From positions 512,001 through 576,000 of the forward strand of contig OY969564.1 of the NCBI GenBank assembly GCA_963701095.1: DNA of 64,000 nt, in the 5' to 3' direction. Each line of letters starts with the position of its first letter. Position 1 is the stretch's first letter. The notes beneath the pieces are model-generated. The model saw nothing but the letters and a program-made list of their open reading frames with translations. It was not told where the DNA came from and did no database searches. The translations under genes and the position numbers were made by a program. This DNA is from an uncultured Methanoregulaceae archaeon (lineage in GTDB: Archaea > Halobacteriota > Methanomicrobia > Methanomicrobiales > Methanospirillaceae). Shown piece by piece: positions 1 through 64,000 of the stretch.

Positions 1-713
1 GTCATGGTTTTCTGCCATGAAAAAGGATCACGGATTTCATCGGCATTGAGCCACCGTTTTTGGAGAAGATCATACTCGCCAAGAATATCATCATTATGCA
101 TGACCGTAATCCGAAGACCTGCATCGTCAATAAAAACGGGATGCACTTTTTTGTACTGTTTTTTGATTCCTGCCATTGTAGCTAACCTTACAAAGAAAGA
201 GGAAAGTTGAAAGGAAATTGAACTTGAGGAATGCAGTGAAAAATCGGTTTTTGACATTGCAGCAAGACCATTGAAAACTTCTTCTGCTTTTCCCGGAGGA
301 AGGCGATTTGCTATAGTGGCATGGAACCATTTTTTATCAGCCTGCAGATCCCACGCATTAAGGCTGATAGTCAAGCAGGAAAGTTTCTGGCTGATTAAAG
401 AAGTTAATTTCACAAGTTCCGGGGAGGGCTTGACAGAAAATGCGACTACACCACCGTGAATTCCGTCACGCTGCTCCCATGAACCGATCATAAATGGAAT
501 CGGACCTATACCCGAAGCGCATGAACCAATTATTTGAAGGATATCTTTTGAGTGTACAGGATTATCAAGCGTAAAAGGACCGTACAGGGTAATATGTGGA
601 TGTCTTTCCTGGTGATCTTCAACATTGAATTTTTGTGCAATGGCTTGTATGGTTTCTTTTATCCGCCATCTGGTCCGTGCAAGACGGATCTCGACAAGAT
701 ACGTATCTTCCAT
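1..713 (-). CDS. 2H phosphoesterase (2'-5' RNA ligase-like) domain protein, runs off the left window edge
   Basis: Not in the ORF track. Manual translation from ATG at 713 (MEDTYLVEIRLAR...) is open to position 1 and has two HxT motifs (HPHITLYGP, WFHATIA) about 90 aa apart. Confidence 0.75.
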   Translation of the reverse strand, partial: MEDTYLVEIRLARTRWRIKETIQAIAQKFNVEDHQERHPHITLYGPFTLDNPVHSKDILQIIGSCASGIGPIPFMIGSWEQRDGIHGGVVAFSVKPSPELVKLTSLISQKLSCLTISLNAWDLQADKKWFHATIANRLPPGKAEEVFNGLAAMSKTDFSLHSSSSISFQLSSFFVRLATMAGIKKQYKKVHPVFIDDAGLRITVMHNDDILGEYDLLQKRWLNADEIRDPFSWQKTM

Positions 714-923
714 TTCATTATCTTCCGTAGATATTGGTCTATTAGTGGCAGCGGGTTAAAATGCTGCGTAGGAGATTTAAACGTTCTGGAAAAATCCGTA
801 TTTCTGGTACTAAGTTTGAAAGGAACATTTAAGATCCGAGTGGTTTTTTTAAACCAGCTAAGTAAGTTCTCCATATTGAGTAAAAACTGTAAAAAATAGA
901 CGGTCTATCTCCTTCCAGTTTTC

Positions 924-1691
924 TTAATATTTCTTTTTGACGGCAATATACCAAAGTACAATAGCGACGCAAACTATCACTCCCATCACAATTTCAACGG
1001 CATATTTTACATAGAAGGGTGTTTCCGTCGCTGCCACTTGTTCAGCAAGGTTTATGTTTGCCTGAAGGTTGGGATAATTGGGATCCAAAGTTTCCACGTG
1101 CTGGAACGCAATCAGGCCTTCTGTGCATTTATTCATGCCGCAGAGTGCATATGCTTTGTTAAACCAGGCATCGGCATTATCCGGGTCAACACTGATGGCT
1201 TGACTAAACGCATCCAGCTGCCGGCTGTAGTACAGATTTGCAGCAGCATTTTCGTTAAGTTGTCGCTGATAATAAGAGCCGATATTATAGAGTATCTGCC
1301 CATTGTTTATCCATGCTGCTGCAGAAGATCCATTTAGTGCCAGCGATCGGTTGGACGCATCCAGTGCCGAATTGAGGGTGGCAAGCGGGTCTGCTGTATA
1401 GAAGTTTTCCCGGTTAAGGACATCAGCAATACCATTCCACGCTGCGGCATTTGTGGGATCAAGAGTGAGTGACTGATTATAGGCGAAGAGTGCTCCGGAA
1501 TAATTCCCCATAGCGGTAAGATTCTGCCCCGTCGCAAACCATCCAGCTGCATCAGTTGGATCCGATAGTACCGGAGAAACAGCAAAGGTGCACAAAACAA
1601 ACAGTATCAGCACAAGAACATTAGATCGGGATATCATAACACGAAATATATGAGTTACGATTCCCTCATTAAAATTGCCCTTCCTTTTCAT
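924..1691 (-). CDS. exported TPR protein with C-terminal membrane anchor
   Basis: Signal-peptide-like N-terminus (true start probably the later MISRSN), TPR motifs (AAAWNG, ADAWFNKAYAL), C-terminal TM plus KKKY. Confidence 0.8.
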   Translation of the reverse strand: MKRKGNFNEGIVTHIFRVMISRSNVLVLILFVLCTFAVSPVLSDPTDAAGWFATGQNLTAMGNYSGALFAYNQSLTLDPTNAAAWNGIADVLNRENFYTADPLATLNSALDASNRSLALNGSSAAAWINNGQILYNIGSYYQRQLNENAAANLYYSRQLDAFSQAISVDPDNADAWFNKAYALCGMNKCTEGLIAFQHVETLDPNYPNLQANINLAEQVAATETPFYVKYAVEIVMGVIVCVAIVLWYIAVKKKY

Positions 1692-2656
1692 TTTTTAAGT
1701 ACGAGGATATGACGTGTGAGACTTTTGTGGACCCGCTGGGTGTGGTGCTGAATGATGGTCATATGTTGTGTTGCAATTCCTGAAATGTCTTTATGGGTTA
1801 CAACAGTTGCACGGCAATCTGGCTTCAGTATGCGCTTAATTTCATCGAGCGCATCATGATACAAGCGTTCCATGGTATCCGTTTTTTTAATGCAAACTGA
1901 CTGGCCATAAGGAAAATCCGTCACGACCGCATCTACCGACCGATCCTGTAAGGGAAGCGCTGTGGTATCGGCAAGAAGAAGGGAGTCTGTTTGCACATTT
2001 TCCTTGCAGCCCCGGATCATAAGGGGATCAAAATCACTTCCCACCGCACAGATCCCCAGCATTTCAGCTTCGATAAGAATCCCACCCGTACCGCAGAATG
2101 GATCGAGGAGAACTGCCCCAGAACGACAAAGTGAGAGGTTGACAAGTGTCCGGGCCATACGGGGCATCATGACCCCGGGATGGAAAAAATCCCTTTTTCC
2201 CGGGTTACGACTGTCATATCCCCCCCTATCGATCCGGAACAAAACTTTTCCGAAATAACACCGGTCTCCGGAAATGATAGCACGGTATTCCTCATCCGGT
2301 TTGATAAGCTGTACAGGTCCTGAAATCATTGTGCCGATCATGCATTCAAATTCCCGCTGGGAACAGGTGTTTTTCTCCTGACAACTTTCATGAACAAGCT
2401 TGGCTCTCCCGGCAAACAGTTTATTGGTTGTAAGAGAAAGATCGGAGAGGAGACGCCGGAATGAGCCGATATCCGGGTTACACTCGCCAAGGTACTCGAG
2501 TACGACATGAGTCATTGCCAGACGTTTGGCCTCTTCTGGTTTGGGGCATTCGGCAACAGCGACCTGAGGACGTGTATCGAGAACTAATGCTACGCAGGCG
2601 ATCTCAGCTACCGGGAGCGTCGGATTTTCTCCAGACAGCTCAAAAAGAAGCTTCAT
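1688..2656 (-). CDS. trmG10: tRNA (guanine-10-N2)-dimethyltransferase, Trm11/TrmG10 family
   Basis: MKLLFELSGE start, FFHPGVMMPRMAR, LDPFCGTGG SAM motif, TDFPYG, RVHKSLTRHI. Confidence 0.85.
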   Translation of the reverse strand: MKLLFELSGENPTLPVAEIACVALVLDTRPQVAVAECPKPEEAKRLAMTHVVLEYLGECNPDIGSFRRLLSDLSLTTNKLFAGRAKLVHESCQEKNTCSQREFECMIGTMISGPVQLIKPDEEYRAIISGDRCYFGKVLFRIDRGGYDSRNPGKRDFFHPGVMMPRMARTLVNLSLCRSGAVLLDPFCGTGGILIEAEMLGICAVGSDFDPLMIRGCKENVQTDSLLLADTTALPLQDRSVDAVVTDFPYGQSVCIKKTDTMERLYHDALDEIKRILKPDCRATVVTHKDISGIATQHMTIIQHHTQRVHKSLTRHILVLKK

Positions 2657-2731
2657 CTTGCGAAATATAGATCGTTTGGGCACAAATACCTGTGCGAAAC
2701 GCCAAAAGACAGGAGTACCTGTTTTAAAAAA

Positions 2732-5365
2732 TTAGTTTATTGTAAGACCCTGTTCGATGGCATCGTTGGATACATTGAATGTAGTTGCGGTTCCTTCAAT
2801 TTGGTAGGGACCTGTTGCCGTTACACCGGAATTACTTCCGATTGTAGCATAGGGTACGATAAATTCACCATTTACACTCTCTTGACGGTAGGTAAAGTTC
2901 CTGCCAGTGTTCGTCGTCAGCGGAACCTCAATAATACCCGATCCTTTGATATGAGCGCCTTTCACATATTCGAAGATTTTAACATAGCGAATATCGGTTG
3001 TATTGGAGCTGTATGCGGTAGTAGGGGATTCATGAATTAGACGGTAGTGCTGAAGTGCCGGTAAATCTGTCGTTGGAGATGAGAACTGAATGTTGAGCGC
3101 GGCTGCATGGTAACCCGGCTGAGCCTGCTGGTTGTATTGTTCAGCAGAGGTTATGGCGTCTGAAGCGTTCATTTCTTTTACGTTCACTATCTCGGGAAGG
3201 GATGTCTGGGTAACCGAAGGATCTGAATATTCAACATAATATGCCGAACCGGCTGGTACCATTGAACCATCATAGTTGTGGAGCCGGGAGATCATGGTGG
3301 AATAATAGGACGGTTCGTTGAGCGTTACTGATTGGTATTCGTTTGGATTTGATGTAGATGGCGCTAGAAGGTTCAACTGAAAGGTGTCAGGAGTTGCATT
3401 GGGATTTAACAGGCTGTACCACGTAGACATTGCGTAAAACTTCCCGGTATCCATTTCGACATCGGTTACCACATACTTCGTTCCATCGTCATCGAGGATC
3501 TTATTTGCTGTGTCTTCCGAAGCTGCCATGAAATATGCTGCTGATCCGTCTGAACCGGTAACTCCTGCCTGGAACGGGTTTGCATTGGGGATCCTGTGGG
3601 CAATGTAAGTGATCATATGTCCATAGTCCCACCACGACATTACGCCGTAGGAAGTATTCGGATATTTAAATATGTCTTTGTTGTAGATCGTGTAATAATT
3701 CACACCGGGATCCGGCGTATTATTTCCCATCCATAAAAGCGATTCCTTCCAATCCGGGTTAATGCCACCTGTATCGCTGGATGCAACTTCATAGTTTTGC
3801 ATAACTGAAGTAATAACGAAAAGGAATGAAAGAATTATAGCAGCAAATAAAATAATCATGGCTGGAACGTCATCATGAACATGTTTCTCTTTCTTTGCTT
3901 TCGCAGCTTTACTCCGTGTCTTTTTTGATTTTTCTCGTTTTTCAGGCTCATTAATTGATTCTTCCTGATTTTCTCCAGCTGATACTCGACCAAATAAATC
4001 TCGGAACCTGCGGAGCAGGTGTTGTCCCCCATAGTCCCATGCATTACTAAGACATAGGGCTGACAAGAGGGCAATATTGACCGCAAAATAGTACTCATAC
4101 TTGATCCGTTGCACCGTACAAATCAACATGGCACAAGACCAGATAAGAAGAAATACTTCGCCCTGGTCCTCTTTTTTAAACGTCTCCCAGATGAGGAGGA
4201 GCATTCCACCGGCAGCGAGGATTAAGCCATAATTGAAAGTAGACCATGCCCGGACCAGAGTCCAGGGCATATCTTCCTCAACGGTTGATATGATCGGTGC
4301 CTGACCAAAAAACCCTATAAGACCATTGGTAAACTCTGAAAACAATGCTGGGAACAGGAGAGCTAGAATCACCGAGAAAAAGCAGGCTATCCCTGCAAGT
4401 GAAGCAATGTAGTAGTATTTGCTCTTACCTTTGAGGTAGTCTGACCAGAGGTAGAGAAAGATGCTTGCCACAACGAGGAGGGCATATGCAAGAATTGGGC
4501 CTAATGTATAACGGGAGAGATCCAGACCAGTGTCTTTAAATCCGAACAATAAGAGGCAGATTATAACGACCCCGAAAACAACGGTATTGACAAATGCGAG
4601 ATACTGGTTTGAGAGAGATCGGTGATGATTGACTACAGCCTGGACAAAGGTGAAAACTGCAGTAATGAGTGCAAACACTATCATTGTCTCAATGTTTATA
4701 AGACCTGCAAAGAATGCGAGACCGGAAAGAACGGAAAATAAAAGCACTTTTCGGTATGTCGAGAAATCGGTGATTTCGATTTTTATCTTTTTTGCTTTCA
4801 TCAAAGTATAGAGATAAAGAAGACAGAAAAGCGCACTGAACAGGGTTTCGCCGATATGATGGTATAAGGATCCATATAATGATCGGAAAAAAAACTGCCC
4901 GGATACCATAGCTATCATTAAAGCAGCAAAAAGTCCGGTCTTCCAGTCCGCAACGGTCTTACCTAGCCAATACATGACAAAAACCATAGCTATTGCTTCA
5001 AGAACGGGGATGAAAAGTGAAACAGTAATAATCTCGGCCGGTGTTGTCGCATGGACAATAATTGCCGCAATTGAACAGAGATATGTCAGCATTGGTCCCC
5101 AGTATACTGTTGTACCAACCGGGTACTGGCTCATGGGATCAAACCATGCATAACTGGGGAAATTTGCGAGGGTTAGGTCAATCTGACGTAGAGCATAGAG
5201 AGGGTCATCTGGCTGCACGAGATTAAACACATCGCCATTCCCGAGATTGAGCAGGGGAATGATCCTGATCCAGAACATAAATAAGGCAAAAATTGCCAGA
5301 AGTGCCAGGATAATATATGACCGGTGTTTAGGGTTGTCGAATAATGCCAACAAATTCACCACCAA
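2732..5365 (-). CDS. aglB: oligosaccharyltransferase AglB (STT3 family)
   Basis: Multi-TM N-terminal half, DDPLY, WWDYGH motif, NPFQAG. Confidence 0.95.
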   Translation of the reverse strand: MVVNLLALFDNPKHRSYIILALLAIFALFMFWIRIIPLLNLGNGDVFNLVQPDDPLYALRQIDLTLANFPSYAWFDPMSQYPVGTTVYWGPMLTYLCSIAAIIVHATTPAEIITVSLFIPVLEAIAMVFVMYWLGKTVADWKTGLFAALMIAMVSGQFFFRSLYGSLYHHIGETLFSALFCLLYLYTLMKAKKIKIEITDFSTYRKVLLFSVLSGLAFFAGLINIETMIVFALITAVFTFVQAVVNHHRSLSNQYLAFVNTVVFGVVIICLLLFGFKDTGLDLSRYTLGPILAYALLVVASIFLYLWSDYLKGKSKYYYIASLAGIACFFSVILALLFPALFSEFTNGLIGFFGQAPIISTVEEDMPWTLVRAWSTFNYGLILAAGGMLLLIWETFKKEDQGEVFLLIWSCAMLICTVQRIKYEYYFAVNIALLSALCLSNAWDYGGQHLLRRFRDLFGRVSAGENQEESINEPEKREKSKKTRSKAAKAKKEKHVHDDVPAMIILFAAIILSFLFVITSVMQNYEVASSDTGGINPDWKESLLWMGNNTPDPGVNYYTIYNKDIFKYPNTSYGVMSWWDYGHMITYIAHRIPNANPFQAGVTGSDGSAAYFMAASEDTANKILDDDGTKYVVTDVEMDTGKFYAMSTWYSLLNPNATPDTFQLNLLAPSTSNPNEYQSVTLNEPSYYSTMISRLHNYDGSMVPAGSAYYVEYSDPSVTQTSLPEIVNVKEMNASDAITSAEQYNQQAQPGYHAAALNIQFSSPTTDLPALQHYRLIHESPTTAYSSNTTDIRYVKIFEYVKGAHIKGSGIIEVPLTTNTGRNFTYRQESVNGEFIVPYATIGSNSGVTATGPYQIEGTATTFNVSNDAIEQGLTIN

Positions 5366-5494
5366 GAATACTAAAAACTCTTAATTTGTTGATGGATAAG
5401 GTTGTTTATAGGTAACTTCTGTATGTCCACTTAATTCCTTCCGTAAGAGAAATGTAAATGTGCTAAAAAATGTGATTATAGTTAGGAAAAATAG

Positions 5495-6619
5495 TTACTT
5501 CTTTCCTTTTTTCTTTCCCATTATGCCAGAAAAGATCCCACCCGTTTTACTATCATGGCCTTCAAGCTCTGCAAGTTTCTGGTAGATCTCTTTTGCTTCT
5601 CCGGACACTCCTTTTGGAGTGATAATTTTTACCCGTACAAGAAGATCGCCATGTTTCCCGCGTCTTTTTACTCCTTCCCCGGCTATCCGGAGTGCCGTAT
5701 TATACTGAATGCCAGCCGGGACTTTCAGATCAATGTGGCGTTTGTCTATCGTTTCGATCTCAACAGTTGTTCCAAGTACGGCCATAGCCGGGGTTATCTC
5801 AATTACGGTCTCAAGATTGTCTCCGAGACGTTCAAAGCGTGCATGCGGAAGCACATACATCTCGATGAAAAGATCACCGTTTGGTGCACCGTAATCACCG
5901 GCCTCACCATATCCCTCCATTCTCAGGCGCATCCCACTGTCTACACCAGCAGGTATATGGACCGTCACTTTCCGTTTAGCCCGCGTGTGCCCGCTGCCAT
6001 GGCACTCACGGCATTGCCGCTCCGGGATCTTTCCCCTGCCCCCGCACATTGTACACGGTGTCATACGAACAAACTGGCCAAAAACGGACTGCTGGGTCTG
6101 CCGCATCTGTCCGCTCCCGCCACAACGGGGACAGATATTAGTCTTCTTTGTTTCGCTTCCCGATCCAGCACATGCTGGGCAGGTTTCACTGTGCAGGACA
6201 TCGATCTCCTTGTCTGTTCCAGATACTGCTTCTTCAAGCGTTATTTGCATGCGCATGAGGAGATCGGCGCCGGGTTGTGGACCTGCCCTTCGCTGGCTTC
6301 CGCCAAAAAAATCGAAAATATCACCAAAACCCGAAAAATCCGATGAGAACCCGCCGCTGTACCCACCCGCGCCGGTATAGGATCCTTTCGAGGCATTAGT
6401 AAACGTTTCATGGCCCATGTTGTCATACTGCGCCCTTTTCTGGGCATCTGAAAGAACGCTGTATGCTTCGTTTATGGATTTGAATTTCTCTTCTGCTCCA
6501 GGATCTTTGCAAACATCCGGGTGAAATTTCCGGGCGAGATTGCGGTAGGCTTTCTGAATCTCCTTTTCGTCGGCCGTCCTCGGTACTCCGAGGGTGTCAT
6601 AGTAATCGCCCGAAGCCAT
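5495..6619 (-). CDS. dnaJ: chaperone DnaJ
   Basis: J domain with HPD, G/F-rich region, four CxxCxGxG repeats. Confidence 0.98.
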
Positions 6620-6625
6620 AAATGT

Positions 6626-8497
6626 TCACTCGTCTTTGACTTTGTAATCAGCATTGACTACATTATCATCTGATTTCTTTTCAGGCTCTTCAGTTGACGG
6701 GCCGGAACTGTCTCCAGGTTGAGCTCCCTGCTGGTGTGCAGTCTGTTCAGCCTGCATTTTCTGATAAATTTTCGTAGTCGCCGCGTAAACAGCCTCAGTA
6801 AGTGTTTCCATGGCCTTTTTGATTCCGTCAATATCTTCCCCGGAAAGGGCAGATTTTACCGCAGTAGCGCCTTCTTCTATTTTCTGTTTGTCTGCGGCAT
6901 CGATCTTATCGCCGCTTTCTTTGAGCATCTTTTCAGCGGTAAAGACTGCAGTATCAGCCTGGTTACGGATCTCAATTTCTTCTTTCTTTTTCTTGTCTTC
7001 TGCTTCGAACTGCTTTGCAGCGTTCATCATTTTTTTGATATCTTCCTCAGAGAGTTTCTTGTCTCCTTTGATAGAGATCGCCTGTTCGTTTCCTGACCCG
7101 AGATCCTTTGCTGATACATGAATAATACCATTCGAATCAATATCAAAGGCGACTTCGATCTGAGGGATACCACGGGGTGCTGGAGGGATACCGGTGAGCT
7201 GGAACTTGCCTAATGTAAAGTTATCTTTTGCAAGGGCACGTTCGCCCTGAACAACGTGGATTTCAACGCTGGTCTGTCCGTCCGCCGCTGTCGAGAATAT
7301 CTGGCTTTTACGGGTAGGAATGGTCGTGTTTCGCTCGATGAGTTTTGTCGCAATGCCACCGAGGGTTTCAATACCGAGTGTGAGAGGGGTCACATCAAGA
7401 AGGACTATGTCTTTTGTCTCGCCGGTCAGCACAGCTCCCTGGATACCTGCCCCAAGAGCCACACATTCATCCGGATTTATGCCTTTATCCGGCTCTTTAC
7501 CGAGTAGTTTTTTAACGGTTTCCTGCACAAGGGGAATACGGGTAGATCCTCCGACAAGAAGAACATGATCAATATCGTTTGCACTCATTTTTGCATCACT
7601 AAGTGCCTGATTCACCGGTCCAACGGTGGATCCTACAAGATCACCAATAAGTTGTTCGAGTTTCGAACGGGAAAGATCGATATTAAGGAATTTAGGGCCG
7701 GAAGCATCAGTTGTGATATAGGGCAAGTTGATATTTGTGGTCTGGCGCTGAGAGAGCTCGATCTTTGCATTCTCTGATGCGTCGCGAAGACGTTGCATGG
7801 CATAAATATCATTTTTAAGATCGATGCCTTCTTTCTTTTTGAACTCGTCAACGAGATAATCGGTGATAAGCTTATCAAAATCGTCGCCCCCGAGGTGATT
7901 ATTACCTGCAGTAGATTTAACTTCGAATACACCGTCACCAAGTGTAAGAATTGAGACATCAAACGTACCGCCCCCAAGATCGTACACCAGCACTGTCACG
8001 TCTTGTTCCTTGTCAATACCATAGGCAAGGGCGCTAGCCGTAGGCTCGTTGATAATGCGCATGACTTCGAGGCCGGCGATCTGTCCCGCATCCTTTGTGG
8101 CCTGCCGCTGTGCATCGTTAAAGTATGCCGGTACAGTAATGACTGCTTTTGAAATCTTCTCGCCCAGATAGGCCTCAGCGTCAACTTTCAGCTTCTGAAG
8201 GATCATCGCGGAAATTTCCTGCGGGGTATATTCTTTGTCGCCAATTTTTACTTTCTCGGAGGATCCCATCTTTCGCTTTATTGACTGGATTGTGCGCTGG
8301 GGGTTGGTTACTGACTGCCGTTTTGCAAGGCTGCCTACCAACCGTTCTCCGTCTTTGGTGAATGCAACCACAGAGGGTGTTGTTCGAGCTCCTTCACTGT
8401 TGGGAATAACGATAGGTTTACCTGCTTCCATAATTGACATGCAGGAAAAGGTGGTTCCCAGATCTATACCCAGAATTTTTTCATTTGCCATAAGCAT
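6626..8497 (-). CDS. dnaK: chaperone DnaK (Hsp70)
   Basis: [23 protein letters not shown] motifs. Confidence 0.99.
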
Positions 8498-8531
8498 CAG
8501 TTCTCCATTATTTACGGCTCTTTTTTATTAT

Positions 8532-9098
8532 TTATGCGTCCATTTCGATGTTCGATCTGCTTCCACTGGATACTGCAACCTTTGCGTACCGGATTACTTT
8601 GTTATGCATCCGGTAACCAGGGGATACTACATCAACTACCGTGCCTTCATTATCGCCAGAAACTATATGTGCAACCGCTTCGTGTTCACTGGGATCAAAT
8701 GATTTTTTTAGTGCATCTATGGGCGTAATACCGTGTCGTGAGAGAATCCCGGCCATAAGCTGGCGGATCTGCTCCACTCCGGTACGAAGATGATTATTGT
8801 CAGCCTTAAGGGCCCTGTCCAGATTGTCCACAATTTCCAGGATGTCAACTGCAAACTTTTCGTTCGCGTGCTGCATCATAGATTCGTTGTCCCGAGTAGT
8901 TCGCTTCCGGTAATTGTCGAAATCCGCAGCAAGCCTGAGATACCGATCGTTTAAATCCTCACACTGTTTTTTCAGATCTGCGAGTTGATCATCAATCTCT
9001 GATTGTGGGTTTTCCGGATTCTTCAGAGTTCCTGTAGTTTCGTCACGCACGGGAGTTATATCGTGGTCATCCATAGTTCGTCCCATTCGATGTTCCAA
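8532..9098 (-). CDS. grpE: nucleotide exchange factor GrpE
   Basis: RLAADFDNYRKR, FDPSEHEAV, GY...VIRYAKVAVS; first gene of grpE-dnaK-dnaJ; start may be a later Met. Confidence 0.95.
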   Translation of the reverse strand: MEHRMGRTMDDHDITPVRDETTGTLKNPENPQSEIDDQLADLKKQCEDLNDRYLRLAADFDNYRKRTTRDNESMMQHANEKFAVDILEIVDNLDRALKADNNHLRTGVEQIRQLMAGILSRHGITPIDALKKSFDPSEHEAVAHIVSGDNEGTVVDVVSPGYRMHNKVIRYAKVAVSSGSRSNIEMDA

Positions 9099-9339
9099 TA
9101 TTTAATGAATTGTGGTTCTATATATTACTTATGTAAAAATTACCGACTGTATCTGCCATAATTAATAGTATTTGTTAGAACGAAACGAATTGGATGGTTA
9201 GTCTCTCAATCCGGCCGGTATTTTGAATGAAAAAAAACAGACGCATGATACAATCGTGAACGGCAAAAAATCTACCCTGCACATGAGGAATTTTCAAATA
9301 GCATACCTTTTTTGACCACGATCTGCATATAAATAAACT

Positions 9340-10825
9340 ATGAAATGGGCGCTTCTTTCAGTGTGGGATAAATCCGGGATCGTAGAGCTGGCGCATACGT
9401 TGTCCGAAAACAAATATAATATTCTCAGTTCTGGAGGAACAGGTAAAACCCTAGGTGAAGCAGGGATTCCTTTTACCGAAGTATCGAACTATACAGGTTT
9501 TCCCGAAATGATGGACGGAAGGGTCAAAACGCTGCATCCTAAGGTTCATGGTGGTCTTCTGGGGCGCCGTCATATAGACGATGCCATCATGGCCAAATAT
9601 GGAATTAACAGGATTGATCTTCTTGTTGTGAACCTATACCCCTTCGAGCGTATGTCCGCAGCATCAATGCCACTTGAAAAGTTAATCGAATATATCGACG
9701 TAGGAGGACCGGGCAATGATCCGTGCGGGAGCAAAAAATTTCAAGGATGTCGCTGTAATCGTAGATCCGGCTGATTATCCATCCGTTATAAAAACGATCT
9801 GTGGGGACGGTTTTTCCCCGGAACAGCGACTGGTGCTTGCAAAAAAAGCATTTGCCCGGACTGCAGCCTATGATGCTGCTATCAGTAATCATCTCTCAAA
9901 CTTGGATGTGACTTTTCCACCCACGCTGTCCCTCCAGTTTACCAATGGACGGATGCTCCGTTACGGTGAGAATCCTCATCAACAGGCAGCCGTATATGGA
10001 ACGGCCGGTATTGCAGCAGCTGAACCCCTTCAGGGCAAACAAATGTCCTATAATAACTATCTGGATGTAAATGCCGGTACAGCACTTTTAGCAGAATTCG
10101 ATGAACCTGCTGCCGTATTAGTCAAGCACAATAATCCCTGTGGCGTCTCCACGGGAACTGATATTCTCGATGCATACTTGACAGCCCGTGAGGTCGATCC
10201 TGAATCTGCCTATGGATCTGTTGTTTCCCTCAATCGCGAAGTCGATAAAAAGTGTGCAGATGCGATTAATTCAACCTTTGTCGAGGTTGTCATCGCGCCA
10301 TCGTTTACGAAAGACGCTTTTGATGTAATGAAAAAGAAAGAGAATATGCGGGTTCTCCTTCTTCCGGAACGTATTAATACAGACGAAGTGCGTGCTATCG
10401 ATGGTGGCATTCTCATACAGCGAACACCACCTTACCAGGAAAACTGGAACGTAATAACGAACCGCGACCCTACTACTGATGAGATGCAGGCACTTCGCAT
10501 TGCATGGAAAGTCTGCAAACACACCAAGAGCAACTCGATTATATTTGCTGACCAAAAACGAACTCTTGGTATTGGTGCAGGGCAGATGAGCAGAGTCGAT
10601 TCAGCACGGATTGCAATTGAAAAAGCTCGTGTCTCTCTTGCAGGGTCTGCCGTAGCTTCAGACGCATTCCTTCCCTTCCCGGACACCCTGGAGATCGCAG
10701 CAAAATCAGGTGCCACCGCACTCGTGCAGCCTGGAGGATCTATCCGTGACAAGGAAGTCATTGATATTGCCAACCAACTGAATATTGCCATGGTATTTAC
10801 CGGAGTCAGATATTTTAGACACTGA
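9340..10825 (+). CDS. purH: bifunctional AICAR transformylase/IMP cyclohydrolase, one frameshift at ~9711
   Basis: [16 protein letters not shown] and IDVGGP in frame 1 continue as [29 protein letters not shown] in the next frame; one extra G in CCGGG. Confidence 0.93.
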
Positions 10826-10963
10826 TGAATTTCTGGTATTTTTCGTTTTTAAGGAAAATAATGAGATAAATATTTATTCTGCGAAGTTATTATAACCTAT
10901 ATATATCGTTTGTGGCTTTTTATAGTCATAGATGGTTCTGTAGAAATCTTTGGGGTGAATTAA

Positions 10964-11647
10964 ATGGATTATGGAACTCTGATCGGGAACTCCTTTACCT
11001 ACGTAAAGGAAGGTGTAATTGACAAAGTGAACAAATGGCTGCTCCTGATTATTGCCACACTTATCTTTTGTATCCCCCTGATGGGATACGTCATGAGAAT
11101 TTACCGGGGAACAACTCCAGCTCCTGAAGTGGAGAACTGGGGCAAGCTCATTGTTGATGGTATACTTCTCCTTATTGTCGGCATAATTTATGCAATACCG
11201 GTTATTATCCTCGAATTTCTCACAATAGGTGTGGCTGTTGCAACCATAAAAAACAGCCCTGCCGGTATGATGACCGCTATGGCAGGTGCCGGCATTCTTG
11301 GGATAATTCTGGTCATTGTCGCCATTATTATATGGATTATCTCACCAATCGGCATTATCCGGTTTGCACGAACAGGAAAATTTGGCGATGCGTTTAATTT
11401 TAACGAGATTCTTGCGACAATAAAGAAGATCGGATGGTTGTCCTATATTCTGGCCCTGATCATCGTTGCTATAGTTGTCGGGATACCATCCCTTATTCTC
11501 TGGGCCATCTGTGCAGCGCTCATAATTGCATTACCTCTAGTGGGATTAGTCGTAGCATGTATCATTTTCCTTATTGTTGTACCAATCCTTGCCATTTTTG
11601 AGGCCCGGTACTTGACCCAAGTTTACGAAAGTGCCGGGATCATATAA
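10964..11647 (+). CDS. DUF4013-like integral membrane protein
   Basis: Four to five hydrophobic segments, GYVMRIYRG..PAPE..WGKL, RFARTGKFGDAFNF. Confidence 0.75.
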   Translation: MDYGTLIGNSFTYVKEGVIDKVNKWLLLIIATLIFCIPLMGYVMRIYRGTTPAPEVENWGKLIVDGILLLIVGIIYAIPVIILEFLTIGVAVATIKNSPAGMMTAMAGAGILGIILVIVAIIIWIISPIGIIRFARTGKFGDAFNFNEILATIKKIGWLSYILALIIVAIVVGIPSLILWAICAALIIALPLVGLVVACIIFLIVVPILAIFEARYLTQVYESAGII

Positions 11648-11783
11648 TTTTTTTTATTTTTAGTTAAATCGGGTTTCTTTTTCGAATTGGTTGTATCTTA
11701 ATATCTTTACAGTCCAGATATTTTTTTCATTATTGAAAGTCTGTCAAAAATAGGGAGAAAATTTACTTCTTATCTCATAAAGT

Positions 11784-13433
11784 TTATTTCTGCACTGCGC
11801 CGAGGTTGGCCTGTTCCACAGTCTTTGCGTACCGGGCAAGAACACCAGTCAGTGATCGTTTAATGGGTTTCCATGAATTTTTACGGGATTCAAGTGTCGT
11901 TGAATCTACCAATAGATCGATTGTCTTGGTAAAGAGATCAATGCTAATCTGATCACCGTCATGTACAAAGGCAATTGGGCCTCCAACCGCGGCCTCCGGG
12001 GCAACATGCCCGATACACGGACCCCGGATGCCCCGGAAAAGCGGCCATCAGTAATAAGGACAACTTTGGTGTATCCCACACCCATCAACGCTGATGTTGC
12101 TGAGAGCATCTCTGGCATACCGGGAGCACCCCGCGGCCCCTCATTTCTTATGATCACGACATCTCCTTCGCATATCTGCCGGGAAAGAATAGCTGTCATT
12201 GCTGTTCCCTCTCCATCAAAAACCCGGGCGGGACCTGTATGGGTCCATATGTCTTTTGGTACGGCAGCGGACTTGACAACGGCTCCATCAGGTGCAAGAG
12301 ATCCAAAAAGGATACGAAGCCCTCCGGCGGGGCTTACTGGCGACTGCAGAGTCCGGATAACATCCTCATCGTAAATAACGGCTTTCTGTGCGATCTGATG
12401 AGTGGTTGCCCCGGACACAGTAGGACAATTGTCAATATGTTTTTCGAGTCTCTTAAGAACTGCCGGTATCCCCCGCCCGGAACAAGGCCTGCATTGAATG
12501 AGGTCCTGCGGGAAGCATATAACAGATATGGGGAATCTCATCGGCGATACGATTGAAATCTTCCAGCGACAATGGCACATCAGCTTCTGTTGCAATTGCC
12601 ATGAGATGGAGAACAGTGTTGGTTGAGCCGCCAAGTGCCATATCCATGCGGATAGCATTTTCAAGGCTTTTTTTCGTTACAATATCACGTGGCTTGATGT
12701 TCTTTTGTACCAGAGGAATAATTGCCTCTCCACTTTCCCGGGCTATTCGCAGTTTCGCTGCATCCACCGCAGGTATGGCAGCACAACCCGCAAGAGACAT
12801 GCCCATAGTTTCGGTCATGCAGGCCATAGTGTTAGCGGTATAAAGGCCCTGACAGCTGCCGCATCCCGGCATGGCGCAACACTCAAGCTCTTTTAAAGCC
12901 GCCTCGTTCATGGTTCCTGCTGCTACTTTCCCAACTCCCTCAAACACATCTATAAGGGAAAGATCTTTTCCTGCCATATGTCCAGGAAGCATCGCCCCTC
13001 CGGTTACTACAATTGTGGGAATATTTATCCGGACTGCTGCCATGAGCATACCAGGAACGATCTTATCACAGGTTCCAACACATACAAGACCATCGAAACG
13101 GTGAGCTTGTGCCATAAGTTCGATGGAATCGGCAATATTTTCCCGTGAAGGAAGAGAATATTTCATACCTTCGTGTCCCATGGCGATACCATCACAGATG
13201 CCTATTACACCAAACTCAAACGGAACACCCCCGGCCGCAGCTATTCCTTCGCTGACCTTGTCCGCAAGCTGACGAAGATGAATATGGCCTGGCACTATAG
13301 TATTATAAGCATTGGCAATTCCGATAAACGGGCATTCCATCTCACGATCGGTGACACCAAGCGATCGCAGAAGCGAACGGTTTGGGGCCCGTTCGTACCC
13401 TTTCCTTACCTTGTCGCTTCGCATATCCGTCAT
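11784..13433 (-). CDS. ilvD: dihydroxy-acid dehydratase, two frameshifts (~12472, ~12025)
   Basis: [51 protein letters not shown]; third frame gives [12 protein letters not shown]...GAVQK* ending at 11784. Confidence 0.93.
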
Positions 13434-13617
13434 TACCTGATGATTAAGCCGCTTAAATCATGAATCTGTTGTCGCATTATCACCGCATTTAATAATGTTT
13501 CGTGTTTCCCGACGAGGGATAAAAAAACTAACAGCCAATGGCTGTCCCAGCTCACAAAAAATGTCAGGAACTACTTTTTCAATTCTAAAAAGTGATAAAA
13601 CCTTACCAAACGAAAAA

Positions 13618-14910
13618 TTACCGTTTCTTCCGCATCTGAATTCCGGCATAGATAATACCGATAATAACAGCAACAAGAATGGAGATATAGATTGGACTCG
13701 ATACAATCGCATTAACCCCGGTAAGGTTCGCAACATCAATAGTGACTTTCATGGGATCTGAAACATAGGTATCATCGATAGCATCGTTGTAACGGATCTC
13801 CGAATCAAGCCCGTATTCCTTAATCGTCGCATCACTTGCGACACTTATCTGGTATGAAGCCACCGCAGTCTGCCCGGGTGCCAGATCCCCTAAATAGGCA
13901 ATATCTGAAGAACTAGTGAACGGGTCAACTACACTGATACGTGCCTCAGCACTTTTGATTGTTGAATCCCCGGTATTCTGATATTCTATCTGAATTGTAT
14001 TCCGGCTCCCTGGGCTCATCTGAATAGGAGGGGACAGAATTGCAAAGTCTACTTTATTACCTACATCAAGGCCGACCGTCTGAGGTTGAGATGTAATAAA
14101 ATCGCCCTCATCGTTCTGGTAGACTACGACCACATCTAAGGGATAGGTCTTGTTGATAGCATCATCTGCCACCGAGACTTTGTACTGACAGAATACCGTT
14201 CCACCGGCAGGGAAGTCCCCGACATACACACTACTGTCCACGGGACTTATCGGACTCGAGTTATCCTGAATAATTTGTACCGTCGCTTTGGAACCGTCAA
14301 GGGATCCGACATTTTTAATGGTCAGGTTTACGTATCCTTGCGCACCCGCAACCAATTGATTTGATGTCGCTGATATTACTTCCGGGATCACCTCTGACTT
14401 GATGGTCAGCGGAACATATATTGTGATGTTGTAGGGCAGGTAGTAATACTGCAGGGTGTCAAGGCCATACTGATCAACATGGGAAAACTGTGTGTAACTG
14501 ATATTGAGTGGAATTTGATATGTACCACCAGCAGCATCCGCATTTACTTTTGCAGAAAACGTTGCCGTTGCCTGATCCTGACTGCCAATATCACCAATCA
14601 TCTGAGGATCGGTTTTTATAACCAGAGGAGCGTCGCCTGGCTCCATTGCAACGGAGACAAATTTCGCTGTGGTCGGTACATCTGAAAGATTGAGAATGTT
14701 AGGAGCAACCTCATAATTCGTGCTTATACCGGTATTTTCTATAACAACGGGTATCTGTATGTCACTGCCAGCCGTGTATTGGTCGATACCTGCTATATAC
14801 GCCGTCAGGTTGGGGCTGCCATCGAAGTATTTTGTACCGGCCATAACCGGTGCAACCAAGCATGTGCAGAGTATTATAAGGATAATTAAAGGTGCCTTTA
14901 TCGATGCCAT
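13618..14910 (-). CDS. COG1361-like S-layer/surface domain protein
   Basis: Signal peptide, three Ig-like repeats (IGDI, VGDFPAG, LGDLAPG), C-terminal TM plus RKKR. Confidence 0.75.
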   Translation of the reverse strand: MASIKAPLIILIILCTCLVAPVMAGTKYFDGSPNLTAYIAGIDQYTAGSDIQIPVVIENTGISTNYEVAPNILNLSDVPTTAKFVSVAMEPGDAPLVIKTDPQMIGDIGSQDQATATFSAKVNADAAGGTYQIPLNISYTQFSHVDQYGLDTLQYYYLPYNITIYVPLTIKSEVIPEVISATSNQLVAGAQGYVNLTIKNVGSLDGSKATVQIIQDNSSPISPVDSSVYVGDFPAGGTVFCQYKVSVADDAINKTYPLDVVVVYQNDEGDFITSQPQTVGLDVGNKVDFAILSPPIQMSPGSRNTIQIEYQNTGDSTIKSAEARISVVDPFTSSSDIAYLGDLAPGQTAVASYQISVASDATIKEYGLDSEIRYNDAIDDTYVSDPMKVTIDVANLTGVNAIVSSPIYISILVAVIIGIIYAGIQMRKKR

Positions 14911-15204
14911 CGGAGAGTCTCCAGTTCATTAACAAAAATATAACTCATTATTGTGTGTTGTTTGGTTATGTATTTTCTTTGGGCCTCAGATGAAACCATT
15001 GGAATGATTTTCCGAAAAACCATAATAATCCGTTTAGATAGCCCCCTTTTGAAGAGAAGAGAAAAAATTCCTTTATTTCAAAGTAGATTTGAAAACGGTT
15101 TGCACTGTTTTGACCTTTTCAATGGAATTATCAAATCCCCCCCAAAAGGATCGCGAACTTCATCATGCATACATACATAATAATAAAAAGCGTACTTATC
15201 AATA

Positions 15205-16011
15205 ATGACAAAACGATTGTGTTATGCGGCATTTGCGACCGTCATCATTCTTACGCTTCTTGTGACCGGTTGCGTAACTCCTCCAAAATCTACAACATCA
15301 ACTTCGGCTCCCGGGGGTTATTATACTACAGCAACTACCCCCCAAGGAGCTCCGACAACTCAGTCTTATGTATCGGCGGCAACTCCTTTCGTGACCAGCA
15401 CACCGGTAGACCAAACTAATGGACAACCTTCTGCTATCTTTACGACTCCTACACCTATACCAGCCGATCAGTCCTGTCTTATCTATCTCAACACAACGTA
15501 TAGTTCTGGTATCAACACGAATGCAATCTCATTTAACCTGAAAAATCCCCCGATGTATATCAACTATACGGTTACACCGTTTAATATTACAGTCACAAAA
15601 TATATGGCTGAGAGCCATCAGGGGGCAAATGGTCCTGAAACTCTCCAATACTCGGATTTTGCCCCCTATTCATGGTTTGAAATCACTGTCCGGGACAATG
15701 CAACGGGTGAGATCTATCTTGACGACGGGTTTGGACCCTACAAGAATCCCAATCCTTTAAGTGTCTATAAAACAGCGACCTTAGGCCCTATTCTCAATTC
15801 TGGGGATCTTCATATTGAGATGACCGGGCAAAACATCACGGAAACAACAGGAATCTGGGTCAAACCCGTAGGTAATATTGATGACCCGCAAAATCAGACA
15901 TTCCAGGAATGTAAATATTGGAATGGCCAGCAACAGAATTATCTGGTAACAGCAACCCCCACGACACTTCCGACATGGACCCCAGTGAATGTGCAGACAC
16001 CCAATGATTAA
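15205..16011 (+). CDS. putative lipoprotein, Thr/Pro-rich
   Basis: Lipobox-like LVTGC after a hydrophobic stretch; T/P-rich linker. Confidence 0.7.
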   Translation: MTKRLCYAAFATVIILTLLVTGCVTPPKSTTSTSAPGGYYTTATTPQGAPTTQSYVSAATPFVTSTPVDQTNGQPSAIFTTPTPIPADQSCLIYLNTTYSSGINTNAISFNLKNPPMYINYTVTPFNITVTKYMAESHQGANGPETLQYSDFAPYSWFEITVRDNATGEIYLDDGFGPYKNPNPLSVYKTATLGPILNSGDLHIEMTGQNITETTGIWVKPVGNIDDPQNQTFQECKYWNGQQQNYLVTATPTTLPTWTPVNVQTPND

Positions 16012-16123
16012 AATATAAATTTTTAAATTTTTTTTACCCGAATTAAATCTATTTCTCTCATAAAACGGTGAAATATTTAAGCGATGAAAACGATGTAAGT
16101 AAGGAAGTCAGCCAAAAACATAG

Positions 16124-16195
16124 GTCCCGGTGGGGTAGTGGACATCCTAGAAGATTGCGGATCTTTTGACCCGGGTTCAAGTCCCGGCCGGGGCG
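16124..16195 (+). tRNA. tRNA-Arg(GCG)
   Basis: Acceptor GTCCCGG/CCGGGGC, anticodon arm GAAGA-TTGCGGA-TCTTT, T arm CCGGG-TTCAAGT-CCCGG; no intron and no encoded CCA. Confidence 0.95.
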
Positions 16196-16526
16196 TACTA
16201 TTTTGAGGTTTGAGGCCCGAAAGGGTCTGCTAACTGTTTGAATATGCATGAAAACACACTCAGCATAAGCCAGATGGAAAAACGTGCACCGACAATCAGG
16301 ATCGTCTTTTTCATATTCTGATATCTAGCGCCACCGATGATCTAATCAAGAATTCCTTTAAGAGGCAGTTGAGTTCTGAATAGAGAGCAAGGTTAATTCT
16401 TGAATTTGCAAACGAGCTTCAGGCCTCGAATGTAATCGGTAAAAATCGTTTTTCAAGATAGTTTCTGTTTCTAGTTAACCGGCGATATCTGCTCGACAAA
16501 TAAAACAAAAGCAAAATTGAAGATGT

Positions 16527-17429
16527 TTATCGGGACCCTTTTTTCATGCTCCCAAAGAACAGAAGAACTATAGCAAATCCGATTATTGTTATTAAAGACG
16601 TAAATCCTGAAATTGATGGCGGATCACTTTCTGCATAAATGGAGGTATTGAAGAGACTGGTGCCGCCAAAATGCCATTCCGCCTTATTGGCATTTACGGT
16701 TGTCGCCGTGGTATTGACAATTTTTCCCGGCATTTCGAGGTAATAATCCACCGTGATTCCGGAAAGCATCGATTGCATCATTTCCTGTTCTTCTGCCGCA
16801 TTGAACAACGGAGCGATTGGCGTTGGAGTTATTTCAACTTGTTCGTAATGGTTGCGTGTCGTATCCCACACCCACTTCGTCGGTAACGGGGTAGGGGTTA
16901 CCATAATCTCTTCATAACTCCGGGACGATGCATTCCACACAATCACCGATGTAGGAGCAGGCGTTGGTACCGGCATCACTAAAGTAGGTGCGGATCCAAT
17001 CGTTGCATATGCCTGCATTGCCTCTGGGGAATAGAAGGAGTTATCCTGGTAAACAATCATATCGCCATCTTTATGGATGCTTATTTTGGAATCTGGGGGA
17101 GGGGAATAGGTATCTGTTCTTGAGATCGAGATTGTAACCTTGTTGTTTGGGGTATCCCATATTTCGTTGTAGGCTACATTCTCTGAGCCAAGAGATTTTG
17201 AGAGGTTTGCTTCGATTGCATCTTTTACCGAATCGTATCCTTCGTGTTTTGCACCCAATTCAAGGAGATTATATGTTGAACAATCCATGGTCATATCATA
17301 TTCGGCATTGGAAATCTGTGCGTCCTTGTTAATGGCGAATTTATCAGTGATTGCGAGGTTCAGACACCCGGCCGTAAGGACAAAAAAGATGATGCTGCAT
17401 GTTATAATAATAATTCCTATTCTTTTCAT
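16527..17429 (-). CDS. exported lipoprotein-like protein (LppM-like) with PGF-CTERM-like tail
   Basis: LTAGC lipobox, YYLEMPGKIVNTTA..AEW, tail SISGF-TM-KK. Confidence 0.65.
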   Translation of the reverse strand: MKRIGIIIITCSIIFFVLTAGCLNLAITDKFAINKDAQISNAEYDMTMDCSTYNLLELGAKHEGYDSVKDAIEANLSKSLGSENVAYNEIWDTPNNKVTISISRTDTYSPPPDSKISIHKDGDMIVYQDNSFYSPEAMQAYATIGSAPTLVMPVPTPAPTSVIVWNASSRSYEEIMVTPTPLPTKWVWDTTRNHYEQVEITPTPIAPLFNAAEEQEMMQSMLSGITVDYYLEMPGKIVNTTATTVNANKAEWHFGGTSLFNTSIYAESDPPSISGFTSLITIIGFAIVLLFFGSMKKGSR

Positions 17430-17575
17430 AAAAAAAAGAATTTATTTGATTCAAAATAAATCTTACTAAATGAAATTTAGTGAGATGGTTCTGTTAACTT
17501 ATTATGGGATGGTTAACTTTCTCTAATCTGAAAAATATACGATATCTTAATGTATTAGTTGAGTTTGCAATGGGA

Positions 17576-18448
17576 TTATCGTTTGTATCCAAGAATGAAC
17601 TCATGAGCTACCTGAAAATCATGCAGGCGCATATCGATAAAAATCCGGCCTTTCTCAGTCGGGACATATACTTTCGACCGTCCACGGGTTTCCATGGTAA
17701 CAAGACCAATACTTTCGAGATTGTAAAGATAGGAATAAACCCGCGCAAGAGGAATATCCACGTGGAATCGGTCCGATATATCTTTGAGAATATCAAAGCC
17801 TGAGACCGGCTGTTTCAGGTTCATGAGAATCAGCTGTTCGAGTGAGTGTTTGACAACGGTATCGACAATATCCTGCGAAATGATCCCGGCAACACTTGAT
17901 TTCCGGGAAACGGCGGGAAATGCAATCACATTCGTGGTATTCGAGATAAAAATAAATGATGGAATGATCGCGGATATTACCTGTACATATTCATCACTCA
18001 GGAAATGCAAGTCAAATGCAAGGATACCCGAAATTGACACCGGTGAGTCTCTGATGTTCTTTATTTCTCGAAGAAGTGCAAGAACAGGTTCGAGATCACA
18101 GCGGCGGGAAAAATCAAATACAACAAGGATTTTTCGTTGATTTCCGGTTTCCTTTTGGCGGAGCTCGTTAAGGAGAGTCGTAAGACCATCTATACCATTA
18201 CGAAGTTCGTACGCAATGATTTTTTTCTCAAGAATCTCTTTTTTAAAAGTCGAGGTGAGAGTGGTTGAATAATACGCATATACAACTATCTGATTCTTTT
18301 CTTCAAGTCCGTGGGAAATGAAATGATGGAAAAAAGGAAATCGTTTGACACCATGATCATAGGCAAGAAAGGAAATATCACGCAGTGAACCCGCAAGAAA
18401 AACCGTTTTTGGTGATGAGAGGCGGGGTTTGGCCGATGAAAGATTCAT
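17576..18448 (-). CDS. sensor-like N-terminal domain (MEDS/KaiC-like) fused to PadR-type winged HTH
   Basis: FISHGLEEKNQIVVY near the N-terminus; C-terminal SGFDILKDI...RVYSYLYNLESIGLV...KVYVPTEKG. Confidence 0.7.
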   Translation of the reverse strand: MNLSSAKPRLSSPKTVFLAGSLRDISFLAYDHGVKRFPFFHHFISHGLEEKNQIVVYAYYSTTLTSTFKKEILEKKIIAYELRNGIDGLTTLLNELRQKETGNQRKILVVFDFSRRCDLEPVLALLREIKNIRDSPVSISGILAFDLHFLSDEYVQVISAIIPSFIFISNTTNVIAFPAVSRKSSVAGIISQDIVDTVVKHSLEQLILMNLKQPVSGFDILKDISDRFHVDIPLARVYSYLYNLESIGLVTMETRGRSKVYVPTEKGRIFIDMRLHDFQVAHEFILGYKR

Positions 18449-18859
18449 TATGGTTTCCTGCTGTCATTTAATAAGAGTTCTAGATATATCTTCCGGCGTT
18501 TATTGTTTCCGATAATCTCTCCGTTTCAAGGGCTAATCCTTACCGGTGCATTTTGCTATTTCTTTTAACGCCATCTGTCAAGTAATTGGTTTGCAATATG
18601 TCCTAATAAAAATACGTGCATACTTCTGGAAGGATTACAATAATAATCGGTTGCCATTATTCCAGAATATATAATCTATTTCTTATGCTTTAGTCGTTGC
18701 TAACCTATTACAATAAATATAATCGATTTCATATTTCAGGATAAAGCACTATAGCAGGATCCCAAAATTTCATATGTCCATGCAAGAGAACCACGGAAAT
18801 AAACGGGGAACAAGATATCATTCCGTGAAGGTATACTATTAAACGAATAATCAGATCTT

Positions 18860-19609
18860 ATGGCTAAACTCCGAATTCTTGTGGTAGAAGACGATGCAAT
18901 CATAGCGATGGAGATTTCAGAACGGTTGAAGCGCATGGATTATGATGTTACTGGCATAGTTTCCACCGGCGAGGAAGCGATTAGCCTTGCAATAGAAAAA
19001 CCTCCGGATCTCATCCTCATGGATATTCATTTGCGAGGAGAAATGGATGGGACGGAAGCGGCTCGTCAGATTACATCGCACGTAGAAGTTCCCGTGATCT
19101 ATCTGACTGCCTATTCTGACCAAGAGACACGGGAACGGGCACACCAGATTTTCTCTTATGGTTATATCATCAAACCGTTCAATGATCAGCAATTACTCTG
19201 CGCAATAGATATGGCATTTTCCAACCATGCTCTTCACCGGAAAGTAAAAGAAAGTGAAGAGAAGTTCCACACTTTGTTTGAGCATATAAGCGATGCTTGT
19301 TTCCTGTACGAGATTTCATCGGATGGCAGCCCCGGCCGTATTGTAGAGGTGAATGATGCTGCCATCTCGCTCCTTGACCTTGAACGCATTGAACTGGAAG
19401 GGACAGAATATGCACAGCTAAACGACGTCTGCTGCAAGCGAGATTTCCCGGATTATATGAAACGACTTGTGAGAGACGGGGATGTCAGGTATGAGATGAT
19501 CCTTGTAGGAAAAACTGGCCGGCGGCCGTATGTAGAGATCAATGCCCATTTCTTTAATTTTCATAATCGTGGCTTGGTAATTTCCCTTGCACGGGAAATA
19601 AAATCCTAG
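18860..19609 (+). CDS. response regulator, REC-PAS
   Basis: ILVVEDD, DLILMD, YLTAY, KPF; then PAS (LFEHISDA...EVNDAA). Confidence 0.9.
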   Translation: MAKLRILVVEDDAIIAMEISERLKRMDYDVTGIVSTGEEAISLAIEKPPDLILMDIHLRGEMDGTEAARQITSHVEVPVIYLTAYSDQETRERAHQIFSYGYIIKPFNDQQLLCAIDMAFSNHALHRKVKESEEKFHTLFEHISDACFLYEISSDGSPGRIVEVNDAAISLLDLERIELEGTEYAQLNDVCCKRDFPDYMKRLVRDGDVRYEMILVGKTGRRPYVEINAHFFNFHNRGLVISLAREIKS

Positions 19610-19732
19610 AATCAGAGATCTTTTTTTAAACAAAATGAAGAAACACTCCAGATTATCCGGAACGTTTTCTCATTCCGGATAACTAAAAATAAGGCCCTCT
19701 CCGTCGTGTCCTGGTGTAGGTAGTTTCATTAT

Positions 19733-21004
19733 TTGAAACATTGGGTCTGTTTATATATTTCCTACCGGTTTATTGTTAATTGTGTTACAACAATGACGGC
19801 AAACTCCGTATTTTTTGAATCTCACCCGGGAAACGAAGCTCGGAACGTGAACAATCTCCAAGATGCAGCGACAAGCTGTCCAAGAATTCTCATTGTTGAG
19901 GATGAGGCTATATGCGCTGAGGACCTCCGGGAGATCTTGGAACAGTCTGGCTATACGGTATGCTCCATTTTTTCAACGGGAGAACAAGCGGTAGCAGGCT
20001 TTTCGGCCCTTCAACCGGATCTGGTATTAATGGATATTGGCCTTGGCGAAGGTATAGACGGTATCCAGGCAGCGGCGCAGATCACGTCACGGTCATCGAT
20101 TCCTGTTGTATTCCTTACAGCCTACCATGATACAGACACACTTTCCCGGGCAAAAGAGATTAATCCCTATGGATATCTGGTAAAGCCATTCGTAAAAGAA
20201 ACAGTAGATACAACGCTTCAGATCGCTCTCGCCAAAAACCAGCACGACAATAAGATACGCATTGTATCGGCATGGCTTGATTTAACGTTCAGGAACCTGA
20301 ACAAGGGAATTGTTACGCTTGACCGGGAAGGAAAGATCATCCTGATGAATTCCTGCGCCGAGCTTCTGATGGGAAGAACCCTCGATTCAGTGTACAGGAT
20401 TCCTCTTGACGAGATCCTTCATTTCCATGATGCTATCTTAAACCAGCCGTACGTTCCATTTATGCCTGCGGTTCTTACTGATGGATTGATTGCAACCTTC
20501 CCCACAGATACCAGGCTTATCGTAAAAACCGGTGAGATGTGCCGGATAAAAGACTGCATTCTTTCTCCCATCCAGGAAAAGGACGGATCCATTCAGGGGG
20601 CTATTCTTGTGTTTTCACCTGATTGTGAACCGGATATCACGGGTCTGCCATCCGCTACGGTTAAAAGATTCGTCCCTGAGGAGACAAAAATCCCGGACAG
20701 AACCCACCATATCCTAGACATCAATGACATGATTAAAACAGATCTTACTCTTGAACGGGCAACTCTGTGGATCCTTCTTGGAAAGTTTGAGGATGCAGAA
20801 TCCATCTATGCTTCCCTGCTTTCGCAGGATCCTAGTAACTTCCAGGTCTGGCACAATATGGGAAATGTCCTCATAAAGCTCGGAAGACATCTAGAAGCGT
20901 CCCAGGCCTTTGACAAAGCTCTGGAAATTTGCCCGGATTCTTCGGAAACCCAAAGACGTAAGGCAGATGTTCTGGCCATCCTTTCCATGAAAAAAAGACG
21001 ATAA
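19733..21004 (+). CDS. response regulator, REC-PAS-TPR
   Basis: ILIVEDE, DLVLMD, KPF; PAS (TLDREGKIILMN); C-terminal TPRs (VWHNMGNVL); start probably the later MTANS. Confidence 0.85.
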   Translation: MKHWVCLYISYRFIVNCVTTMTANSVFFESHPGNEARNVNNLQDAATSCPRILIVEDEAICAEDLREILEQSGYTVCSIFSTGEQAVAGFSALQPDLVLMDIGLGEGIDGIQAAAQITSRSSIPVVFLTAYHDTDTLSRAKEINPYGYLVKPFVKETVDTTLQIALAKNQHDNKIRIVSAWLDLTFRNLNKGIVTLDREGKIILMNSCAELLMGRTLDSVYRIPLDEILHFHDAILNQPYVPFMPAVLTDGLIATFPTDTRLIVKTGEMCRIKDCILSPIQEKDGSIQGAILVFSPDCEPDITGLPSATVKRFVPEETKIPDRTHHILDINDMIKTDLTLERATLWILLGKFEDAESIYASLLSQDPSNFQVWHNMGNVLIKLGRHLEASQAFDKALEICPDSSETQRRKADVLAILSMKKRR

Positions 21005-21025
21005 TTTCGCGGGATATGGGTTATT

Positions 21026-23517
21026 ATGGCAAACGGAACAGAATCTAAACGTCTAGTAAACCAGGTTCATACACATATCTTAAGCAATTCTCCCGAATGC
21101 AGGGTACCAGTTCATCCGAAAATCTTTATTGTTGAAGATGAACTGGTTTTTGCTGATGACTTAAAGGAAATCCTTGAAGGACATGGATATTTTGTGTGCG
21201 GTAATGCTGCTAAAGGCGAAGAAGCACTTATTGCGATACCGGAGCAAGCCCCGGATCTTGTCCTCATTGATATTGTCCTTGCTGGTAGAATGAATGGTAT
21301 CGAATTGGCCGAATCTCTTCAGACCTGTATTGATATCCCAATAATCTACATTACAAGTAACAGCGAAGATGAAACCGTTGCAAGCGCAAAATGTACCCGT
21401 CCGTACGGATACATTCCTAAACCTTTCGATGAACACTCCCTTTTTTCAACAATAGAGATTGCCCTGTTTAAACATCAGGCTGACAAACAAATCCGTGAAA
21501 GTGAAATACGTTACCGAACCTTTGTTGAAAACATTCAGGGAATTGCATACCGATATGATGGTAACCATACCCTTGAATTTTTCCATGGAGCAATAGAAAA
21601 GATTTCAGGCTACCCGGCAGCTGAATTCATTGAAGGCAGGCTGGCATGGTACGATATCATACATAAGGATGATCGCAATGTGGCAATCCTTCCCTACAAA
21701 AATGAGGGTTTGCCCGTTTTAGAGAGCAGATCACAGGAATATCGTATTGTTCGAAAAGACGGAGAAATTCGCTGGATTCACGATCAGACCGGGTGGTATA
21801 CCAAGCACCTCCTTTGTTTCCCCTTTATGAGGGTATGATCTATGATATCACCCCCCTCAAAATTCTTGAAACGGATCTTAAGAAAGCCTGTGATATCAGG
21901 ACACTTATCCTGCTCATGAGTGAACATTTTTTCCGGCGTTTTGCAAAGAACAGTATGACGGGGAAAAATACAACGCATCAGCCTGAACTTATATCATCCC
22001 TTTCAGAAATACTCGAAGGCGTCGGATATGAAATGGGGGTGCACATGATATCACTTTATCAGAGGACCACCACCTCAGGTTATTCGCAGATATCTGAGAA
22101 GCTGAGGTGTTTCCACCCCAACCATGTACCTCCTGTTGATATTCGCAGTATCAATAATGTTCCCTTGCCGCAGAACGGATTTGCGAGGTTCAAAGACCAA
22201 CTTCTCAAAGGATTCCCGGTTTTTGGGACAATCGACCAGTTTTCCACCTCAGAACGACAGTTTTTCCCGGACCCTTCAGTCACATCGGTTGTTTTGGTGC
22301 CCATTTTTTGCGAAGACCGGTTCTGGGGTTTTATCCAAGGATTATATTTCAACGAATATCACGACTGGACTGAATATGAGATAAGTTCGATGCAGATCGC
22401 TGCGGATGTTATTACAACCATTATTGAATCTGGCGCACACCGGGATGATTCACCCCGGCTTCCCGGTACTTCGCCCTTACAACGTGAAGACGTATCTCAG
22501 CCCCTGAACACGCTCATGGAAGCTGCAGTTGACATGGTATTTGTCGCAGACTCCGGGGGAAAAATCCTTCATATGAATAGGACAGGTCTCGCATTTTTTA
22601 GGATGGATGGGGAGCACCAAACTGATGTGCCCTCCTATGAGGCATTTACATCGTTTATCAAAGGATGTACCCTTCCATCCTCTGTCTCATCATTGAATCA
22701 ACCCAAAGACCCCACTCTGGAACTTGAACTACCGGCGGGAGAAAAAAGCGTATACCTCGAAATGACCCTTTCACCGGTTTCAAGTAGTCAGGATAATCGC
22801 AGGTTGTTCATGGGTATTGCCCGGGACATCACCCGGCAGAAGAATTTCCAGAAAAAACAACAAATGATCCAGAAAAAACTCCAGCTCATGCAAAAAATCG
22901 TTCGCCATGATCTGATAAATCAGGTAACGGCGGTTATGGGCTACCTGTACCTTTTGAAAAAAGATACGGTCAATCCGGAATTTCTCAAGCTTATTGAAAA
23001 AGAAGAAAGGATCATCGACACAATCAAAAAATCCTTAAGTTTTTCCAAGGTCTATGAACATCTTGGCGATGAATCTTCGGTATGGATCGATATTACTGAC
23101 GTTTTTTCTGCAGCATGGGCAAGTCTTGCACCGGAAACAGTACAGCTGCATCTTTATGCAGTATCTCTCGAAGTTTTTGTCGACCCGCTTTTCAGAAACG
23201 TTATTTTTAATCTGCTGGATAACTCCCTGCGGCATGGGGGGAAAAACCTTTCATCAATACAGGTTTCGCTCCGCTATTCCAGCGATGAAACGCTGATCGT
23301 GTACGAAGACAATGGTGAAGGCGTTCTTGCAGAAAATAAAGAGAAGATCTTCAACCGGGGTTTTTATAACGATAATGGGTTCGGTCTTTTATTGAGTCGG
23401 GAAATATTGTCTCTGACAGGACTGTCAATCCACGAAACAGGAATTCCGGGAAAGGGGGCTCGCTTTGAGATACGAGTACCGGCAGGGATGTGGCGTTTAC
23501 CTGAAAAGAAAAAATAA
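21026..23517 (+). CDS. hybrid histidine kinase REC-PAS-GAF-PAS-HisKA-HATPase, one frameshift at ~21790
   Basis: REC and PAS in 21026-21838 join GAF (LVPIF..RFWGFI), PAS, RHDLINQ H-box, NLLDNSLRHG, EDNGEG, GFGL in 21793-23517; a missing C in ACCGG restores the frame. Confidence 0.88.
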
Positions 23518-23683
23518 TGGGATTGATGGTCGGGATCATGATACAGGCTATGCCCCCGGGATTTTGCGTGGTAATTCCCATAATCCCCAGAATATCTGCG
23601 CCATATCAAGAACCCGAAAGATTTCGAAAACTCAAAAATGCCTGGAAAGAACCTTACCTTCCCCCTAGCTCAGGTGGATACCA

Positions 23684-24847
23684 ATGAATGCGGAAAGACA
23701 GATCACAGGTCATAGCTCCCGGTTGCGGAAGTATCAAAAATACCTTCTTGTCCCGGCAATCCTCGCAATCCTCGTTATTATCGGTATACATCAGATGGTC
23801 TCGGCAGATAGTATCCAGACAGGAAATCTCGTCGTGGCAGTCACCGATTATCATAACGATGGCAGTCTTGATGGTGCGGCAGTGTACGTTGATGGTGGAT
23901 ATGAGGGTACCACATCCGAAACGGACGGTGCGGGGACACTTAATATATCTGATATAGCACAGGGTTCCCACACCCTGAGGGTGACCGATTCCGGCTACCG
24001 GTCATTTTTAGAGACATTCACTTATCCCGAAGGACCGGAGATTCACGTAGCCCTTTCAGACAGTCCCCTGGTTCCCCTGATTCCAGAAAATAACAACAGT
24101 CGAGGACTCAATATTGTTTTTATCCCTTCTTCGACCTATTTCCGGACATCGGATGATTCCGTGGTCAGAACCAATGCATATACGGACAATGAAACCCTGT
24201 TCCGGCAGGATGTGACCCGCATTATTAACGATACGTTCGATAACCTTGGAGCAGTAACAGATCCCGCTCTTCCCCTCCCAAGTGATTACCAAAGCCGGTT
24301 GAATTTCTATTACTATTTCGATCCCGCAAATCCTGCCGATGCATTTTCCGGATGCGCTGGCACTGTTCCTGATTCGTACTGGGACAATGTTACCTTCAGC
24401 GATCTTACCGTTGTCCTATACCCCCTCTATGACGGCCTGTATACCAATGTATCATATCAGCCCGTCGGCTGTTATGTCAATTCCGGCACCGGGCACAAAG
24501 TGATGAAGGTACCGGCAAACCGGGAGACCCTTGCTTACCATGAATCAGGCCATGGCCTCTATGGACTTGTCGATGCGTATTGCGGGGACACCGATTATTT
24601 CGAAAATGACCCCTATCCCAATATCTGGTCCTCCCAAAACGGGTGCATTTCCAGTGCAATTGCTGATAACCGCGATCCTTCAGGCTGCCGCCAGGTCCAG
24701 TCGGACCCTGGCGATACGGACACCTGTATTAAGAACTTCTGGCGATCGGATCCTGATCCGGACATCATGAAAACCGGAGAATTCGGCATGTTTGGCGCAG
24801 CATCGACAGAGCGGATTGTCTATATTCTTAATAAATCTGAAGAGTGA
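23684..24847 (+). CDS. secreted zinc metallopeptidase, M64-like, with N-terminal PEGA-like domain
   Basis: Signal/TM, AAVYVDG..G..HTLRVT..GY (PEGA-like), LNIVFIP, HESGHGLYGLVDAY zinc motif, late DIM Met-turn. Confidence 0.7.
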   Translation: MNAERQITGHSSRLRKYQKYLLVPAILAILVIIGIHQMVSADSIQTGNLVVAVTDYHNDGSLDGAAVYVDGGYEGTTSETDGAGTLNISDIAQGSHTLRVTDSGYRSFLETFTYPEGPEIHVALSDSPLVPLIPENNNSRGLNIVFIPSSTYFRTSDDSVVRTNAYTDNETLFRQDVTRIINDTFDNLGAVTDPALPLPSDYQSRLNFYYYFDPANPADAFSGCAGTVPDSYWDNVTFSDLTVVLYPLYDGLYTNVSYQPVGCYVNSGTGHKVMKVPANRETLAYHESGHGLYGLVDAYCGDTDYFENDPYPNIWSSQNGCISSAIADNRDPSGCRQVQSDPGDTDTCIKNFWRSDPDPDIMKTGEFGMFGAASTERIVYILNKSEE

Positions 24848-26186
24848 GGTCCATGAAAAAACACATTTTGGTAAACGTTTGTATATGCCTCATGATCCTT
24901 ATCAGTCTGGCGGTGCTTGCCGTAGCAGCGCCAACTGCACCGGACTATGAAAAAATCCTGCAGATCCACCTTAATTACAAGAACGATGAATACAAGGTGA
25001 TTTCACAGACCGTTACCTATGGCAGGCCCCCGAATCTTGCCATTTTATTCGGGCCTATCAAAGGTAATATTACAGACAAAAAAGGTTCGCAGCTTGCGTC
25101 ATTTTACCTCACAGATCCGGGCATTGCTGTTGGGGAGATTGTTGCAAATGGATCGACGGGCTCTCTCATACCCTATTCAGAACGCCAGTTATCGGGGACA
25201 TTAACCCTCAATCTGCCGGTCTTTACTGATATGCAGATATTCTCCCTTTACGATACCCGGTCCGGAACGCTTCTGGTCTCTTCTGATGTCAGTTCCGCGT
25301 TTTCTACATTTTGCCTTGGTTACCCTAAAGACCCGGATTGCCTGAACCGTGGAACCGTTGCCTCACAGACAAGCACTCTTCCCGATAACCTCTTGATTAT
25401 CGTGGGAGTCTTTGCCGGGGTCATCATTGCTGCCGAAGGCATTCTTTACCTTACGAAACGTGCCAAGATGTCAGGACCCGAACCGGTAGCAAAACAAGCG
25501 GGAATCGTTGTGGATGATTTACTGGTAACAAAACAAACGGTCCTTATTGTAGATGATTCACTGGATATTATTGATGTGGTTTCATCTGCACTTATTAAAA
25601 ACGGATACCAGTGTATTACCGCGACCGGCGGAAAAGAATGCCTCGATATCCTTATGGTTCAAAAACCTGATGTCATCCTGCTTGATGTAATGATGGAACC
25701 ACTTGATGGATGGTCAACGCTCCGGCAGATCAAGAAAAATTTAGCAACCAAATCCATCCCGGTTCTAATGCTTACCGCGAATAACTTAACTGCCCATGAC
25801 GCACAGAAATACCACATTTGTATCGAGGATTATATCCAGAAACCGTTCCATGAGGAGGCATTGTTTGCGGCAATTGAGCAGATACTTGCAAGGAAAAATG
25901 CCATCAGAGCGTCCCTTGCTATGGCAGAAAAAGCCGGTGTCGACCGGGAGAAATTCTGTAAGCTGGCATCATTGTCGACCGGGTCCTCGTGGATAAGAAG
26001 ATAATCAATATTTTACAGAAACCTGAAGACGGTATGTTTATGGCCTGTACTGTGGAACGCGAGACCAAAGAAGTCATATCAGAGATGATCCGGAACCTCA
26101 GGGTTAGAGAGATCCAGATGGAAGAACTCAAAAATGAGATAACCAGGACTTTCACCCGGAACGGATTTGTTCCTCCGTCGTGGTGA
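24844..26186 (+). CDS. membrane-anchored response regulator (signal peptide, extracellular domain, TM, REC, helical tail), one frameshift at ~25980
   Basis: Signal peptide, TM LLIIVGVFAGVII, REC VLIVDD/LLDVMM/LTA/KPF; tail continues RVLVDKKIINIL in the next frame. Confidence 0.8.
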
Positions 26187-26263
26187 AAGTTTATACCTAG
26201 TTAAGGTATGGGGAAAAGTGACTATGAAAAAGCAAGAACTAAACAGGCTTTTAATCTGTAAAC

Positions 26264-28375
26264 GTGGAATTCTTATATTCGGGAAGTTGTGATATGCCAC
26301 TTGGGAAAAGATCGATTCCGGACAGCTTAAGACATTTTATGATATATTTTATTGTTTTTTTTGCCTGTGTCCTTCTTGTCCTTACTGCTCTTTCATTTGA
26401 AGATACAAAAACCGAAATCGAATCCTCTACAAGCATGTACCTGGGTAGCGCGGCATCCAGCATTGCTTCTGTGACCAACTGGAATTACATCAGTGCCATA
26501 ACGCCGGGCAGTGAAAGTTCGGATCGGTACACTAATCTGGTGCAGGTTTTTAAAACCACGGAAGCACGTTACCCGAATATCAATAAGATCCTCATTATAG
26601 AAAAGACACCGTCCGGGTATGAGTATCTGGCTGACAGTGCCTGGGATACACCGGACGGACATGCCATCGGTTCACCATTCGTTGATGCACCAGCAAACTT
26701 CGATACTCTTTACAATGAAGGCATCCCGTTTGGTACTCTCCCCACTAATGAAACCGATTCCCTTATTGGATCTGCACCAATCCGGGATACAAACGGTCAG
26801 GTCAAAGCAATTGTCTTTATCGCTGCTGACAGTTCCGGTTTTATAAATTCAATGAACCGGATTGACGAAATGCAGTTTGTCCTTCTGATCATCCTGCCGG
26901 CACTTGTCATTGTGACCGTTTTCCGCTCCGAAATGCTCCTTGACCGGTTGCGAAAATCGATCCGGAAAAGTGAAGCTGAATATAAATCCGTGGTCGAATC
27001 AACCAACGATTCAATCAGTATTGTCGACCATAAAGGCACCTACCTGTTTATGAACACCCGATATCGTGAGGATCTGGGACTCTTACCAGAAACCAAAAAG
27101 GGTGCAACGTACCGGGACTTTCATTCAGAATCCGAGACAAACCAGTTCCTTGATGATATCAACAGGGTGTTCAACTCAGGGACAATGCTGAACAAAGAAC
27201 TGGCGTTGGGTAAGAAAAACCTGCTCCAGGTCATGAACCCGGTAATCGATCCGGAATCCGGAGCGGTCATTGCGGTAACAGAAACACTGAGGGATATTAC
27301 CGATCAGAAAAATGTCGAACAGGCCCTCATAGACAACGAACAGCGCTACCGGGTCCTGCTACTCAATGCTAACGATACCGTCATTATTTTCGAACCGTCC
27401 GGAGATCAGATCGGCAGAATAATAGAAGTAAATGCCATGGCAACTACCATGTTCGGCTATAGTACCGACGAAATCCTGAATATGAAGATTGCCGATTTCG
27501 GGATATCAAAATCTGATGAAAAATACATGAAAATTTATGAAGAACTTCTCACAACTTCACATACTGTCTTTGAGACTGAGATCCGGAAAAAATCCGGCCA
27601 TCTCCTGCCAGTAGAGGTAAGTATCCGGCTTTTTACGTTCCAAGACAGACCGACAGTTCTCGCGAGCATCCGGGATATCTCTCAGCGTAAAGCTACGGAA
27701 AAGGCGATCCAGGAATCTCTCCTTGAGAAACAGCTATTGCTCAAAGAGATCCACCATCGGGTAAAAAACAACCTTCAGGTCATTATCAGTCTTCTCAACC
27801 TCCAGTCACGGTACATTACTGACCCGGCGACCCTTGCCGTAATTATGGAAAGCCAGCACCGGGTAAAAGCGATGGCGCTTGTGCATGAACAACTCTACCA
27901 GACTCGACGGTTTGCTGCTATCAACTTTAAAAATTACACTCAGGCTCTTACCGGCAATCTTATGAGTTCCATAAATGCTCCTTTCCAGAAAATTGACATG
28001 AACATCGATATCGAAGAGAATGTCTGGATAAATATTGATGCTGCCATCCCCCTGGGACTCATCCTGAGCGAATTAGTCTCCAATTCCATGAAATACGCGT
28101 TTCCGGATGCCAGTAAAGGCAGGATAGACATTTCCCTGAAACCGGATAACAACGGGAACTATGTTCTGATCGTCAAAGACAACGGTATTGGTATGCCTGA
28201 AGATTTCAACTGGGAACAGACCCGATCCCTAGGTCTTCGCCTCATAAGGATGCTCACCCGACAAATAGAGGGAACTATACAACGGCTGCCCGGTGAGGGA
28301 ACAGGTTTCCGGATTGAGTTTGTGCCAAAATGGGAAGGTCAGGATGATGGACCAAGTCCAGATCCTCAGCAATGA
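26264..28375 (+). CDS. membrane sensor histidine kinase, extracellular domain + 2 PAS + HisKA_2/HATPase
   Basis: Two TMs, two PAS, LLKEIHHRVKNNLQ, ELVSNSMKYAF, DNGIG, SLGL. Confidence 0.92.
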   Translation: MEFLYSGSCDMPLGKRSIPDSLRHFMIYFIVFFACVLLVLTALSFEDTKTEIESSTSMYLGSAASSIASVTNWNYISAITPGSESSDRYTNLVQVFKTTEARYPNINKILIIEKTPSGYEYLADSAWDTPDGHAIGSPFVDAPANFDTLYNEGIPFGTLPTNETDSLIGSAPIRDTNGQVKAIVFIAADSSGFINSMNRIDEMQFVLLIILPALVIVTVFRSEMLLDRLRKSIRKSEAEYKSVVESTNDSISIVDHKGTYLFMNTRYREDLGLLPETKKGATYRDFHSESETNQFLDDINRVFNSGTMLNKELALGKKNLLQVMNPVIDPESGAVIAVTETLRDITDQKNVEQALIDNEQRYRVLLLNANDTVIIFEPSGDQIGRIIEVNAMATTMFGYSTDEILNMKIADFGISKSDEKYMKIYEELLTTSHTVFETEIRKKSGHLLPVEVSIRLFTFQDRPTVLASIRDISQRKATEKAIQESLLEKQLLLKEIHHRVKNNLQVIISLLNLQSRYITDPATLAVIMESQHRVKAMALVHEQLYQTRRFAAINFKNYTQALTGNLMSSINAPFQKIDMNIDIEENVWINIDAAIPLGLILSELVSNSMKYAFPDASKGRIDISLKPDNNGNYVLIVKDNGIGMPEDFNWEQTRSLGLRLIRMLTRQIEGTIQRLPGEGTGFRIEFVPKWEGQDDGPSPDPQQ

Positions 28376-28626
28376 TGCTGACCTTCCCTGTGCGAAGCAG
28401 ATTACGGATAGCATAATACGAATCTGAAATGACTGTTTACAGAAATGTATGGGTATATTTCTCTATTCACCATCTCTTCCTGTTAAATACCAGTCGGGAA
28501 ATAGAAAAGAAAAAGAAAGATATTATTATTATTTTTTCGATTTTTTCCGACGTGTAGTTTCATTTTTTGAAACATTGGTAGGGGGTTCTTAATCTTTCTC
28601 CCGAAACATTTCGACGGTGTACATTC

Positions 28627-30777
28627 GTGCATTTCCTCGCTCAGCATACCACATGTCTCTATCCCGCCAGCCAAAAATTACCTCTTGTCTTGATAATTTT
28701 GACATTCGTCGCAATACTGCCTGTTTCGGCTACCTACTACGATGTAAACAATACGATTATCAACCCCGGCGCAACCGTGTATATTGGAGAACAGCAGCTG
28801 AACTTTAACACACCCAATGTATTAGCAGCCCTTCAGGGAGATGATGCGATCGGCTGGTGGCCATCCGCGAGTCTTTTGTCAACTACAGCACCTACGCAGA
28901 CGTACGATCTGAACCAGCTCAACTTGGCATCTATGTATATCTCTCAATCTGACTTTGGTAACTACCCCGGCAACTGGTATGGTGTGAAGGATGGACAATA
29001 TGATGGCAGGGGTTCACTTTTTAATGTGCAGGACCCATCGCTTTCTTTAGATATTTTTGATATCTCAACGGGAACCGTTGTTACTGGCGGTAATGTTGTA
29101 CAGGGTGACCAGCTGACATTCCGGATTAACACAAATCTCAATTCTGCCCTTGATTCTTCAACACGTGCTCAGGATACCATTAATGCCCCCAATTCGGGTA
29201 ACATTGATATCATTGTGCGCAATTCTTTAGGATCCACCTATACTTCACTCTACAATGGCAATGGTCCCCAGGCAACTTCAAGCCTCACCGAACAGGATGT
29301 AAACCAACAACAGTGGTTCTGGGGTACAACGGGAGGAGCAGTCCCCGCGACCACGAATGTCAACTATGCCTGGGACACGGGCGTAATCGATGCTACCGGT
29401 CAGTTCCTTTATAAAAACGGGGTCTATATTGTTATCGCAAAGTCAAGACTTAATGGAATGTACGATAATTACCTGAACACAGGAGCTACCTACACCTGTT
29501 CAACGGTCAGCCAACCCGCGACGATCACGATTGTAACCAACACAGTCTCGCTTTCAGCCAATGTGGAATCGGTTATCCGCGGCAACCCGTTCTCGGTTAC
29601 TATCACAGGTAAACCATATACAACATACCATCTATGGGTAACTGGAGCCAGTAAAATGACCGGTGGATCCAACAACCAGCCACCTACAATTCTTAAAAAC
29701 CAGGCTGGTGTAATGTTTGATCCTCGTACTACAACCAGCCAACCCGCAACGAACACTCCCTATAAACCGGTTGCGGACAACGGCGGGTACATGAGCCAGT
29801 CAGGCGTCACCGTTTGGAATGATGTTGCCCATGGCGATGACATGACAACCTTTGGTCCCGATTCACAAGCACTGGGTGATGGCACCTTTGAGTATGCCAA
29901 CGTGACGCTTGATCAAACCGGAGCGAGAACCGTTGAATGGTGGACAACTCCTTTGACTCAGGCCACGCAGTATACTATTCGTGTTGAACAGGACTTTGGA
30001 ACCACATCGAATCACAACTACATATACGATGAGGTGCCAATGCAGGTGCAACAAGGCTCCGTAACTATCGTAGCTGCCGGCACCCAACGATACAACATCA
30101 GCGATAATGTGCAGTTTTCGGGCATAGATACAGCATCCCAAAATGTCTACCTCTTCATCACCGGCCCTATGCTGAACCCGGCAGGTGCAGACTTCACGGC
30201 AACTCCCGGGCAAGTGAGTGCTAACGTCATAAATGGGAACGCATCTACGTTTGAGCGGCCAACCGTTCGTGGTGATAATACATGGGTATGGGAATGGTAT
30301 ACCAGCGGAGTTCCTCTTTATTCCGGTAATTATACGGTCTATGCTGTCGGTGAACCCAACGATACAACGCATCTCAGCAATGCGTCTTATGCCTCAGTTA
30401 CTATCTTTATCAATAGTCCTTTAGGTAGTGCTAATATTTCCCAGACGATTTCTCCTAACGTGACAGCAACCGTAACTGCGAACGTAACCTCGAACGTCAC
30501 TTCAAAAGCTAATGTGACGGTGACAGCGACAGGTACGCCGACGGTCACTACCACCATTTCCAATATGCCAACGAATACACAGGTACCAGTTACCCCAGTA
30601 ATAACAGCGACACAGTTCACCACGTTCGTCATTACGCCAAAGCAGAATGCACCGACCGAGACCATACCGCCCCTGCCCGCGATCACACCGCGAAAATCAC
30701 CGCTCTCTCCATACACTCCTATAGCCGGAATGGTGATTGTTTGTGGTATATTCTCGGCAATAAAACGGAAGCGATAA
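28627..30777 (+). CDS. S-layer-like surface glycoprotein (DUF3821-type N-terminus)
   Basis: INPGATVYIGE..IGWW..GNWY, many NxS/T sequons, Thr-rich linker, tail RKSPLSP-TM-KRKR. Confidence 0.75.
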   Translation: MHFLAQHTTCLYPASQKLPLVLIILTFVAILPVSATYYDVNNTIINPGATVYIGEQQLNFNTPNVLAALQGDDAIGWWPSASLLSTTAPTQTYDLNQLNLASMYISQSDFGNYPGNWYGVKDGQYDGRGSLFNVQDPSLSLDIFDISTGTVVTGGNVVQGDQLTFRINTNLNSALDSSTRAQDTINAPNSGNIDIIVRNSLGSTYTSLYNGNGPQATSSLTEQDVNQQQWFWGTTGGAVPATTNVNYAWDTGVIDATGQFLYKNGVYIVIAKSRLNGMYDNYLNTGATYTCSTVSQPATITIVTNTVSLSANVESVIRGNPFSVTITGKPYTTYHLWVTGASKMTGGSNNQPPTILKNQAGVMFDPRTTTSQPATNTPYKPVADNGGYMSQSGVTVWNDVAHGDDMTTFGPDSQALGDGTFEYANVTLDQTGARTVEWWTTPLTQATQYTIRVEQDFGTTSNHNYIYDEVPMQVQQGSVTIVAAGTQRYNISDNVQFSGIDTASQNVYLFITGPMLNPAGADFTATPGQVSANVINGNASTFERPTVRGDNTWVWEWYTSGVPLYSGNYTVYAVGEPNDTTHLSNASYASVTIFINSPLGSANISQTISPNVTATVTANVTSNVTSKANVTVTATGTPTVTTTISNMPTNTQVPVTPVITATQFTTFVITPKQNAPTETIPPLPAITPRKSPLSPYTPIAGMVIVCGIFSAIKRKR

Positions 30778-30965
30778 TCCACTATTATTTTTCTAATTGT
30801 ATCTTTCTTAATCACACCCAACAGTCAACAAATCTTTCAGCGTTTGTTTCACACACTGATTTTAAAGAATACTCCTTTATAATCGCATTTATTTTATAAC
30901 CTACAAGAATCCCGAAAATTTCCTTTATGGATTTTTTCGGGTCATTTAAATGGAGGAATTCTGGT

Positions 30966-31106
30966 ATGGTAAATGTATCCGCGAATGGGGAAGTCTACCG
31001 GTGCGAGGTCTGTGGGAATGTCGTTGTTGTTAAAGAGGCCGGGGGAGGAGAAATTATGTGTCATGGCCAACCTATGAAACTCGAGAGTACCCCTCCAGGG
31101 AAATGA
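30966..31106 (+). CDS. stand-alone desulforedoxin-like small iron-binding protein (46 aa)
   Basis: Below the ORF-track cutoff. MVNVSANGEVYRCEVCGNVVVVKEAGGGEIMCHGQPMKLESTPPGK; GGAGG RBS upstream. Confidence 0.85.
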   Translation: MVNVSANGEVYRCEVCGNVVVVKEAGGGEIMCHGQPMKLESTPPGK

Positions 31107-31195
31107 GCCTCTTTTAGATCCTGAAATCTGGCATGAATGAAGTTTGACTCTGTTTTCACTATTTCAAAATATATGAAAAAAGAAATATTTGAGGA

Positions 31196-32233
31196 TTACA
31201 ACGCCGGCTTTGTTTTGAGTGCAGCGACCAGGAGATTCACACCAGCTTCGATATCTCGAACATCCAGTACTTCAACGGGGGAGTGAATGTACCGGGTAGG
31301 TGGACTGATGGTAGTGCTTGGCACCCCGCCACGGGATAAGTGAATGGAGGTAGCATCGGTTGTTCCTCCAGTACCTACTTCAACTTGGAAGGGTATTGAG
31401 TGCGACTCGGCGGTATCTTTAAGCCATTGGACAACTTTGCGGTTTGCTATCAGACCGCGACCGCTGCTATCGACGATAGTAATGACCGGTCCTTTTCCCA
31501 TTTCGACTGCCGCATCTTTCATATCAATGCCCGGGTGATCTCCGGGAATGGTCACATCGGTGGCAATTGCCCAGTCAGGATCAATGGAATAGGCACTGGT
31601 TTTTGCACCTTTGAGCCCGACTTCTTCCTGGACTGTAAAGACAGCATAGAGGGTAAAAGGCGATTTTACCTGCTGCATGGTCTTAACAAGCATTGCAACG
31701 CCGGCCCGGTTATCAAAAGCTTTGCCGGTCACGCGGTGATTAGCGAGCTCGGTAAATTCACGATCGATCGTTATCGGTGTCCCGACCTCGATACCAAGCT
31801 CCGCCACATCATCCCGGTTATTGGCGCCGACGTCGATAAACATATCATCCGTTTTTACGCCTTTCTTGCGCTCTTCCTCGTCCATCATATGCGGAGGTTT
31901 CCCTCCTATGACACCAATCCGGTCCCCTTTGGCCCCATGGATGATAACACGCTGGTTATACAGCGTCGGGGCATACCAGCCACCGAGCGTGATGAAACGG
32001 ATAAAACCTTTATCGTCAATATACTTGACCATAAGACCGATCTCATCCATATGGGCTGCAAGCATCACCTTCGCTTTATTGCCGTGTTTAACCGCGATGA
32101 GATTCCCCATCGCATCTTCGGTTATTTCATCAACATGTCCTTTCAGTTCTTTTTTAATCAGCGCAAAAACACTGCCTTCGCTTCCGGATACCCCATGGGC
32201 ATTGGACAATTTTCGTAAAAGTTCTTTTACCAT
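31196..32233 (-). CDS. M42 family (TET-like) aminopeptidase
   Basis: AAHMDEIG, KAFDNRAG, VQEEVGL, GGTTDA, RYIHSP. Confidence 0.95.
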   Translation of the reverse strand: MVKELLRKLSNAHGVSGSEGSVFALIKKELKGHVDEITEDAMGNLIAVKHGNKAKVMLAAHMDEIGLMVKYIDDKGFIRFITLGGWYAPTLYNQRVIIHGAKGDRIGVIGGKPPHMMDEEERKKGVKTDDMFIDVGANNRDDVAELGIEVGTPITIDREFTELANHRVTGKAFDNRAGVAMLVKTMQQVKSPFTLYAVFTVQEEVGLKGAKTSAYSIDPDWAIATDVTIPGDHPGIDMKDAAVEMGKGPVITIVDSSGRGLIANRKVVQWLKDTAESHSIPFQVEVGTGGTTDATSIHLSRGGVPSTTISPPTRYIHSPVEVLDVRDIEAGVNLLVAALKTKPAL

Positions 32234-32235
32234 AG

Positions 32236-33341
32236 TTATGCTCCTGTTGCCATCCTTATCCTCTCTAATGCCTTTTTAAGGTTCTCCCGTGACGCAGCAT
32301 AACTCAGCCTTGCATATTCTGGGGCATTTGCGCCAAATGCCGATCCGGGCGTCACAATAACTCCCCGGTCGATAATTTTCTGGACAAGTGCTGGCTTCAT
32401 AGGGACAAATGCGTAAAACGCTCCTTCCGGCACCACAAGGGAGAAACCCAGGTTAGTAAGCCCTTTACAGATCAGGTCACGCCGTGCATGGTACTCGTCC
32501 CTCATCTGATGGACCGCAGTCTGATCTCCGGTGTAAGCCGCAAGCGCTGCATATTGGGATATTGATGTAGCGCAGGCTTGGCAGTACTGGTGCACCTTGA
32601 GGCACTGGCCGATGATTTCCGAAGAGGCCGCGAGATACCCGAGCCGCCAGCCGGTCATTGCATAGGTCTTGCTTGCCGCGTTTATGGTAATCACGTTGTC
32701 ACCGAACCGGGCGGCACTTATATGTTTTTTGCCGTAGACAAAATGTTCGTAAACTTCGTCGCTGACAACGGTAACACCGGCATCGTTCGCATATTCTACC
32801 AGTGCCTTGATCGACTCGCGGCTTTCGACTGCGCCAGTGGGATTTGAAGGTGAATTCAGGACAAAGACCCGGCTCCGTCAATAAGCTCTTTTGCTTTTTC
32901 GAGGTCGATATGGAATGTATCATCAAGTGGCACGCCGACCGGCTGGCCACCGGCAAGGGTGGCAAGTGCTGCATACGATACAAAGCCAGGGTCAGCACAG
33001 AGAACGACATCACCGTCGCTTATGAGCGATTGCATGACAATATGAAGAGCTTCGCTCGCACCAGCAGTAACCAGGATCTGGTCGGGATTATAGGGCAGAT
33101 CGTTTTCTTTTTTGAACTTCGTGCTGATAGCTGCCCGGAGTTCAGGGATGCCCGTATTTACTGTATAACCGGTTTTTCCCGCTAGGATTGCGGCAATTGC
33201 CGCGTCCTTGATATGCTGTGGCGTGTCAAAATCCGGCTGACCAAGCCCGAGATTTATCGCATCAGGCCCGGCAGCCTCAAACATCCGGCGTATCCCGGAA
33301 ATTTCTATGCCTCTTACTCGGGTCGAAAAATGTTCTTCCAT
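32236..33341 (-). CDS. class I PLP-dependent (aspartate-type) aminotransferase, one frameshift at ~32870
   Basis: INLGLGQPDF, then LNSPSNPTG, SDEVY, SKTYAMTGWRLG in the shifted frame. Confidence 0.9.
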
Positions 33342-33363
33342 AGTCTCTCACCTTGACTTCCCA

Positions 33364-33963
33364 CTATTCAATATTTGCGTGCCGGTTTTTGAGTGCGGTT
33401 TCATCTGTCTTGGTAATCTCCATGAGCCGCGAGATGACTGCATCGGAAAGGATCATCGAAGCTGTCTCAAAAAGAGTACCTAAGGGCGCAAACGATTTGT
33501 GGTCACCCAGCACCTGGCGGATTTCGAATTCGGCTGCATCGTCTTTGACGTCATCACGCTGGTTTTCTATAATGACTTTTGAGTCGGCAATTTTTCCAAT
33601 CCGTGAATCTGCATTTGAGGTGATCAGGCAGATATGGGCACCAATCTCCTTTCCGGTCTCGGCGATATCGGCAACAGTTTTTGTCCTGCCGGATCCTGAA
33701 AAGATCACAATGACGTCCCCTTTCTGGAGCGCCGGAGTGATCGTCTCCCCGACTACATATGACTGGAAGCCAAGATGCATCAGCCGCATTGCAAAACCTT
33801 TTGCTACAAGCCCGGATCTCCCGGCTCCCATCACGTAAATGCGCCGTGCATTCAAGATCTCGGTGAGAAATGCATCAATGTCTGTATCGGAAATTGAAGA
33901 TGCAATTGCCCGGATCTTTGATGCCATCAGCTGCATCATTTCCTGAACCCTGTGGTTTTCCAT
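33364..33963 (-). CDS. hxlB: 6-phospho-3-hexuloisomerase
   Basis: SIS fold: GAGRSGL, VGETITP, SGSG, APLGTLFE, RHANIE; start taken at MENHRV. Confidence 0.92.
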   Translation of the reverse strand: MENHRVQEMMQLMASKIRAIASSISDTDIDAFLTEILNARRIYVMGAGRSGLVAKGFAMRLMHLGFQSYVVGETITPALQKGDVIVIFSGSGRTKTVADIAETGKEIGAHICLITSNADSRIGKIADSKVIIENQRDDVKDDAAEFEIRQVLGDHKSFAPLGTLFETASMILSDAVISRLMEITKTDETALKNRHANIE

Positions 33964-34083
33964 CCTTCTCGCAAGAATGATGCTATCCCATAGTAGAAGA
34001 GAATTTCGTACTGTCAGTATTAATGAAACCTTCTGCAGAAGGACCAAAGCCTGGAAATCTCAACAAAAAAGGCGGAAAAAATA

Positions 34084-35609
34084 CTAGTCGCCGGATGCTT
34101 TGTACTGGATACTGTCGCCATAGGGAACAAGTTTTGCGTTCTCCAAGACAGAAACGGCCCCATGACCGCCGCAGATCCGACAGCGTTTCTGGCGTGTTTT
34201 GAGCTGCTGATCTGTTTCTGCTGCAAGTTCCAGCAGCGCTTTTCGCTCTTTGCGCGCGAGATCGCTGTCTACGTTGACCGAGGTAACCAGGAAATCGGCA
34301 AGAGAGTTGTACCGTGCCCGTTCCGGGGTAAGGCTCGCAAAATTAATAACTGCATCAGCGGTGAAAAGTAGTCCTTCCTTTTGGCAATACAGATAGATCT
34401 GCCCGTGGGTGTGACCTCCCAGTCCTTCCAGAATGTCAAGACTAATATCTCCGACGGATATCGTTGCAAGCACAGGGAAAATGCTCTGCGTTTCTGCTCC
34501 TGTTTTTGGAAGGCAGGTAATCTTTTTTGAAGCGGTGAAACGGGAGAAAAGGTTGATCATTTTGGTATAGAATGCTTCCAGCACCGAGTGCTCGCTCCGC
34601 GAACCATACGCTCGGTTATTTGTTTTTATAATGTCACGGGTGCCGATATGCATAAGGGCATCAGCCGGGAAAAATCCTGCTGCCCCACAATGATCGGCAT
34701 CCGCATGGGAGATGATGAGGCGGGTGAACTGGTCTTCGTTCCCGAGACCGAAGTGGGAAAACATGGCCATAACATCGTCGTGATAAATACCATAGCCGGT
34801 ATCGATCATAACGGTCTCCTTTCCTGCCGTGAGGACATAGATGCTACCACCGCAAGGTAGCTGGAAACAGAAAAGGTCAACGAGTGGTGTTACCGTTATC
34901 TTCTGAATGTCAGCATAAAAATTTCTACCCGTTGTTGCCCGTAAGGTTCTTCCGGTCTGAAGCACACTATCAAAAACCAGGCGGGGGTTGTTGCCCCGGT
35001 TCATAAGTTCCTGGGCGATATGATTAGTATCGGCAAGAAATGACAATAGAAAATCATTTTCGGATTCGCCAAGCAGATCCCGGATTTCCTGAGCAAACTT
35101 GACATAGAAAATGGTATCATCGAGGTTTTTACCAGTAGTATCGTATTCAAGGATTTCCAGATGGTACCGGGATTTGAGGGTATCAAGCAGCTGCTCGACT
35201 AATGCCGGATGTTCTAGGTTAAGGCTCACGGTTAACCGGTCAGGATACCTTCCTGCTTCATCAAAATCGATAAAACCAATATTTGCCCCTGATTCTGTCG
35301 TATACTTCAGGAACCGGTCAGGGATCCTGGGGTATGGGGAAGGTGCACATAAAATTTGAGAAAACTCGCTGGTTTTAAAGAGGTCTGGAGGTATCCTATT
35401 GCCGCCAGGTCCCGGGTTATTTTGGTGCAATCTTCCGTAGTGGCGGTTACTTCATAAAAGACCGTGCAGGGATCTATCCTTCGGTCATACTGGATGCGGT
35501 TGATGTTGCCGTTATACCGGGTTATGATACCGGCAGCTTTTTCTAACGATCCCGGTTCATCAGGCATACGTGCAATAAAATCGTATTTCTTCAAAGGTGC
35601 CAACTTCAT
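34084..35609 (-). CDS. tandem ACT-like domains fused to metallo-beta-lactamase-fold hydrolase, one frameshift at ~35315
   Basis: MPDEPGSL...GNINRI and LPHTPGSL...GANIGFI (ACT-like); IDTGYG, SHADADHCG, GGHT, FTAD, GGHG. Confidence 0.75.
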
Positions 35610-35684
35610 GCGCAGGACTGGAATAGGTTCACAGTTTCAATATAGGTTATGGTTAAAAAAAAAGAGATACCCGTTAGTATCAGG

Positions 35685-36773
35685 TTAATTCTTTTTTCTT
35701 TTTACGGCTGTAATCAGGAGGGCTCCAAACACGCCAGCTATCGCAATTAACGGAGAGAGAGCCATGCCAAAGGGTGCTTTAACCATTACTGGGGAGACAT
35801 CGGTCGTTTTGTTATCGGCTATGACAACATCCATGGATACTGTCAGGTAACCGGGTGCTTTAATATTAATATTATGTGTCCCGGGTGCCACTCCATTCAG
35901 GGTCACCGGAGTGGTCCCATCAAGTATTGAATCGACATAGACAGATGCACCGAGCGGGGTTGAAGAAATTACTAGTGATGCCCCACTTGGCACAGTCGGA
36001 GGTGTTATCTGTGGTGTTGCCGGTGCCCCGGTCACCGTTGTTTGTGACGGCATGATAGTTGATGTCGTCAGGTTCGCATTGGAAGCAACGATCGTCAGCA
36101 TCTCTGTCAGGCTGTTAGGCAACGTCGGACTGCTAAAGGTAATACTATAGGTCCCGGGAGACATGTCCACGTGGAATCCAAACTGGAAGTATCCATTGGC
36201 ACTGACAGGCGCGTCGTAGGTATGCATAAGATTTCCGTGAGCATCTGTTATTTTGATCTCAATCGTGTTAGTTGCAGATTCTACGTTTCCCGTAAGCTGA
36301 ACATAATTATTAAGAACTGCGGGATTAGGTGTAACGGTTGCATAAAAACCCGGCTGTCTGAGGAAGATAGAGGCAGAGGAATTGATCGCCGGGTTACTGA
36401 GGTCATAGACCGTAAGCGTATACCGTGAAGTATACAATTGACTTGCACCAACTGTTCGCCCAGTGTCCCAGATAAAATTCCATGTTCCTGATGGATCGGT
36501 ATGGATCGTATCCCCAGTGCCCGCTACCCCGGTAGGGGCGTAAGGAGGTACGCCATCAGCGGGAAGACCGGGGCCGGTAAGAACGATTACCGTAGTATTT
36601 CCTACATTGTTCGTGCCATCCAATAGGATACTGTCACCGATGTAATAACTGCCGTCTCCCCGGTAAGATATGGACATAGAGCCACTCTGGCCTGATACCG
36701 GTACAATGCAAACCATCAGTACAACGAGAAGAAGGAGGCCGCATATGAGAACCGGCACTTTTTTTGAACACAT
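35685..36773 (-). CDS. PEGA-domain surface protein
   Basis: Signal peptide, ISSTPLGASVYVD..GTTP..PGTHNI..PGY, tail ALSPL-TM-KRKK. Confidence 0.8.
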   Translation of the reverse strand: MCSKKVPVLICGLLLLVVLMVCIVPVSGQSGSMSISYRGDGSYYIGDSILLDGTNNVGNTTVIVLTGPGLPADGVPPYAPTGVAGTGDTIHTDPSGTWNFIWDTGRTVGASQLYTSRYTLTVYDLSNPAINSSASIFLRQPGFYATVTPNPAVLNNYVQLTGNVESATNTIEIKITDAHGNLMHTYDAPVSANGYFQFGFHVDMSPGTYSITFSSPTLPNSLTEMLTIVASNANLTTSTIMPSQTTVTGAPATPQITPPTVPSGASLVISSTPLGASVYVDSILDGTTPVTLNGVAPGTHNINIKAPGYLTVSMDVVIADNKTTDVSPVMVKAPFGMALSPLIAIAGVFGALLITAVKRKKN

Positions 36774-36946
36774 TTTTTTTCCTCACCTAAAAGAAATATA
36801 TTCATGAGAGAATAAACGTTGTTGTCTTTTTTTACACGAAACGGCATATGGGGAATGACCGGAATTCTATAAACACGTCAGAAAAGAGTCCCCATAACGA
36901 AACTATATGTAGAGTCGAGCGAAAATCCATAAACAGAGGGGTAACC

Positions 36947-38978
36947 GTGACTGACGTCATCCTGGTCGTAAAAACCGGAAATGCGCAGCTTAAAAGTAAA
37001 ATATCCAAGATATCGCGCGAATTTTCCTATGACGAAACAGCATACAATCTTCCGATCTCTTTTGCACTGACTGGCGTAGCCGTCCATGACAAGAGCACTG
37101 CCGCCACTGTTTTTACAAAGACCGGTGACAACCCACTCGTGGCGTCCGAATGCCTGCTTGCAGAGGCTACAGCGGCCACAGGAAAAGAATCTGCTCCGTT
37201 TACCGGCTTTATCAGTGATACGGTGATACGGAAACTTGGTTACTCGCTTGTTGACGGGAGTATTCTTGGACTCTCACTTATTGTAGGCACACCTGAAAGT
37301 GCTGGCAGTGCGGCGGCCATATGCCGCGAACTCCAGGAAAAATATATGCTCACGTTCCTTGCAGGTGGCGTTATTCCGACACTTTCCTCTGCCGGTGTAA
37401 AACTTGGCCTTGATTACCGTCTTATCCCCCTTGGATCCAAGCCCCTTCATGGTGTCCATTTTGTGGATATCGTTGCCCGGGTTGCCATGATGTTCGGAGG
37501 CGTTTCCCCAGGAGATACTGGTCGCCTCCTTGCCTATGCAGCGGAACGTGCAAAAGCCATCGTTATTGTCTTTCCCGGGTTAACTGACGAAGAAATAGCT
37601 TTTGTCGATGGCATGCGAGTGCTCGGGTTTCCCATCCTCTCCCTCGGGGGCTATGAAGGTGGAGAATGGACCACGGCCACTCCTGATACCATCGTTCGTA
37701 CGGGTATGGACCTCAAAGGCATCCGTGTTAATGTTACAGCCATTCCTATTCCCATGGGTTGCTCTCCTGCCTTTGAAGGAAAAAGTATACGAAAGGAAGA
37801 GATGCAGGTCGAGTTTGGCGGGGGCCGATCACCTGCTTTTGAACTCTTGCGGATGAAAAATCCCGGCGAAATTGAAGATGGTATGGTTACGGTCATCGGT
37901 CCGGAGATCGATTCCATGAAAGAGGGGGGTGCCTATCCCCTTGGTATAATTATCGAAGTGACCGGAAAATCCATGAAGAAGGACTATGAACCGGTACTTG
38001 AACGCCGTATCCATAATTTTGTTAATTATGGCGAAGGATCATGGCACGTTGCCCAACGGGATCTTATCTGGGTCAGAATATCAAAAGAAGCGTTCGCAAA
38101 AGGTGTAAAAATTGAGCACCTGGGTAAACTCCTTGCCAGTAAGTTCCGGATGGATTTTCCCCAGCTGCTTGACGCTGTCGCTGTCACTCTTATCACGGAA
38201 AAGGAAAAAGTCCTTGTCGGAAAACGGGAAGCGGAGACAATCTATGCCGATAGGGACGCCCGGATCAAAGGCATGCGGGATCACGAAGTTGATACCTATT
38301 ATTCCTGCACACTCTGCCAGACTTTTGCTCCTAACCATGTCTGTATTATCACACCTGAGCGGCCTGCTCTCTGCGGGGCAATCAGACTGGCTTGATGGCA
38401 AGATTGCGTTTGAAATGTCTCCTGCAGGAGCAAACCAGCCGGTCGAGAAAGGATCACTTATCAATGCCCAGAACGGGGAGTTTGAAGGCGTCAACCGGTT
38501 TGTCAAGAAAGCAAGTCATGGTGAGATCGAGCGATGTTCCCTTTATAGTGTTATGGAATACCCCATGACCTGCTGCGGCTGCTTCGAAGTTATAGCACTT
38601 ATGCTTCCCGAAGTCAACGGCATCATGGTAGTCAACCGTGAATACAAAGGAATGACACCCTCCGGCATGACATTTTCTACTCTCGCCGGGACCATTGGCG
38701 GCGGTGCCCAGACCCCGGGCTTTGCCGGGATCTCAAAGAATTATATCTTATCGGATCGGTTCCTCCAAGGTGAGGGAGGTATCGAACGCTTGGTATGGAT
38801 GCCTTCGCAGCTGAAAGACGAACTCAAGCCCCGGCTCGGTCCTCTCCTTACCGCAAAAGGTCATCCGGATCTTTTTGACAAAATCGCTGATGAGACCATA
38901 GCAGAGACCATTGAGGATTTAACAGACTTCCTGAACCGCGTCTGTCACCCGGCCCTTGCGATGAAACCGTTGATGTGA
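36947..38978 (+). CDS. acsB: acetyl-CoA synthase, bacterial-type AcsB architecture, one frameshift at ~38386
   Basis: GTG start after GAGGGG; TAYNLP, FTGFISD, AMMFGG N-terminal domain; A-cluster ligands CTLCQ..HVC..LCG and TCCGCFE; AISWLD broken by one extra A. Confidence 0.92.
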
Positions 38979-38988
38979 GGCACACAAG

Positions 38989-39930
38989 ATGATTCCTGAA
39001 CCGCATTTTGGCTGGACCGGCACGGTAGGTGAAGTTATCCTTGGGGCAACCCATTCTGAAGGTGGTACGCGATCGCGTTCGTACAGGATAGGTGGTGGCA
39101 CCACACTTCCCTTCATGGAAAAAGAACAAAAATCCTCTTCACCACTGGTCGCTTTTGAGATATGCGATGATCCCCGGTATTGGTCCCCGATTGTCAATGA
39201 TTTCTGCAGCGATCTTATTCACGATCCGGGCGCGTGGGCAAAGACGGCTGAGATTGCCTATGGCGCTGATCTTGTCAGGCTTTGTCTTACGAGTACCAAG
39301 CAACGGGATTTTTCTGATATAGTATCACTGGAAAAGACAACGGAAACTGTCCTTTCATCGACAACGCTTCCCCTCATTATCGAAGGCAGCAACGAACCTA
39401 AGATCGACAGCGAGGTATTCCAGAAATGTGGTGAGATCGGCCAGGGTGAACGCCTGCTGCTTGGAACCGCCGAAGCCGGAAGGTACCGGAGTATTGCCGC
39501 CGCGGCCCTTGCCTATAACCATGCTATAATCGCCCAGTCTCCTATCGATATTAACCTCGCAAAACAGCTCAATATCCTGCTCAAGGAAATCGGGGTGCCG
39601 CGGGACCATATCGTCATCGATCCCTATACCGGTGCACTTGGCTATGGCTTTGAGTATTCATTCTCTGCTATGGAGCGGATCCGGTTTTCTGCACTCAAAG
39701 GCGATGTTGATCTTGCGATGCCTATGATTTGCGCACCTTCGGATTCGTTGACCATTAAGGAAGTCCGTGAAGCAGATGCAAGCACTCGCAACGCCATTGC
39801 TGTGGAATGGGAATTTACGACAAGTCTTGCTGCAGCAGTCGCTGGTGCGGAAATTGTCTGTGTCAGGCATCCTGATACGGTAAAACGACTGAAAACAGCA
39901 TTTGCAGGCCTCAATACCCGAGGTGTATAA
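38989..39930 (+). CDS. acsD: corrinoid iron-sulfur protein small subunit (AcsD/CdhD)
   Basis: IGGGTTLPF, SPIDINLAKQLN, IDPYTGALGYGFEY, MERIR. Confidence 0.92.
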   Translation: MIPEPHFGWTGTVGEVILGATHSEGGTRSRSYRIGGGTTLPFMEKEQKSSSPLVAFEICDDPRYWSPIVNDFCSDLIHDPGAWAKTAEIAYGADLVRLCLTSTKQRDFSDIVSLEKTTETVLSSTTLPLIIEGSNEPKIDSEVFQKCGEIGQGERLLLGTAEAGRYRSIAAAALAYNHAIIAQSPIDINLAKQLNILLKEIGVPRDHIVIDPYTGALGYGFEYSFSAMERIRFSALKGDVDLAMPMICAPSDSLTIKEVREADASTRNAIAVEWEFTTSLAAAVAGAEIVCVRHPDTVKRLKTAFAGLNTRGV

Positions 39931-39932
39931 TC

Positions 39933-41267
39933 TTGCCGCTCAAGGCACTGGACATTTACAAGCTCCTGCCAAAGAAGAACTGCAAGGAATGCGGTGATCC
40001 CACCTGCCTGACCTTTGCCATGAAACTTGCCGCGGGAAAAGCAGACCTTGATCTCTGCCCCTATCTTGATGACAAAGCAAAAGCGGTGCTCGGGGCAACA
40101 ACCCGCCCGCCGATTAAACTGGTAAAAATCGGGGTAGGTGAGCGATCCTTTTCGGTCGGCGAAGAGTTTGTTCTTTACCGGCACGACAAGACATTCTACC
40201 ACCCTCCGGGAATTATGTTTGCGGTTTCCGACATCCAGAGCGACGATGAGATTTCTGCTGTGACCGCCCGGGTACGGGATGATACCCTGACCCGCGTCGG
40301 CGCTGACCTGAAATTTAACGGGACGGCGATTGTCAATACAACCGGAACCGTTGAAGCCTATGCACGGGCCGTTGCCGCTGTTGAAAAAACGGCCGGTCTT
40401 CCTGAAGTCCTCATATCAGATAACGCGCAGGCCCTTGCTGCTGCTCTTGTCCTCTGTGGCAGTTACCGGCCGTTGATAAGCGCAGCAACACCGGAAAATT
40501 ATAAGCAGATGTGTGCGCTTGCTAAACAGCATGGCTGTCGCCTGGTTGTCCGGGAACCTACCCTTGAAGGGCTTGCCAAGCTTACCAAAGACTGTGCGGC
40601 TGAAGGGGTTTCGAATGTTGTTCTTGACCTGGCACCAAAGAACCTTGGGGATTATCTCTCCCGCTCGACCGCCATACGGCAGCTTGCCATTACCCGTGAA
40701 GTCCCGGATCTGGGCTATCCGGTCTATCTGGATGCGACTGCTTTTGAAGACCAGGATGCGGCAATTGCTCTTGGTATCGTCAAGTATGCTTCAGTGATTG
40801 TTACATCACCACTATCTCAGCCGTCAGCTAAAGCGGTGCTTACACTTCGCCAGAACATCTATACCGACCCCCAGAAACCCATCCAGATGAACCCTGGCCT
40901 TTACCGGGTTGGTACACCGGGAAAAGATGCACCTGTACTCATGACGGTGAATTTCTCCCTGACCTACTTCACACTCCAGGGCTACCTTGAATCCACCCGT
41001 ATCCCCTGTTTCATGCTGATCGTCGATACGGAAGGTCTCTCAGTACTCACGTCAGTTGCTGCCGGTAAACTCAATGAATCCCTTGTGCGGGATGCCATAA
41101 AGAAATTCGGGGTCGAAAACGAAGTATCACACCGGAAACTGATTATTCCCGGATACGCAGCGCCTCTTTCTGGGAGAATTGAAGAAGCTACCGGATGGAA
41201 AGTGCTGGTGGGACCCCGTGATGCTGCTGAGATCGGTGATTTTCTTGTACAGGAATGGAAACCCTAA
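39933..41267 (+). CDS. acsC: corrinoid iron-sulfur protein large subunit (AcsC/CdhE)
   Basis: LPKKNCKECGDPTC...CP 4Fe-4S motif, LRQNIYTDPQKP, TVNFSLTYF, VLVGPRDA. Confidence 0.95.
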   Translation: MPLKALDIYKLLPKKNCKECGDPTCLTFAMKLAAGKADLDLCPYLDDKAKAVLGATTRPPIKLVKIGVGERSFSVGEEFVLYRHDKTFYHPPGIMFAVSDIQSDDEISAVTARVRDDTLTRVGADLKFNGTAIVNTTGTVEAYARAVAAVEKTAGLPEVLISDNAQALAAALVLCGSYRPLISAATPENYKQMCALAKQHGCRLVVREPTLEGLAKLTKDCAAEGVSNVVLDLAPKNLGDYLSRSTAIRQLAITREVPDLGYPVYLDATAFEDQDAAIALGIVKYASVIVTSPLSQPSAKAVLTLRQNIYTDPQKPIQMNPGLYRVGTPGKDAPVLMTVNFSLTYFTLQGYLESTRIPCFMLIVDTEGLSVLTSVAAGKLNESLVRDAIKKFGVENEVSHRKLIIPGYAAPLSGRIEEATGWKVLVGPRDAAEIGDFLVQEWKP

Positions 41268-43175
41268 ATGCGTACTGTTACTTTCCTTCCCAGTTATCAT
41301 AAGATAGAAGCTCCCAGGGGCACGACAATCCTCGATGCAGCACAACGTGCCGGCATCAATATGAATGTTGTCTGCGGCGGCATTGGAAAATGCGGGAAAT
41401 GCGTGGTCTATGTACAATCCGGGAAAGCTGAGTTTGATAAACAGAAATTTGGCCGGTTTTTTACTGAAGAAGAATTGAAAAAAGGTGCCTGTCTTGCCTG
41501 CGTTACCACGATCCAGGGAGACCTCCAGGTAATTATCCCGGAAAGTACGCTGATCCAAGAGCAGAAGATCCTCGTTGAAGGGACGGAAATGGAGATTGAG
41601 TTTCACCCGTCAGTGAAAAAATACTACGTTGAACTCCAACCGCCAACACTTGCCGATCCCTCACCAGACCTCTCCCGTCTCCTCTGGGGTATCCAGAAAA
41701 GGGGCGGACCGGTCGCAGAGAAAATGTACGCACCTCTTGAGGTGATGAGAAAGATCCCCGCACTTCTGCGGCACAGCGACTGGAAGGTTACCGGCACTAT
41801 CGCCCTTGTGCCCGGGGGTTACCGGCTTATCGATATCCAAGAAAATGATACCTCACACAGGCTCTTTGGTGCAGCCGTGGATCTGGGGTCAACGACCGTT
41901 GTCGTATATCTCTGGGACTTAATTACCGGGAAAATAACTGCGGTTGCTTCCAATTACAATAAACAGATCAGTTGCGGGGAAGACATTCTTGCACGCGTGA
42001 ATTATGCACAGAAGAACGGGATTGCAAAACTCCAGACGCTTGCGGTTGAGAGCATCAATGCTGCGTTGACCTCTGCTGCGAATTCCGCTGGGATTGATCG
42101 GGAAGATATTTACGAGGTCGTGGTTGCAGGAAACACCGTCATGACCCATATGATGCTCGGTATCGACCCAGGCTACATTATCAAGGAACCCTACGTACCA
42201 GTGGTCCAGCGGGCTCTTTCCGTTGCCGCTGCACGTATAGGAATTACCTGCAATGACAATTGCGGGCTCTTCGCCTTTCCGGCGGTTAGCGACTTTATTG
42301 GCGGTGATATCATTGCCGACATTCTTGCCTGCGGTATGAGTGAAAAGGATGATATTTCTCTTCTCGTAGATATTGGAACGAATTTCGAGGTCGTGCTTGG
42401 CAATCGCGACTGGATGTTTTCCTGTGCTGGCGCCGCAGGGCCGGCTCTTGAAGGTGGGGAAGTGCTCTTTGGTATGCGGGCAAATCCCGGCGCTATCGAT
42501 AAGATTTCCATTGATCCGGTTACCCTTAAACCGGTCTATTCCACCATCAACAGTATCAAGCCCCGGGGTATCACCGGTTCCGGGCTTATCGATATTCTAG
42601 CCGAATTGCTTACTTCCGGAGTTATAGACCGCACAGGCCGGATTAACACGGAGTATGAGAATCCCCGGATCCGTACAGGTGTCCATTTCCCTGAATATGT
42701 TATTGCGTTTGCAAAAGAGACTGATATCGGAAAAGACATTGTCATCACGGAAAATGATATCAAGAACCTGATTATGAGTAAAGCCTCCATTCACGCTGCC
42801 TGTGTGACACTCATGAAAGAGGCAGCGGTTACTCGGTTTGATATCGCTACTATCTATTTTGCAGGTGCCTTTGGTAACTATATCAACAAGAAAAATGCAA
42901 CGACTGTGGGTTTGATCCCCGAGATCGATCTCGATCGGATAAAAAACATTGGGAACGGGGCAGTGGCGGGTGCAAACCTCGCTCTTATCAATCGCAGGCA
43001 GCGGAAACTGCTCGATGGTATCGCAGGAAGGATAGCTTACATCGAGCTCAATGCAGAGCCTTCATTTATGGACGAATACACGTCAAGTGCATTTCTCCCT
43101 CACACTGATCTCTCGCTCTTCCCCGGAGTCCAGGCTCTGCTTGAGTCAGAGCGTGGGAAAAAGGAGGAAACCTGA
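41268..43175 (+). CDS. acsV: reductive activator of corrinoid protein (RACo/AcsV, 2Fe-2S + ASKHA)
   Basis: CGGIGKCGKC..C ferredoxin domain, DLGSTT, DIGTNFE, AAGPALEG, AGAFG. Confidence 0.9.
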   Translation: MRTVTFLPSYHKIEAPRGTTILDAAQRAGINMNVVCGGIGKCGKCVVYVQSGKAEFDKQKFGRFFTEEELKKGACLACVTTIQGDLQVIIPESTLIQEQKILVEGTEMEIEFHPSVKKYYVELQPPTLADPSPDLSRLLWGIQKRGGPVAEKMYAPLEVMRKIPALLRHSDWKVTGTIALVPGGYRLIDIQENDTSHRLFGAAVDLGSTTVVVYLWDLITGKITAVASNYNKQISCGEDILARVNYAQKNGIAKLQTLAVESINAALTSAANSAGIDREDIYEVVVAGNTVMTHMMLGIDPGYIIKEPYVPVVQRALSVAAARIGITCNDNCGLFAFPAVSDFIGGDIIADILACGMSEKDDISLLVDIGTNFEVVLGNRDWMFSCAGAAGPALEGGEVLFGMRANPGAIDKISIDPVTLKPVYSTINSIKPRGITGSGLIDILAELLTSGVIDRTGRINTEYENPRIRTGVHFPEYVIAFAKETDIGKDIVITENDIKNLIMSKASIHAACVTLMKEAAVTRFDIATIYFAGAFGNYINKKNATTVGLIPEIDLDRIKNIGNGAVAGANLALINRRQRKLLDGIAGRIAYIELNAEPSFMDEYTSSAFLPHTDLSLFPGVQALLESERGKKEET

Positions 43176-43176
43176 T

Positions 43177-44217
43177 ATGGTAAAGGTGATAGCACCACCG
43201 TACTCCCGTGCTACTGGTGTGGGGGCCCTCCCGCATACCGACCCGGTGCTTGCGTGCGATGACGTTCTTAATGTGTTTCCCGAATTTCCCTATACACCGA
43301 CGCTTCCTGACCACGGATTGCTCGAAAGTATTGTTTTCAACGACGCAGCACAACTCCCGGGCCAGCTTATCCGCGAAGGCAGGTTGCTTTATGATAGTAA
43401 CCGGGATAACACCACTGCGATGGAACAGGTATACTTGGACTTTGTTGATAAGAATTTTTTACCTTACTGCCTCGATACCGATCATGCATCCGCATTTTGC
43501 GAGATGATGACCCGGCAATTCCCTCAGGCTACTATTCTAAAGTGCCAGGTAACCGGACCGGTCACTTTTGGGATGCAGGTTGTTGATGCCGACAAACGGC
43601 CTATCTATTACGATAGTCAGCTGGCAGACGTACTCTCCAAAATGATTGCTCTGAAAGCCCGCTGGTGTGAAAACGAAATGCTAGTACGGACCGGGATTAA
43701 AGAGACGTTAGTGGTACTTAACGAACCCTACTTTGCTTCGCTTGGATCCTCAGTTGTGCCGCTTGACCGTGGAACAGTTAAGGCAGGCTGGGAGGATATC
43801 GCGTCGCTTGTACAAGGTGGCCTTGGTGTTCATTGCTGCTCGAATACGGACTGGGAGTTTATTATCGGCCTCGACCCCTCAGTTATCTCTCTTGATGCCT
43901 ATGCAACAGCGACAGAATTCCTGCTTTACGTAGACGCAATTACGGGATATATGGAACGGGGGGGCGTTATTGCGTGGGGGATAGTACCTGCACAGTATAA
44001 GCTTTTTGCAGCTGAGACTGTAGATTCGCTCTATGCACGGTACCTTGCGATACGCACCCAGCTGACAAAGCACATCCCGGAAGAACTTTTTGATGCCCAA
44101 TCACTCATTACGCCTTCATGCGGGATCCGGTTTGCTGACCGGAATGGCGCAAATGAGATCCAAGGCGCTGCGGCTGAGATTTCCTGTCGGATCCGGGCTC
44201 TGACAAACCTTTCCTGA
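43177..44217 (+). CDS. core (folate-independent) methionine synthase, MetE C-terminal-like, MesB-like
   Basis: AGGAGG RBS then ATG at 43177; ATGVGALPH, KCQVTGP, NEP, GVHCC, AWGIVP, ITPSCG (HxC...C zinc ligands); single barrel of ~346 aa. Confidence 0.8.
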   Translation: MVKVIAPPYSRATGVGALPHTDPVLACDDVLNVFPEFPYTPTLPDHGLLESIVFNDAAQLPGQLIREGRLLYDSNRDNTTAMEQVYLDFVDKNFLPYCLDTDHASAFCEMMTRQFPQATILKCQVTGPVTFGMQVVDADKRPIYYDSQLADVLSKMIALKARWCENEMLVRTGIKETLVVLNEPYFASLGSSVVPLDRGTVKAGWEDIASLVQGGLGVHCCSNTDWEFIIGLDPSVISLDAYATATEFLLYVDAITGYMERGGVIAWGIVPAQYKLFAAETVDSLYARYLAIRTQLTKHIPEELFDAQSLITPSCGIRFADRNGANEIQGAAAEISCRIRALTNLS

Positions 44218-44229
44218 CACCTGATAATT

Positions 44230-44997
44230 ATGTCCACACACCCGTTTACCATTGCACTCTCCGGAAAAGGTGGTACCGGTAAGACTACGGTAAGTTCTCT
44301 TCTTGTTCGGTCTTTTATCGAAGCCGGTGAAATTCCGGTACTCGCTGTTGATGCGGACCCAAATGCAAACTTCCACGAGGCTCTGGGTGTTGAAGTGAAA
44401 GAGACGCTTGGCAGTATGCGGGAAGAAGCCTTTTCCCGGAACATCCCACCGGGTATGAACCGGCACGATTATGTGAGGTTCCGGTTCCGTCAGGCGCTCG
44501 TCGAATCCAACGGTTTTGATCTTGTTGCCATGGGCCGTCCTGAAGGTACGGGATGCTACTGTTTTGCAAACGATCTTCTCTCCGAATGTATGCTACAGCT
44601 TGAACGGCAGTACCGTTTTATTGTGATAGATACCGAAGCAGGAATGGAGCATATCAGCCGGGGCACAATTGGCAAGCCGGATATTTTGTTAATCGTGAGC
44701 GATCCTGGTGCACGAGGACTGCGGACAATTACCCGGATCCGTGAGATCGCTATACAGCTCGGGCTTGAACCTTCACGAATCCATGTTGTGTATAACCGGT
44801 ATAAATCGGGAGCAGCACCGGTGGATATAGGAAACGAACTTCCGATCGCGATAATTCCAGAAGATCCGGTAGTCGAGGCAGCCGATCTTGCAGCGACACC
44901 GGTATCACAGATTCCGGAATCAAGCCCGGCACGACGTGGGGTCCGTGCTCTGGCAGAAAAACTGATAAAAATGGCGTATACCCGAAGTGAGATATAG
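44230..44997 (+). CDS. cooC: CooC/AcsF-type nickel-insertion ATPase
   Basis: GKGGTGKT, DADPN, GCYC, DTEAGMEH. Confidence 0.92.
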   Translation: MSTHPFTIALSGKGGTGKTTVSSLLVRSFIEAGEIPVLAVDADPNANFHEALGVEVKETLGSMREEAFSRNIPPGMNRHDYVRFRFRQALVESNGFDLVAMGRPEGTGCYCFANDLLSECMLQLERQYRFIVIDTEAGMEHISRGTIGKPDILLIVSDPGARGLRTITRIREIAIQLGLEPSRIHVVYNRYKSGAAPVDIGNELPIAIIPEDPVVEAADLAATPVSQIPESSPARRGVRALAEKLIKMAYTRSEI

Positions 44998-45049
44998 AAA
45001 ATGACATGAAATGGAGGAAATATGATAATTTTTTACAAAATTTTATTAT

Positions 45050-45592
45050 TTACAGGAAAACAGCCACGGCAATAACGGTCGTCCATAACCCGTTCTTATC
45101 ACCTTGTGCTGATTGACAGACATGTTTTGTGCGAATGATTTTACCGCTTGCCTTATATATCTGTTCACGTTCCTGCCAGGCAGCATTTGCATCAAATTCA
45201 ATACCCAGCGTTGTCGCAAGCATAGTCGCTGCAAGATCCTCGGCATATTCTCCTGTCCGTTCCTGGGTCTCACCATATGCATGGTGCTCGGAAAGATACC
45301 CATATTCTTCCACGTCTTTGGGTAGGGCAAGCCCGACAGCCGCAGAAACCAGACGGTTAGGTTCATTTGTTTCGTTCCTTGCCATTACACAGAAAGTAAT
45401 GCCACCAGACTGGAGTTCCCGCAGGCCGGTGGCGGACTGGATCTGTTTACATTTGGGAGGGAAAATGCTTGATACATACACAAGGTTACATTTTTCAATA
45501 CCAGCTTTACGAAGAGTGAATTCGAACGATGCAAGACGATCTTTATGGATTCCCACCCCCTTAGTGAAAAAGATCCTCTGAGGAACATACAT
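45050..45592 (-). CDS. pdaD: pyruvoyl-dependent arginine decarboxylase
   Basis: [31 protein letters not shown] with Ser-Ser cleavage site, YGYLSEHH. Confidence 0.92.
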
Positions 45593-45653
45593 AATTTTTA
45601 TAGCACCCATGTCTTTTTTTAATTTTTGGTTATTTTCATAAAAGAACTCATTT

Positions 45654-46402
45654 TCAGCAAGTTTGGTTTTTCCGGTCAGATCGGGGACATAAAACCGGCA
45701 TATCTTTGACGATGTTGAGAAGTTCTTCCATATGGTCGATGGTAAAATCGGCCCCAGTACTGTCCCGGGTTTTCGAAAACCGGTCCCGTACCGCGCATAA
45801 ACCGTACGGATACCGAGTTTTCGGCAGGGTTCAATGTCCCGGCGGGGACTGTCTCCAACAAAAAGAGCTTCGGAAGGTTTGGCACCAACAGCGTCCAAAG
45901 CGGCAAAGAACGGCTCATGTGCCGGTTTTTTGACTCCAATACGGTCAAAAGTCACCATTGTATCAAAAAAAGACAAAAGGCCACATTTATCAAGCCGAAT
46001 CCGGGCATCCGCATATTCCGCATCGGTTACAATTGCCATGGCGTACCCATGATCCCGAATGACCTCAAGTGTTTTTCTGACTCCGGGATAGGGCATAATG
46101 TTCCGGAGTTTTTCACGATGATAGATCCGGCAAGCATGCTCGAACATTCCGTTTGTCGGGATACGACGTTCCTCCATATATTGCCGGATATTTTCGGTCG
46201 ATTCAAAACCATGGGTGCTTTCGAGAAAATATAAAAACAACTCGTCGCCATCATCATGACCAAGATGACGCACCACCCCATCGCAAGCAGATATCTGGGC
46301 CCCCACAAGGTCAAAAAGAGTATTGTCCATATCAAATAGGATAGCAATGATACCCTTTTGAAAAAGGTTCTCATCCAGGGTAGTGTTATTCACACAGTAC
46401 AA
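45654..46402 (-). CDS. HAD-superfamily hydrolase, one frameshift at ~45786
   Basis: [18 protein letters not shown]; proper tail YGDRF...[12 protein letters not shown] lies in the shifted frame and stops at 45654. Confidence 0.85.
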
Positions 46403-46539
46403 TCCACTCCGTTAACTAAAATGGGATCGATTGAGGATTGCTCATCCTATTAGATTCTTGCAAAGCATCACTGCATTGCATATTTTTATTAATTACTATA
46501 GGCATGCAAGGCATACTCAAAGAATGTGGGGAGTAGTGT

Positions 46540-47059
46540 ATGAAATACTGGGGCAAATTAAAATCCAAATGGTACCTTTCGGCAATTCCTTTGGTAATTG
46601 TAGGTGCTTTCCTGTTTTTCCATCCGGGAACTGGAATTCATGGTAATTTAATACCTAACACAATAATCAGCCCCCAAGTTTCAAGCCCCGACGTTAATTC
46701 AGCACCCCAAAATCCGGTTCCTAATGTCGTCAACCCAAACGGAGGTTTTACAGGAAGTGGTGGCTCCTATCGCTCGGCAACTTCAGGTTCCGGGATACCG
46801 GAGGTAAATCCCCCAAACCCTAAGTCTTTACCACCAAACACAGTTCCGACTACGGATCCGACTTCTGTACTAACTACAGTACCAACTACAGTACCTACTA
46901 CGTTACCAACTACAGGTCCGACCTCGCTCCCAACTACAGGACCAACTACCGTTCCGACAACGACTCCGGATCCCCCCTCCCCAGTACCCTGAGTTCCCGA
47001 ATCTTATTGTGCCTGGCATCACACTCATGATTCTGGTTATTATTGTGAAAAAAATATAA
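46540..47059 (+). CDS. Pro/Thr-rich surface protein with PEF-CTERM tail, one frameshift at ~46988
   Basis: N-terminal TM, (TTxP)n; removing one C gives PVPEFPNLIVPGITLMILVIIVKKI*. Confidence 0.75.
46844..46965 (+). repeat. imperfect 12-bp tandem repeat (CCAACTACAGKW-like) encoding PTTV/PTTG
   Basis: Visible repeated ccaactacag/cctactacg/ccgactacg units. Confidence 0.7.
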
Positions 47060-47305
47060 ACTAAAAGGACGAACGTAATTTTACTATAGCCAGATTTGTT
47101 AAGATATCCTTTGGAGTTTGATGAATTCTTCTAGTCAATTTTGCTGCAGAATTCTGCTACCAGATTATTATGTTGCTAATGCATGAAATAATACAAAACA
47201 ATAAAGTCTTTTAAATTTTTTTTTTACTGAAGAGTGATAGCTCATTATAAAAAATCCGGGTTCAGAAAAAAGAATGAAAGGGAGAGAATATCCTCTTGTC
47301 CAGCA

Positions 47306-48136
47306 TTACGGTAAGTCCTTTGACTGAACTACCGGGGATTTTTTTTGTTCATCGGTTAACGTTTTGGTAAGTGCAACCGTACCCGTTACGGTCCCAAGGT
47401 TCATTGTTTCAAGGGCGCTCGCCGGTACAAGGACAATAGTCGCATTTCCCGTCTTGAGCCCTTCATACAACATGTTCATGGCTCGAAGGTGGAGCGCTGT
47501 AGGGTTGTTTTCGTAGCTTTTTGCCGCCAGCTCAAATTTCTCTGCAATCTGACGCTCTGAGTCACCAAGAATGACCCGTGCCTGACGTTCGCGTTCCGCC
47601 TGAGCCTGCATTGACATTGCATCCTGAAGGGGACCGGGAATAATCACATCACGTATTTCAACAGAAAGGATCTTGATACCCCATCCGCTTACACGGCTCC
47701 CAATCAACCTCTGGAGTTCTGCGTCAGTCGCTTCCCTCCCGGTGAGCATATCTGAAAGGAAAGTTTTACCGATAACGTCCCGGAGCGCAGTCTGGGATGC
47801 CAGAGAAACCGATCCTTTGTAATCCTTGACTTCAAGTGCGGCCTTTTCGACATCAACCACCTGCCAGAATAATACTGCATCGACGTTGACCGGCACTGTA
47901 TCCTTGGTCAGGGTCTGTTCAGCATTGAACGATGTGGTAATGACCCGAAGATCAATCCAGTATGCAACACGACTCAGGAAAGGAACGATAAAGAAAAGTC
48001 CCGGCCCTTTGATACCGACAAATCTCCCCAGAAACAGGACCACGGCACGTTCCCACTGGTTGGCAATCTTGATCGCCATGACAAGGAGGATTATCAGAAT
48101 AATCAGAACGATAACAACTATAAATGTATAATCCAT
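47306..48136 (-). CDS. SPFH/stomatin (slipin) family protein
   Basis: N-terminal TM, WERAVVLFLGR, LTKDTVPVNVDAV, QAQAERERQAR. Confidence 0.93.
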   Translation of the reverse strand: MDYTFIVVIVLIILIILLVMAIKIANQWERAVVLFLGRFVGIKGPGLFFIVPFLSRVAYWIDLRVITTSFNAEQTLTKDTVPVNVDAVLFWQVVDVEKAALEVKDYKGSVSLASQTALRDVIGKTFLSDMLTGREATDAELQRLIGSRVSGWGIKILSVEIRDVIIPGPLQDAMSMQAQAERERQARVILGDSERQIAEKFELAAKSYENNPTALHLRAMNMLYEGLKTGNATIVLVPASALETMNLGTVTGTVALTKTLTDEQKKSPVVQSKDLP

Positions 48137-48274
48137 ATGGTCAACCTTCCAGAACCGCCCGGCTGGAACTTATTGCCTGACAGTTAAAAGAGGGTACCTT
48201 TTTGAACATATATGCATGGTGATTGATCGGTTATTTCCGGACAACCACCGGCTTAAAAAGATTTCACCGGACCT

Positions 48275-51200
48275 TTACTGTGCTTTTTCGTAGCAGATCA
48301 GTGCTTCTTCGTGTTTGCCCAGTTTGTCGAGCGTGGAACCGACATCGTTCCAGACCTCTTTTCGCTGGGGATCGATTTCAAGGGCACGTTTGAATGACGT
48401 AAGCGCCTCCTGATATTTCTCCAGTTCCTGCAATGCCCGACCCTGGTGGATCCATGCATCGACAAAATCCGGCTGCAGGGCAATCATGGCACGGAACGAC
48501 TCTGCCGCATCCTCGAATTGGCCCAGAGCTTCAAAAGCGCTTCCCCGGGTAAAGTATGCAATCGAGAATGAGGGGTCAATAGCGAGCGCCCGGTCATAGT
48601 ATTCGATTGCACTCTTGTGATCGTTCATGCCGGCAAATGTCATACCCCGCCGGGTCCAGCCAACTGCATTTTCCGGATCCCGTTTAAGTCCTTCATCGTA
48701 CGCCTCCTGGGCTTCAGCAAATTTTCCGAGATCATAGAGGACATTTCCTTTACCAAACCATGCAGTCGCAAGATCCGGCTCTTTTTCAAGGGCTTTTTCA
48801 AATGCTTCAAGAGCGTCGCGGTACATGCCAAGCTCAGCAAGCGAGGTTCCTTTATGGGAGAATGCATCGGCACCATGGGTGTCAAGCTCTAATGCCCGGT
48901 CATAGGACTTGATGGCGTCACGATATTGTTCAACAGCCGCGTATGCCAAGCCACGGTCCCGGTAAAGGTCAGGAAAATCTGGTTTTATGCTGATAGCACG
49001 GTCATATTCCGTGATAGCTGCATCGAAGCTACCTTCATCATACAACGTTCGGGCCTTCAGGTGATGTGCCTGGTAGCAGGATGGGTTTATCTCCAATGCA
49101 CGATCGAATGCCCGTATCGCGCCATCGGGGTTCTGGAGCGCTAGGTACGTCTTTCCTTTCTGGAAGATAGCATCAGCATAACCGGGGCTTGCCGCCAGTG
49201 CCTGGTCGAAAATGGCAAGGGCATCCTTAAACTTACCCAGATGGTAAAGCGCCCTTCCCTTCTCATAGAGTGCCTCCGGGTAATCGCTTTTAATCTTGAG
49301 GGCCGAATCAAACGATGCAACTGCTTCCTCGTACTGTCCCCGGTGTATGAGGGCAATACCTTTGTAATAATAGGATTCCTCAAATTGCCGGTTTATGGCA
49401 AGGGCACGGTTGAACGCTTCGATTGCCTCATCATTCTGTTTCCGGTTCAGGTGGGCACGTCCTTTGTAATAGAATGCCTCAGCAGATTCCGGCTGGAGCG
49501 TCAGGACTTTTTCAATTGCAACAAGTGCTTCTCCGGTTCGTTCGAGGTGGATAAGCGCCCGTCCCTGGTTAAGAAGTGCCAGTGCATAGTTAGGATTGAG
49601 GGTAAGGGCATGGCTGTAACATTCCAGTGCCTCGTCGTACCGGTCAAGGTTTGCCTCGGCTATACCACGATAGAGCCATGCTTCAGGATATTCGTCCTTT
49701 TGGGCAAGTGCCCGGTCAAATGCGGAAATAGCCTCGTGGAACATTGAGACGCCGCAAAGAGCCCGCCCTTTTGCGTAGAAAGCCCGGGCACATTCCGGGT
49801 GCTGGATAAGGGCAGCATCAAAGTTCTTGATCGCTTCCTGATTCCGGCCTAATGCCCAGAAAGAAAGTCCGGCCTGGTAATAGGCACGTTCATCCTTCTT
49901 ATCAAGCGCAATCGCTTTTGTATAACTTATTATGGCGTCTTTGTGACGATCCTGTGCTGCAAGAGCCATGCCTTTCCCGGTCCAGATATACGCGTAGTTC
50001 GGGCGGAGACGGAGTGCATGGTCAAAGATAGTGACGGCATCTGCAGGCCGCTGTAACCGAAGGAGCGCCATACCTTTGTGGTATAATGCTTCGTCATGTT
50101 TGGGACTCAGGGTAAGGGTACTGTCATATGCAGAAACAGCCTCGCTGTACATTCCAAGCGCAAAAAGGGTCCTTCCCTTATAGTAATACGCATCTGAAAA
50201 CTCGGGTTTTAATGCGAGGGCACGATCGAACGCGGTAACAGCATCATCAAAAGTATCGAGCGCAAAATGGGCCCGGCCCATAAGGTACCAGGCATCAGCG
50301 TTTTGCTCATCGGTTTCCAGCGCCTTTTTGTACGAGTCTATAGCGTCACGGTACCTGCCGAGATCGAATAACACCATGCCCCGGTGAAGCAGGCCGGGAA
50401 TCGAACCTGGATCGGAACTGATAACGTGATCGAATGCTTCAATGGCAGCATCAAGTTTTCCTGTTGCTGAAAGGGAGATCCCTTTCCGGTAGAATGCGTC
50501 GTTATTACACTCATTGAGATTAATTTCCTTGTCAAAGGCAAGGATAGCCTCATCGTGCCTCCCAAGCTCTGCGAGGGCAAGACCTTTGTAAAAAAATACC
50601 CCGGAATAATTTTTATCTATGAGCAATGTCTTGTCAAAAGTCTTAACTGCCTCCCGGAACATCCCGAGTGTCGTAAGCGTTTTTCCTTTCTCGAAAAGTG
50701 CATCCGCAAAAACCGGATCAATTTCCAGAGCTGCATCGAATGCTTTTACCGCATCCTCAGTACGTCCGGTCTGCTCCAGCGCTATTCCCTTGTAATAATG
50801 GGTCTTTGCATCTGATGGCCGAAGCGTAAGAGCTGCTGCATAACTACTGACTGCCTCCCCGAATCTTCCGAGCAGGTCCAGCGATCGCGCTTTCTGGAAC
50901 TGCGCGTCGAAATGTTCTGGTACTAGGTTAAGCACCTGATCGAATGCAGCAATGGCATCCTCATAATGACCAAGCCGCGCAAGGACACAGGCCAGTTCGA
51001 ACCAAGCATCGGCATTTTCGGGACTGTACACCAAAAGACGGTCATACGATTCCGCAGCCTCCGCGTACCGTTCCATGGCAGCGAGGGAAGCCGCACGGAA
51101 ATAGAGAGCCCCGGCGTTTTTGGGATCCCCGTCGAGTGCAATATCCAGGGATTCGCACGCGTCCGCGTATTTTGCTGCATAGAAAAGCGCTCTCCCCCGT

Positions 51201-54200
51201 TCGAAACTGGCTACCGGATCTGAAGGTTCAAGTTCAAGCACACGATCAAACGAATTAATGGCTTCCTCATTTTTATTCAGCGCAGCTAAAGCCCGTCCTC
51301 TTTCAAGATAGGAGCGGGCATCATCAGGGCGAAGCGCAATCGCACGATCGAATGCGTTGACTGCAGTTTCGTAATGGCCGATATGCACCAACGCACCGCC
51401 TTTTTTAAACCAGATCTCAGGATCGTCAGCATTGAGGGAAAGTGCCGCGTCAAACGCCATATCCGCATCTTCGTATCGCTCCAGTGCGAGAAGCGACAGG
51501 CCCCGCAGGTAGGCGGGTTCGTAGTTGTCCGTCAGCTGGGTAAAGGCAAGCCTGAATATTTCCTGGGCTTCGTCATGTCGGCCAAGGGACGAAAGGGCTT
51601 TTGCTTTCTCGAAAAGGATTTCACCGTTACCGGGTTCCTTGCCAAGTGCGATATCAAAGAGATGAATTGCCTCTTCGAACTGCCCGAGCCGGGACCATGC
51701 TTTTCCATCAGTAAATAAAAGGGTTATGTCGTGGGGCTCGATCTGGCGGGCTTTTTCAAATGCTTGTACGGCATCATCGTCTTTACCAAGACACTCGGAA
51801 GCAAGACCGCGGTGATACCATGCCCCGAAATGATCTGTTTTTTGGGAAAGCATACGGTCAAATGCGGTGATTGCATCGGTAAATTGGCCGAGGCGTTCCT
51901 GTGCAAGACCAAGATAATAGGCTGCATCGTCAAACGATGCATCCAGTTCAAGGACCCGGCTAAACGAAGTAACCGCTTCTTTATCATGTCCGAGTTCGAG
52001 TAGAGCACGGCCATTTTCGTAATACATTTCCGGTTTCGTATCGTCATGGGAAATCGCCGCAAAAAATGCGTCGACAGCATCGTAGTAGTTGCCAAGACGG
52101 GACAATGCCACGCCTTTTTCGTAGTATGCGATATACTTGTTGCCGTCAATTTCCAATGCGTGGTTAAATGCGGTAACGGCTTCATCATAGTGCCGTAACC
52201 GGGAATGTGCACGCCCTCTGGCAAACCATGCATCGAAATTTGCCGGGTCAAGCCGGATCGCCGCGTCGAAGGTGGCAATGGCGTCGGCATATTTTTTCAG
52301 GTTCGAAAGTGCAATGCCTTTATTGAGAATCGCGCCGACACTAGATGCATTAATGGCAATCGCGGCATCAAACGCAATAATAGCGTCTTTATGTTTTCCA
52401 AGCCGGGCCAGTGCAAGTCCTTTCTCGAAATAAGCCACAGCAAAATTCGGGTCGATAGACGAGGCCATCTCAAATGCCTCGATTGCCTGTCGGTCCCGGC
52501 CAAGTTTGGCAAGCGCACTGCCTTTATCGTAATAGGCGCTTGCATATTTCGGGTTAATAGAAAGCGCCCGGTCAAAGGAGGGGATTGCTTCTTCAAATCT
52601 TCCCATACCGGAAAGTGCTACTGCCCGGTCATACCACCCGTTTGCATTGTTGGGTTTGAGTTCGAGGGCTTTTGTGAGCGCTTCAATTGCAGCCCGTAGA
52701 TTCCCTGCCGATAATAATGCACTTCCCTTCCTGAACCAAGCTGATGAACACGATGGATCTGCTGAAATGACCTGATCAAAACTGTCTATTGCTTCAGCAT
52801 ACCTGCGGAGACCGGCATAGGCTTTCCCCCTTCTGTATGAAGCTGCACTATCAGTCGGTGATAATGCAAGAGCGCGTTCGAATGATTCCAGTGCCTCCTC
52901 AGGGTGTTCCTGGTCAAGCAGGACAGTTCCCTTGAGAAGCCAGACCTCGGATTCATTATTTTCCAGGGAAAGGGACTGCTCCAACGTAACAAGAGCTTCG
53001 TCGGGCTTCGTAAGTTTAACCAGCATACGAGCCCTGTGATAGAGCACTTTAGCATTCTGGGAATCAAGTTCGAGGAGTTTGTCAAATGCCGCAAGTGCCT
53101 GTTTATATCGGCTCAACCCGGCATATGCAAGACCTGTGTGGAACAGCGCATCCCGTATTGAAGGATCATGATCGAGCGCCTGTTTAAACGATCGAATCGC
53201 TTTTTCATATTTTCCTAGAGTGAATAACGCGAGTCCCTTATGGTAATGGGCGTCGGCATGCTCAGGCACATACTGGATCGCTTGATCGAATGCCTCAATC
53301 GCTGCATCATATTTTTTTAACCGGGAAAGCGCCAGACCTTTTTTGAATGCTGCATCAGTGTAAGACTGTTCTAAACCGAGAACCAAGTCGTACGCCCGAA
53401 GTGCCTCTTCGTCATTGCCGATTAGGGCAAGTGCTTCCGCTTTATAGAACGCAGCATCAGCAGATTTGGGATCCAGCACAAGTGCCTGGTCAAACGCTGC
53501 AACTGCCGCTATTCCCTCTTTTTTAAAGTAGAGTGTCTCACCTTTTGCGAGCCAAATAAACGAGTTCTCCGGTTCGAAGGCGAGGGCTCTGTTGATAGCC
53601 TCGAGCGCTGTATCATACTTTTTCACCGCTATAAGGGATCGTCCACGGTAATAATGTATCACAGATGATTCAGGACCAAGTGTAAGGGCAAGGTCAAATG
53701 TTGCGGCGGCGTCCGGGAATCTTTCCAACATATAATAGGTGAGCGCTTTCCTGAACGCATAGTCCTGAAGGGAAGGAGCAAGATCCAGTGCACGTTCAAA
53801 AGCCGGGAGTGCTTCTCCGAATTGTTCCTGGTTGAAAAGGACCAGGCCTTTCTGGTACCATGCAGCTGTACAACTCTCGTCATGCACCAATGCCTGTTCA
53901 AAGGATTCCAAGGCTTCGTTATGTAGGGAAAGGTGGGCGTAAGCAATGCCTTTATAGTACCATGCAGCGGCATTTTTTTCCTCTATGGAAAGCAATTTGT
54001 CAAAGATACCAATGGCTTCCTCCCATCGTTCATTGTGCAGAAGAGATTTTCCTCGGTAGAAAAGGGTAAAGGGATCCTTTGCATTGCGTTTCTGGGCTTT
54101 TGCAAATGATTCTGCCGATTCCTTAAACCGGTTGAGCCGGTAAAGGGCGTATCCCTTGCATGAATATGCACGTGCATTTCCTTGATCATATTCAATAGCT

Positions 54201-57200
54201 CGGTCAAGCGCTATTACCGCATCCTCATATCGGGAAAGATGTACGAGATCGGTACCCATGACAAAGTGGGCGATGACATTTTCCGGGTCAAGGGAAATGG
54301 CCCGGTCAAAAAACCCGACGGCTTCTTCGTACCGCTTGAGTTCTGAAAGCGATTGCCCTTTTTTAACCAGACTGCCAATATGGTTACTATCGATTTCGAT
54401 TGCCTGATCAAAAGATAAGATGGCCTCTTCAAACTTTTTAAGGGCGAAATACGCGCAACCTTTCTCGTACTGGATTCCAACACTTGAACAACCTAGATTG
54501 AGATACCGGTCAAAAAGGGCAATAGCCTCTTCGTATTTTTCCATCCGGGATAGGATAAAACCGGCCTGTTCGAGCGCGTCAGCGTGGTTCGGACTGAGAT
54601 TAAGTGTCTTTGCAAAAGCTGTAATCGCTTTTTCATCCCGGTGAAGTTCGACATAGCAAAGGCCAAGGCGATAAAAATGCTCAGGCGAGGTGGGTTCTAC
54701 TGCACAAGCTTCTTCGTAGGTAGCTGCGGCTTCCTTGAAGCGTTTCAATGCTTCTAGCGCTTGTCCTTTTGCCGTAAGAAGGGGTATGTCACCAGGGGTG
54801 ATGGCAAGTGCACTATCAAAGGCAGAAACCGCTTCCTCGTTTTTACCGATCGCTGCAAGAGCCCGCCCTTTATGGTAGTACGCCGGCGGGTACTTAGAAA
54901 CCAGGTGAAGGATATGATCAAATGCCCCTACGGCTTCTTCATACCGTTGGAGCTCGATCAAATCAAGACCCATGTCAAACCAGGCATGCGTGTTTGAATT
55001 ATCAAGTTCAATGGAACGGGAAAGTGCAGGAACCGCATCTGCATATTCCTTGAGGGCAGAGAGTGCTACACCTTTATAATACCAGGCCTCGGCAAAATCC
55101 GGCTGGATCCCGATTGCCAGATCGGAAGCCTGAACTGATTCTTTGTCCTCTCCCAGGAAATGGAGTGATATTGCTTTATTGAGCGCCGATTCAGCGCTCC
55201 TGGGATCGTATTCAAGTGCCTTTTCAAAGGAGAGAATGGACTCTTTATACATTCCCTGTGCTGCAAACGCTACACCCCTAAGATGGTATACTGAAGCATT
55301 ACCGGGATCAACGGAGAGCGCACGATCAAAAGTTATGACGGCATCGCTGTATCGTTCAAGCTTCAAGAGAGCAGCAGCGTGATAATATACCGCCTTCTTA
55401 AGATGCGAGTCTATCCCTTCTGCCCGGGTAAGACATGTAATCGCGTCATCGTACCCGCCCAGTTCATACAATGCAAGACCCTTGTATTGGAGTGCCTCTG
55501 CAAACGAGGGATTCAGCACAAGGACATGGTCGCAGGCATCAATGACTTCGGAATAATCTCCTCAGCTCGTATAAGGCACGACCTTTCTGGAACCATGCAT
55601 CAGTATGTTCGGGATGTTCGGCAAGGACTTTGTTGAATTCTTTGACCGCCTCCCGGAACCTGCCCAAAGTTGAAAGAGATTCTCCTTTATGGAACCTCGC
55701 CGGCAGGCAGTCAGACTTTATCGAGAGCGCTGCCTCGAAAGAGAGAATTGCATCTTCAAGGTTTGCAAGACCTTCAAAGGCTCGACCCTTCTGGTAGTGG
55801 AGGTTGGGATTTTTCGGATCGATCGCAAGCGCCCGGTCCGTTGCTTCAAGTGCTTCCTGGTACCTGCCCAGGTGAGAAAGGATGAGTCCCCTGAATCGCC
55901 ACGCTTCGGTGAAGTCTTTTTGTAAGTCTGTTGCTTTTGCAATAGAGAACAATGCGTCTTCGTCCTGACCCAGGTTATGCAGGGACATAGCTTTGTTGAA
56001 TGCAGATTCCGCGCTCTCCGGATCGCATTCAAGCGCACGGTCATACGCGTAAATGGAGTCCTGGTACAGGCCCTGGGCGGCCAATGCTACACCTTTAAGG
56101 TGGTGTGCTAAAGCATTACCGGGATCAAGAGAGAGCGCACGATCAAAAGTTATGACGGCATCGCTGTATCGTTCAAGCTTTAAGAGAGCAGCGGCGTGAT
56201 AATATACCGCCTTCTTAAGATGCGAGTCAATCCCTTCTGCTCGGGTAAGAGATGTAATCGCGTCATCGTACCCGCCCATTTCATACAATGCAAGACCCCT
56301 GTATTGGAGTGCCTCTGCAAACGAGGGATTCAGCACAAGGACATGGTCGCAGGAATCAATGACTTCGGAGTATTCTCCAAGATCGTATAATGCACGGCCT
56401 TTCTGGAACCATGCATCAGCATGTTCGGGATGTTCGGCAAGGACTTTGTTAAATTCTTTGACCGCCTCCCGGAACCTGCCCAAAGTTGAAAGAGATTCTC
56501 CTTTATGGAGCCTCGCCGGCAGGCAGTCAGACTTTATCGAGAGCGCTGCCTCGTAAGAAATAATTGCATCTTCAAGTTTTGCAAGACCTTCAAAGGCACG
56601 ACCCTTCTGGTAGTGAAGGTTTGAATTTTTCGGATCGATCGCAAGCGCCCGGTCCGTTGCTTCAAGTGCTTCCTGGTACCTGCCCAGGTGAGAAAGAATG
56701 AGTCCCCTGCACCGCCACGCTTCGGTGAAGTCTTTTTGTAAGTCTGTTGCTTTTGCAATAGAGGACAATGCGTCTTCGTCCTGACCCAGGTTATGCAGGG
56801 ACATGGCTTTGTTGAATGCAGATTCCGCGCTCTCCGGATCGCATTCAAGCGCACGGTCATACGCGTATATGGAGTCCTGGTACAGGCCCTGGGCGGCCAA
56901 TGCCACACCTTTAAGGTGGTGCGCCGGCGCGTACTTGGGGAGAAGAAGCAATGTTTGATCGAATGCCTCTACGGCTTCGCGATACCGCTCCAGTTTCAGA
57001 AGTGAAGCCCCACGGTGGAATATTGCACCATCGATATGGGGATCGCTTTCAAGAGCCTGGTCAAACGATAAAATCGCTTCTTCGTACCTCCCCAGTTCAT
57101 ACAGAGCAAGTCCTTTGTGGTAATGGGCATCCGGATAACTGGACTCAATTTCAAGTGCATGATCATAGGCTTCGATAGCATCGGTGTGATCTCCGGAATC

Positions 57201-60200
57201 AAAGAGTGCCCGTCCCTTCTGGTACCAGGCATGGAAATTGTGGGGGTTCTCTGCAAGGGTCCGGTCAAAATCCCTGATGGCTTCGCCATATCTTCCTAGA
57301 TTGTACAGCGAAACCCCTTTTCGCATCCGTGCCTCAGAATACCGGGGTTTAAGCGCAAGGGTCTTTTCAAAGGCAGTAACTGCTTCCTGGTGCCGACCGA
57401 GACCATCGTATGCCCGGCCTTTCTGGAAATAGACCGGAGCATTATCCGGATCATATATCAATGCCCGGTCAAATGCATCAAGTGCTTCCTGGTATTTTCC
57501 CAGTTTGGAAAGAGCAACACCCTTGAAGTAGTATCCCGGAGAGTTGCTGGTATCCTTTTGGAGGTTTTTATCGAATGCATCTATGGATTCCTGGAATCTG
57601 CCGAGTTTGGAGAGCGCCACGCCTTTTGAATAAAAGACTTCTGTATATACCGGTTCTATGTCCAGTGCCTGATCAAACGCGTTGATTGCATCCTGGTACT
57701 TCCCGAGATCAAGAAGCATTTTTCCCTTGTTATACCATGCCGGTGCAAATGATTCCCGGATCCGTAGGGAAGATTCAAAGGCGGCAAGCGCTTCTCTTGC
57801 CTTCCCCGAATTTGCGAGGGCAAGACCCATATGGAAATGAGCTTCGCTGTTGTTTGCGTCTATTTCGATTAATACTTCAAAAACTTGAAGGGCTTCTTCA
57901 ATACGGTTAATTTTTTCAAGGGCAAACCCCTTATAAAGAAATGCGACAGTACTCCTCTGATTTAAAGTGATTGCATTGTTGAACGCATCGATGGCATCCT
58001 GATATCGTCCCAGATCGAAAAGGGCCCGGCCATCTTTGATCCAGCCCTCTTCCTGATTGGGATTCATCTGGAGCGCTTCAGCGTAGGCCTCTGCGGCTTC
58101 TCCGGTCCGTCCCAGGATATTAAGGGCATCCCCTTTTCGCATCCAAATTTCGCCGAGGTTTGGGTTAATATCCAGAGCTTTATTGAACGAGGAAACGGCA
58201 TCGACAATTCTTCCCAGATCCGCAAGAAGGATACCTTTTCGTGCCCATGCATCGGCATTGCCCGGATTGATTTCAAGGACCCGGGTGTATGCCGCCAAAG
58301 CGTCCTGTTTTTTTGCAAGACAATCGAGCGCCGTACCCTTCTGCATCCAAATCGCGACTAACGTCGGGTTTAACGAAAGGACACGATCAAATGTTTCCAC
58401 GGCCTCGGCATAGCGCTGGAGTACCATGAGCGAGTCTCCGCGGCAGAGAAGCGCTTCAAGTTGCGATGGGTTTGCCGCAAGGCTGCGGTTAAGTGACGCA
58501 ACTGCCTCTTCGTGCCGGCCCAGTTTGGCGAGGACAATCCCCTGGTACATGGACGCATCAGTTAATGCGGGATTCATGGAGATTGACGTATTAAGGGCCG
58601 CCAGTGCCTCGTTATAACGCTGGGACTGAAGAAAGGCTATTCCCTGGTAATAATAGGTCGAGGCATTTGCAGAGTCAAGGACAAGGGCATCAGAAAATGC
58701 CCGGATGGCATCCTCGAAACGGTCACATTCCAACAGGGAGATCCCCATGTAATGGTGGGCAAGTGCATTTGCCGGGTTGTAGTCAAGCGATCGTTCGAAC
58801 GCAACGACGGCCTCATCGAATCGTTCCCTGCCCGCGTAGGCAATGCCCAGATAATAGAGAGCCTGGTGGTTATCCGGTTCCTGTACCAGCAGCCGTTCAA
58901 AGGTCTTTATAGCATCCTCATACCGTTCGCGTTGGGCAAGGGCAATCCCTTTCTGGTACAGGGTCTTTGGATTATCAGGTTCAATCTCCAGTGCCTGATC
59001 GTACGAGATGATTGCTTCGAGCTGTTTACCGAGACGGGAAAGTGCATTGCCTTTCTCAAAAAAAGCACTTGCACAGCGACGGTTGATTTCAAGGACCCGA
59101 TCAAATGCCCTGGTTGCCTCTTCGTACCGGGAGAGTTCGGAAAGAGCGATGCCTTTGTAATACCATGCCTTTTCATCTCGAGGTGCCATCTCGATGGCAC
59201 GGTTCAGGCCGGTTATTGCGTCGGCATACCTGCCAAGGTACACGAGAGCTGTGCCCCGGCGAACCAGTGCCTGCACATTTTTTGGATTAATGCCGATGAC
59301 CCGGTCAAAGGCCTCAATTGCTTCATGAGCGAGACCAAGCTCCACATAACAAAGCCCGATTGAGTACCAGCCATCAGAAAGATGGGGTTCCTGCTCCACC
59401 GCAGATTCAAAGGCAATGACCGCATCTCTCCACTTTTCCATTGCCATGAGGGCAAGTCCTTTTTCATAGAGGGCTTTTGTATTCTGTGGGGAAAGTGCGA
59501 GTACAGCATCGTATGCTGCAGCGGCATCTGCATACTGCTCCTGTTTAAAGAGTACTGTTCCCCGTTGATAAAGGGCAAGGGTATGTGAAGGATCAATTGC
59601 TATAGCATGGTCAAAAGATATGAGTGCCTCATCCAGCATACCCAATTTAACAAGAGCCACGCCCTTGTTGTAATAGGCATTAACGTAGTTGGGATAGATG
59701 CTAATTGCATCGTCGAGTGCTTCTATCGCTGGCTGAAACCGCTCTGCCTTTAACAGGGCACTGCCTTTGTCATAATAGACCTGTGCATTGTCAGGCCGAA
59801 GGGCTATGCTTTTATTGAACGCTTCGAGAGCTTCATCAATCTTCCCGGTTTTAACAAGGATCTGACCTTTCTGGTGGTACGCCTGAGCATTACTGGGGTT
59901 TTCATTTAAGACACGATCGAACTCTAAAAGGGCTTCTTCACTGTTCCCAAGTTTAGCAAGGGCAAACCCCTTGTGATACACGGCATCCGAATAGTCAGGC
60001 CGGATTTTAAGTGCGCGGTTATACGCGGTGACTGCTTCACCAAACCGGCCGAGGCTGGCAGACGCAAGTCCTATCTGGTATGCGGCCGAGGCACAGCCGT
60101 GATCAATTGCAAGAGTATGTTCAAAAGCGCTAATTGCTTCGTCTTGTCTTCCGAGCCTCGAGAGTACAATCCCCCGGAAATAGGATGCCCCGGCATGGTC

Positions 60201-61331
60201 ATTTTGTCGGGAAAGAATCTGGTCAAACGCGCTAAGTGCATCATCATACCTGCTCAGGTAGATGCAGGAGACGCCTCGGCCATAGATAGCCTCTTCGTTA
60301 TCCGGTTCGGCTGCCAAAGCCCGGTCAAAATCCGCAACCGCTTCCTTAAACTTTTTCAGGTATCGGTTCGCTTTTCCCCGGATAAAATAGATCCTGACGT
60401 TTTGCGGTGCGAGCTCTGCCGCTTTATCAAGAGCGTATGCAGCGTCCTCGTACCGACCCAGCTCAAAAAGAGAATATCCTTTGTAGATCCATGCATCCGC
60501 AACGAGAGGATTTTGTAAGATCGCCTGATCGACAGACTTCACTGCTTCTGCATACTTACTGGTTCGGAACTGGGAAATACCCCGGATTATCCAGATATCT
60601 GCATGTTCGGGTTCGGATGCAAGAAATGTCGCAGCTGCATCCGCAGCTTCTGCATAGCGTTCCTGTTTTGCAAGGATGAACGTCCGGTAATACCATACCC
60701 ATACATCAGAAGGATCGAGGGCGTAAGCTTTTTCAAAAGCATCGAGGGCTTCTTCAAATCTCCCGCTGTCATACAGGGAGATGCCCATGTTGTAAAACGC
60801 CTTTGAATACCCGGGAATTAACGCGATTGCTTTTTCGTAGGCCGTAATGGCCTCTTCATGCCTGCCAAGATCTGCCAAGGCAATAGCTTTGTTGTAATAC
60901 ACTTTTGCGTGGTTGGGATCAATGGTAAGCGCATGATCATATGCCGATATTGCATCCTGGAACCGGCCAAGTTCGTAAAAGGCAATGCCCTTGAGGATCC
61001 ATGCCTCAGCGTTGTCGTATTTGAGGGCGATAAGACGATCGCAGGCATCAAGTGCTTCCTTGTTCCTGCCAATCTGTGCTAACGTGGCGGCCTTGTTATA
61101 CCATGAATTAATGTCAGATGGATCGAGGGTAAGCGCACTATCGTAGGATTCGATAGATTCCTCATACCTGCCAAGATCATACAGTGCGATGCCTTTGAAA
61201 TAATGGGCTTTTGGCAGGCGGGGAAAAAGCGTGAGTGCCCGGTCAAACATGACAACCGCCTCTTGGTGTCTGCCGAGATCATAAAGTTCGATACCCTGCC
61301 GCATCAGTGCTTCAGCATCACTTCTGCTCAT
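48275..61331 (-). CDS. giant TPR-only protein (~4351 aa, ~128 repeats), one frameshift at ~55562
   Basis: Two track ORFs (1930 and 2414 aa) join in TPR register when one base is removed; the duplicated copy shows the intact sequence LYDLGEYSEVI. Confidence 0.9.
55294..56921. repeat. near-identical direct tandem duplication, period 816 bp
   Basis: aaccatgcat at 55591 and 56407; ttaaggtggtg at 56095 and 56911; aagcattaccgggatca at 55294 and 56111. Confidence 0.93.
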
Positions 61332-61506
61332 TGATTGTTGTCGCCTCTCTCTTTGTAAATTGAAAATTCATCGTACCGCGTGACGTATATACGCGTGGGA
61401 AAATGTGCCTTATACCTTTTCCGGTATATATATGTACACTACCATTAATGAATACTATTTTTATAGACTATCGTTTGCATATATGCCTGCTCCCCCAGCC
61501 CGAATT

Positions 61507-62760
61507 TTACCTGTTAAAGGATTGTATTACTTTACTAAGCCTTTCAACACCCTCGGTTATCCTTGCGGGTGTTGCATTGGAAAAGTTCAGCCGCAGGGTA
61601 TCTGTACCCCCGCCATCGACATAGAAGGGTAAACCCGGGAGGACCGCAACCTGCTTTTTGAGCGCTTCAGTAAAGACATCAACGGCCGGGCAACCGACCG
61701 GCAGGGTGACCCAGACAAACATACCTCCTTCAGGTTGTGACCAGCTGACACTAGCGGGCAGATTGTCCTGCATTGCATCAATCATGGCATGAGCCTGCTC
61801 ATGGTAAGCAGCACGTATTTTCCCGATATGGACATCAAGATCTGCCTCTTCAAGATACCGTGAGGCAATCCGTTGTGACAGGTAATTTGAATGGAGGTCG
61901 GAGGCCTGTTTTGCGATAATCAGCTGGTCCATGATCTGCCGGGGGGCGCAGACCCAGCCAAGGCGCATGCCAGGGGCTATGATCTTTGAGAACGATCCGG
62001 TCAGAATGGTTTGATCCGGCAGATATTTTTTTATCGGGGGAAGTGATTTTCCTGAGAAATGAAGTTCGCCATAAGCATCATCCTCAACGATAATCGTATT
62101 AGTGCCTTTGAGAATCTCTGCGCAGATCTTCCGGCATGCCACGGAATAGGTAATTCCCGAAGGATTCTGCGAGTTTGGGATACCATAAAAGAGTTTCGTG
62201 TCGTATCCGGAAACTGCCGATTCAAAGGCTGCCGTATCCATTCCACCTGCATTGAGATTAACGGGGACAAAAACCGGCTCATACAGAGAAAAGACCTGGA
62301 TCGCGCCAAGGTAGCCGGGACGTTCGATAATGATGCGATCACCGGGATCAATAAGGACCTTCCCGATTAGATCGAGACACTGCTGTGAGCCATTGGTAAT
62401 GAGGATCTCATCAGGAGAAATCGCTAGACCCAGCCGTTTTTTGTACCGGTCTGCAATGAATCGCCGGAGTGGAAGGTATCCTTCTATGGTAGAATACTGT
62501 AGGGCGGTCCTGCCGTCGCTTGCAAAAACATCTGCCGCGGCCTGTGCCAGTCCTTTAACATCGATAAGACCGGGGTTTGGCAGACCGCCGGCAAAAGAAA
62601 TAATTTCCGGATTTTCCGTGACCTTGAGAATCTCCCTAATAAATGATTTGGGTGTCGCAAGCATCCGCCGGGCAAATACAGTTGGCGTTTTGATTGGCCA
62701 GTGTGTCATATTCCGGACATTTTTTGTTTTTTTATCCATAAATCCGGTTTCCTGTAACAA
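61507..62760 (-). CDS. PLP-dependent aminotransferase, ARO8/LysN-like
   Basis: ISFAGGLP, ALQYS..EG, QNPSG, EDDAY, GSFSKIIAPGMRLGW, LRLNFS; true start probably a later Met. Confidence 0.9.
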   Translation of the reverse strand: MLQETGFMDKKTKNVRNMTHWPIKTPTVFARRMLATPKSFIREILKVTENPEIISFAGGLPNPGLIDVKGLAQAAADVFASDGRTALQYSTIEGYLPLRRFIADRYKKRLGLAISPDEILITNGSQQCLDLIGKVLIDPGDRIIIERPGYLGAIQVFSLYEPVFVPVNLNAGGMDTAAFESAVSGYDTKLFYGIPNSQNPSGITYSVACRKICAEILKGTNTIIVEDDAYGELHFSGKSLPPIKKYLPDQTILTGSFSKIIAPGMRLGWVCAPRQIMDQLIIAKQASDLHSNYLSQRIASRYLEEADLDVHIGKIRAAYHEQAHAMIDAMQDNLPASVSWSQPEGGMFVWVTLPVGCPAVDVFTEALKKQVAVLPGLPFYVDGGGTDTLRLNFSNATPARITEGVERLSKVIQSFNR

Positions 62761-62865
62761 TTTCTCTGGATTATATGAACTCGCACAATAAACGGCTTTC
62801 TCCAGAATAACACTTCAAAAGACTTTTTACCCTTAGCTGCACATCGTTTTCATAAGGTATCTTGT

Positions 62866-63156
62866 ATGACTGTCATTAAGAGTATTGACATTATTTCATG
62901 GGCAAAGATCCATGCATTATTTGGTATCGTTTTTGGCCTGATCTACGGTATTGTGATTGCCATTATGGGCGCTGCAATCGGTGCTAAGTATGCGATGCCT
63001 GGTGTTACGGCCTTTGGCCTGCTCTCCATCATTATCTTCCCCATTATCTTTGGGATATTGAGTTTTATCATCGGTGCAATTATGGCATACCTCTACAACA
63101 TCTTTGCAGGAAGCGTTGGCGGTATCGAAATCGAGCTCGTCGAGAAAAAAGCATAA
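62866..63156 (+). CDS. small two-TM membrane protein (DUF3566-like)
   Basis: IKSIDIISWAK...YNIFAGSVGGIEIEL. Confidence 0.7.
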   Translation: MTVIKSIDIISWAKIHALFGIVFGLIYGIVIAIMGAAIGAKYAMPGVTAFGLLSIIIFPIIFGILSFIIGAIMAYLYNIFAGSVGGIEIELVEKKA

Positions 63157-63228
63157 TCTTCTTTTTTTTATCTTGTATTGCTGAATTAAGGTGAGAATAC
63201 ATACTTGGGGCTATCTTTAAAGGATTTA

Positions 63229-63253
63229 AAAATGTGGGGTCTCCCCAAACCTT
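63229..63253. promoter_or_regulatory. putative DtxR-family operator (palindrome) upstream of the regulator
   Basis: aaaatgTGGGGtctCCCCAaacctt. Confidence 0.45.
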
Positions 63254-63282
63254 ATGTCATACTACTTCCTATATCAGCAATC

Positions 63283-63708
63283 ATGGATGTAGGAGACGGG
63301 TGCGGGCTGTCGCCGCGAAAAGTACACTACCTAAAATTTCTTCACGCGAAAGGGGGAAGGGTTAGAACTACTGATATCGCCAGGGAATTTGCTGTAGATC
63401 CATCAACAATAACAAAAACAATCCAGGAACTCTGTGTAACTGGTCTTGTCACCCATAAACCATACCATGGGATAGGTCTTTCAAGTTCGGGGAAAGTGTA
63501 TGTGGATTTCCTCATCCGCCGTCATCGTATCCTGAGCCTGATGCTCACCCATTACGGGTTCTCACACGATCAGGCATGTGAAGAAGCCTCACGATTTGAG
63601 TCGCTGGTGACAAAAGCGGCAATCGACCGTATCTGCGTTGCGATGGGCCATCCGAGCCATGGTATATGCGGAGAGATTACCCATGACGATGGGTGCCTTG
63701 ATACCTAA
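63283..63708 (+). CDS. DtxR/MntR-family metal-dependent transcriptional regulator
   Basis: YLKFL..RTTDIA..VDPSTIT..L...GLV..PYHGI.L..G...RRHRIL..EASRFE, GHPSHG. Confidence 0.9.
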   Translation: MDVGDGCGLSPRKVHYLKFLHAKGGRVRTTDIAREFAVDPSTITKTIQELCVTGLVTHKPYHGIGLSSSGKVYVDFLIRRHRILSLMLTHYGFSHDQACEEASRFESLVTKAAIDRICVAMGHPSHGICGEITHDDGCLDT

Positions 63709-63768
63709 ACAGAATTTTGAAAAATCTTTCATCCACATCAAAATTGATAACAATGGCTTGTGCCCTTG

Positions 63769-63793
63769 AAAAGTTGGGGATATTCCAAATTTT
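63769..63793. promoter_or_regulatory. putative DtxR-family operator (palindrome) upstream of the next gene
   Basis: aaaagTTGGggatattCCAAatttt, followed by AT-rich TATA-like sequence. Confidence 0.45.
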
Positions 63794-63867
63794 GCATAAT
63801 TAATATATAATCAACCAGCGACATACGCTCTGGATTCCACACAGGAACTTCAGGGAAGTACTTTCTC

Positions 63868-64000
63868 ATGACACTACGAATAACCAAGATACTCCTTGCA
63901 GCTGTATTGGTATTTATGGTTCTCCTTGCCGTCATTATCCTAGTACCGACCCTGATCTCTTCACCTGTGTCTGCCCAAACCGGATTCGGTGAAAAACTCC
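63868..64000 (+). CDS. exported protein, N-terminal fragment running off the right edge
   Basis: MTLRITKILLAAVLVFMVLLAVIILVPTLISSPVSAQTG..., signal-peptide-like, open to the window end. Confidence 0.6.
   Translation, partial: MTLRITKILLAAVLVFMVLLAVIILVPTLISSPVSAQTGFGEKL

Follow-up and report, generated by a model that had tools for sequence, protein, structure and literature searches.

The 64,000-nucleotide stretch of DNA analyzed here as a whole (the window), from a Methanoregula methanogen, carries a compact cluster of six genes, one copy of an accessory module that recurs across the order Methanomicrobiales. It is proposed that this module cleaves acetyl-CoA and passes the methyl group to the cobalt of the corrinoid protein AcsCD and from there to a thiolate, most probably that of homocysteine, a reading to which we assign a probability of about 0.5. 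All six genes are co-oriented on the + strand, in the order acsB, acsD, acsC, RACo-type activase, MesB-like zinc methyltransferase and cooC-type ATPase, and the features of the locus are as follows.

36947..38978, + strand: acsB, a long three-domain acetyl-CoA synthase (two-frame match to NF040764; split in the assembly)
38386, + strand: an extra A breaking the acsB frame (alignment of relatives, contigs of two sequencing runs)
38989..39930, + strand: acsD (NF003376, 374 bits against a cut-off of 280; PF03599)
39933..41267, + strand: acsC (NF003195, 551 bits against a cut-off of 306; PF04060, PF03599)
41268..43175, + strand: RACo/AcsV-like reductive activase of corrinoid protein (PF00111, PF17650, PF17651, PF14574)
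43177..44217, + strand: MesB-like core MetE-fold zinc methyltransferase of a Methanomicrobiales subfamily (346 aa; fold, zinc ligands)
44230..44997, + strand: cooC/acsF-like P-loop ATPase (general matches only: PF13614, PF01656, MinD/ParA-type)

According to the ORF coordinates, consecutive genes of the cassette are separated by 10, 2, 0, 1 and 12 nt, and opposite-strand ORFs flank it at 35685-36773 (-) and 45050-46402 (-); the six tightly packed, co-oriented genes (gaps of 0-12 nt) with opposite-strand neighbors on both sides that the preliminary description reported are thereby borne out. Its gene names agree with our Pfam and NCBIfam searches, the Mes-like ORF aside, and neither a CODH subunit nor a pterin-binding AcsE turned up among the cassette ORFs in the same searches, as it had stated for the operon. 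The RACo/AcsV-like activase comprises 2Fe-2S ferredoxin and ASKHA ATPase domains and scores 565 bits against NF040756, below the cut-off of 800. The translated cooC-like ORF shows the P-loop GKGGTGKT as well as the motif CYC; MinD/ParA-type models match this ORF below their cut-offs, and it has no specific CooC/AcsF family match. It is 31-34% identical to the cooC-like gene adjoining cdhA or cooS in relatives, is retained at 21/22 cassette loci, those in genomes without any CODH included, and is presumed to be the nickel-insertion factor for the cassette synthase.

Among 81 sampled genomes of the family, 65 are carriers, and in all 65 the long acsB accompanies the Mes-like gene on the same strand, at a distance of about 5 kb. 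The cassette is present in five of the six Methanomicrobiales families, and a synteny survey across the order, a check suggested in the preliminary description, found the six-gene order identical at 21 of 22 loci (13/14 in the family and 8/8 from four other families). Ni-CODH is encoded as CdhA in 37 of the carriers and as CooS in 18 more, while 10 have neither; an intact cassette stands in five relatives (G042, G030, G038, G046 and G074), each at least 90% complete, without CooS or CdhA above the cut-off (0/5 for each model). Around the bacterial homologues, cooS, acsB or cooC occurs within 8 kb at 4/80 loci, and acsC, acsD or RACo at 0/80, so the tight acs operon is special to the methanogen clade. 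The cassette is already partly described in print: Price et al. (2021) note that in some methanogens mesB shares an operon with acsC and acsD, and they find MesB beside MesA in 6/12 Methanomicrobiales proteomes. Our literature search found no biochemistry, labeling or expression study for any methanogen copy.

The Mes-like protein has its nearest named homologues in Methanoregula and no Pfam or NCBIfam match at E<=0.001; its predicted fold and profile comparison suggest that it is kin to MetE. An AlphaFold2 model (pLDDT 96) matches MetE catalytic domains with Z 22-26, residues 1-346 aligning to the MetE C-terminal domain (1xdj 387-733; Z 25.0, rmsd 3.1, 293 residues), and hhalign against the genome's own PF01717 MesA-type protein gives a probability of 97.4 and an E of 1e-11. 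Like MesB, it consists of one domain homologous to the catalytic part of MetE and lacks the folate-binding N-terminal domain, and AcsC and AcsD are encoded in the same genome, here in two sets (cassette and cdh operon). The zinc ligands H219, C221, D240 and C315 are invariant in 134/134 clade members and coincide in the alignment with the H-x-C, E and C of the MesA-type protein; this H-C-D-C set fits the ligand pattern His-Cys-Glu/Asp-Cys that Price et al. (2021) report for MesB. Scores of the Mes-like protein against 80 bacterial homologues range over 147-237 bits (median 194), with 198 and 191.5 bits for the Dehalococcoidaceae homologues L093 and L081, used as stand-ins for DET0516; the phmmer thresholds against DET0516 given by Price et al. 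(2021) are 130 bits for reference proteomes and 173 bits for phylogenetic profiling.

The preliminary description called this system CODH-less, which holds for the operon but not for the genome (G000), where a full archaeal cdhA-cdhB-cdhC-cdhD-cdhE-RACo operon lies at G000:C1 ~222.9-231.8 kb, about 325 kb from the cassette. Its cdhA scores 1112 bits against TIGR00314 (cut-off 781), with cdhB adjoining (G000:C1 ~222.9-225.8 kb), and cdhC, cdhD and cdhE are paralogues of cassette genes. Besides cdhA, the genome-wide search that had also been called for detected a MesA-type methionine synthase (PF01717, C1:1614767-1615558) and found no cooS, no AcsE and no MetH-type PF02574 domain in the genome; the sole PF00809 (Pterin_bind) match is dihydropteroate synthase (TIGR01496, 201 bits against a cut-off of 162.6). 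Because AcsE is absent, the cassette encodes no way to load the cobalt other than AcsB. MesA-type PF01717 genes occur in 79/81 family genomes, all 65 carriers among them, so that methionine supply is independent of the cassette and a second methionine synthase is not needed.

Which way the methyl group flows, that CoFeSP makes contact with the zinc enzyme and which thiol accepts the methyl group are inferred here, as follows. AcsB would cleave acetyl-CoA and methylate the AcsCD cobalt with release of CoA and CO; the RACo-type activase would restore inactive Co(II) to Co(I), and the CooC-type ATPase would insert nickel; the zinc enzyme would then take the methyl group off CH3-Co(III) and place it on a thiolate, homocysteine being the most probable and methionine its product, and in this genome CdhA, encoded in the separate ACDS operon, could oxidize the CO. 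The module from acetyl-CoA through CH3-CoFeSP to methionine had been suggested before; the parts, the absence of AcsE and the CODH-free relatives agree with it, whereas the full ACDS, the MesA-type synthase and the residues Ala17 and Asn182 of the zinc enzyme count against it. Such a module might, as was also suggested, decouple methionine synthesis from the methanogenic methyl pool. Gene content, conservation, catalytic motifs and fold are established directly, as is the fact that the parts occur together. The intact cassette in Ni-CODH-free relatives fits a Dehalococcoides-like acetyl-CoA cleavage. The cassette may also work together with CODH, in either direction, since 37 plus 18 of the 65 carriers have one and cooS lies downstream in five.

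The same chemistry could serve a thiol other than homocysteine, a remodeled pocket methylating or demethylating it; coenzyme M is the obvious candidate, MetE-family zinc enzymes that act on it, e.g. epoxyalkane:CoM transferase, being known. We regard this as rather unlikely; if true, the acetyl-CoA methyl group would be linked to methyl-CoM without H4MPT or Mtr. In the profile alignment, positions 17 and 182 of the window's protein fall in two motifs of MetE-type enzymes, GS(Y/F)P and (I/V)DEP, which are taken to hold MetE Ser433 and Asp599. These homocysteine-binding residues are "mostly conserved" in MesB according to Price et al. (2021). The 80 bacterial homologues have Ser at the first position in 79/80 and Asp at the second in 80/80, whereas among the 134 methanogen clade members position 17 is Ala 121 times, Gly 11 times and Ser twice, and position 182 is Asn 130 times, Asp twice and Gly twice, the window's protein carrying Ala17 and Asn182. 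The label "MesB-like synthase" given to it earlier is thus sound as regards the MetE fold and the H-C-D-C ligands but not as regards the two homocysteine-binding residues, which are replaced. The change at bacterial invariants is clade-wide (S17A 121/134, D182N 130/134, G123C 130/134, with W40 and Q42 likewise replaced) and is accompanied by a long stem branch of the clade in the tree (0.76 + 0.19 changes per column, support 100), by the retention of MesA in 65/65 carriers and by an acs operon with few bacterial counterparts, all of which would suit a different acceptor. The change is not universal, however: of 23 orthologues from the loci, two (G042 and G068) have retained Ser17 together with Asp182, and one more has retained Asp182, so the two residue states seem interchangeable within one orthologous group. 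Also against another acceptor, an amino-group hydrogen bond is still possible with Asn, the near-invariant Glu E50 is kept in 134/134 clade members, and no conserved neighbor gene linked to coenzyme M or another thiol was found around the cassette loci. It counts against it, too, that acetate growth is not known in the family; M. formicica is recorded as not growing on acetate.

Quite improbable, in our estimate, is a synthetic direction, in which the cassette would make acetyl-CoA with CO that a CODH from another locus supplies (CdhA in this genome, CooS in relatives) and the Mes-like enzyme would replace AcsE, loading the cobalt from a methylated thiol such as methyl-CoM, methanethiol, dimethyl sulfide or methionine. 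The Mes-like gene does stand where bacterial acs clusters have AcsE, and in five relatives cooS and a second cooC follow directly downstream of the cassette, at 3-4 kb on the same strand. Some Ni-CODH is present in 55/65 carriers, and the match of acsB to NF040764 positions 7-300 indicates that AcsB has retained its N-terminal domain, which in bacteria docks onto CODH. On the other hand, 10/65 carriers have no Ni-CODH (verified in 5/5 tested), a complete ACDS is already available for anabolic acetyl-CoA synthesis, and by the established chemistry of methyl-cobalamin and thiolates, moving a methyl group from a thioether onto Co(I) is uphill relative to the reverse.

The cassette's acsB, first described as one gene, covers NF040764 in full although its assembled frame is split at 38386. 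The assembly has two ORFs in different frames of the + strand (36848/36947-38395 and 38376-38978), which match positions 7-513 (563 bits) and 506-705 (317 bits) of the 705-position model, scored separately against a cut-off of 800 bits; intact orthologues in 61/81 family genomes score 866-944 bits. The likely start is the GTG at 36947, with GAGGGG 7 nt upstream, and the translation contains the motifs C-x2-C-x8-C-x9-C and C-G-C, presumably the A-cluster cysteines. The frame is broken by a single extra A at 38386, followed by a stop codon 3 codons later. This base is absent from 11/11 aligned relatives, which read ATCAG-CTGG, and from contigs of two runs, X1 and X3, which omit 1 base at 38386 (depth 12.8/12.8 and 8.62/8.62) as the sole indel in 8150 bases, so the extra A is most likely an assembly error that the organism itself does not carry; both runs, of which X1 is possibly the source sample, belong to one study, which supplies all the read evidence on the frameshift, and runs X5 and X6 from other studies gave no contig bridging 38386. 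That the frameshift is real and the genes are the remnants of a decaying cassette, as the stop codon in the assembled acsB would imply, is very improbable given the full depth at which X1 and X3 omit the extra A, the catalytic motifs intact on either side of the break, the five remaining open genes, whose proteins are 90-97% identical to those of the nearest relative (G057), and a genome completeness of 86% against 96-99% in congeners, which fits scattered assembly indel errors.

Of the known systems, MesB/core-MetE (Dehalococcoides mccartyi cbdbA481 = DET0516; Deobald 2020, Price 2021) is likewise a single-domain protein of ~345 aa with the MetE catalytic fold, and shares with the window's protein the H-C-D-C zinc ligands and the presence of AcsC/AcsD in the genome. 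The methanogen form differs from bacterial MesB in that it belongs to a separate long-branch Methanomicrobiales clade, at most 38% identical to bacterial members (BLASTP), in which Ser17, Gly123 and Asp182 are mostly Ala, Cys and Asn; its gene always lies in the six-gene operon, whereas in bacteria 4/80 loci are near acs/coo genes, and it always occurs alongside MesA. For Dehalococcoides, Deobald (2020) and Price (2021) argue that acetate C2 becomes the methionine methyl group with release of CO, and that the methyl group passes directly from CoFeSP to core-MetE. The incomplete Wood-Ljungdahl branch of D. mccartyi (AcsB and AcsCD without CODH, AcsE and MetF; Zhuang 2014, as cited in Deobald 2020) shares with the cassette AcsB, AcsCD, a core methionine-synthase homologue and the absence of AcsE, and its absence of CODH is matched by the five cassette-bearing relatives without Ni-CODH. 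A Dehalococcoides-type route would go with no Ni-CODH, no AcsE and no other methionine synthase in the genome; AcsE is indeed absent from this genome, yet unlike D. mccartyi it carries a complete ACDS including cdhA and a MesA-type synthase. Here, moreover, the parts form one operon that includes RACo and cooC. With the archaeal ACDS (cdhABCDE) the cassette has the A-cluster enzyme family and the corrinoid protein family in common, but its AcsB is ~680 aa long (CdhC ~460 aa) and its AcsD 313 aa (CdhD 412 aa), and it lacks alpha and epsilon CODH subunits and has an added zinc methyltransferase.

The preliminary description had reported a cluster of co-oriented genes bordered by opposite-strand genes, and the ORF calls and family matches show that cluster to be real; its account was incomplete, a frameshift in acsB having been overlooked. 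The cassette, in the order acsB-acsD-acsC-RACo-mes-cooC, is made up as follows.

Genes of the cassette in the window
36848/36947-38395 and 38112/38376-38978, + strand: acsB, a single gene in two frames, matched by NF040764 in two pieces
38989-39930, + strand: acsD (NF003376, 374 bits, cut-off 280)
39933-41267, + strand: acsC (NF003195, 551 bits, cut-off 306)
41268-43175, + strand: RACo-type activase with four RACo/Fer2 Pfam domains
43177-44217, + strand: mes, MesB-like (Mes-like) protein of 346 aa, no match in Pfam or NCBIfam
44230-44997, + strand: cooC-like ATPase

By these ORF coordinates the intergenic gaps are 10, 2, 0, 1 and 12 nt, and the flanking opposite-strand genes lie at 35685-36773 and 45050-46402. 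For acsB the start codon at 36947 is GTG, preceded at 7 nt by GAGGGG, and the nearest named homologues come from Methanoregula. A promoter and terminator scan with a sigma-70 model, which is not applicable to archaea, gave counts similar to shuffled sequence (15 vs 10.4 and 10 vs 9.1). A 2414-aa ORF lies just downstream of the cassette neighbourhood (48275-55519, - strand).

The two acsB frames match NF040764 at model positions 7-513 and 506-705, the first ending in LCGAIRLA followed by a stop and the second resuming at SDWLDGK. All 11 aligned relatives read ATCAG-CTGG where the window has ATCAGACTGG, the surplus base being an A at 38386 outside any homopolymer run. Contigs of four public sequencing runs were compared with the 8150-base cluster, and the sole indel that they report is the omission of one base at 38386, at full depth in X1 (12.8/12.8), which is possibly the source sample, and in X3 of the same study (8.62/8.62); both contigs are otherwise identical to the window across the cluster, and the contigs of X5 and X6, from other studies, stop short of spanning the site. 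Our conclusion is that the organism has an intact acsB and that the break is an assembly error, the read evidence coming from the single study of X1 and X3. The completeness estimate of the window's genome, a single 2.63-Mb contig, is 86% vs 96-99% for nine congeners, which fits an assembly with scattered indels; together with the one indel in the 8150 read-checked bases, it points to frequent frameshift errors in this assembly. The adjoining 450-aa ORF at 45050-46402 (- strand) joins a HAD-type hydrolase to a pyruvoyl-dependent arginine decarboxylase, which are two separate genes in the relative G042; the region shows one gap across 1382 bases against the nearest relative, G057, and the fusion could reflect either a further assembly indel or a lost stop codon.

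The cluster had been called CODH-less and AcsE-less. Only the second label extends to the whole genome: its sole Pterin_bind protein is a dihydropteroate synthase, and AcsE is therefore missing genome-wide. The first is overstated for the genome, which encodes a complete ACDS (archaeal CODH/ACS, cdhABCDE) about 325 kb away from the window. A Prismane search of the genome returned one gene, a 792-aa open frame (C1:223140-224885 on its contig); cdhA scores 1112 bits with TIGR00314 (cut-off 781), and the region reads in order:

Genes of the cdh region
cooC-like gene
unknown ORF
cdhA
cdhB
cdhC
cdhD
cdhE
second RACo-type gene

Genome-wide searches found no cooS-type gene and no MetH-type homocysteine domain; a MesA-type (PF01717) synthase gene for 300 aa is present at C1:1614767-1615558. 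Besides AcsC and CdhE, the genome has a third CoFeSP-like corrinoid protein, the mercury-methylation protein HgcA, encoded outside the window (C1:1070918-1071991, equal to 718-1791 of locus L140; NF040863, 436 bits, cut-off 275).

The cassette is an accessory module spread across Methanomicrobiales. The long AcsB is intact and over the cut-off in 61 of the 81 sampled family genomes and cut or split in four more, including the window's own; the Mes-like gene was found in these same 65 genomes (the carriers), always about 5 kb off and on the same strand. Since one archaeal control genome also has an NF040764 match above the cut-off, "bacterial-type" for the long AcsB refers to architecture only. 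Order-wide, 61/161 sampled genomes have the Mes-like gene (by family 26/32, 15/20, 4/12, 3/32, 12/32 and 0/32). The gene order is kept at 13/14 family loci, the exception being G068 without a cooC match, and at 8/8 loci in four other families. Near the bacterial homologues, cooS, acsB or cooC occurs within 8 kb at only 4/80 loci, and acsC, acsD and RACo at none of the 80 in the same range. Flanking genes of the cassette are conserved within genera only and do not point to a function. In G012 (L019:17873-18451) and G055 (L030:3600-4289) a gene for a beta-class carbonic anhydrase is found at most 2 kb upstream of acsB; a ferredoxin-thioredoxin-reductase-like gene stands just upstream of acsB at loci L018, L020, L028 and L031, adjoined by a glutaredoxin gene in L020 and L028.

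Prismane matches in the family fall into three classes, CdhA, CooS and Hcp, and with TIGR01702 three representative proteins of the CooS class reach 660-678 bits (cut-off 478). By our reading of the tables, CdhA is present in 37 carriers, CooS alone in a further 18 (among them G009, where only fragments were seen) and neither in 10. Direct searches of five of these ten, all in genomes at least 90% complete, gave neither CooS nor CdhA over the cut-off (0/5 each); in five other genomes mes is followed, 3-4 kb further downstream and on the same strand, by cooS, and in G015 a second cooC-like gene comes after that. This is evidence that some carriers are truly without CODH and that in others cooS is appended to the cassette. 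Three relatives share a conserved 334-368-aa ORF between the cassette cooC and the downstream cooS, and neither Pfam nor NCBIfam matches it.

The conserved 334-368-aa ORF
L018:13694-14797 (G015)
L019:6742-7746 (G012)
L020:7101-8183 (G025)

The Mes-like protein was placed by its fold: PDB sequence searches with the protein or with a 59-sequence profile gave nothing significant, and the fold search alone gave matches. An AlphaFold2 model from 59 homologues (pLDDT 96) has MetE at the top rank in Foldseek (E about 1e-7), and VIA-align matches it to MetE catalytic domains and core MetE-like proteins with Z 22-26 (rmsd 3.0-3.1, 280-293 residues aligned) vs Z 18.6-20 for UroD and MtaA-type proteins. 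Relatives at 30-37% identity carry one source's label "methionine synthase II (cobalamin-independent)". With hhalign, the family alignment matches the MesA-type protein of the same genome (probability 97.4, E 1e-11), pairing the K-G/C-Q-x-T-G-P, (D/N)EP, H-x-C, D/E ligand and C-G motifs. A role for Arg318 in binding the sulfonate of coenzyme M was considered and rejected, since MesA-type proteins also have Arg there. H219, C221, D240 and C315 are invariant in Mes-like proteins, the H-C-D-C zinc pattern that Price et al. (2021) give for MesB. The window protein scores 147-237 bits against 80 bacterial homologues, whose loci came from a scan with a 19-sequence bacterial alignment; Gly222 is present in all 80 because that scan selected on the HCCGNTDW motif. 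Two homologues from Dehalococcoidaceae genomes give 198 and 191.5 bits, exceeding the MesB thresholds of 130 and 173 bits of Price et al. (2021), as measured against stand-ins for the Dehalococcoides mccartyi MesB, DET0516, and not against DET0516 itself.

A FastTree phylogeny of 74 sequences separates the 19 rows of the methanogen clade (window, 17 orthologues and the representative P0121) from all others by a long-stemmed branch with support 100, and the clade differs from the bacterial homologues at several positions.

Residues in bacterial homologues and in the methanogen clade (134 Mes-like sequences of Methanomicrobiales)
Position 17: bacterial Ser 79/80; clade Ala 121, Gly 11, Ser 2
Position 40: bacterial Trp 78/80; clade Ile, Val or Ala
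Position 42: bacterial Gln 80/80; methanogens Thr in 22/23, tallied among the 23 locus orthologues
Position 123: bacterial Gly 80/80; clade Cys 130
Position 182: bacterial Asp 80/80; clade Asn 130, Asp 2, Gly 2

Profile alignments equate position 17 with the Ser of GS(Y/F)P and position 182 with the Asp of (I/V)DEP in MetE-type enzymes, motifs that we take to hold Ser433 and Asp599 of MetE. These two MetE residues bind homocysteine (Price et al. 2021). The change is common, not universal: among the 23 locus orthologues, two (G042 and G068) keep both Ser and Asp and a third keeps the Asp alone.

In the proposed flow, methyl groups would pass from acetyl-CoA to CoFeSP (AcsC/AcsD) and on to a thiol. 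Methylation of a thiolate is a downhill step, and this, the lack of a pterin methyltransferase in cassette and genome, and the survival of the cassette without CODH together favour the Dehalococcoides route. Acetyl-CoA cleavage of this kind has been argued for Dehalococcoides (Deobald 2020 and Price 2021), and the preliminary description followed that hypothesis in its interpretation. We give a probability of about 0.5 to the published model for the cassette, in which the acetyl-CoA methyl group would reach methionine through CoFeSP. Against a simple methionine role stand the MesA-type gene in 79/81 family genomes, including 65/65 carriers, and the changed homocysteine-binding residues of the methanogen clade. 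We consider it unlikely that the same chemistry serves a thiol other than homocysteine. More doubtful is a specific proposal for the Methanomicrobiales MesB branch, as a corrinoid:thiol methyltransferase whose remodelled pocket would accept coenzyme M or another thiol lacking the amino acid part, and not a methionine synthase; the cassette might then let acetyl-CoA and the methanogenic pool of methyl-thiols swap methyls directly, circumventing both H4MPT and the Mtr sodium pump. The frequent association of the cassette with CODH likewise weighs against a simple methionine role, and operation in the synthetic direction seems improbable. That the cassette is decaying deserves little credence. 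Returning to the published model, the altered pocket offers a simple test of its prediction that MesB takes the CoFeSP methyl for methionine.

The predicted role of this widespread cassette lies in the one-carbon metabolism of a major methanogen group from wetlands and peat. Should it supply methyl groups by acetyl-CoA cleavage, acetate carbon would be used in a way outside current models and some of the organisms would release CO. For the window the practical result is that the acsB break is not biological and "CODH-less" is wrong for its genome. The study of CODH/ACS evolution by Adam et al. (PNAS, 2018) reportedly deals with bacterial-type ACS genes in archaea and may bear on novelty. Among the papers surveyed that name both acsB and Methanomicrobiales, as judged from listings, only Price et al. 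was found to treat the cassette, describing mesB as sharing an operon with acsC and acsD in some methanogens, and Table S1 of that paper records MesA in 12/12 and MesB in 6/12 Methanomicrobiales proteomes; the accessible text of the M. formicica genome note mentions the complete ACDS alone. To these accounts the window adds the explanation of the frameshift as an assembly error, a second, complete ACDS operon, a census of the cassette, and the distinction between CODH-less and cooS-attached carriers.
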